64,000 nt of DNA, taken from contig OX597819.1 of the NCBI GenBank assembly GCA_951406725.2, positions 81,282,001 through 81,346,000 of the forward strand, in the 5' to 3' direction. Both the position numbers and the translations under genes were made by a program. The notes below the pieces were generated by a model that was given only the letters and a program-made list of their open reading frames with translations, had not been told where the DNA came from and searched no databases. Within the stretch, counting starts at the first letter, position 1; each line of letters starts with the position of its first letter. Below are positions 1 through 64,000 of the stretch, one piece after another. The stretch is from Octopus vulgaris (lineage: Eukaryota).

Positions 1-522
1 TATATATCTTCTCTATATATAAAACTGAAATGCGTTTTTACCGCTTGGATCGCTTTCAATGCCACTACGACCCGTCCGATTCGCTCCAAAATTTACAGGG
101 ACATGTAGAATGAGGTGACGATGCGCGTGGGCTACCTTAGAAATTCCTATCTTAAAAGGTGTGGTTGCTAGGGACCATCTTCTTCACTCACACTATTTCC
201 TTCTTTCCCTCTCTTACTCCCCTTCATTTATAACGTTGACAATGTCCACTCCCGTTATTTAATGTATTCCCCTCAACTCCCTTTCACTTTGCCTTTATAA
301 GGTCGTCAGGCGGCTTTCTTTGATGTATCTGTTTGCATTCATAGGGAGAATTATCATCACTCACTCTTTTTCCTAATGATAATTATCATCGCCACCACCA
401 CCACCAACAACAACAACAACACCACCAACACACAATACTCACTCTTTTTCATACAAACGGCCTTCTTTTATGTATCTGTCTGTGTGAAAGAGAGATAACT
501 GAAATTTTTTACTCGGTTTTTG

Positions 523-811
523 TAGTGCGTGCGTGTGTATGCATGTATGTGTATATGTATGTATGCATGTATGTGTGAGTGTGTATGTATCTATGCATGT
601 GTGTGTGTGTATGTATGTGTATGTGTGTATGTGTGTGTATGTATGTGTGAGTGTGCATGTATGTATGTACCTTTGCCTGTTTATGTAACGGTCTGCTATG
701 TAGAAATGAGGTTGACTCAATGGAAATGCATACATACACACACACATACATACACACACATACACACATACATACACATACATACACATACATACACACA
801 CACACATACAT
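523..811. repeat. Compound (TG/TATG)n then (CA/CATA)n microsatellites
   Basis: Seen directly. Source of the spurious ORFs at 439-855. Confidence 0.95.
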
Positions 812-1592
812 AGATGCAGACCTATGTTAAAAGTGCTGGCAAGTTTGCATGACAACTATTTTTTTTTCCTCAAATGAAAGGCGTGACCTCTAGGACAAAA
901 TTCCTCATCTTATAAAATGTGGCCCCAGTACACCCGAATGAAATCACGTTATATTAACCAAAATGTGAAAAGGGGTATAAATGGGGCTGGAAGGGGATTA
1001 AAATTTAAAGGAGCGAGTGTTTAGGAATTCTCTGTTACATCAAGCTAAAAAATTTGCGCCAGCCTTTTAATCGTCAATGTGTTGCCGTCCATGATGAAGA
1101 AGTGTTGAATGCTTGCCATGGTGAGTCTACTGTTGTGAAAAAGAATCACTTCAAAACTTGGTGTTTAGGGATTTTCTTTTACACCAACTTCAAAATTTTA
1201 CGCCAGCCGTTAAACTGTCAAAACGTTGCTGTCCGTCGTTAAGAAATGCCAGCCATGCTGACTCTACTACCCTCAGATTCTATCCCTTCAAACTTTGGTT
1301 TCCAATATTTTATTATTTTTATTCAGCTCGCAAGTTCGTCTATCCCTTTTAAATGTTAGTGTTTTGCTGTCTGCCTTGAAGCAGACCTTTCCGTTGTTAC
1401 TGCCTGATATTTATGATTGATCTTTCTAAATATTTTATTTCTCAACTTACTCAAGATATTTTGTTATTTATAAATGGGAGAGAGATAGATAAAGATAGAG
1501 AGTAAGCGAAAGCGAGGGAGAGTCCGAGAGAAAGGAAGAGTAAGAGAGTGGGGAAAGTGAGAGAGAAAGGAGAGAGAAACAAATACGGAGAA

Positions 1593-1905
1593 TCATCATC
1601 ACCATCATCGTTTAACGTCCGTTTTCCGTGCTAGCACGGGTTGGACAGTGTGACAGGTGTCTGGGAAGCCAGGAGGCTGCACCAGGATCCAGTCTGATCT
1701 GGCAGTGTTTCTACAGGTGGATGAACTTCCTAACGATAACCACTCTGTGAGTGTAGTGGGTGCTTTTTTCGTGCCGCCGGCACAGGTGCCAGGGGGGCTC
1801 GCAGCGACAACGATCGGTTGGTGCTTTTTACGTGCCACGGGCACAGAAGCAAGTCAAGGCGGCGCTGCAATCGGCCACATTCGGATGGTGCTTTTTACGT
1901 GCTGA
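1593..1905 (-). mobile_element. Interspersed repeat fragment with (GAT)n tail, nested in the Helitron
   Basis: Minus strand ends GGACGTTAAACGATGATGGTGATGATGA. Internal repeated GGTGCTTTTT(A/T)CGTGC units. Family not identified. Confidence 0.5.
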
Positions 1906-1970
1906 AAGGAAGCAACAGAAAGTAACAACCACACTCTTACCCGCGCGTAGAGTGGGTCACCTTCAGCTAG

Positions 1971-2160
1971 TATATATATATATACATACAAATATACATG
2001 TGTGTGTGTGTATTGTGATTATATGTGTGTGTCTGTATGTTTGTGTGCCTGTGTTTGTCCCACCACCATCGCTTGACAACCGATGCTGGTGTGTTTACGT
2101 CCCGTAACTTAGCGGTTCGGCAAAATAGACCGATAGAATAAGTACTAGGTTTACAAAAAA
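1971..2160 (+). mobile_element. 3' half of microsatellite-containing SINE
   Basis: GTGTTTGTCCC...CATCGCTTGACAACCGATGCTGGTGTGTTTACGTCCCGTAACTTAGCGGTTCGGCAAAA matches segments at ~9320-9375 and ~48255-48320. Confidence 0.7.
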
Positions 2161-2272
2161 TAATATATTTAGGTGAATCGTGTTCTCACGGTGAGTATAA
2201 ATGCCAAAACCTTTGTACATCTTAATATTAAATACAGTTTGACGGATTGTTCCAGAAGCTACAGGTTTACAT

Positions 2273-2418
2273 CAGGCATAGGCAACCTTTTTTCTAGTAG
2301 CGAGCCGCATGAGACATGGCTCATCATCAGACGGACAGCATAGCTAAAAGATTTCAGGGTAATCTTTCGATGGCGTGTCATTCAGAAAGTCCCAGGGGCC
2401 ACAGTATGCCTATGACTG
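2273..2418. mobile_element. hAT-type MITE
   Basis: Imperfect TIRs CAGGCATAGGCAAC / GTATGCCTATGACTG. TSD degenerate. Confidence 0.55.
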
Positions 2419-3430
2419 TTATACAGCATAGTGCATATGTTAAGCATATTTGAAAAACGTAGTAAAAGTCCTTTTACATTTAATCAATTTAGGATTTGTT
2501 CAACATAAATTATATTGCAATCCATTGTAATTGCTACCAGCCCAAAATGAATACAAAAGACAGTTGTAAAGAAAAAATTGTAAAAGTGAATGAATAGTTG
2601 TTCAATCCCCCAATGCGATTTACAGCAATTTGAACAGACTGCTGAATCCGATCGAAGGATCGATGTTTCGCATTCCGTCACCGGTTCTATATAGTCTCAG
2701 TTGGCGAGTTTCTTATATCTTCAAGGCTCAAAATTCGTACTAACAATTATAACGTAAGTTAATCTCACAGCTGCAGGTAGCTCGTGCAGTGTATATAGAT
2801 GATTCGTGTTTCGTTAGGTTGCTACATCTGCAACGTGAATGCCATTCTTTAAAAAAAAACCTAATGGAATATGTAAAAGTCATGGTAACAAAGGAGATAT
2901 GCAAGAACATCTAGTGGTTTGATAATGAAATGGACCAAACCATTCATAGGCGTTTTTCTTTCCTATTTTTCATGAAGAATATAACAGAACTTGCACGATA
3001 TGAATCGGAGAGGAAATTCGACAATCATATAATTTGAAATTTGTGTGTGTGAGTGAGTGCACGCGTGTGTGTAAGTATATGTGTGTAAGCATATGTAAGT
3101 ATATATATATGTGTATATATGTAAACATATGTATATACGCATATATGTATATCAGCATGTACATGTATATATGCATGTACTCATATATGCAACATTCGCG
3201 CATAAAATTGTATGAAGCACGCAAACAATCCTCAACACACATACACACACAGGGACATAAATATTTCGTATATAAAATGAAATATAGTTGATACAACTGA
3301 AGGACAAATTGATTTCCCTATACATATATCTATAACTACATGAAAGTGTGTATGCACATGCGCTTACACACACGCACATGCATGCACACATACATATGTA
3401 TGTATTTACATATATATATATATTTATATA

Positions 3431-3660
3431 AGGCGGCGAGCTGGCAGAATCGTTAGCACGCCGGGCGAAATGCGTAGCCGTATTTCGTCTATCGTTACGT
3501 TCTGAGTTCAAATTCCGCCGAGGTCAACTTTGCCTTTCATTCTTTCGGGGTCGATAAATAAAGTACCAGTTTCGCACTGGGGTCGATGTAATCGACTTAA
3601 TCCCTTTGTCTGTCCTTGTTTGTCCCCTCTGTGTTTAGCCCCTTGTAGGTAGTAAAGAAA
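3431..3660 (+). mobile_element. Full-length tRNA-derived SINE (Meta-domain-like core)
   Basis: A-box-like TGGCAGAATCGTTAG, B-box GAGTTCAAATTCC, core GCCTTTCAT(C/T)CTTTCGGGGTCGATAAA...GTACCAG. Near-identical copies at 6540 and 45702. Confidence 0.9.
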
Positions 3661-3699
3661 TATATATTTATATACATATGTATATTTACATATATATAG

Positions 3700-3747
<48 letters not shown>

Positions 3748-3922
3748 TAATAAAAGGGTTCAAAAGAATTGCTTCACCACACACCGAAGCTCAGAAATAG
3801 CAGCCAAAAATCTTAGCTATTTCTTCTACTTTAAAAATGGTCTTCTAGAGAAACCAAAAAACTTGAAGGTTATTCACACAGGCAGAGAGTAAAGCAACGA
3901 AAATCAATCAATATCTGGTCGT

Positions 3923-4009
3923 CCATGGACGCGCGTTTCTGAATTAGGTTTTTCATAAAGGATATAAAAAAAATATATACTTTACCAACCATATTCTTCA
4001 TCAGCATGG
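3923..4009 (-). ncRNA. Type I hammerhead ribozyme (inverted copy)
   Basis: Minus strand: ccatg-CTGATGA-agaat...attca-GAAA-cgcgc-GTC-catgg, with a perfect 5-bp stem I. Confidence 0.78.
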
Positions 4010-4158
4010 TTTTCCGTGATAATTTGAAGATACTAGAATATTTGAACGAATCTTTCCACCTAACGGCATTAGACCGCTTATGTTCAATGTTAGCACCGCC
4101 AAATTCAAAATATGAATGAGGATCAATTATTCTGGTACCTTCGAATTATCACGGAAAA

Positions 4159-4244
4159 CCATGCTGATGAAGAATATGGTTAGTAAAGTATATATTTTTT
4201 TATATCCTTTATGAAAAACCTAATTCAGAAACGCGCGTCTATGG
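4159..4244 (+). ncRNA. Type I hammerhead ribozyme with enlarged stem/loop II
   Basis: ccatg-CTGATGA(4164-70)-a-gaat...attc-a-GAAA(4228-31)-cgcgc-GTC(4237-39)-tatgg. Palindromic helix III ACGCGCGT. Confidence 0.75.
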
Positions 4245-4521
4245 ACGACCAGATATTGATTGATTTTCGTTGCTTTACTCTCTACCTGTGTGAATAACCT
4301 TCAAGTATTTCGGTTTCTCTGGAAGACCCTTTTTAAAGTAGAAGAAATAGCTAAGATTTTTGGCTGCTATTTCTGAGCTTCGGTGTGTGGTGAAGCAATT
4401 CTTTGCTGAACCCTTTTTATTAGTATTACTTAAGTTTACCGTGAAACGGTCCTGTTTTCATACCGAATTCTACTTGGTGAAATTATTGATTACTTCTTAA
4501 TTAATTAATTTTATCCTTTGT

Positions 4522-4558
<37 letters not shown>

Positions 4559-5040
4559 GATAATAATGTTCGTCCTTCGGGTTCGAAGGTGACCATTGAC
4601 ATTATTTGGTGAAATTGCTGCTATGAGACCGGAGGTGGCTGGTGAGGCCAATCCGGGCAAGAAAGCCCCTCCCAAAGGTGGGGCAGAAGTAGGTAGGGGC
4701 TGTGCTATTGGTGCAGGTGGCTCTGGCTTTCCGCATCTGGCATTTCTGTTCTGCTGACTGAATCCGTCTCTCCTCGGCTGTCTTTGCTCCTGTGGTGATT
4801 GCGCTGCGCCAGGATGAGCGGTCGGCAGCAAGTGTCTCCCAAGTCTCTGTGCCGATGGAGAAGTCTTTGAGAGAGACTTTGAGACTGTCCTTGAAGCGCT
4901 TCTTCTGCCCTCCGACTTTACGTTTGCCCTGGCTGAGTTCACCGTAGAAGAGCTGTTTTGGGTTGCGAGTGTCGGACATGCGGGAGACGTGGCCTGCCCA
5001 TCTCAGCTGGGCCTTGCGCATGATCATGATGGTGCTAGGG
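4559..5040 (-). mobile_element. RTE-clade LINE 3' fragment
   Basis: ORF 4602-5132 encodes QLRWAGHVSRMSDTRNPKQLFYGEL...GGQKKRFKDSLK...DRSSWR and a degenerate C2H2 end (CPTFGRGFLARIGLTSHLRSH). 3' hairpin CTTCG-aacc-CGAAG then short-repeat tail. Confidence 0.9.
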
Positions 5041-5071
5041 AGATATATATATACGTATACATATACACACA

Positions 5072-5120
<49 letters not shown>

Positions 5121-5531
5121 GCACATATACATATGGATAAAAAATTAAGGACCGCGTGCGTTACATAAAAATATTTTCAGGATTAAATAAAAAGGTCACA
5201 AACGGAAAATTTGACATACCTGTGCATATATACATACATATATATTATCTTCAAAAAAACGTGTAGTATATGTATACATACTCATAGCCGTCGATATAGT
5301 GTTCTTGGAAGTAAAACGTTCAAAGGAAGGTGGTCAAGCCGCTGAGTGGAAGGAACACAAATCTTATAGTCTGAATGCCAAATGTTTACTCCTTAACTGT
5401 GAGTGCGACAAAATATATTTTGTTCGGCTCACATTTATGGACTATATGTGCTTATATGCTTATATATGTGCCTCTTTCTCTCTCTCTCTCTCTCCATACA
5501 CACACACACACACATACATATATATATAAAT

Positions 5532-5609
<78 letters not shown>

Positions 5610-5639
5610 AGACAGAGAGAGAGGGAGAGAGAAAGATAT

Positions 5640-6420
5640 TGTTTCTGAAATCAGACCTGGATACAATGCAGCAATGGATCTCTTACTGGCAACTCAAGCT
5701 ACCTGTGAACAAGTGCGTCACCATGCATTTTGGGAGGAAAAATCCACCCTTTACATACTCAGCAACTTCAATCGCACGAAGTCTTCTAGCCGACGTGATC
5801 TGGGCAGTATTGGAAACAACGATCTGCGTTGGACAAACCACATCTCTAAGATTGTCAAGAAGGCTGAGGGGGTGCTAGCATCATTCTGTAAGACCTTTGT
5901 CAGCCGCTCTTCAGCTATCTATTTAAAACTGAATACGACAAATTGCATCACCAGTCTGGGACCCCTATCTTGCTCAACATATAAATCCCATGGAAACTGT
6001 TCAGAAACGTGCAGCAAAACGTATACGCACCGTCAGACAATTACCATACTCTGAACGTTTTGATTCCCTGGGCATGGATACATTGAAGCTAAGACGACTG
6101 TCAACTGACTTGGTAAACACCCACAAGATTATCCACCACCTTTCCAACAACAACCTTTTTCAATTCCATATGACAAACACTCGCGGACATGCTTATAAAA
6201 TCAGAAAACAACACCGTAGCCATGACTTTCGGAAACACTTTTTCCCGCTCAGAATTACTTAAGCATGGAATAAACTACCCGCATCATTTGTTAGCTGTCG
6301 AGACACTACATCCCTCAAAACTTCCATGCTTCCTGAAAATCCGCTAACAATACACCCAATGTCCTTTCTTTCTTTTCGGAGTGCACCTGGGCACTGTATA
6401 CAACAATTTCCTTCATTATA
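5640..6420 (+). mobile_element. CR1-like LINE 3' fragment (frameshifted RT C-terminus plus 3' UTR)
   Basis: DLDTMQQW..WQLKLPVNKCVTMHFG, RDLG..NDLRWTNHISKIVKKA, ETVQKRAAKRI..LPYSERF..LGMDTLKLRR..DL, TRGHAYKI..RKHFF..R...WNKLP. Confidence 0.9.
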
Positions 6421-6428
6421 TCATATAT

Positions 6429-6468
<40 letters not shown>

Positions 6469-6539
6469 GCTTGTATGTGTGTATATAAATACACAAATGT
6501 ATTTGTGTGTCTATGTGTGCGTGTATATATATACATAAA

Positions 6540-6768
6540 GGCGGCGAGCTGGTAGAAACGTTAGCACGCCGGGCGAGATTCGTAGCCGTATTTCGTCTGT
6601 CGTTACGTTCCGAGTTCAAATTCCGCCGAGGTCGACTTTGCCTTTCATCCTTTCGGGGTCGATAAATTAAGTACCAGTTACGCACTGGGGTCGATGTAGT
6701 CGACTTAATCCCTTTGTCTGTCCTTGTTTGTCCCCTCTGTGTTTAGCCCCTTGTGGGTAGTAAAGAAA
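6540..6768 (+). mobile_element. Full-length tRNA-derived SINE
   Basis: Near-identical to 3431-3660. Confidence 0.9.
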
Positions 6769-7490
6769 TATATATATATACACATACATATATATATATA
6801 TATATATTTATTTAAATATATATAAAATGAGTGCGTCCATTTAATTATATATATCTATACATATATGTGCATACATATTTGTACACACACACATTCTTAC
6901 ATATGTGTGTTTGCGTGTGAGTAGATAGTTACATAAATACATACATACATACATACATACATACTTCAGTGCTTATACTATACTTTCAACGAGTGTCAAA
7001 AGAAAGAGAGAGAGAGAGAAACAAAGAGATAAACAGAGGAAGACAAACGAGAAGACAAGTACAGACACAAAGAAAGCGAAAGGGAAGGCGTGCAGAGAGA
7101 TAGGGCACTAGTTTAATTGTGCAAACTGATTTAGCTGATAGGCTGATAATCACAGTGAAAGGCGTAAATAAAGGTTTTTAAAATATTTTAGATAATGTGC
7201 ATGCATACATACATACATGCATACATACATACATATTTATAAATGCTTGTGTGTATAGTATGTATATATGGGACAAGAATCAGTATGTCATTTATTTACT
7301 CTCTACTAAAGGTATCACGCTGTTTCGCCTCACAAACCGACCACATCACATCTTTAGCTTTCTACAAGCCAATATTGACTTTTGTTTTGTTTTTCTTCAT
7401 TCTCTTCGTTCTTATTTATGATCGGAGAGATACTTTATCTATCTATCTATCCTATCCGTCTGTTTGTATATATATATATATATATATATA

Positions 7491-8548
7491 GTATTAATAA
7501 AACAGGAGATGGAATGCGTAATAGATTTTATTGGGTACAAAATATGTTTCGACCCGTTCTGGGTCTCTTCAGGTACATAAATAAAATGTCTCACTAGAGA
7601 CCGGATACCGTAAGAAAATCCAGCATTCCAGTAGTAGTAATAATAATAACAACTCTTATAACTCAACTAGTAATAATACGATTCATTGTAACAACTTTAC
7701 CAACCACAGCCATAACTACACACACAAGGTCAAAAACCTAGATAATAGAATCCCAAACTATACGATAAGACTAAACAAACCCAGACACATTAGAATCAAC
7801 CATGAGTTAGAAAAACTTGTAACAGGCAACAAATTAAACATCTAACCCCACAAAATCTAATTACCGCTTCAAGCACTCAGACATACAGACCTAACCGAAA
7901 ATATAAAAACCATGACGTCCTTTGGTATAACCCAATCTGGAGCTCCAACATCTCATCTAAGATCACGAAACAATTTTTTCAGTGCACTTGATCGCGGCTT
8001 TCCTAAAAGTGGAGTGTACAATAAAATTTCAACCGTTACACTATAAAACTATCCTATGCAAATTCAACAAACTTAGAGCACCATATTCATAGGATTAGCA
8101 ACTGTAAACTGAGGCGAAGATTAAGCAGCACTCAAAATAGCTTTTTCAACTTCAACTATAACTCACATGACCAACCTAAAAATAACGTTTATGCTACCAA
8201 CCAACGTACCGAACAGAAACAATCCCTCCAGCGCTCGATGTACACAAGCTAACAAAAGTAAACAGTTATGCTCATGTAGAGATAGAACCACTTTTCGTTT
8301 GGATAACCAATGTATGACTAAGAACGTGGTATACAAGTGCACTATAAACACTAGAAGAGGCTCCTGTGTATGTATCGGGGCATCGGCCGATTTTTTCAAA
8401 AATCGATACTACAACCGCATCGCCAGCTTTTGAAACATCCTTAAACGACATGTAACATCGCTAGCCGATCTTATCTGGAGGCTACAGGAAGCGAAGACAA
8501 AATACGACCTTGCATGGTTCATACTTAGACACGCGAGTCCTTTCGTCT
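7491..8548 (+). mobile_element. Decayed Penelope-like element: thumb/linker plus GIY-YIG endonuclease, with inverted 5' hammerhead segment
   Basis: Frameshifted translation LWYNPIWSSNISSKITKQF..FPK..FNRYTIKLSY (~7920-8060), then CSCRDRTTFRLDNQCMTKNVVYKCTI..CIGASADFFKNRYYNRIASF (ORF 8167-8433), then TSLADLIWRLQ..YDLAWFILRHASPF. Starts immediately after (TA)n. Confidence 0.8.
7535..7576 (-). ncRNA. Minimal type I hammerhead (helix III slightly degenerate)
   Basis: Minus strand: gtac-CTGAAGA-gaccc agaac gggtc-GAAA-catat-TTT-gtac, followed by AATAAA. Confidence 0.7.
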
Positions 8549-9134
8549 AAGTATTAGCTTCCTTTCAACTTCTACTTCTTTTTCTGTCTCTTAACTGTTA
8601 CAAGAGCGAAAGCTATTACGTCATTTTCTCTCATTGCGATTTCAATAAAAGATAGCTGTGGAGGTCGTAACGGTGTCTGTGGGGTTTAGGCTGCTGGGAC
8701 TCAATAAGGAATATCGCTTGTGGCCGGGCGACGCCGGCTCGGATCCCGCCTTGATCTTGAATGAGGCGTGGGGGATGGTGGAGTATACGGGCACAAGCGA
8801 TGTTGGGGAGGAATAATGACAAGAGGTTGAAAAGCCTCAGTGTTATAACGTTTAATGTTTATTGCATGTTATTGTTTTTAAGAGGCTTAACGCCCCAATT
8901 CTTAAATGGACTATTAGTCTAAAATTGTAAAACTGAAATAAGAGGTTCATTACCTCATTTTGTCTTTTTCTGTGGAAAAAAAAAGAAAGAAGAGAATAAT
9001 GTTTTAGAGAAGCTGAAAATCGGCCGGCATTTTTTGTCTTCTCCCATTAATATCATCCTTATCATCATTCAATGTCTTTGTCCAGCCCGCAAGCTACTCT
9101 GTATCATGCCTTTATGGCAAAAGTTTTGTAATAA

Positions 9135-9375
9135 AGTAGCTTGCTTACCAACAACATGGCTCCAGGTTCAGTCCCACTGCGTGGCACCTTGGGCAAGTGT
9201 TTTCTACTATAGCCCCGGGCTGTCCATAGCCTTGTGAGTGGATTTGGTTGACGGAAACTGAAAGAAGCCCGTCGTATATATGTATATATATGTATGTGTG
9301 TGAGAGTTTGTTTGTGTGTCTGTGTTTGTCCCCCAACATCGCTTGACAACAGATGTTGGTGTGTTTATGTCCCCA
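9135..9375 (+). mobile_element. SINE with internal microsatellite (CORE-like GGCACCTTGGGCAAGTG)
   Basis: Matches the copy at 47782-48320. Confidence 0.75.
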
Positions 9376-10884
9376 TACATACAGACGGATAGATGGATAG
9401 ATGGATAGATGGATAGATGGATAGACGGATGGATAGACGGATAGCTAGATGGATAGACGGATAGATAGACGGATAGATGGATAGATAGACGGATAGATGG
9501 ATAGATAATGTATGTTTTAGTAAAGAATGTTTGAGTTGATGCATTTATTTGTTTATGCGTAAATATTTGTGAGTCCATGCGTGCGATTCTTTGCACATAA
9601 ACGATTACAGGAGTAAGAGAAAAGAGAAAGAGAAACTCAGATTAACTGACAACGAATTGCAAAGAGGAAGGGGAGAAGGAGGGGGGCCTACTGGAGTTCA
9701 GAGATCAAGTTTGATCAGTTGGCAGGCTATTATCAGATCTTAATCTGTCGCGTATCAATTGTAAGACTTTCATGAAGTGAAGAAAAAAATAAGGATAAAG
9801 ACATTTGAGTTAAAGGATAAAAAAAGTTTCCACCACTGAGCAACTATATTCTCTAACAATGTTTTAATCGATGTAAAATCAAAGTGATTTTTTCGTTTGT
9901 GGTTTCATTATGAGAGTTTCCGCCTCTCATTATATATTTGCCATATTTAATTCCATAAATCTTCCTTGTTAAAGGACCTCTATGCAGTTAGCCAGCTTGC
10001 TAGATATGACAACTCTTCCTCAGAGAACAGCGAGTTTCAGATAGGATTTTTTTTTAATAATGTATTCTTAGACGCAGAATGTCTGATGTATAGATATCGT
10101 GTGATTATGATATATATTATTAGGTAGTGTCTACTTACTACCTGGCTATTGATACTCAACTTTACTGTGTGTCAAAGTATAGAAGGAAGTAGAGCATCAG
10201 TGATTAGGTAATAATAAACGTAAATATCCTATGTCGTATCATGATACATAACTATAAAATTAAGAAGGCAATTTTATTCAGTGACTGATTGAATAAGTGA
10301 ATAGGTGAGTGATTGAGTGAGCGAGCGAGTGAGTGAGTGAGTTGTCAGTCATGCAATGAATCAGTGAACGAATAAATAAGCTAATTCGAATCCTGCGGTA
10401 GGCCGACTTTGCCTTTCGTATTTTCGGTGTCGATAAGTAGCAGTGAAGTGCAGGACACGGTGTCATCGACTAGGCACCTTTCTTTCTAAATGTATAACTT
10501 TCTACACAATATATACTTTAGACAAATATCTATTTCATTATATGAAATGAAAGGGTGCGTATGCATATGTGTTGCGTTGAAAATAGGACAATGATCTAGT
10601 TCATTTTTATTGAATTTTTTTCATAAGTCTCTTGCAGCTCGTTTGGGACTATAAAGTTCCGAAATCTTTTAGCAATATTTCGAAACTTTCATAATTTCAT
10701 TATCAAGATGTGCAACTACATTTTTATGATCTGTATCTGTGTATACTATATTGCTAGAATTTACTTATAACTCAGCGGCAGAAGTTAAACAAACACTATT
10801 TCCCGGCGTATAATACGCTCTCTCATAAACGGCGCAACTCTATTTTCCTAGTGAAAAAACACCCCCCAGAAATTTAGTCTATTT

Positions 10885-10956
10885 CAGTGGTTCCTAACCT
10901 GGGGTCGCAAAGGTAGTACTGGGGATCCGTGAACTAAATTCAAAATTTCATATGTA

Positions 10957-10992
<36 letters not shown>

Positions 10993-11076
10993 GATAAACA
11001 TATTAAAAGGGGGCCGTGGGAAAACTCATTTAAATAAAAGGGTTGGAAACAACTGTGAAAAGATTGGAAACCACTG
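10885..11076. mobile_element. hAT-type MITE
   Basis: TIRs CAGTGGTTCCTAACCT / AGATTGGAAACCACTG. Flanks gtctattt / atctatta resemble a decayed 8-bp TSD. Confidence 0.7.
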
Positions 11077-11746
11077 ATCTATTACATCAGACACTTATTG
11101 AAATATATATTGAAGTGGTTTTGCTGAGGAAAATGTATGATTCTGTTCATGTAAACAAGACAGTACACCGAAGCAAAGTATGAAACCATATTTTTGGTTA
11201 TGATGTTTTTTGTTACAATGATCAGACACCAGAGTGGCACACTGCTATTTTTTGTTACGTTTTTTTTACACCCGTTGCAAATAGCTGAGAAGGGGATTAA
11301 TACTTCTTTCTAAAAGAATTTTATTTACATAGTTAAAGGATGTTTCTTAGCTATAACATAGTAAATAATATATGACACATATCAAGCGTGGGTTATAAAT
11401 GCTGAGGATGTATGAGATGATGTAGCCGCACCATATAACTACCAACGTACCGTAAACAATTTTTCATAAGTTTGTACTAACGGACTGTGATATTATTGTG
11501 CTTAACAGATTTACTTTCATCCAGCTCCTTAGCCGTCAACACTCAGTATTCCAACTGTAATATGGCCATATTAGATGCATGACAAATAGTTTTTATACAT
11601 TTAAAAATAAAAACATCGCGACTTGTACGCCGGCATATACGGTACATAGTTATTTGTTATCACGTGTTTATATTCTGTACGTGTTTACTTTAGCATTACG
11701 TTTCCTTATTAGTAATGGTTACATCATTTTCTGCTTTTTAGGGAAT

Positions 11747-11839
11747 ATGGTTTCTAGTAGGAATATGGTTTCTATTAGTGCTTTCCTATGTAGTATTATT
11801 TGCTTATGGTTATGTAGCAGAGTGAGTTGTATATCATCG
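11747..11839 (+). CDS. Candidate first coding exon encoding a signal-peptide-like segment
   Basis: Acceptor ttttctgctttttAG (ends 11741), ATG at 11747, MVSSRNMVSISAFLCSIICLWLCSRVSCISS, donor G|GTAAGA at 11840, phase 0. No homology evidence. Confidence 0.35.
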
Positions 11840-12037
11840 GTAAGAGATTACTATACAAGTACTGGAGGTGATATAACTGATATTTGGTTATGAATTTAGC
11901 TAGGTCAAGAATTAGCGCTTTGTCTACATATTCCTGCTTCTGCTACAAAGTTCGATATAAGTGATCATAATATTTATTGCAATATCTTTTGTGTGTGTGT
12001 ACATACATACATACATACGTCTAGGGAACAGTATACA

Positions 12038-12074
<37 letters not shown>

Positions 12075-12644
12075 ACATATATGCATTAAATAATTACAGT
12101 CTGGATTTGAACCCCGCTATATTTATTTTTCCCATCTTTCCCAAAAAGGCACAATATTACTGGGCATGATTATAGACAATTCAAAAGAATTCAAGAGCTG
12201 ACTGATATTAATTTGATCGACCTGCGAAGTCCACCACAGTAAAATATTGAACAAATTCAATATACATTTCTAAACATTATTACGAAATTAAAAACAACTA
12301 CGAAGTCTTGCAAAAGATTTATAACGTTTTATACTTTGCTGGACAAACAATAAGATACACAAGAAAATAAAATTATAAATATTAGGGATTTTGTATTGAG
12401 CTTAGACGTTAGGGATTACGTTAGACGGTAGATGGATTTTTGCCAAGGTTGTAATCTCCAGATGTACTACCGCAGTAAGATGAAAGCATTCTGTGAGGAT
12501 CCTGAAGATCCCAATGTTTACGAGATATTTATCCACCCATAGGAATACATTACACTAAAAATGAACAGCCGTACTTTGCCGAATCAGGCTGGCGCCCCAC
12601 TTTGCAGTTGTCTTCTTATGTATATGTTTATGCACGTATGTACG

Positions 12645-12697
<53 letters not shown>

Positions 12698-12840
12698 ATG
12701 TATGCATATGTATACACACACGCACCTATATATATGTAAATATGCATACACACAAATATACATACATGTATACGTACATACATGCGATATATATATACAC
12801 ACACACATATGTATGCATGCGTGTATGTATGTATGCACGC

Positions 12841-13000
12841 TAGAAAGAATAGCCAAAATCCAAACCACTATTAGGGATAAATTTCGAAGAGAATGAAAAC
12901 TAAAAATATTTACCATCTATCCATGCTTTCTGACTTTATATTAGCAAATAAAATATTTTGCTAGGCGAAGTCTTCATCAACAGGTACGCCCTAGATTAAA
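12841..13000 (-). mobile_element. Decayed hammerhead-bearing microsatellite insertion
   Basis: Minus strand: tTGATGA-a-gactt...tagcaaa/tttgcta...aagtc-a-GAAA-gcatg. Downstream GATTTTGGCTATTCTTTCT resembles GATTTTTGGCTGCTATTTCT in the 3747 element. Confidence 0.4.
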
Positions 13001-13001
13001 C

Positions 13002-13113
<112 letters not shown>

Positions 13114-13191
13114 TGGTAAAAACGGTAACATAACAAAAGAAAGAAAGAGACATATATATACATATATATATATATACATATACATACATAC

Positions 13192-13221
<30 letters not shown>

Positions 13222-13222
<1 letters not shown>

Positions 13223-13649
13223 AGATCCAAGGATCGAGGTGTAGGAAGAAACTTAGCTTCAAGCAATCCGTAGTAAACACAGAAAGCAACTTACAGGAAC
13301 AATAGCGGTTTATCGATACGGAAGTCTGTGAATTTTTTCTTATCGAAGTATGATAAATTGAAAAAGTTCATTTTATACTTCACGGTAGACAACCAGGGTT
13401 ACTGGTTATGCGAATAAGAATGCAAGAGTTAAGGAATGGAGTAGATAAGATCCAGGCTACATATGTTTCATAGCGAGCGGAGCCTCGGAAGAGGTAAATA
13501 TCCAAACTAGGTGTATACCGCAGGCTACTCTTCCTGAAGAGTAGCCTGTGGAATACACCTAGTTTGGATATTTACCATCACTTCCGATTTTCCGCTCACT
13601 ATGAAACATATGTAGCCTGGATTTTATCTACTCCATGCCTTAACTCTTG
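13222..13649. mobile_element. Microsatellite-flanked inverted-repeat insertion with hammerhead core at the hairpin apex
   Basis: Arms 13423-13533 / 13536-13649. CTGAAGA(13534-40)-gtag...ctat-GAAA(13603-06)-catat-GTA(13612-14)-gcctgg. Confidence 0.75.
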
Positions 13650-13672
13650 TGTTGGTGTGTGTATGTGTGTGT

Positions 13673-13703
<31 letters not shown>

Positions 13704-13712
13704 GAGGCAGAA

Positions 13713-13780
<68 letters not shown>

Positions 13781-13830
13781 TTTCCTTTTGTTTACAAAAA
13801 CCAACCATACTTATATACATACTTTCAGAG

Positions 13831-13884
<54 letters not shown>

Positions 13885-14289
13885 GTATGTATTTTAGAAG
13901 TGATTTTGATTTGTAGAATATTTCTGTTTTCATACAGAAGGATCCTAGCATAGTGCTTACAGTTTTGGGTTCGTGATCATTAGCTCGTGGGTCTGGACCG
14001 GGTGATACGTTGTATTCTTGAGCAAGGCACTCCATGTCACGTTGCTGCAGCCTACTAAGCTGAAACTGAATACTAGTGTAAGAAGCCAAGAATGTAACGT
14101 GATAGTAAGCCATTATATCCTACTCACTTGAGAGTGACTGCTCTGTTGTGAAGTTTTGATCAGTTATCCTTATGCATGTGAACTTTATACTAGTGGGTCT
14201 TAGTGTTGCTTTCAGATTAATTTCCTCTGTTCTTCTTTGCTATCGTTCATTTAACCTATTGCTGTGAATTTTATTTATTATCATTATAA

Positions 14290-15460
14290 TTGATTTTAAA
14301 TTTTGGCACAAGGCCAGAAATTTCGAGGGAGGTGACAAGTCGATTACATCGATCCCAGCATTGAACTGGTACTTATTTTATCGATCTCAAAAAGATGAAA
14401 GCCAAAGTAGATCTCGGCGGTATTTGAACTCAGAACGTAAAAACGGACGAAATGCCGCTAAGTATTTTGCCAGGCGCGGTAACGTTTCCGCCACAGTTAA
14501 TGGCGACGAAATGAGCTCAAATTCCGCCGTAGTCGACTTTGCCCTTCATCCATTCGGAATTGAAAAAATAGATATTATTCACATACTGGGATCGATGTAC
14601 ATGAGTTCCCTCTCTCAAAAACAGCTGGTCTGAGTCAAAATTTGAAACCATTATTATGAATAACAGTACAAGACGGTAAGCTGGCAAAATCGTTAGCACG
14701 CTGGACAAAATACTTAGCGGTCTTTCGTCTGTCTTCATGTTCTGAGTTCAAATTCCACCGAAGTTAGCTTTATCTTTCGTCGTTTCGAGGTTGATAAAAA
14801 AAGTGCCAGTTAAGTCGTAGGATCGATATAGCCGACTAACCATCTCCATTAAAAATTTCTGGCATTTTTGCCTTCATTAGAAAGGAATTCCATCATTGCT
14901 ATTGGTAACAGCAAAAGGTGGAAAGCTTACAGAATCGTTAGCACGATGGGAAGATGCATAGCGGCATGTCTTCGGGCTCTTTACCTACTGAGTTCAAATA
15001 CTGCCAGGGTTGACTTTTTTTTACATCGTAAAATTTACTAGCCTAGTGTCAAAGTTTGAAACCACCCTTAATGATAATTACAAAGGCGGAAAGTTGGCAG
15101 AATCGTTAGAGCGCCGGAAAAAAATCCTTGTAGTATTTGTACCGGATGTTTAGGTTCTGGGTTCACATCACGTCGAAATCAGCCAATTTTGGTTTCCATC
15201 TTTTTTTTCGGGCTCGATAAATTAAAGAACTGGCCAAGAACTGGGGTTGATGATATTGACTAATACCTCTCAAAATTGCTGTCTTTGAGCCTTAATCAAA
15301 AAGCGTTATTAATAGTAGTTATAGGGTGGCGATCTGGCGGAATTGTTAGCACGCCGGGAAAAATTCTTTGCAGCAGTTCGTCCGTCTTTATGTTCCGAGT
15401 TCAAATTCTGCCAAGGTCGACTTCATCTTTTATCCTGGAGGTCGATAAAATAAGTATCAG
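14290..15460. mobile_element. Cluster of about six diverged tRNA-SINE copies (first minus, rest plus)
   Basis: Repeated (G/C)AGAAT(C/T)GTTAG / GAGTTCAAAT / TCGATAAA blocks near 14290(-), 14500, 14672, 14915, 15083, 15325. Confidence 0.8.
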
Positions 15461-17085
15461 TTTTATTTTAAGACTTCTTGCCAATAGGGAAAGAGCCGGT
15501 TTCTAACCTCGATTCAAGGCTCCTTCATTGGAATTTCAACATCAACAACAGGGTATTTTTGTTTGTATGTACATATGTATGTATGCATATGTTCAGATTT
15601 GCATGTTTTGTTTTATATATGTATTCTTATACATATACTTGCATAGTAACACAGGCTCATATATATTAAAATAATAAACTTCTGGAAAATTTTACAAAAT
15701 TTACAGTTCCACTGATGGTTTGAATCTGTAGTCTTCGAATCAGCTTTCTCCTTTTTGGTTTTTAGAAGCCTAATTTCTCAAAATTGGCATTTAGGCAATG
15801 TGTTACATATCCCATTGCAGGTATAAACCTGAACTTGTAATCTGGATAGAGTAACCGCAGATTTCTCAATAGTTCAGCGTAGGCATTCTCTTTTTCACTG
15901 ATCTTCAGTTTTATGATAACATCCGCTGGGTAGCTAATTTCCACAACTGTACACAGTTTCTCTTCTCTATCCCAAATCATTATATCAGGTCTGTTGTGCT
16001 TACATTTTACTGAGGTCTTCACTGACACATTCCATCTTTTTATTATGAGTGGCTATGGCTTCTATCATACAGTGGGTTCTTATTTCTTTGTCCTCGGGAT
16101 TATCCTTCCGACAGATTTCATTATAGAGTGTCCTAGCTACAATATCATGTCTCATCGGTAGATAATACCGTGATGACATTTTCGGTATTATGATGCTTAT
16201 GATGTGGGCGATACCATCGTGGTTAATTTCACAAAGTCTGCATCGGTTGTCACATTTTACTGCTTTTCCTGCATCTTTGTCCCTGTTGTGCATCAGGTTG
16301 TTGGTTGATGTTTCCTGTTCCAGGATTGCAAACGCATACCCTTCAAAGTGGGATGTAGTAATCCGGGTATTGATCCATGATAAACTGCTTTGATGATCAA
16401 TGTTACAATTATCTCGGAGCTTTCTACTAACATATCCGTGCATAGTCTCCTGCTCATATAAGCTCATCCCTTGATCTGATGATATGTTGCGGCATAGTTG
16501 TGCGACTTCTTTGGGCATATATTCTAGGTTATCAGACAAGGAATGTTGCTCAAGGAATTGCCTTGCGAGTCTTATGATGTTATCAGTCTCATGTATGCAA
16601 ACTTTGTCAAGGGATGTACTTTGACACATAGTGGTTAAAAGATGTCACCGAAGGGATATGATACGACATTCAAAGGCATCTTGGATCGATATTAAGCCTC
16701 TGCCGCCTTGTTTTCGTTTTAGGTACAGGCGGTCTACGTCACTGTTTATGTGGAAATTATTTAAGCATGATAAAATTTTTCGGGTTTTCAAATCAATGGC
16801 TCGGATCTCGTCAAGCGTCCAATCAAGCAGCCCAAATGTTGATATGTGTACTGGCACTACAAACATATTGAGGGCCACTGTTTTTATTGAATGCGGTGAG
16901 TTCTGAGGTCCAAATTTCCTTTATTCAGCTGTAATTTAGTGACACGTGTTTTGTTACAGGTGCCATTGTAAGATGTGTTTTCATCCACCCCTAGATACCT
17001 ATAACATTCTTCATCAGATATAGGGGGAACAGTCATATCATTGAAGGAAATGTTGTTAGTCTGATTTATAGTTCTCCCCCTGTAT
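15460..17085 (-). mobile_element. R4/Dong-like (RLE-endonuclease) non-LTR retrotransposon 3' fragment
   Basis: ECYRYLGVDEN, DWTLDEIRAIDLKTRKIL..FHINSDVDRLYLKRKQGGRGL, CRLC..HI..RHD, HNRPDIMIWD..VEIS..EKENAY. Confidence 0.9.
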
Positions 17086-17809
17086 GTATTTAGGTGTGTA
17101 CATACGTATGTATGTATGTATGTATGTATGTATGTATGTATGTATGTATGTATGTATGTATAAACTTTTGGTGATCAACTTAAAGTGATTGGCTTACTTA
17201 GAGGGTTTGCAAGAGACAATAGAATAGATTCACAGGAAGGAGGAAATAGTGACGCGTTAACTTTGTGGACGATAGTTGTATCAATGCTACGCAATACAAA
17301 CATGTCTTCTTATTGTGGTCGTTGGTCGGCGAGGCTGGCGTTTTTACCGTTATTTTATCGTTACTATCATTGCTGTTGTTGTTATTATTCTTGCTGTTGT
17401 TTCAGCTGTGTTAGTTGTTGATATTTTTGTTGTAGATGATGTTATTGTCTGGTTGTTGGAATTGTTTCTACAGCTAACTAGATTGTTATATTTATCATAA
17501 TGTTGAGAGCAGCAATAGAATTGAAAGACCAAAAAACAACGAGAAAAACAAAAACACGCAAAAATATAATAATAACATATACAAAAATAATAATAATAAA
17601 AGACACCGATGAGATTTCCTCAAGCCTAAACACTTATCGAAGAAACCATTAACGTTTGCTTCCAGCAACACTTTGTCAATAAAGCCCTCACTCTTCAGTT
17701 CTTTTCTTTTTCTCTTTTCGTACTACTAGTTGGACAAATTTACAATTCATATGAATCCCCCATTACATTACTTCCCACCGCCAATATTTATATATATATA
17801 CATACAGGC

Positions 17810-17875
<66 letters not shown>

Positions 17876-18131
17876 GCATATATATCTATATATGCCTTCG
17901 TAAACGCTGCTCGCAAGTAGATTGTATTAGGTATGCATGTCTGTATACGTGAATAGATAAATTCATGTATTTATGAATACGCATAAGCACACTCTCAAAG
18001 TATTCACAGACATAGTTTTAAATCTGTCGGACCACGTACACGTACACATGCAAATATATATATATAATCATAAACACACACATAAACACTACGTATGTAT
18101 GTGTATATATGCATACATACATATATATATA

Positions 18132-18192
<61 letters not shown>

Positions 18193-18889
18193 GTATGCAT
18201 ATGTATGTATGTATATAAGTACGTATAAAAATAAATACGTAAACGCATAGCTTAAATCCACTTATATTAATATATTTTAGTAATATTGTTTCGTCTAATA
18301 CTAATGCTTTCTATTTAATAACCTAAGTTTAATCTTATCCACTACAAATATAATGCAGTCTTATAAGTGTGTGTGTGTGTGTGATTCTGTGTGTGTAGTG
18401 CATGCGTGTGTATGTGCACGTATGTGCATATTTGTGCGCATGTATACGTATATATATAATGAGAGAAAAAAGAAAGATAGAAAGATATATATACTAACAG
18501 GTCTAAAATGAACAGCTATTGACTGCACATACTCCACAACTGAAACAAGATTTAGACTCCTCAAACTTATTCAGCCAGGAATTTATTGGAAAATAACAGT
18601 TATGACTTCCATTTCAATATACAAAAATCAATGTATATAGATTTTTCTTCCTTATGTCATGTTATATAACACATTAAAGCTGCATCCAGTCAGTTCTTAT
18701 TACTGTGACAATAGAATACAGGTGAACCTACATGGCAGACCTACAAATTAAACCACTTTTCCCTACGTTGAAAAAATGATGAACAGGCCTAATCGTTTTT
18801 TGACCCTTATTGGGATCACATCAGAGGTACATACATCACTTGACCAAACCTAAGGAAATAAGCAGTAAATCCGAACGTATACACAACAA

Positions 18890-19136
18890 ACCCGTTAGCT
18901 TCAGAGAAACCTGCATACCATAAGTGTTTAGGGGTTTTTTTCTGTCAAATGTAATGCTTTTTTTATTCACATTGTTTTGATTTAATCATGCATTATCTTG
19001 TAGCTTGGAGATTTCAATAATGTGATTTTAGAATGACATTGTAGGTATGTTTGAGAGGCCGTCTCTGGCCAGTTTGAATATAAAACAAGTAGAATATTTG
19101 GGCCAGATATGGCCGGTTTAAACACTAAAAGGTTAG
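18890..19136. mobile_element. piggyBac-like MITE (decayed)
   Basis: Ends aaCCCGTTAG... / ...CTAAAAGGttag approximate TTAA-CCC/GGG-TTAA termini. Confidence 0.5.
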
Positions 19137-19709
19137 TAACAGCGACCTGTCAACGGAGACATCCGTCCGTACAGTGTCAAGGTATGATATAACATATGTA
19201 ACCTTATGTAACAGAAATACAACCGTGGAAAATTTAACTTTTGAATTTCGATCCTTGTTGGGGTTTCCTCAGACGTGTCTGCATAACGTAATGAATCCTG
19301 GATAAATAAACAGCAAATTTGTTATGTACTCAACAAATCCGGGTCAATGCACAAAGTTAAGCTTCACATTTGATGCAATGTACAAAATGCTTGGACTTGT
19401 GCCGCAGCTCTGAAACGTATAAATGTCAGTAAATATTTGTTGAACCCTTTCGTGAATTACACTTGATTAAGCGGAATTAAAATGTACTCTGTTGAGTTCA
19501 AATGTGTCTTATGGTCCATAAACATAGATTTCTCGAAGTTTATCCTATGTTGACCACTCTGCAAGGTCATTCACAAGTCTCAATAGATGCATCTTAGCTA
19601 TTTGGATACGGAATCGTTGATTCTGGATACACGTAAAACGTCACAGTCAGAGCGTCTTTTATATACAGGCAAATGGACTAATAAGTTGAGAAAAGTGCAA
19701 TGAATAATC

Positions 19710-19915
19710 TGGCCGGGAGATGGCAGAATCGTTAACGCGTCAAGAAAACTGCTTAGCGACATTTCTTGTGACTCTTTACATTCTGAGCTCAAATTCTGCC
19801 GACGTCAAATTTGCCTTTCATCCATTCGAAGTCGAGAAAATAAATACCATTTGAGCACTAACTAGGGTCAATCTGATCGGCTTACAATCTCCTAAAAGTT
19901 GCTGGTATTTTGCTA
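19710..19915 (+). mobile_element. Diverged tRNA-SINE
   Basis: GGCAGAATCGTTAAC...GAGCTCAAATTC...TTGCCTTTCATCC. Confidence 0.75.
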
Positions 19916-19920
19916 AATAA

Positions 19921-20240
19921 CTGGCACTCCGTCGGTAACGACGACGAGGGTTCCAGTTGATCCATTCAATAGAACAGCCTGCTCATGAAAATAATGTGCA
20001 TGTAGCTGAGCACTCCACAGGCATGTGTACCCTTAACGTAGTTCTCAGGGAGATTCGGCGTGACACAGAATACAACAAGGCTGTCCCTTTGAAATACAGC
20101 TACTATTCATTTTTGCCAGCTGGGTGGACTGAAGCAACATGAAATAACGTTCCTTGCTCAAGGAAACAACGTGTCGCCGGGAATTGAACTCACGGCCTTG
20201 CGATCGTGAGCCGAATAACCTAACCACTAAGCCACGCACC
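19921..20240 (-). mobile_element. tRNA-derived SINE, second family
   Basis: Minus strand GTGGCTTAGTGGTTAG (A box), GAGTTCAATTCCC (B box), TCCTTGAGCAAGG core. Confidence 0.8.
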
Positions 20241-23200
20241 AAATATTGAAACTACTAATCTTTATATATTAGTGGGATTTGCATTTCAGTTTCTCGGGGT
20301 ATACATAGGTTGTGGCTGGTGTTTGTTGCCATATCGACATGTTTTGGGTAGATAGCTGCTCTAATTCGGTCCTGACCATCAATTACGAAAAAATTAAAAG
20401 TAGAGAATGCTACATTGAAGAATTTTCTTGGGGCCGTGTAATTTATTGATCGTAGTAGTAACTTGTTTTAGGAAACATCGTAGCAAAAATGGAGAGCTTA
20501 CTTTGTCAGATAGGAGAGTTTATTGGAGCATTCGAGAAAAATAACGAATTGACTGCTACCTAGATTGTAGGCTAGATTACAGCTTAAAGGGAAAGTGCCA
20601 GCACCAAATTCTCTTCTTCGCCCACAGGCGAATCAGTTAATATACCTTGGATTAGGTCATGTTGAATATTCCTAAAATGCATGAAATAGTGCTAAACCTA
20701 CTTACCACTGAATAGAAGTTTTAAGGACATCGTAAATAAATATGTAAATTCTATGTATCTTTTCCTCTATTTCTTAATTTCAAACTCATACTTCTAATCC
20801 TGCCAAATATTATGAAGAACTGATTACACCCTTGTATTAAAAGTGCGTTAGGGGACACCACGTATTTGAAACATGTACTCATGTGAGCTTAATAGACCCC
20901 AAATGAAGTGTTATATTGATTAATTGCGGTTGACACAGGCCATAAAACACTTGCTCGAATTCTGGATTTCAATTTCCTCCTTCTCTGAACTGCTAGGGAA
21001 TGAATGGTCAAAAGGTTAACTGCTAGTTACTGCTATTTTGGTACCAAGACATATATGGCTTTCATAACTTTGGTATACACGATAGCTGAGATATCTGAAC
21101 GAAGTCATTCCAGCCCATGGCTGTCCTATCTTGTTTTCACATATTGTATACCCAAAACTACATTATCAGATGTGTCACTTATCAGGGTGTGGTTTGTGGA
21201 ATATTTGCTTGCTTCATGTAGCAGATCGACCGTCTTGATACTTTTGTGGTTTGTCATAAAACAGTTACAGTTGGGGGTTTTTTTTTGGGGCGGGGTTGTG
21301 AGTTTCGTGTCCCTACAGATGATTCTGTTCAGATGCAATATTAGTCGGGTATATGAGTGTAAATGATACAAACATATCAGTATTATGAAAGGCAGGAGAG
21401 TTATCGATACAATAAAGTTATTGGTCCGCCATCTATCGATACAATAAATTTATTGGTTCTCCATCTACTTCTTGCGTTTTACTAAAAGTATATGGTTGCA
21501 TATAAGATATCAATCAACTGGTAAATATATAAAGGTGGACATGAGAGATAAAGAATTGCTTCCGGAAAGGGGAAGGAGAGAGAGAGAGAGAGAGAGAGGG
21601 AGAAAGTGAGAGAGAGACAGAGAGAGAGAGAAAGGGAGGGCGAAAGAGATTTAAACAGAAAATAAAATAAATTTCGAAACACACAGTTTTCCATTGATCT
21701 TTCTCCCTTTTATTTCTCGTTAGATGAAGGTGTGAAACTTAATCACATGTGTAATTCGAAGTACTGATGATTAAACTATTATCCAAATGGCCAACCTATG
21801 TTGTAATAGTAGTTGGTGCCAAAAATATATCATGATTTGTTCGTATGATAAGGAAGGAGCCTATTGTTTTTCTCCAGTTATTTTCCTGGCTCAGCTAATA
21901 TGTTTACAAGAGAAAATCAATAACTATCTACAACTTTCTTCCTGTCTTTTATTAACTCTTTTTACTTTATCATTCACTATCAGATCATCTCTCTCTCCCT
22001 ATTTGTCGCCTTTTTCTTTATCCACCTCTCTCGCTTTCTCCCCACTCTTTCTCTCTTTCTCTCTCTCTTTATTATCAATCTCTATTTTGCATATATTTCC
22101 TCCCACAATTATTACTTGCAAACCAATCAACAGATATTAGTTTTTCAGCTGATTTAATCAACCGCTATTTCAATTTTTGCTTTCAATTTTAGATTTAAAA
22201 TCAATTTATTATATGTATTTGAATATTCAAATGTCGTTATTTTGATTTATTATAAAAACATTGCATCTTAAATGAGAACAGAAACTTAAGAATAACGTCT
22301 GGCCGCTGGTTGCTTTAATTTCTTCAGTAGATCACTGCCCTTATGGAAATCCATCTAAAGACATCTTTGGCTTCCACCTCATTACTGTTGATAAAATAAG
22401 AACCAGTAATATATGCTTGTAGCTTTGGCATAAGATTACTCTTTTTTATAGAAGGACTGTAGCTACTGACAATAACCCCAGCAATTGAAGTATTTATTTT
22501 TAATTCCTTCTATAGGGATAAAGTCAGAATTAACTTGGTTGGACTAACCACTTTTGTTACTATATTTATATTGAAGTACATTGCCTTTGTATCAGTTAAT
22601 TTGAAAAGAAATGATAAATTTAGTAAAATAACTTTGTCATTATTGAGCTAGCGTTTGGAACATTCATCAACATGAAAATTTTAATAGGAGCTTTAAATAT
22701 AGATCATTTTTAAATAGGAAGTTTTTATCATTGAAACAAAAGCGGTCTTACTGGATTGGTATCAGAGTCTTTTCATAGCAATCTTTCAAATTTAAATCCA
22801 AAATATAAAGGAGAATAAACACCGAACGTATATATTTTGACACTTTCCTCTTTCGCGGAGAGATAATAGAGTGTTCAAAGAGATCTTGGGCTTTAGTCAA
22901 AAAGAAAACAGTGAATGCCAGAGTGTCAATATTGTTATTTTTCAAGTTTTTGAAGTGAAAGTTTTTTTTTTTACTTAAAGATATAAGATGTTGTTACTTG
23001 CATGCTCTTCCAAAGGTCATTAACAGTGTGGTTGCATTGAAATTGCTACGTGGACAGGATTCTACTGCTGCAAAATAACCATAATTTAATAAAAATTTTG
23101 ATCTTTTGCACAAACACCGAAGGAAAATTGTTTATATGGGGATAGTATATAGCTGTTGAAACACAGTTATGCCTTCCTTGCAGGCATAAGCGACGTAAAA

Positions 23201-23729
23201 TGAAGAAAATTGATACAAACCGAAAACAGATTCTTGATAAATGATACTACTATATAATTTTGATTGCTTATTGAAGGCTAATTCACTTCCTTTATGATGT
23301 TTGATAAACTGATCTTTATGTCTAAGTTAGACATAATATTTTTTATCATACAAGTTACACTTTTTCTCTAAACAAATCCCACCTGTATTTTAGAGAAAAG
23401 AAATCGGCAAGTGTGACATTCATACCTTTTACAATAGTATTTAGCTGCACGAGTAATACAAACTGATTTGTACTTGGGTTATTTTATTAAAACTGTATCG
23501 CGGTTTCAACTTGCCGAGAGTATTTACCTCTTGTTCAACAGAGCTGGCTACTTCATTATGTTATAATATTAACACGTCAGTGAATCGACATACGGGCAAA
23601 AATGTTTCCTATAATCTCTGCTTTATCATCCAGGTTAGAAATGTATTGTCAGGTCCTGGATTACGCAGGCACATTTTCAGACTGACATAAGCAATAAGTT
23701 AAGGTTGATAAGATTACTATACGAGATAT

Positions 23730-23781
<52 letters not shown>

Positions 23782-24044
23782 ATGTATGTATATTATTTAG
23801 CAAAACTTATTGTGCAACCGAAAGCAAAAGTTTCCTCACACATAGATGTGTACAAAAAATGTGTGCGTGTGTATATATATATATATATAAATATCATATA
23901 CATACATACATATGTATGTATATATATATATACATTTATTATATATATAAATGTATGTATGTGTATATATATATATATATATACATTTATTATATATATA
24001 AATGTATGTATGTATTCATGCATGCATGTATGTATGTATGTATG

Positions 24045-24080
<36 letters not shown>

Positions 24081-24090
24081 ATATGTATGA

Positions 24091-24165
<75 letters not shown>

Positions 24166-24946
24166 GTATATATATACATATGTTGAAAGCTCATAAATAT
24201 AGATTGAATATTTAAATGCATGAGGTTAGCAAGCAAAATCCGTTTGACTATTGGAAGTTTGCAAATTTTGAACGAGATTTTTTTGAAATGGAGAGAGGAT
24301 TGGTTGACTTCATTATTAAGTCTTGAGATAGTTCATTCTCTAACAATAAATAAATAAATACATAGATAAATAAATAGATAAATAAAAGTCGATAACTTTA
24401 ATGTATATATTTACGCAAGAAATATGTTTTCAACAATGTACGAAATTAATTCGAAAATTAAATCTATCAACTTTTAATGAAATGTTTCGTGCTGCAGTGT
24501 ATATGTTGCATTTTTGTAGATTACAACACTTGATTATTTATACAGGAAAATAACGTAGCGTTTATCGATTTTTTTGCTTCATTGTTTTGTGTGTGTATTC
24601 ATCCTAAAATTATAAATATAAGGAATTTTTCAAAAAACACAGTTGAGAATTAGCAGAAATAATTTAAATACAATTGGTTGCATATTTTCATTTTCATCGC
24701 AGTTAAGTCTAACAAACTCTAAGTGCAGTAAATTTTCTTTGAGATTAAAACTATCGATTATGCATATTTGTATATACGTGTGTATGTGTGGTTTTGTGCA
24801 GGGTTTCGCGCACATCGGTGGCTGGTCGCGGGCAGCCCTTGTGTCTCGGTTGAAACGAACGAAACACCTACAGTACTGCTTCACCGCCTGATGAAGCATC
24901 GACTTTGAGTTCAACATAAAAGCGTTTAACTTATATATATATATAT

Positions 24947-25224
24947 GAGGGCGATGGCCTAGTGGTTAGGGTGTTACACGCGGGATCGTGGTTTCAATTC
25001 CTTGACCAAGTGGTGTGTTGTGTTCTTGAGTAAAACACTTCAGCTCACGTTACTCTGCGATCACTGCAACATCTCACGTTTGGTACACCAGACAATGTCA
25101 ATGTGATGGAGAGAGTGAGTTAATCTATAGCACATGCAATGGATCAGTATCAACAAATAATTTGTGTAGGGCGTTCGGCAAAATGCTGAACACTCATACT
25201 TCTTCTTCGACGGTAGAATCCATC

Positions 25225-25226
<2 letters not shown>
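24947..25226 (+). mobile_element. tRNA-derived SINE inserted in (TA)n
   Basis: TGGCCTAGTGGTTAG, GGTTTCAATTCC, GTTCTTGAGTAAAACACTT. Confidence 0.75.
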
Positions 25227-25273
<47 letters not shown>

Positions 25274-25278
<5 letters not shown>

Positions 25279-25532
25279 ACATAATTATAATTAGGGCTCA
25301 GCTAACTGCTTCACCAAATACCAAAATTAGAAATAGGAGTTTAAAAATTCCCATTCTGCTACTATAAGAATCTTATAGTAGCATAAAGGGAATTTTTTAA
25401 CTCCTATTTCTAATTTTGCTATTTGGTGAAGCAGTTAGCTGAGCCCTAGTTATAATTATGTGGATAATTTTACCTATAAAAGTTATTTTAACGTACCGTT
25501 CAAGTATTCACCCTAAATTTACAGTACCTAGT
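25274..25532. mobile_element. (TA)n-flanked hairpin insertion, same architecture as 3747 element but without a hammerhead
   Basis: Arms 25274-25369 / 25371-25466 with a 1-nt loop, plus ~65 bp single tail. Shares CTATTTCT...TGGTGAAGCA.TT..GCTGA.CCCT with 4367-4414. Confidence 0.75.
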
Positions 25533-25542
25533 ATATATATAT

Positions 25543-25897
25543 AAATTTTTGTGAAAATTATTTGATACAGTTTTACCGAGTATAAAAACAAAATTCTTTA
25601 AAAAAGTTATTGTAAAAAGCAAGTTGTAAATTCTTTATCAGAACATCACTAACCTTTTTGGAAAAAGTTTCTTTCTAGTGTGTGTGAGCTCTTTCATTTC
25701 CAAAATGTAGACTGTTGGCGATCTTTTTACTTCCGTCTTGCTTTTCTCTTGAACTTTCCGCTGTCTCCTGTTTCTGAAGAAGAGTTTTGCTCGAAACGTA
25801 AAACACCCTTTCTTTCCTTCTCTGAGTGTCCTATTAATACTTTGCATGCACGACGTTGTTTTTTTGTTGTCTTTTGTCTCCGTTTTTTTTATTAACT
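25543..25897 (+). mobile_element. Microsatellite-flanked hammerhead-bearing element
   Basis: Homologous to 33658-33858 (GTTGGCGAT...TGTTTC.GA.GAAGAG...GCTCGAAACGT.AAAC...CTGAG.GTCC...ATTAAC-TA). Confidence 0.75.
25769..25805 (+). ncRNA. Ultra-minimal type I hammerhead
   Basis: tgttt-CTGAAGA(25774-80)-a-gag ttttg ctc-GAAA-c-GTA(25798-800)-aaaca. Helix III is only the ACGT palindrome. Confidence 0.75.
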
Positions 25898-25899
25898 AT

Positions 25900-25982
<83 letters not shown>

Positions 25983-28900
25983 CGTTTACCGACAATTCAG
26001 TGCATAGACAATTCAGTAATATGCATGTAATACATGTAATTCATTATCACGTTGTATTGATATTGGTTGTATATCTAAAACAAATGCACATGCAACCTAG
26101 GAACACAGCAGTCATAGAATAGATTAACCGAACATAAGCAAAAAGCATACATGTACATGCAACAAACACCAGCAAAAAAAATCATCAACATAGCCCATAC
26201 GAAACGACACAAGACACTGTAAAGCATTCACAGTATGAACGAGCATATTCCGAGCATAAATAGTTTCAGAATATCATACGAGAATTGACAAACTAGAATA
26301 TTTGCGAGATATTAGTTATCAAATCAAACTCAAAAGTGGGAATTAAAGAATATAATTTAGCATTTTTAATTCTTTTTGTATTTTTTATCTTTACATGTTT
26401 TTAAATAAATAATTGAAATTTTTCCTCTTTTTCCTTTCATCCCCAAAGAAAATAACCTTTACCTAAGTTAAATAAGACGCCCTGCGCTGAATAATCGCCT
26501 CACGATATATATATATATATATATATAAAATCTATATCTATGCAGTTGATATATGAACAGGAAATTGATTGTACGTTCCATTCCTTAAGGACTTGGATCC
26601 ATGCAATAGTTATTATTTTAAAATTAGTAGTTGATTAACTCGTGACTATAGTAGAAGTCATTTGTCAATGTATCAACAAGATGTAAGAAATATACTACTA
26701 CATCCAAGATATCCATACCTTGTCATCTGATTATCAATATGCTTGATGCTAAGACAGTCTCTTGGATCTAAAATGCTTCAAACACTTTTCTTAGCCTACA
26801 GAGTACAGAACAGTAAACACTTATGTGCATATGGCTAAAAGAAATAAGAATGATATCTATGCAGGGCAAATTTAGCCACTTCTCCGTAGTCTGAAAAAAC
26901 AAATGGACGGCCTTAAACGATTTTCTAACCTCATTGGGTCGTACATCGATTTGTTTATATACTCAACAAATACAGTAACCGCAGTGAACTGGGGTTACTA
27001 ATTTGCATACCGAAAGAGTGAGTTTAGCACTTTATTTCTGTCGACTAACTACATTAGTATCTTTAACCATGGAAAAATAACTTTTGTTTACAGTTGTCAC
27101 TATAGAGTAACGCTGCAGTATGTTGCGGAACTAGTTTTACCTTGCCCAAATTTCAGATATAGCACACGTGCGAGTGTGTTTGAATGCTTGCGTGTATGGT
27201 GTATTTGTGTGTTATGCTTGCTTTTGTGTGTGTGTGTGTGTGCTTGCGGAATTATGTATGTTACATAAACCAGTGTAAGTTGGTTGAAATATGCTTAAAG
27301 ATGTTGAACTGAAACCATATAATAAATAAGACAAAAATCTGATCTGATTTCAAATAAGAAAAGTTCAGAGCTTTTTATCTGAACATAAAGTTTAGAGAGT
27401 GTACTTTCTTTTCACTCTTGTATCACAATATCACAAGCTCAACAACGTTGGAAAAGAAGACAGTTGAGCATCTTGTTTGATTATCTGTTATCCTAAAAGG
27501 GATCATAGAGGTTATCAGAACACTATCTAATAGGTCTGTAGTGAATGTCTTTATAATCTCTATTATTTTCCAAAATGTTTATGTAACTTCGCAGAAAAGA
27601 ATCTTCCTATAAAACTTTGAAGAGATATGTATATGATTTTGCTTCTTGCATCGTAGATGAACCATTTGCAAAAAAAAAAAGATGAACGAAAATCAGTCAT
27701 CACTGATTCATTGATTCACCAATTACTGAGGTAAATACAAAATATAAGGAATTCTCCACAAAAATAAATTTTAAAAATGGAACCATTGATTTCACAGAGA
27801 CGGCACAAAAGAATATTCAGTTGTGACATTCGTACTCCAATATGACCATAGCTGTGATGATTGTGGCAAGACTAAAAGCCGTGATGGCTGTGTTAAACCT
27901 AAAGCATGAAAAAACCTCTATCTAAAAGATTCCTATGGAAAAGATAGCCAGGGGTTTGAAATAAAGAACTTAGAATAGTTTACCGTAGTAGTAAAATTTG
28001 AAAACTACTGAAATATTGCGGTTTCTCTTACATCACTCAAATAATACACACGTTAAACCCAAGCCAGGGAAGGAATCTTTACATAGTCGCTTGACCTGTT
28101 AAAAGTGGCAACTATATTTTCCTTAAATCGCAACCTACTCTCTTAACTAAAAGAAAATGATGCATTAAATAATGTAGAGCCTAATTCTTCTCAACCGGAA
28201 TCCATATGACCACTAGTTGGTGGGGGTGGAGATTCATATTAGATTTTGTTGTTAAAATCTTTATTTATCTCCTTCTTTCCTCCTCTACTTTAAAAAATTA
28301 TTCTTTAAGCCATATCATTTCTTTTCTTTTCTGCTTTCTTTCTTTAACTTGTGTTTTAACTACTCTCACTTTTTCCATATTTTTCTTTCTCATTCAAACG
28401 TTTCGTTATCGTCATTGACAGTCTTATAACATTCTGAAAACCATTCGATGCTCCGTTATGTGTCAATATTACGAATTGACGCTACTCATTTGACATAACT
28501 AGAAACAAGTATAAGCTATAAATAAATACTCCTTTCTTTCTCCTATATCTTCCCTATCAAGTGTTGTTCATTTTTTTCTTTTACTTTCTTTTTGTATTGA
28601 CTTTCAAAGAAACAGTTACCAGCTAGTGTTTGTTCGGTCAGTTATTACTATTTAGCTAAATAAATATTCTACTCTTTCATAACAGAATGATTTGTTTGCA
28701 AGATCTATTTTATAAACTGTTTGTTTAAAAAAACTCTAAGATGGTCAGGATAAATTTCCAGGACTGCGAAGGTATGATTGATTATGGCAAAGATTAGTGA
28801 GGCTGGTATAAGCAAATTACTGTAAATCAAGAAGAAATGCCACCGACAAACCGAGCCTTCGGCCGTCTAACAAATACCGACTGAATCCAGTTCTCTTTAC

Positions 28901-29089
28901 ATCTGTGCGGCAGAGTGGCGGTGAGTTTACAGAACTGCGTTTGCGAAGTGGTCATGATTCCACGTGTCACGATGCCTTTCCTCAGACTCCTTGTATTGTA
29001 GATAAACCGGACACTGGATTTTATTTTATTTATTCAAAATTTTTTTCATACTTATTTCACTTACTGGAGCTGGTCGACATAAATTATAT

Positions 29090-29756
29090 CTCATTTAGGC
29101 ACAAGGTTAGCAATTTTGAAGAGTATTTTGTCGATGCCATCAACTCCACTGCTATATTTTATCAACCTCGAATAGATAAGAGGCAACACTGTCCTCGGCG
29201 GAATTTGAATTCAGAACATAAAGGGCAGGGAAGAAAGGACACTAAATATTTTGTCCCACGATCTAGCTATTCTGTGAACTCGCCGTCCTCTTAATAATAA
29301 TATTGGTCATTATATCAATCAGTGTAGAGGAGAGATAACTTCCCTCTAATACCGCTCAGCCGTTTCGTTTCCTGGCTGAAATTTACTTCATTGGCAGTGT
29401 CGTTAACGTTAAGGAGAAAAGTATGAGAAAAGCCTTGCATTTCTTTTTTATTCCTCTATAAATTTGTGACTTTGTGCCCAAGTGACAAGTTTGCTTCACT
29501 AACATCAAAATTTTAACAACAACAACAATAATAATAATAATAATCCTTTCTATGATAGGCATAAGGACTGAAAATGGGAGAGGGAGAAAGTCGATAACAT
29601 CGACCCCAGTACTCGACTGGTACTTCATTTATCGTCTCCGAAAGGATAAAAGGCAAAGCCGACCTCGGCAGAATTTGAACTAGGAACGTAGCGACAGGCG
29701 AAATTCTGCTAAGCGTTTCGTCCAGCGTGCTAATGATTTAACCAGTTCGCCGCCAT

Positions 29757-29828
<72 letters not shown>

Positions 29829-30272
29829 GTTTAAAATTTTGCCACAAGGGCAGAAGTTATGGTGGAGGGGATGAGACCTTTATATCAACCCCAGTGTTCA
29901 ACTGGTACTTATTTTATCGATCCCGAAAGGATGAAAATTAAAGCCGACTTCGGCGGAATTTGAACTCGGAACGTAGCGAAATACTGCTAAACATTTCGTC
30001 CGGCGTGCTAACGATTCAAACATTTCGCCGCCAATAATAATAATAATAATAATAATAATATTTTTGACTCAAAACCAGTAATTTTGGGCGGGGTGGGGGC
30101 AAGTCGATTATATCAATCCTACTACTTGACTGGTCTTTTATTTTATCGACCCCCGAAGGGATGAAAGTAAATTTAATTTCGGTGAGATTTGAACTCGGTA
30201 TGTAAAGATCCAGAAGAAATGCCGCTGCACGTTTTGTCCGGTTTCGCTAATGATTACGTTATTTCACCGCCA
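29090..30272 (-). mobile_element. Four co-oriented tRNA-SINE copies, the last three head-to-tail separated by (TAA)n
   Basis: Copies near 29090, 29545, 29830, 30060. (TAA)n at 29758-29828 and 30034-30060. Confidence 0.85.
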
Positions 30273-31679
30273 TATTTTTTTTCAAAGGTAAATATAAGGC
30301 CAGCAATTTTTTTCAGGAGGAAGGGGATTAGTAGATTACACTAACCACACACACATTTATATACATTTATATGCGTGTGTATGTTCATCCATACATAAAA
30401 TGTACATATACTACATAGACATGTACGCATATATTATGAGCGTAGTCAGCGACATAACGTTAGGTTTATTCTTTTCATACTTGCATTCTATTCCTGTAAG
30501 CATCTTATTCTTAAGTATACGATATTTTACTGTCTTAATCATATATACATCCAACACGAGGATCTGTATTTCTCATTTGATTTGCTAATCTAGAGTAATT
30601 TTAACGTAACCCTTTATAAGCTCTTTGTGTAGAGATGACGAGAATACATAACAACGCGTAAAAAGTGTTCTGCAGGAGAGACTTGAGTTAAACTGATCTG
30701 TTGAAGATCTTGTCACTTCATAACCTTTTCAATTTACTTTGTACTAAGCCAATCTTTGTTTATTACCAACGTGCAATAATCTATTAGTAGATTTTTATGT
30801 CTCTAAATCCTGTGAGTTGATTCTTAATTAGACTCTAAAAGAATTTCTGTTCGACATTAACTTTGTTGTAAGACAGTGACAACCGGAATTTAAACAACAT
30901 AACGGAATTTGGAGTATATTTTTCAATTAAACCCGATTAATTTTATTTTTGTTTTTACTTATTTCGGTGTATTGACGTGAACTGCTGCTGAGAACCATTC
31001 CACAGAGCTAAGATTTCGCTGGTTCGATTTAAATGTATTTATGCTTTCACACCATGTATAAACTACTTGCCATATATTGCTTAATAATTGCGGGAAGATG
31101 TACTAAGAGAGAGAGAGAGAGGGAGATGGACGCCACAACTTCCAATCTCCCCTTTCTGTTTAAAATTTTAAACTACTTACATGTGAGGTATGCTGCTGTC
31201 CGATCGAAAATGAGGTCTGCTCGAGCCGACCTACGATCAAAAGTGCTCCAGCCTTGTCTATACCATCCTTTTAGGTAGTTTATTTCAAAATGCATTATCA
31301 AGTGTTTTTTTTTTCTTTTTTTTTTACGTTGCACGGTGTTTTGTGTAACTTCAGAGAGCTTTGGCTGCTATTTCTAGTACAGCAAGGAGACCACGTAGAC
31401 GCTTCGAAATTGTTTCATACTGGCAACTTGTGATTGCTCAGCTTTAAGTCATTTCTGAATGACCCGACTTATGATAAAATGAGCATCCCAGTTGTGGCCA
31501 TCCATTATTTTTTATATCAATTACATTATTGACCAATGAGCTCTTCATTTCTCGAAAGGAAAGTTCAATTCAAGGGAAATTCAGTTCAGTTGTTTTTTCC
31601 AACTGTTCGAATGATCACGTAAAGACTTACTCATTGATAACGATAGGCTGTTGCTGTTTTGTTGCTGCTGTTGCTGTTG

Positions 31680-32045
31680 AGCAAACGGTCTTCGTCCCAG
31701 AAGTCGCAAGATGGGAGAAGTCCGAAACGTGGTCCTTTGCTATTAGTAAGACCCGGAGAAGAGAAAGCAGATCAACCCCGACACCGAGAGCATCGACGGA
31801 TGGATGAATGCGCATCCAGGCTCAGCGGTTGCGTAGGAAGCCGCGTACAAGAAACAGGAAGAAAGAGTGAGAGAAAGTTGGAGCGAAAGAGTACAACAGG
31901 GGTCGCCACCACCATCCTGCCGGAGCCTCGTGGAGCTTTAGGTGTTTTCGCTCAATAAACACACACAACGCTCAGTCTGGGAATCGAAACCGCAATCCTC
32001 CGACCGCGAGTCCGCTGCCCTAACCATTGGGCCATTGCGCCTCCT
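31680..32045 (-). mobile_element. tRNA-derived SINE, third family
   Basis: Minus strand TGGCCCAATGGTTAG, GGTTTCGATTCCC. Head similar to the 34970 SINE. Confidence 0.8.
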
Positions 32046-33657
32046 GCTGTTGTTGCTATAGTTTAGTCATTTCTGATAGAGTAGACCTATGATCAGACAT
32101 TCCAGCCATGACCCTCCAGTCATATATTGTTTTCAGTCATAATGTGTGTAGGACTACATCATCCATAATGTCCTTTTCTTAAGACGACAATGTGAAGATA
32201 GACAGTAGTAGATGCAGGAAGTGTCGTTACAGACGAAGGTAGTATTGCTGTTGTTATTCTTGCAGATGGGGATGGTCGGGTAATTGTAGATGGAGAGGTT
32301 GTTTATGATGGAGTTCGTACTGTTGTTGTAGATGGTAGTGCAGTGTTTTTTTTTTGTTTTTTTTTTTATTTGCTTTTTTTTACCACTCTTAGGCTAGTGA
32401 AGTATTCTAGAAAAGATTAAACACTTGATAATCTTGCTGATATGATTAATATTTCATTGGGAAATACTATTGTAAAGTAGTTTCATCTCTTAGAAGAAAA
32501 TTCTGCAAAGCTAAATCAACAATGTAACTATGCAACATGTCTTTATAAAGGTTCTGAATTGGCATGAAAATCTCAGTCTATGTCGCTCGATATGTCCTAC
32601 CATTTTGTTATACGGCAGAGTATGATTCGAGGGAGATTTGTCAGCTATTTCTTGCACGATGAGCGAACATACAAAAAGTTTGCCTTTTGCGTCTTCCGTT
32701 CATTCTTAAATGTAATTGTAAGCTGCATCTACAATGTGGTTTCAATCGCTAACTTAAACCACTTCACTGACGCTTCAAATACTCTTGAAAAGATACCAAC
32801 CTGTTTTGCTATTCTTTATAAAAAAATGGCTTTTCTGTCAAGTCAAAAAGGAACTTTTTTTATTGCTTGTCAGTATTGCTGTATAAACCAAGCTCAGATC
32901 TGAATGAGTAGTCCAATTATCAAAACGATTTCCATCCGCGACCATCTAGGAGTCTCGCTGGTTACCCAGTTTCAATGAGTATGTTAGTGACTGAGATAAC
33001 AACATCATCCCCTGATGCCAGTCAGTTGCGGGATGCGTCCAGGAGTACATTATTCATTATTATGTCCCTAGGTGTTTTACGCATAAGGTGTGATTTGAAG
33101 CAGATTTGTCTGCTCCTTGTAATTCCTCGAGCAACTGCGATACGGCTCTCTCTCTCTTTGCTCCCAGCGTACAGAATTCATGATCTGGTTTCTATTCGTG
33201 TTTGTCACCATATATGCTCAATTTTTCCACTTATTCAAGTGAGAAAAGCACAGGTATCACGGAAACTATTTTCCCCTCCGTCTAAAATCAATCACTCTAT
33301 GAGTTTCTATTGTTCAGCTGAATGCTAATTCCTTAAAGAATATTCTTTCTATGCAATAATATTCACTGATACGCAAACACTAATATTAACATAAATATAC
33401 ATAGACACGAAATGTGCTAAGCATAAACTGCATACCTATCAATATATTGATACGACAAAATTCACTGTAAAGAAAAAATAGCTATTTTTTCACACTATTT
33501 AAAAACGCAATACACGGTCAATTAGATATTTATCGTATATAGTGATGATGACTAAATAATGATTTTCAATACCAACTGTTTCTCTATTAGTAGTAACTAT
33601 ATTTCTCTTTTGTTTTTTTTTCGTTTTCTGTACTTGTGTGTTTGTATATATATATAT

Positions 33658-33854
33658 AAAATGTGACCTCGTGTGTACCGTTGGCGATTTTTTTCCCTCT
33701 GTCTTCCCTTCTCTGGATCTTTCCTTCTCCTATGTTTCCGACGAAGAGCTCCGCTCGAAACGTTAAACCCTCCTTCTTTCCTGAGCGTCCAATAATACTA
33801 TATTTGTTCCACGTCCTCGCGTTGTTGTGTTTTTTTGTGCTTTCTTGTTTGGAT

Positions 33855-33858
<4 letters not shown>
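33658..33858 (+). mobile_element. (TA)n-flanked element with variant hammerhead (CCGACGA core)
   Basis: gttt-CCGACGA(33738-44)-a-gagc tcc gctc-GAAA-c-GTT-aaac. (TA)n on both sides. Paralog of 25543-25897. Confidence 0.75.
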
Positions 33859-33903
<45 letters not shown>

Positions 33904-34969
33904 TTCCATTCTCAATTTTTATAAGTTAGTAGGTTATGATTTTAGAACGATTTAGTTTCTATTTCTTGTTAATGCGTTGACTACGTCTAGGCCCACTCCA
34001 GCTGTGGTAAATCAAACCTATGAACAAAACCATTCTGTGACTATTCCACCCTTTATTTAAACCTCTAATATCGCTTTCTTTTTTTAAGACGGTAGAATTT
34101 TATTTCTATCGGATCTTGCACTATGCAGAGTCTATTTTATTGCTACGGTTTCCTTCTCTGTAAAGCCAGTTCATTGTATTTACCTCCCCTTTCCAGAGCG
34201 ACATCAAATTCATCCCATATTTCTTTTTGATAAAATCTGTGTTTTAACTCTAAAAGTCACTATGTGGTTGAATGGCAAAATTGTTGCTTCAGCATTGAAT
34301 ACGTAACCTCTTAGTGCTTGTTCCGATCATCTTTAATTTTTTATTATCCTTTGCGTTTCTTCGTTATAGTACTGCAGCCATAGTGGAGCACCACTTCGGA
34401 GTGTTTAGTTGAACAAATCGATCCCAGTACTTCGTTTTTAAGTCTGGTACTTATTCTATCGGTCTCTTTTCTGGAACCACTAAGTTACGAAGGCGTAAAC
34501 AACCCAACACCAGTCGTCAAGCGGTAGTGGCGACAAACACAAACGTGCGCACACATACACACATACAAACGCGCGCTCACGCACACACACACTTTAATAA
34601 CTCATGGAAGGATACCAACTGATGAAGCAGTAATCATTATTGGAATTGTTTGTATAGGTTACAGTTTAATGTTCATTGTAGTTGCCTACAACTAGTTATA
34701 CTGAGTTATTTGTTTAGGGATTACAAACAGAGGCCTATTCAACAAACGCTATTAATTTAACATTCATTGGGAATTTGATTCATTTACCAATATCACGGAA
34801 ACTCCTTTAATTAATATGAATTAGTTCTTTCTCGAGTCATATTGAATCATAGGGCCTGTTTCCCGGTTTCAATGAAGTATATATTCCCCATCTGGACGGG
34901 ACGCCGGTTATCACAGGGTTACTCATTTTTGCCAGCTGAATGGACTGGAGCAACGTGAAGTGAAGTGTT

Positions 34970-35277
34970 CTGTAGAGGCACATGGCCTAGTGGTTAGAGC
35001 AGCGGACTCGCGCTTGAGGGATCGCGGGTTCGAATTCAGACCGGGTGATGTGTGTGTTTATGAACAAAACACCTAAGCTCCACGCAGCTCCAGCAGAAGG
35101 TAATAGCGAACTTCTGCTGACTCTTTCGCCACAACTTTCTCTCACTCTTTCCTCCTGCATCTAGCACCTCACCTGCGATGGACCGGCGTCTCATCCAGGT
35201 GGGAAACTTATACGCCAATGAAACCGGGAAACCGGCGCATTATGAGCCAGGCATGGCATGAGAAGGAACAAACAAAA
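34970..35277 (+). mobile_element. SINE nested in an oppositely oriented SINE (host ~34825-35320)
   Basis: A/B boxes TGGCCTAGTGGTTAG / GGTTCGAATTC. 12-bp TSD AAGTGAAGTGTT at 34958-69 and 35278-89. Confidence 0.85.
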
Positions 35278-35989
35278 AAGTGAAGTGTTTTGCTCAAGAA
35301 CACAACGCGTCACCCGGTCGAAGAAATGGGAATTAAATATATTTTATTTGTCTAGACACAAACTTCTCCTTTCCATAAAAAAAAATCAGTAAGAGTAGGG
35401 AGGTGGTAATGGGAGAGCAAAGGTTTGCACCCAGAATCGATCTAATACTACTGAGAGTACTACAAATCTCTTTATGACTCGTACATGTTCCTAACCATCA
35501 ACAGAAGGATCAGGAAATTTTAAATATTTAGGTATACTTTCAGTCAGAAAATTACTGCGATGTCGAGAAAATACAATATAAAATATAACAAATACAGCAC
35601 ACACATTTGAAATACTAAATTCTACAGCCATAATACTAGTAGAATTATATACAGTATGGCCAGTTAAAATATAAAACCAAAAGAGTGCCAGTATAGTACG
35701 TCATAACACCACCCCATTGTCAACTAATTTCTAACATAACACACAAGAACGTACAATCAAAATATAATAAAAACACATAGGCGCCGTCAACGTATTACGT
35801 CATAACGTTACCTCAGTGTGAACTAATGACAGACTTAACATAACAATTCCCCAATGCCGTATGAATGTTGCAACATCACTGCAATATCAACAACTTAAAT
35901 TAAACAATCGAACATATAAACACAAATCTCAAACTGCTATAAACATGACACTGCATAAATGTCATTACGATGTAGTTTAAATTAATATA

Positions 35990-36435
35990 TTGATTTCGAA
36001 TTTTGCACAAGACCAGCAACTTCGCGGCAGGGCATAAGTCAATTGCATCAACCTTGTGTTTAACTGGTACTTATCTTATCGACCCCGAAAGGATGAAAGG
36101 CAAAGCTGACATTACTGAAATTTGAACTCAAAGCATAAAGACAGACAGAATGCTACGAAGCTTTTTTTCCCGGTGTACTAACGATTCTGCCAGCTCGCTG
36201 CCTTACTTTTCGATGTAAATACTGCGTTCAAATTCTGGCACAAGTCCAGCAATTTCGGGTGAGCAGTAGGTCGATTACATAGACTCCAGTGTTCAGCTGG
36301 TACTCATTTTATCGACTCCGAAAGGATGAAAGGCAAAATCAGCCTCGGCGGAATTTGAACACAAGATGTGAAGACGGACTAGATGCCGCTAGGTATTTTG
36401 CCCGGCGTGCTAACAATTCTCCCTGCTCGCAGCCT
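35990..36435 (-). mobile_element. Two tandem tRNA-SINE copies
   Basis: TATCGAC.CCGAAAGGATGAAAGGCAAA occurs twice. Confidence 0.8.
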
Positions 36436-36755
36436 TTTATTCAATTAATATATTCACTACAATAGTGTTCCACAATCACTTCCAATTCTATACTGATGCA
36501 TTATTTACTCGGGCATTGCAGCTGCTTTCTGCAATAGTACATGACATTCATTCCCTGCCCTATACAAATATATCTGCCTTATACTGACTTACCGTTTTAT
36601 TTGAATGTTTCAGAAGTTTTCTTAATTTTGGAAAATGTGAATGCAAGCTGGTTTTGTATGGTTACCAACAATACCATGGCATGTGCAAAGATAGTATCTT
36701 GTGTGTGTTAGTGTGCTCCTGCAGCCGTATATATGTGTATATATATATATACACA

Positions 36756-36797
<42 letters not shown>

Positions 36798-37974
36798 CTT
36801 GTATTGCTCTTTTTAATTCAGAGTAAATTTTGACCGGTTAGCTATTTGGTAGCAAGGTTGTGAGGAAAAGCATCTTGTTTAAATCATCCTTTAAATCTTA
36901 AGGTCTTGCAGATTTTTATAATCCCAAACATTGTGATCATTTGTATGCATGTATGTACGTACGTGTGTGTGTGTGTATGTCTGTATGTATGTATGTATGT
37001 ATGTATGTATGTATGTATGTATGTATGTATGTATGTATGTATGTATGTATGTGTGTATGCGTGTGGGTGTGCGTGTGGGTGTGCGTGTGTGTGTGCGTGC
37101 GTGTGTGTGTGTGCGTGTGTGTGGGGGTGTATGTTTGTATAGTGTGGTGCTAAAGTAGGCTAACAGTTGTATATTCTTATTTTTACAAGATAGTGAAGCA
37201 TGTCAATGTTCAGGGCAGACATTTTGAGCAATTACGTGACTAACATTGTACAATGTGTTTGAAACAAAAAATAAAATGTGCAACTATACATCTGTAGGCC
37301 TACTACTGCCCTATCCTGTATGTATGTAGGTAGGTATTCTTATATCGGCCTAAGAAAATTTACATCTGATGAAATCGATTTTAGTACACAACTAGTGAAT
37401 ATTTTCCGACACTAGAAAGAGGAATGGAAAATATAGAGAAACCGGCGGAATTTGAACTGATAATGAAGGGTGAAATTAAATGCATTTAATCTCCAGTCGT
37501 TCTTAAATTCGCTTTTAAGATCACTTGTAAACATGGTGCAAAGTCTATGAAAATGAGTTCTGCACAAAAAATATTCAACAGAAAGCAACACTTTTCTTAC
37601 ACATCATAGAGTGCTATAAAGTGGCATCTGTAAAAATTATTTCAAAAATACTCATTTCATACCGGAATACGGTTGATTCTATGACAGAAAAGAAAAAGAA
37701 AGAAAGAAAGAAAGAAAGAAAAAGAGAAAAATCTGCGCGATGACCTCTTCTACATCAACTTAATAGAATTTTATTTGGAAATTTTGCACGAAATTCTTAG
37801 GAACACCTTCACGTAGAAATGTTATTGCTTTCGTAAAAAGTGTAAGAGAATATAAGTTGTTCGCAAAGCACTTTTCTGTATTTATTAATTGGACGATTAC
37901 AAATTTAAGAAATACTCTCAAAAACAACCACTAGGAAGATTTCGATAACGACAACTACCACATCAGACTCAGCA

Positions 37975-38125
37975 AAGACGAAGATGTTATTTACAACAAC
38001 ATTAGCTTCAACAATAACAACAACATTAACTTCAACAATAACAACAACAATAACAACAACATTAACTTCAACAGTAACAATAACAACAACCAACAAACAG
38101 TAAAACAATAATAGTAGTAGTAGCA
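37975..38125. repeat. (ACA)-rich minisatellite with ACAACAACATTAACTTCAACA units
   Basis: Seen directly. Confidence 0.8.
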
Positions 38126-39612
38126 GCATTTATAAACTCCACATTAATTTCCGTTTAATTTCCATATGTAAAAACCCAACAAATTTGTTTCTTAGTTGAT
38201 TTAAGTGAATTAACTATGAACGTAAGAAAATTTGATCAATAACCAGATGAGAAAGAGTTCAACCTAGTTCCTCCAATTTATTTCAAAATATTATATAAAA
38301 ATCATTTATGTATGTATGTATGTATGTATGTATGTATGTATGTATGTATGTATGTATGTATGTATGTATGTATGTATGTATGCATGTATGTATGTATACA
38401 CAGACACACACACACACAGATGTACACACTTTCATACATATATCTATAATAATTTTATTCAAAATAAAATCTGTTTTCTAACGTGCTGTGTGCTGATGGG
38501 GGAAGAGTAGACTAGGTTTTGCTGAACCAACTTGCCATTTATTGGAAAATATTTCCTTCACTCTCATTTTCATTTATTAGATAATGAAAAATGTCATAAA
38601 TACAATCGTGCACACCATACAAATATATATACATAAATATGAGTATAAATAAAACATCCTATACAATTTGTCTATAAAGGAAATTGTTTCAAAATTGTTT
38701 CCAAATAACAACTGGGAACAATCTAAGAATGATTTGAACATTGGCTCGGTCTATTAAATGTATTTAGATGGAAAGTCGCAAGTTCTCTCACACACACAGG
38801 ACTTTCAAATAATTGTAGCAAGTGATGAAAATTGTAGACTGTGTGTCATTGCCTCGCGCTAGCTCTTTATGTATGTAGATTAGACTGCATTTAAAGACAA
38901 CACACAGACGCGCGCACACCATCACACACACACACACACACATGAACAGACACACATACACACCGAAAAACACTCATACTCACAAACACACGTGTATGTA
39001 GATAGAAAGAGCAAATTTTTAACATTTGAAAGGAAAATTACTCAATATTAATGGAGCAGTTTTCGTTTCGATTTAAAATATTCACATATACACAACCACA
39101 GGTGTGTGTGTGTGTGTGTGTGTGCTTGAGTATATATGAATAAATGTATACACACACACACGTGCACGCACACAAATATATGGTTAGAGACATTTTTACA
39201 TACATATATGAAAGGAAAGTGTAAAGAGTATTTTGTAAAAATCAAACCATATCTTTTATGAATTACATCTAATACTGATATTGTTGAAATCTTACCTTAA
39301 TATATCGTCAACCTTAATTCGTATTTCTTAATTAGGCACAACATTTTGGTTATTGAACACGCGTGACGAATGAGACACTACGGTGCTTATAGATCCTGAG
39401 TTGAACTGGCTGTGGAAACGGGATCACGGAATCATCAACAAACGCTTTTTCTTGCGTTTTCCCCAAGCCATAAAGCCTCATGTATAGGGAGCGAAAATAT
39501 AAAGTCACTGTTTTTTTCTAGGATCATAACAGAATAAGTTAAATGAAATAGTTCTACCTGAGGAAAATAACCGTGTTGTGGTCTCAGCCTAGTAGATTAT
39601 CTCTTACTGTGG

Positions 39613-39888
39613 AAACACAGCTCCCATGACTTTCGGAAACATTTTTTCATTGCCGGCATCAGTTGTTAGTTGTCGGAGCACTGCATCCTTCAAAATGTCC
39701 ATGCTTCCTGAGATTCGCCAACACTAAACCTGATTTCCTCCCCTCCATACACACGCAAGCATGTTCTTACTCATACTGCTCACTAACCAGGCATTTGTAC
39801 ATTACTGCATATGCTTAATACGCACTTTTGACAAATTGTGGTACACCTGAGCACTGTATACAATAATTTCATTATTATTATTATTATT
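39613..39888 (+). mobile_element. CR1-like 3' end with (ATT)n tail
   Basis: CCATGACTTTCGGAAACA and CACCTG(A/G)GCACTGTATACAA shared with 6220-6410. Confidence 0.85.
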
Positions 39889-40371
39889 ACAACGTAGTTA
39901 TTTTACCCGCTATAAACAAGTCCCTGAAACCACACCCTGCTGAAGTCCTAGAGATGCAAAACAACCAGGTGAAATCATAATTCTGCTTAATTATGTCTGA
40001 TCTGGAGCTAAAAATGAAAAACAACTTCTTGCTTGGTAGAAAATAACTAATATCGAATTCTAATTCTGGAAACCAATTGGAAGGAAATATAATCAAATTA
40101 TTCGAAGTTGTGCAATAGTGCTATTCCTGTCATCGATTTTACATTGATGAAAGCAAAGTCAAACCCTGCGAAATTTCTACTCATAACGTATATGGATTTA
40201 ACTAAATTGTTTCCCTTTCTTCCTCGGGTCCTTGGGCTTATAAGGCCGGTTACCCAAGACGTAAAAATGATCGAGATCACATCATTGACCTGAAAGGGAT
40301 GCCAGTCTGTGGCACGATCAAAGGCAAGCAAATTTAGTCCACTCCAGTACGCGACAGGTACATTATTTTAA

Positions 40372-42490
40372 CCCGTTAGTGTTAAGACTGGCCAACATTA
40401 TTTTCCCTTTGACGTCAGCAAGTAGCGACTTTGAAGGTTTTACTCTTTATGATGTACAAAATATAAGCGAAAATAACAGTGATTTGTCTCCGGACCAACT
40501 TATTTACTTGTACTTGTAGCGACATTCACCCTGGGCGGGTTGAGTCGGCTTCTTCTACTACCTTCGAGGCATCTCGAACCATGGCAGCTCACGCAAGATT
40601 GTCCTGCGCCAGTTCACTGCAGATAGCGAGCCAGTCACGGTTCCATCGGCGCAGGCCGACCACCTGCGGACCCGTGAGCACGGAGAGGTCCTCCTTGATC
40701 GTCGTAACCCAGGTCTTCAGGTATCCACCCACGCGTTTCCGCCAGTTGGGAAGTGGAGTTGGGAGAAGGACATCACGGCTCGGTTCACCCACCGGACGCC
40801 TACATGCATGGCCAAACCACCGCAAGCGCCGTTGCAGAAGGACAGATGAAAGGGGCCGTAGAGACAGGCGAAGTCGGAGATTGGCGGTGGGAACTCGATC
40901 CACCCGACGGCAGCGAAGAATGCACCGGAGGCAGTAATTGTCAAAGTCTTCCAGCCTTCGTTGATCGACCATCCGCATAGGCCACGTTTCACAGCTGTAC
41001 GAACGACGGCCTGATATATTTGCCCTTTGGTCACCGATGAGATCTCCGAACCAAATCTGATATCGATATTAATGAATTTTCGTCGAACTAGGAAGAAAAT
41101 TTTGATAATGAAAGTGAAGAAAATTACGATATTCAAAACATTACAACAACACAGTCTATGATTACTACAACAACAACCACAACTCCCTATTTCACAGAAA
41201 AGCTGGTCCACAACACAAATTGCCTCCTGATGCTCAACCCTTGGACTATTTAGTTTTAATTTTACCAGAAATTTTTTTTTTTAACTGTTGTGGGAGAAAC
41301 GAATAAATATGCTCAACGCATGATTTCTATTCGTGGAAGACTCGACCCACTACAGCAGCCAACCAATACTGCGGAAATGCAAGCTTTCTTTTTACCATAA
41401 ATATTGTTTGGTATCAAGCAGCTTCCTCGACTGTGGAACTACTGGAATCCTGGTGTAAGGTATTGTGATCCATATACCTCTAGCTTTATGTCGAAAACGA
41501 GGTACTCGAAAATATCTCAATATTTACATTTATCTGATTCTATTAATGCCCCCAGCAAGAATGTCCCAAACTAGTATTGTCTCTAACTGAACCATTTCAC
41601 CATCAATAGCAACACCTGTATTTCGACCGTTCTTTTTTCTTCGGGGGCTTTGGCGGGACATCTTGTTCATGTAAGTACTTAACGTGCAGTACTGTTATGA
41701 GGAGCCGTCAAAGGCTACCACGTGAAATGAAAACAACAATTTTTAAAAAAAAAGTGGCCGATATTCTTCAATTACAGAAAGAAAATTTGTTTGTAACATT
41801 ATATAAAAGCAAAAAGCAGATTTTATTCCTGTCTACCAATGAATAACCTGGTGTTGGTGGTGAGGAAAACCCGCAGTGAATTTAACTATTGTTAATTCAT
41901 ATATTGTTTATGTAATAAGCCACAAGGTAAATCCGCCACGAAAGGACTACGACCATATGAAATTTAGGTTTGATATTGCAACACAATTACGTGAGAGCAT
42001 TTCTTCCAGAAAACACAGAACTAAGAGAAAATCAAAATTAACTAAGGTGGATGTCAACAGAGAAAATATTAACTTTCATAACGTTGATAAAAAATAAATG
42101 GGGAAAAGAAAGTTTGTAGATTTTGTTCGTTGCAAAAAAGAAAAACTGCAAAAAGGTATCAAGTTGAAACTTCATTTATGTGTCATTTATGCAAAGTGCC
42201 CTTGTGTAAAAAGTGCTTTAGACAATTTCATTATGGGATAATTATATTTTGTTATTTGATAGAAATACAATCATATATTCCTTTCATTTTATTATAAATA
42301 TGTGTAAATGAGAAATACATATTAATTCACATTTGTCTCATCTGTTAATCTTTATTAGATGCATTCTGTTAAGTAAATGTACTCATTAAATTGTATAAGA
42401 GTACGTCGATTATACTTGTATTTTAATTAATTCAAATTTATGCACCTCATCATAAAAAGTGGCAAAATTGCTGGCGGTTGACATCTGGGA
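40372..42490 (+). mobile_element. Decayed, internally deleted piggyBac transposon
   Basis: Left TTAA|CCCGTTAG. Remnants QPLDYF..ETNKYAQ, LPRLWNYW, MSKTRYSKISQYLHLSD, IVNSYIVY..KFRFDIATQL and cysteine-rich CRFC..ETSFMCHLCKVPLCKKCFRQFH. Right terminus approximate. Confidence 0.85.
40497..41050 (-). mobile_element. RTE-type LINE 3' fragment nested in the piggyBac
   Basis: TKGQIYQAVVR, FDNYCLRCIL..QRRLRWFGHACRR..KTWVTTIKEDL..ELAQD, with (CAAGTA)n-like tail. Confidence 0.85.
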
Positions 42491-43774
42491 TAATTTTAGT
42501 AACAAATCAAGCAGGCAACATACATCATTCTGTATATGTGATGTGTGTGTGTGTGCGACGTGCTGACAGAATCTTTAGAACGTCGGACAAAAATGCCTTG
42601 TAGTACTCGCTCCGAATACTTACGTTCTGAGTTCAAATCTCATCGAGGTTAACTTAGCTTTTCATTATTTTGGAGTCGATGAAATTAAGTACCAATCAAG
42701 TACTGGTATCGATGTTATCGTCAATCCCACATCCCTCAAAATTACTGGCCGTGTGCCAAAATCAAAATCTATTATACGATGTGTTTGTTTGTACGTGTAC
42801 ATTTGATTTTATCCTTGTAAAAGTATTTAACAGGAAATTATTAGCACAAAATCACTAGATATTGCCAATAAATTGCCAGTTTTATTCATATTTGCCTAAT
42901 CCTGCAGTATAAAATTTCTAATAGAAAAGCGGTGAAAAAAAAAAGAATAAACAAGTATGACTTAGTTGTTTGGAAACTGGAAAATGAAGGTGAATTTCCT
43001 TTCTGTAAATTATTTCATTAAAAATTTCTTTGCGTACACAATTAGCATATTTCCAAAGCTTGCGATAAACGAAATTTACCGTTTGTAAACACTTAATGGT
43101 CAACATTACAATTATTTTCATAGTGTTCGTTTTAATAGTGAATGTTAATATTCGTTACCAGCCAACCATATAGTTTCTTGAGTTCTTGATAAAAAAGACA
43201 GCAACAAAAATGATTCCGTTTTGTATTTTGAAATATTTGTCCAAAAGGTTGAAATATGCTGTTTAGAGGTTACTTGTCATCAATATTGTTCAGTAATAAT
43301 TAGAGAACTTTCTGCATCAGTAACAATTTCATATAAAGCAAATATAAACCGAAAAAAATTGCATACTCTCTTTAACTTTGTATCTCACGCGGACATAATT
43401 TAATTTTTGGCTACATTTATAATAAAAGATGAAATATTCTTTAGTCTGTACGAAAGCTCTTTCGATGGTTATTATTCTCACTTAATACTACAAAAGACAA
43501 TATTCGAAGATTTACAGGCAAAATCTTTCAAGTTTTTTATACGAATATTAAGAACAATTTTTCTATAATAACGTGTTAATGCCGTTTACACACATAAAAT
43601 ATATGATAAATTATTCAGTAATAACATTTTCCAGCATATTTTCTTTAATAATTTCTTTGACTACTCAGTTTATAAATTTAATATATTCATTCTTTTTCGT
43701 TGCTATATCATAGTATTTCGTAAAAGAGTTGTATGTAATATGTAGGATTCCCCACCACCACCAAAAAAGGGGAT

Positions 43775-44110
43775 GAAGCCGGGGAAAATGTGTTGTGGCA
43801 TTTTATCTGTCTTTATGTTCTGAGTTCAAATTCCGCCGAGGTCGACTTGGCCTTTCATCCTTTCGGGGTCGATAAATTAAGTACGAGTTACGCACTACAG
43901 ACGATGTAATCGACTTAATCCCTTTGTATGTCCTTGTCTGTCCCCTCTATATTTGGCCCCTTGTGGGCAATAAGAAAACACAAAACAAAAAGAAGTTGAC
44001 TTTGCCTTTCATCCATTCGCACTCGATAAAATAAGCATCAGTTGAGCATTGGGTGGGATCTAATTGTCTAACCCTCTGCCCGAAATTTCTGGCTTTGTGC
44101 CAAACTTTGA
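43775..44110 (+). mobile_element. tRNA-SINE plus partial second copy
   Basis: GAGTTCAAATTCCGCCGAGGTCGAC...CCTTTCATCCTTTCGGGGTCGATAAA. Confidence 0.8.
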
Positions 44111-44146
44111 AATTAATAAATAGGATACTAGCTAATCGTATACGTA

Positions 44147-44979
<833 letters not shown>

Positions 44980-45545
44980 TATACTCCACAAATTTTATGA
45001 GCGTTATTTAATGTAGATAATTTCAGTAGATCGATGATAATATTCTTTCTTGGTTAATGAATTAGGCACACAAAAGGAAAGGCTTATAAAGGTTTTGTAC
45101 CAAGTACTTTTATTTAGTTTTGTTCGCTGTTTCACTTCAATAATTTAATGATTTAGTTTCTTTCACCATACTTACAGGCAGGATATCGTATGGTGATGAT
45201 TTCTACATATCTGGTTCAATGCTTGCAAACTCAGATATCTGAGATCGCGCCAAAAAAAATTCATCTAACCGATTTGCTACAACCATAAACTCTCTCTCTC
45301 TCTCCCTCTCTCCCTCTTTGCCTTTTCTATTGCTACTACATATGCTTCTGCTCCAATGATTTAGCAAATTGCCTACCACAGTTTGCACTAACATTCCTCT
45401 CTGGAACCGCAATCTTCAGAATTCCCCGCTTACATTTGTCCTACGAGCATCTGAATGCAGAAATTTGGGCAAAACCTCAAACTCATCGTTCTCACCAATC
45501 AGAAAATCTACAAAGGTCATGGACTTCTCATTATTATAACCATTA

Positions 45546-46080
45546 TTCCGCCGAGGTCGACTTTACCTTTCATTTTTCAGAGTCGATAAAATAAGTATCA
45601 GTTACGCACTGGGGTCGATATAATCGACTAGCTCCCTCACCACCAAAATTTTCAAGGCCTTGTGCCAGAAGAAGAAATAATAATAATTATTGTTATTATC
45701 AAGGCGGCGAGCTGGCAGAATCGTTAGCATGCCGGGCGAAATGCTCAGCGGTATTTCGTCTGCCGTTACGCTCTGAGTTCAAATTCCGCCGAGGTCGACT
45801 TTGCCTTTCATCCTTTTGGGGTCGATTAAATAAGTACCAGTTACGCACAGATGTCGATATAATCGACTTAATCCGTTTGTCTGTCTTTGTTTGTCCTCTC
45901 TGTATTTAGCCCCTTGTGGGTAGTAAAGAAATAGTTATTTCGTCCGTCAGTACGTTCTGAATTCAAATCCCGCTGAGGTCGACTTTACCTTTCGGGTTCG
46001 ATAAAATAAGCACCAGTAAAATGTTGGGGTCGATGTAATCAACTAGTCACCCCCACCCAAATTTCAGGCCTAGAGTAGAA
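45546..46080 (+). mobile_element. Three co-oriented tRNA-SINE segments (full copy 45702-45931)
   Basis: Same family as 3431. Separated in part by (TAA/ATT)n. Confidence 0.85.
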
Positions 46081-46708
46081 ATTATTATTATCATTAAATT
46101 TAATAATGGTTAATTTATTTTAGCTCAGATTATTAATATTTTAATTTCTTTAATAACCCTCTTATTGGAACATGTATGGAGTATATATTTATATATGTAC
46201 ATACGTACTTTAGTTTTAAGCAAATGTCTTAGATAACCTTTTTCTAACAATATTGCAGGGAGACTTCTTCAACGTACATCGTGTGTCACCTAAAAGCTGT
46301 TTTATTACTGACACACGTAACTAAGTAAATAAAATGGGTTTGGGAAGAGAGCTTCTTTGTTTCTGGAAACTGAATATTAGATGAGGCTACACTCAGTAAC
46401 AGCCGTGTATATGAAGAAGGGTGGGATTCTGAGTCGTAGCAAGTTCACTTCACTCGTAGGCTGTATGCTTCAGATAAAGTATATACTCTTTGATTATGTA
46501 AAGAAGAGATAGAAAGAGAGAGAGAGAGGCTTTTTGATAATACTTTGGAACTCTGAATTAGCAATTTTGTAGCTTACAAGTGCCGAGTTCGAACCTTTTC
46601 ATGTAAGGATCACTGAAGACTCAAATTGTTTCTTATATTTCTCTTAAGGATAAAAATCTTCATAATCAAACTAATCCGAGAGAAACTGTAAAATCCTTAT
46701 TTTGATCT

Positions 46709-47329
46709 GGATCTTTACCTTTTGACCTACAGATTTTTAAAATAATTTTTCGTAACTAAACACTTTTAATCTTCGGACACTGGTAGAATGTGTCATATAA
46801 AACATGTTTTACTCTTAGCATTTTTGAGAAAAACTTATATTTACGAAGATATTTCACCTTAAAGTTCTTGTATTTCGGTAATTTCAACCAATCAATGACG
46901 TATATTCAGCTGAATAAAATTACTGCCGTTGTCTGTCAACAACTATCGGTGGTGTATTTTTCGCTTGTCACTGTTATTTATGACATCGTTCGTGCGTTTG
47001 TACTGGTTTTAGGGTTAGGGTTTTAGGGTTAGGGTTTTAGGGTTAGGGTTGTCATAAATAACAGTGACAAACAAAATATACACCGCCGGAAGTTCTTGTT
47101 GACAAACAACAGCAGTAATTTTATTCAGCTGAATACACGTCATTGATTGGTTGAAATTACCGAAATACGAGAAATTTAAGGCGAAATATCTTCATAAATA
47201 TAAGTTTTTCCCAAAAATGCTAAGAGTAAAACATGTTTTATATGACACATTCTACCAGTGTCTGAAGTTTGAAAGTGTTTAGTTACAAAAAATTCTTTTT
47301 TTAAATCTGTTGGTCAAAATCAAAAATCC
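46709..47329. mobile_element. Foldback MITE with ~280-bp TIRs and telomere-like spacer (Mutator- or Merlin-like)
   Basis: Arms ~46709-46985 / ~47050-47329, GG...CC termini, flanks tttgatct / tttgatcc, centre (TTTTAGGGTTAGGG)x3. Confidence 0.85.
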
Positions 47330-47421
47330 TTTGATCCTCATATTTAAAAGTTATTTGGTAACAATTATAGAGCATTAATTTCATATTGGTGTTGTATAAT
47401 TGTACAAGCACCTGTACAAAC

Positions 47422-47563
47422 GAATCCAGTTTAAAATGTCACAGGAGAAAAACGTCACAGGGATTTTGTCCGAATCCCATAAATCAATTGTGACTTTTTT
47501 CCTAGCCAAAACTGTGATTTTATTAATGTGACTTTTTTGCCTGTGACTTTATTACTGGTTACC
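47422..47563. mobile_element. Small MITE with 8-bp TSD (Merlin-like)
   Basis: Perfect TSD GTACAAAC (47414-21, 47564-71). Imperfect TIRs with GTCACAGG / (C)TGTGAC subterminal repeats. Confidence 0.7.
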
Positions 47564-47932
47564 GTACAAACACCTGTCATACCTTACCTTGTTGTACATA
47601 TTCGACAGTATAGTTTCTGTGTTTCTTTCGATAATTTATCCATGCTTCTGAAAATATCCTTTTGATTACAGAATTTTCTCTTTATTACAACTTTCAATCA
47701 ATGAAGTGTCTACTATAGAACTTTTTCTTTCTTCTTTTAACGCTGCTACAACAATAATGCTTTCAATAACTTCACAAACATAGACGCAGACGTGGTAACA
47801 AGTTTGCTTCCTAACCACATGGCTCCCTGCTCACTCCCACTGTGTAGCACCTTGGGCAAGTATCTTTTACTGGAACTTCGAGCCGACTAAAGCCCTGTGA
47901 GCGGATTTGTAAGACCGAAACTGAAAGAAACT

Positions 47933-47965
<33 letters not shown>

Positions 47966-48188
47966 CTTTATTTTAAGCAGCAGAAAATTCAACAAAATCT
48001 GTTACTCTGAGTTTCTCGTTGCCGTTCATCAGACAGTTTTTGCTAAAACTGTCTGATGAACGGCAACGAGAAACTCAGAGTAACAGATTTTGTTGAATTT
48101 TCTGCTGCTTAAAATAAAGCATATTACTCTACCACTGGTATTTGAGTACTCTTTTTTCCACCTTGTTTCACATTTATGTGTTTACTCC

Positions 48189-48190
<2 letters not shown>
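47966..48190. mobile_element. (TA)n-flanked perfect hairpin with two head-to-head hammerheads
   Basis: 75-bp arms 47966-48040 / 48045-48119 are exact reverse complements, loop TGCT, ~70 bp single tail. Confidence 0.9.
48045..48091 (+). ncRNA. Minimal type I hammerhead (mirror copy on minus strand at ~47994-48040)
   Basis: aaaactgt-CTGATGA(48053-59)-a-cg gcaa cg-a-GAAA(48070-73)-ctcaga-GTA(48080-82)-acagatttt. Helix III ACTC-A-GAGT. Confidence 0.8.
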
Positions 48191-48228
<38 letters not shown>

Positions 48229-49297
48229 TGTGTGTGCGCGTGCCTTTGTATCTGTGTTTATCCCTGCAACTTAGTGGTTCGGCAAAAGAGACCGATAGAT
48301 TAAATACCAGGCTTTAAAAATTGAATTGTTGTAGGTGAAGCAAAAGCGTTAATTTTATCAACACTGGAAAAATAAAAGTTATAAGTAAGTTTGGTGAGAT
48401 TCGAATTCACAATATCCCATGGTATTTTTTAAAATCTAACTCTGTTGATTCTAGTACTTCAGATGTCCACCGTCCTAGTACTTACAGCACAATACTGACT
48501 GTGTTAACTCGCCCAATATCCCAACTTTATTATTGTAGCGAGTTACTTTTTGTGACAACAGCTTTTATTTTCTAACATCGCTTGACAAACCGGTGTCATA
48601 TTTTTTATGTCATTGCATCTTAGCTGTTCAGTAAAAAAATAAGTTCCAGGGGCCATTTGTTCGACTAAACCTTCCAATGTGGTGCCCAAGCATAGCCCAA
48701 CATGGCTCAGCAAAGACTAAAACAAGCAAAGCAAATAAATAAATAAATAAACAACCAATGTTTTGCTGCGAAATAAACTTTTCCATTATCTGTTTAGCTG
48801 ACAAGTATTTCTCAGTTAACAAAGTTAGTCTTTTATCCTACCTCACAGAAACAGACCAAAGACAACATAAGTCTTCAACTCCCCCATATATTCAGATATC
48901 TTTCTACTATCTCCAAAGTTACGAAAAGATAAGAAATAGCCAGCTTCTAAATCTAACAGATAACCCTTTGATCTATGGCCGTGTATCACTTCAAGAAAAC
49001 TTTTAGTCAGCTAATACTACAGTGATAGTATAAAATCACGTTTTTTTAAAGTAACAAGGTTTTTGATAAAATTTGGCACCGAAGTTTATTCTAAAGGCTA
49101 CCCTTTCCAAGAGATCAACTGAAACCGCCTTACTTTCAATCTTTATGAATGACGATTTGTCTAATCTCACAGTTACTCGTCTTTCATTCATAGTTCAGTT
49201 ACAAACTAGTTTCTTCATCAAGGATACTATACTGGCAATAATACATACGTTCCGTCTTTCATCCAACCGGCAATCACATCAAATTTCGGTATGTGAA

Positions 49298-49370
<73 letters not shown>

Positions 49371-49599
49371 GTCATGATGATGATGGGGATGATGATGAAT
49401 TCTTTTATTTGCCACAGGAGATATATGTGCGTGTATGTATGAGTATGTATACAAAAACACATACATATAAAATGTGTATACATACAGACATATAGAGAGA
49501 GATTGATAAAAAATATATATTCACATATATATTGGGTGTATGTGTGTGTGTGTGTGTAATAAATTGCTACAATATACTAGTATGCATAATATCTATAAT

Positions 49600-50010
49600 A
49601 TATACGAAAGACCCTGGAATGCCTAGCATCCAGCTTTGGAATTGAAAGTTATGCCAACAACAGAACTGAACACTATTGTATTCTACTAAAGATGCTGCTT
49701 TTCTCCATCTAGTGTAAGGAACCAGTATTGTAACAGCTTATATTTGAAGAGTCCACATTTTTCCAAAACTCAACTCTATCAAGTCAGAGATCTACAACGT
49801 GTAGATGTGGATGTGTTCAAAGAACATTTGGACAAATTTTATCTGGAATCAGAGAAATCCACATCGTTGGAGGAAATATAAAATAGAGCAGCTCTGTCTT
49901 GTTCGCCGCTCCACCAGAATCGGTTACGAAGAGAGAGCCAGAAAGTGAGTGGGAAATATAGCCACACTAAAATGTGGTAACCCAACTTAACTACAACCTC
50001 TGGCTGAAAC
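49600..50010 (+). mobile_element. Decayed CR1-group LINE 3' end
   Basis: Remnant peptide SVRNQYCNSL..RDLQRVDVDVFKEHLDKF..RAA. Confidence 0.55.
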
Positions 50011-50079
50011 TAGTATAATATATGTAATTATATATGTATGTATACATATACATATATATATAGGGAGAGTTTTCGAGTT

Positions 50080-50111
<32 letters not shown>

Positions 50112-50327
50112 TGAGGGGGTGCGAAAAAGTTCCTGGATTGAAGTAAACGAAAATGCAGGTGGATCAGTCAATTATTATTTTATTCAACATATTTCGTTTT
50201 CAGATTCACACACTTATTGCAGCGGTCCTTCAGTTCTTCTAAGCCCTGCAAAAGAATTCGGAAGGTTGGCCTCCAACCAGGCCATTCGCGTCACCCTTAA
50301 AGCCAGGAACTTTTCAGCACATCCCCA
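50112..50327. mobile_element. Tc1/mariner-type MITE
   Basis: TA-flanked TIRs GAGGGGGTGCGAAAAAGTTCCTGG / CCAGGAACTTTTCAGCACATCCCC. Confidence 0.75.
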
Positions 50328-50342
50328 TACATACATACATAG

Positions 50343-50376
<34 letters not shown>

Positions 50377-50898
50377 CGCATACACATGCACCCAAATACA
50401 TGATATAAGCACGTTGTATATATTTATAAATTTACGAACAACTTCTTACTACTTCTCTCTCTCTCTTTTTCATTCTATCACTCTCTCTCTCTCTCTGGTA
50501 AGCAGACATATCTCACATATGCATTCACATTTTGACACCTGTTCATAGGTTGTCACTTCCATTCTCTCTGCTTTTTTTTATATATACCTCTCACGTATAC
50601 CATAAATTCATACCCAAACACTTAATCCCACCTCCCGTGAACAAATATTGTTTAATAATATATAATATATATCTAAGGTAGCGAGCTGGCAGAATTGTTA
50701 GCACGCTAGAATTTCACCTGTTTTGACGTTCCGACTTTGCCTTTCGTTCCATCGAGATCGATAAAATAAGTATAAGCTGAGCACTGGAGTCGATGTAATT
50801 GACTTACCTCAACCCACAAAATTGGTGACCTTAAGCCAAAACTTGAAACCAACATAATGTGTGTATCCATGTATGTTTACACACACACACATAGATAC

Positions 50899-51006
<108 letters not shown>

Positions 51007-51246
51007 ACTATGATACTTGAAGTAATATTCGTTAGGAAGCAGTTATTAGTAATTGTGACTGACAGAAATGTTTTCAATAAAATAAAATTCGTCATTTTAT
51101 ATTTTACAGCTGATAAAATAGATAATTCTATTGCTTTCTTTTATTCCATTGTTGCATCGGTTGCGTCAACCAGACCGATGGGATTTAACACTCACATACA
51201 TATATACACACTCAATCATATCTTTCACCACTCAAATAGCAATATC

Positions 51247-51679
51247 AGTAGTTCCCGACCGGGATCCGTATGACCCTTGGGGAACCATGTAAGATTTTGT
51301 TGCTAAATTTATGAGTAATAAAATCGGTTATACTACATTGCACAAAACAGTTCAACCATTTCTTTTATACTAGTAATATTCAATTATAAAAAATATAACA
51401 CGATTTTGTTGAAACACCGAATGAGTATACGGGTCCAGTAGAATAAAATGGATAGCAAATGGATAGTGTAAGGAACCAGTATTGTAACAGCTTATATTTG
51501 AAGAGCCCACATTTTTCCAAAACTCAACTCTATCAAGTCAGAGATCTACAACGTGTAGATGTGGGTGTGTTCAAAGAACATTTGGACAAATTTTATCTAG
51601 AATCAGAGAAATCCACATCGTTGGAGGAAACATAAAATAGAGCAGCTCTGTCTTGTTCGCCGCTCCACTAGAACCATTG
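51247..51679. mobile_element. hAT-type MITE interrupted by a copy of 49710-49919
   Basis: Left CAGTAGTTCCC, right GAACCATTG. Insert at 51464-51673. Confidence 0.55.
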
Positions 51680-51899
51680 AGCTATTCGAGCATATAGATA
51701 AATTTACACATACAATGTGTGTACATCTCACTTAACCATTATCCTTCCCTCTTTCCAACTCCTCTCAAACATATACTCACACACCAAAAACCTAAATGAC
51801 ACACACTAATACAATAAGCCGATGCTAAAAGTTTTTAAAAGTGCTTGAAATTAAATCCATCTCAAGTTCTCCTTGCGCACCACCTATTCGCACATTGCT

Positions 51900-52665
51900 A
51901 AAATATTGGGAAAATGCCATGCAGCAGTTGTTCCGGCTCTTTACGGTTTGAGCTCAAAGCCTACCGTAATCAGTGTTTGCTTTCATCCTTTCGGAATTGA
52001 TAAAATAAAGGACCAGTTAAATATACATGATGATGTAGTCAACTAACCCCACACCCACCACAAATTTCAGTCCTTATGCACAATAATGGTTTCGAATTTT
52101 GGTACGTGACCAGCAATTTCGGGGTAGGTGATAAGTCGATTACGTCTACCCCAGTGCTCAGCTGGTAACAATTCTGCCAGCTCACCGCCGTTTTTATGCC
52201 TAATATTGGTTTCAAATTTTGGCACAAGGTTCGCAGTTTTGGAGGAAGGAGTAAGTCCACTACAATGACCCCCAGTGTTTAACTGATATTTATTTTATCG
52301 ACCTTGAGAGGATGAAAGGCAAAGTCGGCTACAGCGGAATTTGAATTCAGAATGTGGAGACAGGCGAATCCCTCTAAGCATTTTGCCCGGCGTGCTAAAT
52401 TCTTTCAGCTCACAGTCTTCCTTATACCTAATATTAGAAAGAATATTGGTCAGATTTAGATATTTGGCTGGATGTAAAACTCAATTGAAGGCGATAAGCT
52501 GGCAAAATCGTTAGCACATCGGACAAAATGCTTCTTCCGGCTCAGTGCGTTCTTAGTTCGAATCCCACCGAGGTCAACTTTGCTTTTTAACCCTTTGGGG
52601 TCAATAAAATAAGGTACTAGTCAAATGCTGGTTGCCTCCGTCCTCTCAGAACTGCTAGCCTTGAA
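51900..52665. mobile_element. Cluster of four diverged tRNA-SINEs in mixed orientation
   Basis: Core and B-box motifs near 51950(+), 52085(-), 52205(-), 52489(+). Further single copies near 42560(+), 50677(+), 53995(-). Confidence 0.75.
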
Positions 52666-55600
52666 CCCTGCTACGAACCGGTGTTCCGTTTAGAGGAATA
52701 TTCTGATCTTCGTTACTTATGCGCCATGAGAATCGAGTAACCAGCCTTATAGGCCAAGGGCTCGAAAAAAAAGAGCAAAAACAAAACAAAAAATCTCAAC
52801 GGCTGCATTAGAATATGAACTCTCCACTTAGACGTCAGGTGTTCGCTGCCTTATGCAGTCTAGAGTAGAAGTTCTCAGAACCCAATATACTAAAACCACA
52901 GTTCATGTCACAAAAGCAGTGAATGAAAAAAGTACATTCCTTTTTATCGTGTCATCATTGCTGTTTAAGAAATAATTCCAAAAGACGACAACAAATAAAC
53001 ATTCGAAATATTTCCTTCGGCGAGAATCATGCAATATAACAAAGATTATTTATGTAAATAGTTGCAGAAACTTTGTTAATAGTTTAACTTCCGTATTTAT
53101 AAGATATTTTTTTCTATATTTTAAAAATTTCTTTCTCCTTTTTACTTGTATATCGTTCTTGCATCCTTAGTCTGTGGCGTGTGCAACAGAAGCTGTTATG
53201 AGTAGAATCCCATGTCATAACAAAGGGTTATAGAAACTTCTGTACACTATTGCATTTGGTGAAACCGGAGTTTTTGTTGTGCTGAATGTCATATTTAAAT
53301 TACCTTGATTATACAAAACGCAACGTTAAATCGTTAAAGACTACGTTACAAACATTACTTAGCTGTTACACCAGTTAGAGCCTTCGGCATTTAACACTAC
53401 ATGCCGAGAATTTTGATTCCTATTTAGATGGGCAATGTAAACAAAATATTTACAATTTCTTTCAGGAAAAATGAAAATGTTGTAGAATTTATTTATTTTT
53501 AAACGGGAAAAGAAAATACAGAATAATATGCCTCTGAAATCTAACCAACTGTTATTTAAAAAGATAAATAGGTGAACATAAGTGTAAAACTTATAAAATA
53601 AAGCATTATTCCAGCTTTACTATAAACCTTCCATTATATTGACAAACGTCCTTAGTTATTATTCTTGTCCTTAGTTATGTTATTATTTTCATTCAGTTGG
53701 TTCAAAAGTTTCGGTTGTAAATACAAGAACACGAATTCAAATTTATCTGAATTGATACCGCAACATCAAAAGCACAAAACATACTGATTTTATACGAAAA
53801 CAAGAGGTTTCGTGAGATGATAGTGACCAAAGTTACACATATAGAAGAGACTAATTGTTCTCTTTCACCAGGTAAAATGGTCTAGAGCAAGTTAAATGTT
53901 TCTTCCATGCACTTTACTTAGTTCTGGTGGTCCTCAAAGCTCTAGTCGTTAAACTGAAAAAGCTCAGTTCATTTGACAGTCTTCAAGTATTATAATCCTT
54001 TCTACTATAGACATAACGCCTGAAATTTTGGTGGGAGGGGGTAAATCAATTACACCAGCCGTAGTGCTCAACTATTACTTATTTCAATGGCCCTAAAAGA
54101 GATGAAAGATAAATTAATCTCGGTGAAGTTTGAAATTAGAACGTTATAGACATACGAAATGCCACTAAGCATTTTGTCCGGCGTGCTAACGATTTAGTCA
54201 GATTGCCACCTTTTCAAGTCTTATAATCAAGATGGCAGAAGTAATGATGTGTAACGTAAGGTTATATCAGCTGGATGTTGTGACGTGAGTACTTAAAAAC
54301 TACAAACTTATTCTGTAAAAAGTACTGTTACATGAATTAGTTTTTTTATGTTTTTGTAATAGAAATATCTTGATTAAACCTGCTTCCTTAGACTGAATAA
54401 AATTCGTAACATCAGATAAATTTCGTCTTCTATAAAGAAAGGTTCCTTGCTCAGAGAAATTTAAGGTTTGTTGGAGGGTTTTGAATGGACAGTGTTGAAA
54501 GACTTTTTAGACGAAGAAGATTATCACTAACCTTCTTTCTAATTTGCTGGTTTGTTTTTTAATAATCTGGCTAAAGACATTTGAGTTGGTGAATTGGTAA
54601 AGTCATTAGAGGGTCGGGTAAAATACATTGAGATCTCTCTTCCTTCTGAGTGCAAATCGCGCCAAGCTCAACTTTGCAGCTCATTGTGGTCATTCCTCTT
54701 TATTCACACTGAGTCAAAATTTTCTTTTGTAAAAAGTTAAAAAAATAAAACACCCGAAGAAGGTAAAGGGAAGCCACCTTTGTATTCTCCCAGGAAAATT
54801 TCATGTCCTGCACGTAACACTTGTCAAGTAAACATCAAGTGCTGGTTATCAACCTCATAGCATAACTTTCCTTTACTAGCATGTGTACTACATTCTATAA
54901 GCAAAATATTCCAAAGAAAACTCTACAGTGAATCCGCAAAATGCTTCTTTAATTTCCCATGTAAGACGACGTTGACATTTCTAAAGGAACGAAATAATAT
55001 ATAACATTCATGCCTTTCTGAAGTTGCATTAGTAAAGTGAGGATTGAAATTGAGGATTGAAATTGTCATAGAGGAGCTTTATTCTCTGTCAAAATGAAAA
55101 GTATATTAATAATACTCCTTAAATAAGTTGTTTAATTAATTATTTGATGAAAACTAGAAAACTGTTTTGTTCAATTTGAGTCCGCAATCCCATCTTGAAT
55201 CTCCAAAGAAGGTGTTTTGTTTCAATCGCACTGCCATTCCACTTTTCCTTCTTGTAAAAACTTCTTTTTAAACTTCTATTAACTTTTATGCACCACATTG
55301 CCACTTAGATTTCATTGCATGTATTACACTTGCTAACTGTTTGAAACCGTATAAAAATTATTGATGTAATGATCTAAAATTCAGACGTAGAAACTTTATG
55401 CGAAGCAAGTTTAGAAAATGTTGCGAACTTTTAATAATAAAAGAGAGGGAATAGATTCAACGAGACAAAGACTCAGTAAATTTATGTATTGTCATCTTCG
55501 AACTTTAAAATGAAGCTTCTTACTATTAACTTTGGATAGAAAGGTATGGTTTTCGTAATGTGTGACAAGTATTTCAAGGAAGTTTCAAATTTAAGTATCA

Positions 55601-58264
55601 ATATTAAAATATATTAATATATAAAATATTAAAAAAAAAATATTGAAATAATATATAAAGCAAATTCTATTTTATGAAATAAACAAATACAACTATAAAC
55701 GAGGCAAAACAACAGACTGATATAGACATAAGAATTCTTGAAAATGTTGTAAACATTTACTGACAGTTTAAGCAATGTAAATTTGTCTGCTTGCTAATGA
55801 GTGCCATATGTAAACGACATGTGTAAAGAAGTGTTCTCACTATGTGTGTAGCTTTCGTTGATGTTTGCTGGTTGAGTCATACATTTGAGTTATATATTTT
55901 CTCTTCTCTAAATTTATATTTGCTTTTTCACTTCCTCTAGCCACATCACTAGTAGTTATCCTTTCTGAATTCATCTTCCTACGGCAGCCATTTTCGTAGT
56001 AATATAAGGTATTTTCTATCTGTAGGGCACTTCAACATAGCTTGCTTTTCTACGAGTATACGTCATGTGAATCGTCAGTGTGTCTGTGTATTGAGTTTTG
56101 CTAGAAAAGAAGGATAGAAGGAATTTTTCATGTAGTTGAATTTCAAACACCATGCGCTTGTATGTGACTGGAATAATTTCAGCTTATTTCTGTTATCTGC
56201 ACATTCCACCTTTTAGAGGTGGTAGTTTAAATTTCTTTTTCTCTTGTTGGAGTTCCTTTTTCCCCTTCTATTCCAGATATATATTTTTCTTCTCTCCTCG
56301 ACACATTAAAGTGTTGTTGGAGTGCACACAACATTCTTTAATTTTGTTTAACTTATCAACACTTCATTGAAAGAGATATGTCTATTTACCTAATATCTTA
56401 AAAGCATTGATTGCATTTAAAAAGAAACTTATAAAATATTCTCTTTAAATATCTTAGAGATATAGGTTATTCATTTATTTCACTCAACTCTCTTTGTTTC
56501 GGATATTTTTCCCATAAAAACCATTCAATCCGATTACTTTATTCTTAAAACAAAATTCATAAATTTATAAATTTATAAAGATCGCTTAATATAAGTACAA
56601 AACTCCATATTACACACACCCTTCTGCTAGCGTTTAACACTAGCTAGATTATTTTAATGTTTGTAATCATTAAAGAGGCACGTTGATCACACAAAGACTC
56701 AATTAAAAAACATTGGCTGTCATTCCTATAAACATAAAACCTCATTTCGTGGATATAAAATCATTATGACTTATTGTAGAGGTGCAGAATAGTCAATTGA
56801 CTTAACCCCATGCTATTACAAGTTTTCTAATGGTGAGTTGCATATAGTAGTCTATATTCTATGGACAAGGTATTTTCATCAGCAATTGCAGTTACTTTTA
56901 ACTACTTTTATTGTTAAATTCCACGAAAAAGGCATACATCTCACAGAATCATTTTCCTTGAGACATATTACTAAAAACTCACTACAACTGACAGCTTATT
57001 CTAAATGGTAACATAGGGAAGAAATAACATGTATGTTTCATGATAGAAACAAGCAATTTGATTTTTAAGTGACATTGAGCTGGATAGATTTCCGAAGAAT
57101 ATATTTTGCAGAACCTTAAAAATGCATGGCCGCAGTCAAATTACTGAAACAAATAAAAGAATGAAAGAATAGTGGTTTCACTCATTATTGTTTTTACAAT
57201 ATTAAGGTCTAATATTTTAGTTTTATGAAGAGTGATGAAGGACTGGAAACAATATAAAGTAGAATTGGATATCCTACAGTATTTAGTTTCATCTGTCTAT
57301 GTTGAGTTAATAATTCCGTCGCAATAGACTGCGCCTCAATCCATCTCTCTGGGGTATATAAAATATGTACCCGACATGTACAACGTCGATTTAATCGATT
57401 GCTAAAAATGTATAATTTTATACCAATATGAGAAATCGTTATTATTTCAATCATTAGTTCGAAACACTTCCATTGCTGTCAAGAATATATATGTATAAGT
57501 ATGTATAATTGATGTATAAAAACGCGTATGGAAGCGAAACAATTTTACTAAACGGTTAGTCGTTAATAAGAGAACATGTAAAGTTAACAAAGTTTTTGTT
57601 TGTATCAAAGAAATCGAAGCGGAGAAAGGTTCCCTGCAGTTGTGTGTACCAGGCATTTCAAGGATCGCCAGATGCATAATACATGAGTCTCCGGTCACTT
57701 TAGCCAGGAACATTTTCTATTGATGCTGCTGCCAATGGCTGAGATGAATGACTAGTATCACCATGATACCTGAAGCGGTCAAACTAAAATGCAGAACTGA
57801 CAAGTAGCCTTTGGGGAGATTTCCAATGACGTATAATTGTCGAATGGATGATACTGAGAAAACCTAAACAGATGTATTGCAAATGAATATAGGGAAATCA
57901 CTTATAAAGTGACCAGCTAACGGCATGCATAGCAGAAACAAATACAGTTGTGTATACAACATACAGCCTCTCTCACATACACACACACATATATACACAC
58001 TCACAGATATACACGCTCTTACACATTCACACATAAACACTCACAAAACAATACTTACACAAATACACACACGCCATTAAAACCATTATAGCATTTGGAC
58101 ATGAGATAAAATGAAGGTTGATAGAATATATGATGATCAGAAATTTGTATCCGAACAAAGTATCCAAATCATATCAATAAAATCCATTTTATACTAATAA
58201 CAAAATATCGACAACAGACGCATACTCTCACCGCCATTTCTCTCTCTCTTTCTTTCTCTCTCTT

Positions 58265-58295
<31 letters not shown>

Positions 58296-58453
58296 TTCTC
58301 TCTTTTTCTCTCTCTTTCTCTCTCTCTCACACACACACGCTAGCGCATGTATAGTCTCATTTACATATACATACACACACACACTTATATATATGTGTAG
58401 GTATATGTGTGTGTGTGTATGTGTGTATATATACATAGCGTTCTTTTAATATA

Positions 58454-58580
58454 CAGGGTGATCAAAAGTCACCATACATAGGAAAAATTTATTTTTTTTA
58501 TAAGAAACAGTTAAATAAAAAAATGTTTCTTATAAAAAGAATAAATTGTTCTTATGTATGGCGACTTTTGAATCACCCTG
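58454..58580. mobile_element. Tc1/mariner-type palindromic MITE
   Basis: TA|CAGGGTGATCAAAAGTCACCATACATA ... TATGTATGGCGACTTTTGAATCACCCTG|TA. Confidence 0.9.
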
Positions 58581-59089
58581 TATAATTATACTCACTGAAT
58601 TGCTTATAGCCTTTAGAATGCAGCATAATCATCACTGAATAATATTCCCTCTCGCCATAATCCTCCCTATATAATACTTTATAAACTATCTGACATATGA
58701 TGATGGTTTGAACACAGCTAAAACATCTGAATTTTTTTGAAGCAATAAAACCTAAAATTTCATTCTGAATTTAGTTTAATTAACATGTTACTTTTATTGT
58801 TAATTTTGAGTATCATCATTCCTAGAAAGCCACACCTCAAACTCTGCAGCTTTCATTCATTCCGGTTAACTCATACTCACCGTCACCGTCCTTAAACCTC
58901 GATTGAAACCTTGATTCACTTCTTTGTTATTTCAACCTACCAGTCACACTTTCCTACTAGTCACGCTAAAATAACGATGGTGTTAGAGTAATTATAATTT
59001 TAAAGAAATTAAGGATACATTGTTCACGTATAGCAAGGAAAATAAATCAAAATACTTTCATATTCCATTATTTTGTGAATTTCGATTGT

Positions 59090-60900
59090 GCAAATCAAAA
59101 TCTATAACCTGGATAAAAGAACAGTTGGTTTCATATCATTTCTTCATAGATTTTCCTTTGTATTATTTTTGAGGAGACATTCAAATCTACCAGGTAGCGG
59201 ATCTCTGCAATATTACATGACTTTTATTCTCTGTCTCATACAGCAATATCTATCCTGTTGTGCTTACAATGAGTTGTTGTTTTCATTTTTTTTATTGCAA
59301 TGTTCCACTAGTACTCTATATTTAAAAGTGTGGATACATTCCGGTTCTGATGTGCGTTTAGCATGGCCATAGGGACAATCACTCTGCGTACATCATTGTA
59401 GACTTTTAACAACAATGCCATGTTTCGTAGAAAAGTGATAACTTGCTGACAGTTTTGAACAGCTGATGATGATATGGGTGATACCTTCCACACCGGTATG
59501 GTACAATCGACGTTTTTAAGAAAGCGTAGCAGTCTGGAGACATCTTTATCTCTCTTGTTGATCAACTATTTCGTAGCTGCCTCCTATTCCTGGCTAGCAA
59601 ATGCTTAGTTTTCTTGGTGCGATGTGATGTACTTAGCATAGATCCAGGAGAAACTATTGTTCCTGTCACTGTTGTTGGCATTCTCCAACTTGCAGGACAT
59701 TTACCCATGCATAATTTTCTGTTGGTATAATGAGTATTTCTCCTCCAAGTTCTTCAGTTTAAGTAAGCCAGTGCAAACACACTTGGTTCAGATGGAACAA
59801 TGGTAAACTCAGGGTACTTGTTTAGAAGTTCTCCGCCTAATGTAATGCTTACACTCGGTGTTTGGTGTACATGTAATGTATTCATTTCTCTTTTTGCTCT
59901 TCAGTGTATGTTGCCTATGCGATATGATACGGCACTCAAAGGCCACCAAGAAATATCTTATGTATCTTCATTCATCCTTCCGTTTAACTCAGATCCTGTC
60001 AGTGTCGCTATTGAAATAGAAGTTGATATCTTCCTAGTCCTTGTGTACAGGTGCAGATTTCTTCATGTATTTGTTGGCATTAGCATTCGCACCGCGAATG
60101 CATTGTTGGATGTGGTTTTATTGAATGCAGATAACTTTGACATTCATATCTTCCGAAGTCTATCGAAGTACTCATTTTTCGCTCTATTTTTACTAACAGC
60201 GCCAACATATGCAACATTTTCATTGATTCGAAGGTATTTGTAGCATTCGTTATTGGTGACAGAAATTAGTGAGTCATCGGCATCGATATTGTTTGCCTGG
60301 TCGACAATCTTTCCTCGTTTGACTACCAAACATGATCACTTATTCTAAACAAATTCTATTCCTATACCCCTCGAGAGTGTTGCGATTAGTTCTATTTGTC
60401 TCTTGGTATTATAAATATTACTCATGTATAGATTAAGATCACCAACATAAAAGGTGTGGGCGATATTAATTTTTTTGTTCATCTGCAGATTCTATCATGC
60501 AGCCTATGCATTTCCATGACAGGAGCAACAAGGGATTTTTGCTAGGACGAAAAGTATTATTTATAAGTTGCCACCCTGAAATATCCCTGTTGATAGCCTA
60601 ATTCTGATAATGACTGTAGCGGTAGCTTCAGTTCTTATCAATAGCTTTGTACACCACATTATTGCCAGTCTCTTAATAGCTAGTCTCTTAATATCTGTTA
60701 TAACTTTAACGAAACTTAGTGATTCTCTTACCCCTGTGTGAGGAACGAATTCACGTGCCTTCTAATAGTCTAGCAGGTTTCAGAAGGGCAAATTTGTTGG
60801 CGAAGAGCTGTTCGGCACAGCCCTAAGCTCCTTTCTATCCGCCTGCCTGCTCACCTACCACTATATTATGTGATTCATGTTGTATAATTCTGGAGAAATG
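59090..60900 (-). mobile_element. Second, more decayed R4/Dong-like LINE fragment
   Basis: VVKRGKIV..NECYKYLRINENVAYVG..KNEYFDRLRKI, D..TRKISTS..DTDRI..RKDE..IRYF, HCKHNR.DI. Confidence 0.75.
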
Positions 60901-61439
60901 CATTTAAACAACCTCTATATAATATATACATCATATTCAAGTTTACTAAGGGCCTGTAGCTTTAGTATATACGCGCCTCCTGTTTTTTTTCTTTTTTCCT
61001 ATTGGCGTTGAACGTGCAATTGCCTGCCAGCCAGTCTGGTACACCAAGTCCATTGTTCTTTTAGACAGGTTAACGTCGAACTAGAACCACTCTGTCTTGT
61101 TAATTGGGGATCACATTACACAATGGCTGTTGCCCTGCAAGTATCTGAAGATACCGTCACCTGGATGTTCGGGGCACTGTGTTATAGCTCCGGCGGCCCT
61201 AGCTCCTCTCGCGTATCCTAAGGATTACTCTCTGAGAAATGTGACACTCACGCTTTGGTTAGTGGAGGAGTAAAGAATTTTCTTATGTGACAACACAGAA
61301 TATTGTTTCGGCCAATTTCTAAGTAATTTTACACCTTCTGCTATCATAATTTAAATAAACAACTCACAGACAATATACAACTAAACAGTTTAAAACAAGT
61401 CATTTATTCACTTAATTCTTAAGCAAGCTAATGACTACT

Positions 61440-62625
61440 TCCAGATTGCTTCTTGTGAGACAGTACTATGAATCCAAATTCTAACAAAGAGGTTTTTTAG
61501 TTTTAATTGGTCCTCTGGGGTCTCACTGCTAATCTGTGTTCTCTACGAATCCTTGATTTGACAATGTGTTTTCACACCAGAATGTTGTAGTAAAAAACGA
61601 AATCATCGCCCGACATATGCGCCAAAGCGAGGGTATTTCACCACCTTTTTTCCAAATTCCAGTGAGGTTTTCTTTACTATCAAACTGATATTTCAGAACA
61701 TTATCTTTGGATAATGCAATCAGTTCCATTTGCAGCTCTCCTGTTGCTCGTGCCTTTGATACCTCAACTGAAGTTCAAAAGCTATTTTCAGTGTGAAATA
61801 ACTCTTTTCAAAGTCATTAAATTTTTCATTACCTTTTTTAACAAATAAGTCTGAAACTGATTAGTATTATTTTTATGAAATGGGAAAAGAGTTCTGAAAG
61901 TTGTACCTAAGCAAAAAGTAAATTCCAAAATTTTTGCCACATGTTATATATAGCCTTATTATTCCTTTTATTTTATTCATTTTGCTTCAACATTAAGTCG
62001 CATGCAAACAACATCTAGGTGAAAATTTGTATCTGATTCTTTCTTTTTTTTTTTTTTTTGGTTTTTGAAACAGGACAATTCTTTTCCCTTGTTAAGATAT
62101 AATTTAGATAATGCTTGTTCTTGCAATAACCAACAGAATTTCATTTGATAGGGTAAATTGACATCATCGCATCATCTATCATGAACATGTATCGAAACTG
62201 GCAATGCCTCATAATATTCGTTCGAATACTGTTCCCAGAACCGATAACTTTTTGCAAAATGTCATTCAAAATGACAGATTTGGCTCAGGTATTCTGCTGA
62301 TGCTTAAAACAACGAAAACAAACCAGTAGATTGGGATTTGAGAGTTCTCTTTTAAGATGTTCAATAAATCCTTCATTTTCTCCAGTCGTAGATGATGCGT
62401 CATCAATACAAACACACACCAAGACGGTGAAAACTCGATTACTTTAAAGTTGTTGAAAAGTCAATTCCCCACGTCTTCTCGTTTAGAGCGTCTATGGCAA
62501 TTCATGCAATTCTTTAAATACATAATAATCTCCAGTTACAACACAAACAAAATACAATACTGGAGATGAATCAATGGAATCTGTTGATTCATCTAAAGTT
62601 ATTGAGTTGATATACAGGTTTCTTC
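61440..62625 (-). pseudogene. Decayed hAT transposase (Charlie/SPIN/GTF2IRD2-like)
   Basis: TLDESTDSID, DDASSTTGENEGF, CFKHQQN, NSIRTNIMRHCQF, QMELIALSKDNVLKYQF..IW..FFTTTFWCEN. Confidence 0.75.
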
Positions 62626-62899
62626 TGGAATTGTCGTTGGAAGTTAGTCTCTTACATTGCAAGCAAATTCCTGTTGCTGGTCTGTTTATGATACATTTCT
62701 TGAACTGATTATTAGAATTTAAGTGTAAGTTGGTATGTTATGGAGTCGTGTAATACAGTCATTGTTCACAATGTTTGAATGTTTGATGAACATTTTCTAT
62801 TAATTCATTAGTGCTTGTCATAGAGCTGTATAGTCGATGTTTTCTTCTGTTCGGTTTGCAGACGCTGTTCTAGTCGTTGGTGTGAGTGTAAATTTGGTT

Positions 62900-63630
62900 G
62901 TGTTTGTTCTTGGTGTGATGTTTGTGGTATTGGTTATGTTTATGGTGATGACGTGTCTGCTGATGATAGTGGCGGACGTAGTGGAGTTCGTGTTGATGTT
63001 GCTGTAGGACGTGTTGCTTTTAGCTTTCTCCAGTCAGCATTTTGCATGTATGAATTTATTTCATGTTTTCTTTTCCTTTCTCTTCTTACGGGGACGGTTT
63101 TCCAATGTTCTTTCCCTTCACCTTCACCGCAAGACATATCGGAGGGATCCTAAACAGGAAAGGTATTTCCCTGTGGTATTGTGTTGGTGTTGTTGTGAGG
63201 AACTCTGTTGTTGATATTGTCGCTGGTGTATTTGGAACCTCTGCTTCTGTTGTTGCAGTCTCTGTGGCTGATGTTACTGGTATGTTTACCCGCTGCAGTT
63301 ATTGTGGGTGCTGTATTTGTGGTGTTGGCAAAAGTGGAGATCTTTTTTTCTTTCTTGATTCTTTGAGGACAGGGTAAAACTTCTGCATATGTAACATCTT
63401 GGCCTTCCCCACTCCTGTGTCATACATAGCTGAATGCCGTGCAGGAGGTCGATCAGGCCAAGTATGTTTTCATTGTTTTTCTTGATTTGCATGTATTGTC
63501 AGTTCCATAACTACTCCTGGTCAGCTTTGCTTTGGTATTTTCATCACCTCCAAGATTATTGTCTCCTACTTTCTATCGGACAAGATGTCCTTCACCAACA
63601 AGGCGATGGTTATTTCTGGCGACATATTTC
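62900..63630 (-). mobile_element. Possible LINE ORF1 remnant (knuckle-like GRPRCYIC followed by T/P/K-rich tail)
   Basis: ORF 63286-63492 GRPRCYICRSF and a low-complexity downstream region. Interrupted by stops. Confidence 0.3.
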
Positions 63631-64000
63631 TCAATGCTAAAACAGAGAAAAAAGGTTAGAAAATTTACTCGAGTATAGAACATTTAAGTTTTCTTTCGAG
63701 ACATTGTGATGCGGCTTTCGGAAGATGTTCACGTGAAATTTTACTTCATTTATTAACTGGAGTCTATTACAAAATAAAGATATATCTGCAAGTCAGTTCA
63801 GTGTACTAATTGTGGTATTCAGAGGCTAAACTTCAACGAGGGTTATTTCGATAATTTCCTATCCTAACCACCCCATCTCTATCTGATCTGGAGATTTTTC
63901 AACTCGAAATACCACTTTATGTAAAATGACGGGCTTTTGATTTCAGATACCAAAAATATAGGTATTTTCATGCTTGTGCATTTTTCTTTTTCAAAATTTA

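Follow-up and report, generated by a model that had tools for sequence, protein, structure and literature searches.

A perfect hammerhead hairpin in the Octopus vulgaris genome is probably a minimal insertion of a Hydra-clade Penelope-like element

Penelope-like elements typically show an inverted 5'-truncated copy, a tail at one end only and a preference for microsatellites as targets (PMC8557442; here and below, statements on cited papers refer to the portions of their texts and supplements available to us). The Hydra clade of these elements (Craig et al. 2021, PMC8557442), which includes Hydra-2_aMil, Hydra-1_Obim and Penelope-13_HM, combines a C-terminal GIY-YIG domain with RWK, DKT, CxCX5C, CxxC and CxH motifs, a (TA)n target and a hammerhead in the end repeat, and the octopus family described here is like it in all these traits. 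Head to head is the most frequent arrangement of copies in Adineta vaga, with palindromes at the join (PMC3846280), and Schistosoma elements carry two minimal hammerheads, one on each strand, at a distance of 100-700 bp (PMC4209133, 2014). A Penelope protein was reported to cut and extend both target strands, and in the PAc element of Anolis the tail is bounded by the two internal sites at which reverse transcription begins (PMC11167929). Pseudo-LTRs in head-to-head order, a tail, insertion into (TA)n and hammerheads of this type are all published already; the origin of the inverted ends is stated as open in both PMC8557442 and PMC11167929, and a limited literature search returned no description of the octopus family itself.

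We analysed a stretch of 64,000 nt of the Octopus vulgaris genome (hereafter the window), in which a sequence-only reading had pointed out a perfect 75-bp hairpin formed by two hammerheads. The hairpin is indeed perfect: 47966-48040 and 48045-48119 are reverse complements over 75 bp with no mismatch and 4 nt in between (Table 1). On each strand the stretch is predicted to fold into a single hairpin, at about -136 kcal/mol, and the order of the arms, together with the motif scan, bears out the claim that the antisense copy is met first on either strand. The 4 nt that had been called a loop are present but are no spacer. With elements numbered so that 48045 is position +1, 48041-48044 correspond to positions about -4 to 0, i.e. 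to upstream sequence of the element that belongs to the left arm only, and the join has a 1-nt overlap at 48045. Matching upstream sequence is seen in a copy with an open reading frame (L086).

Table 1. Features of the hairpin locus (positions in the window)
Feature	Position	Strand	Basis
5' part of the older dispersed repeat (insertion target)	47780..47937	+	72-80% matches, 53 hits (fetched loci and window)
(TA)14, left half of the target microsatellite	47938..47965	.	sequence
Inverted 'short' arm, pseudo-LTR -4 to +75	47966..48045	-	includes 48041-48044 and the overlap at 48045
Minimal type-I hammerhead motif, antisense as seen from +	47999..48036	-	motif scan; mirror of 48049-48086
Direct hairpin arm, pseudo-LTR +1 to +75	48045..48119	+	arm comparison
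Minimal type-I hammerhead motif	48049..48086	+	sequence, constrained fold
Stem I	48049-48052/48083-48086	+	sequence
Hammerhead core	48053-48059	+	sequence
Weak stem II	48060-48069	+	sequence
GAA	48070-48072	+	sequence
Palindromic helix III	48073-48081	+	self-duplex -7.4 kcal/mol
Predicted cut	after 48082	+	motif layout
71-nt 'tail', on one arm only	48120..48190	+	in full copies continuous with the ORF's 5' leader
(TA)17, right half of the target microsatellite	48191..48225	.	sequence
3' part of the interrupted repeat, resuming in register	48226..48320	+	repeat matches; loose contig ends

The hairpin had also been placed in the internal (TA)n of a SINE. There is (TA)n on both sides, and it belongs to an older dispersed repeat that the hairpin interrupts; this repeat we presume to be a SINE. 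Its 5' part has a very high summed contig depth. Copies free of the insert, in which head, (TA)n and body follow one another, were found as 13 hit pairs at 11 distinct places (among 147 loci and the window), with (TA)n/(TG)n as the joining tract, and another hairpin of the family (L148) sits at the same spot in another copy of the repeat. These flanks bear on the possibility that the hairpin is a fold-back read chimera or an assembly artefact, which we regard as highly improbable. No contig from six independent runs bridged the junction, as this possibility would have it, but contigs break at repeats; the flanks are no mirror images of each other, the interrupted repeat continues in register beyond the insert, the two ends coincide with the two fixed end points of the family (see below), and the 32-nt junction of this hairpin recurs identically at 12 places on 9 contigs. 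Downstream, a segment of about 250 nt with single-copy depth (48321-48569) splits the 3' part of the SINE-like repeat and has no match in the fetched loci; within it, the assembly has A at 48333 and all 4 sequencing runs compared have G, a rare allele or an assembly error.

Comparison with the rest of the genome (an assembly of 2.8 Gb in 227 contigs) gives the hairpin an identity that its description as a SINE-nested ribozyme hairpin had missed. The 146-nt unit on the right-hand side (48045-48190) matches, letter for letter, the pseudo-LTR of L086, and is 99-100% identical to those of other ORF-bearing copies, in agreement with the earlier view that the locus is young. Judged by its sequence, the unit is the pseudo-LTR of a young Penelope-like element with Hydra-clade motifs in its protein. 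A protein search of the genome returned 150 scored copies at 97-100% identity, from which 20 loci were fetched for their open frame of 727 aa. The unit lies about 1 kb behind the ORF in all 20, and in 15 of them the whole unit also stands directly before the ORF, continuing into its leader. The 727-aa frames contain RWK, DKT, YRDDG, GIY-YIG-like, CxxC..E and N..CxH motifs in 20/20 cases and the CxCX5C linker in 12/20, so that the set expected of Hydra-clade proteins (RWK, DKT, CxCX5C, and CxxC/CxH around E and N) is present; CCHH was judged absent by eye. Look-alikes of the protein in the Atlas (0.96-0.99) carry GIY-YIG, RVT_1 and HTH_animal. Neither three pieces of the ORF nor the 727-aa frame had a hit in Pfam, and a sequence search of the PDB with the protein returned chance-level hits only. 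By eye, the protein closely follows the published Hydra alignment blocks (PMC8557442), and we place the family in the Hydra clade on these matching motifs and this likeness of alignment.

The architecture of the copies fits the same assignment. As in Penelope-like elements with an endonuclease, an ORF with reverse transcriptase and GIY-YIG lies between pseudo-LTRs, copies are truncated at the 5' end, partial tandems and inverted 5'-truncated copies occur (the latter being the published standard layout), and an optional tail marks one end, of 30-40 bp in the general description and of 71 nt here. The (TA)n preference of the Hydra clade is found as well, with TA-rich sequence on both flanks of 45 of 50 sampled hairpin loci. 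Three loci (L097, L099 and L100, with 5' ends near 2706-2715) are full-length, unit-length, circularly permuted insertions, which start at about +66 to +77 after TA-rich sequence, end at +75 to +80 and have no hammerhead at the 5' end. Two other types of element were considered and rejected. Non-LTR retrozymes are head-to-tail tandems of non-coding units of a few hundred nt, with no ORF. The octopus unit comes from an ORF-bearing element and its locus is head to head (retrozymes are the subject of a preprint, bioRxiv 10.64898/2026.07.22.740005). A MITE or foldback DNA transposon would have symmetric terminal inverted repeats with fixed ends, and here the ends are asymmetric, the joins variable and the lengths a continuum.

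Among the listed Hydra-clade elements, Hydra-2_aMil (File S2 of PMC8557442) shares stem I and core with 48049-48086 and has a near-identical helix III, and, as here, the entry for Penelope-13_HM shows an inverted copy truncated at the 5' end, with hammerheads on both strands. The hammerhead listed for Hydra-1_oBim differs from that of the octopus family and marks it as a different family (PMC8557442); the 17-nt core of the octopus unit was not found in the parts of the supplement text of PMC8557442 that were searched. The full-length octopus unit is longer than usual, at about 3.35 kb with a 3' UTR of 1 kb, whereas Hydra-clade elements are as a rule below 3 kb, and its stem II, with 2 pairs and an A.A, is unlike the listed hammerheads of the clade. 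The Penelopes of Adineta vaga (PMC3846280) are alike in head-to-head pseudo-LTRs, in a palindromic join and in a tail on a single arm, of 30-40 nt in the rotifer and 71 nt in the octopus, and the Schistosoma elements (PMC4209133) in their dual minimal hammerheads on opposite strands. Unlike both, the octopus family most often yields a non-coding minimal hairpin of about 230 bp, at more than 1,200 loci. Poseidon PAc of Anolis (PMC11167929) shares with the octopus family two fixed 3' ends bounding a tail, an AT-rich target and a hammerhead just upstream of the ends. The ORF of PAc starts in stem II and its tail is coding, whereas in the octopus family the tail precedes the ORF as far as the sequence tells.

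The sequence-only reading had treated the geometry of the hairpin as special. This did not survive counting of exact sequence patterns across the assembly: the locus is far beyond chance as a sequence, yet not rare in the genome. The 17-nt core of the unit has 9,328 exact copies and a 35-nt pattern of the unit 7,278. Head-to-head pairs with a gap of 40-70 nt between cores occur at 1,283 loci, 12 with the identical junction, and a further 230 loci have a gap of 71-101; pairs joined inside or past the ribozyme core were counted at 187 loci with a different probe, and a single tail-to-tail pair was found in the one gap bin searched (125-155). Among the first 100 of the 7,278 matches listed, there are 17 head-to-head pairs below 250 bp and 7 at 250-5,000 bp. 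The long pairs enclose coding sequence for reverse transcriptase and endonuclease; L034, for example, repeats the outline of the 47966 hairpin over 4.4 kb with both domains inside. Lengths span all sizes from below 100 bp to above 4 kb.

A sample made of the first 50 of the 1,283 pairs listed (all on contig C1, skewed to young copies by a 34-base exact pattern, and with L119 and L120 possibly one duplicated locus) shows how strictly these pairs are built. They consist of one tailed and one short arm in 47 cases, and neither two tailed nor two short arms were seen. Of 10 loci with the junction of the 47966 hairpin, all but L107 and L113 were parsed in the same comparison. The arms do not differ at all in 25 pairs (over the 50-75 nt compared), and 18 of the 50 have a perfect stem of at least 75 bp with a loop of at most 10 nt, which would amount to about 460 equally perfect hairpins genome-wide if the 1,283 are well represented by the sample. 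Perfection of the arms is the normal state of young copies, and the 47966 hairpin is not exceptional. In 100 arms we found two fixed 3' ends, with 53 short arms ending at +75 to +80, 44 tailed arms ending at about +146 and 3 others; 43 of the 100 have no inverted partner within 480 nt.

The hammerhead is less robust than the hairpin that contains it. Both arms contain CUGAUGA, GAAA and GUA in type-I order, and the motif has the CUGANGA, GAAA and NUH elements, the stem I and the palindromic helix III of the minimal type-I hammerheads of Penelope-like elements. The core had been called intact, which holds for the conserved single-stranded bases; stem II is reduced to 2 Watson-Crick pairs and an A.A mismatch in place of the paired 10.1-11.1 position and stable stem usual in these hammerheads, and helix III is of the dimer type, its palindrome being able to pair with a second copy of the motif. 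Rfam returned no match at gathering thresholds in the whole window. Other members of the family are variable at the same places: the 3' base of stem II is T (giving an A-U pair) in 9/96 arms and G in 14/96, other variants having A-U or A.G where this subfamily has A.A, and position 4 of the core is C and not U in 22/94 arms (among L049-L063 and L114-L148), in which stem II is better paired or different. The commonest variant has the canonical core and one unpaired base in stem II. The computed probability of the ribozyme fold is about 1e-4, for the core alone as in its natural context, and 2e-8 in the 146-nt unit. Nearest-neighbour folding models underrate hammerhead junctions, and such low values are therefore no proof of inactivity.

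These computations nonetheless predict that a single arm is a poor ribozyme, which comes close to the result, an inactive single arm, that the sequence-only reading had itself named as counting against it. The motif is predicted to be weak alone, being of the dimer type in a head-to-head pair, where each strand has a single sense copy. In published experiments, single motifs of this minimal type did not cleave (PMC4209133); one hammerhead did not cleave without the protein of its element, and insertion did not need ribozyme cleavage (both PMC11167929). Within the hairpin the ribozyme fold would cost about 78 kcal/mol more than the duplex, so that the claimed sequestration of the hammerhead in double-stranded RNA is borne out, by computation, for any read-through RNA. 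The antisense arm would lock a motif whose activity is probably low in any case and which lacks a tandem partner at 48049-48086.

The earlier reading had gone further and proposed that the antisense arm, by neutralising the ribozyme in host pre-mRNA and feeding ADAR or Dicer, may account for the retention of inverted pairs. A number of arguments make this very improbable. The folding computation does predict the duplex that ADAR or Dicer would require, and this duplex would dominate any read-through RNA; 27.5% of the exact cores (2,566/9,328) are in such pairs, and joins peak just upstream of the ribozyme, so that most short pairs cover it whole (1,283 loci against the 230 and 187 of the other classes), a peak that would also be expected under selection for complete hairpins. 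However, related minimal hammerheads were inactive singly or without the protein of their element, as noted above, and stem II is weakened in this very subfamily. The 5' limit of the arms (see below) is present in unpaired copies too. Unpaired copies and pairs with a broken ribozyme are common, and with 187 joins that break the core and 43 of 100 arms unpaired, the claim to explain the retention of inverted copies finds no support. Naiads, reported to have no canonical hammerhead, form the identical inverted layout. Likewise, no host exon was identified in the window among 69 frames of at least 90 aa, 8 of them scanned by Pfam (a survey that short exons could escape), which leaves neutralisation in host pre-mRNA equally unsupported. 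A limited literature search returned no paper on an antisense-locked hammerhead. Overall, the physical side of the interpretation is supported in part, but the significance claimed for it is not; we found support neither for selection nor for a host transcript.

One argument against retention by an antisense arm comes from the window itself. At 25277-25532, a second head-to-head hairpin lies between (TA) tracts, with arms of 93 nt that differ by 5 mismatches and have 1 nt between them, one arm being extended by a tail of about 65 nt; the motif scan finds no hammerhead core in it. In three relatives (L200, L203 and L204), a core resembling a hammerhead lies about 100 nt upstream of the join, and the hairpin probably comes from a different Penelope-like family, with its truncation point downstream of the ribozyme. 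Its family has 5 exact hits, hence it serves as a single-locus control. Other features of the window are listed for completeness. Five more hammerhead-like cores of other families lie at 25774 (+), 33738 (+), 7572 (-), 19272 (-) and 41644 (-), several of them near (TA)n, and the first two are related to each other. A remnant of a Penelope-like endonuclease may be present at 8125-8433. A foldback or MITE-like element at 46739-47299 has arms of about 250 nt at 91-94% and a short telomere-like tract at its centre (47005-47050), and further long inverted-repeat elements are found at 3763-4404, 14318-14857 and 13423-13649. The GC-richer segment 31478-31958 has two overlapping open frames and is a candidate host first exon; it gave a weak, sub-threshold Pfam hit, the sole one among the 8 window frames scanned.

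The hairpin is, in our opinion, very probably the shortest form of an ordinary Hydra-clade insertion into (TA)n, in which two cDNAs were likely joined and the burial of the hammerhead is likely a side effect. The positions of the ends suggest how this could come about. The 5' ends of 29 of 97 scored arms, unpaired copies included, fall at -8 to -5 and those of only 4 at -40 to -11; genome-wide, 3,367 copies extend to -7 and 1,904 to -13. The sequence at -8, CCATTCT, is presumably initiator-like, which would make -8 the 5' end of the element RNA and the arms run-off cDNAs. The joins, for their part, lie at palindromes or short overlaps, with an overlap of 0-6 nt in 33 of 50 pairs, and most often at CTAG (-5 to -2). 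A few joins near +39, where the 5' end of a ribozyme-cut RNA is expected, were seen by eye; microhomology in stem I explains them equally well.

A process compatible with these positions might involve 1) an RNA of the element with its 5' end at the wall at -8; 2) an enzyme that primes a short cDNA from each of the two cut target strands; 3) run-off of both cDNAs, to 80-155 nt, usually on a single RNA or on RNAs that share a source locus; 4) annealing of the cDNA ends by self-complementary bases such as CTAG, which would account for the commonest junction, and their joining; and 5) as the outcome, one 5'-truncated end repeat with the tail and one without it, head to head in (TA)n. All these steps are read from end positions only. 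In twin priming of LINE-1, cDNA is primed on both strands of the target, and microhomology joins the products into a 5' inversion. LINE-1 inversions copy adjacent, non-overlapping parts of the RNA, whereas the octopus family copies the same 75-80 nt twice, from two fixed starts. Twin priming at two start sites, with a single RNA or a single source locus behind both cDNAs and with joining at microhomology as the last step, is likely the simplest account of the family; a limited literature search did not turn up twin priming as an explanation for Penelope elements. The narrower version, in which one single RNA starting at -8 is copied twice from the two fixed starts by the cut target strands, we put forward tentatively, as somewhat less than an even chance.

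The match between the arms bears on the number of templates. At position 67, 1 of 34 young pairs is discordant between its arms against 13.7 expected, and 4 of 50 pairs differ between arms at a diagnostic subfamily site (L051 at two sites). Discordant pairs do occur at times, from two templates or later mutation. Such concordance would likewise arise from the dominance of a single source locus in a cell, and with 3 rare variants common to both arms against 31 private to one arm, direct support for the step from a single RNA is thin. The same counts concern the possibility that the arms became identical only later, in the inserted copy, through repair driven by the hairpin or through gene conversion, in which case the locus may be older than it appears. 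A few pairs do share rare variants on both arms (the 3 just mentioned; rows L104 and L112), but the predominance of private differences gives no sign of continuing homogenisation, and the unpaired tail of the 47966 locus is also identical to that of ORF-bearing copies. We regard this alternative as very unlikely, and would attribute the perfection of the arms to the youth of the copy.

The relative length of the arms, in turn, addresses the model proposed for rotifer Penelopes (PMC3846280), in which one strand bends back on a palindrome and primes its own extension, with the antisense strand as template. The joins at palindromes and short overlaps, as well as the arms that match at the subfamily sites, agree with this model. 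Self-priming from a cDNA started at the tail, however, would never leave the tailed arm shorter at its 5' end than the short arm. Instead, the tailed arm is longer in 9 pairs and the short arm in 10 of the 49 that could be classed, the two being within 2 nt of each other in 30 (1 pair was unclassed). The short arm is the longer one at the 47966 locus itself, and by about 1 kb in L034. That either arm may extend further 5' argues against the fold-back of a single tail-started cDNA, and we consider self-priming unlikely as the origin of these pairs, in favour of two cDNAs primed on the two cut strands.

Our analysis leaves little weight to the 47966 locus by itself, as hundreds of hairpins match its perfection. 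The value lies in the family, which is young and so abundant that counts separate models of how inverted ends are formed: the strict asymmetry of the tail, the possibility for either arm to be the longer one, the match between arms and the wall at the 5' end. If the pair is the likely by-product of the route of insertion, no device for silencing a ribozyme is required to explain it. Were both arms run-off copies of one RNA, the family would preserve, on the scale of the genome, a record of the step by which inverted Penelope insertions arise; it would mark the transcription start of the element and point to uncut RNA as the template in vivo. Finally, if many of these hairpins are transcribed, they may constitute a large, dispersed source of double-stranded RNA directed against the element.
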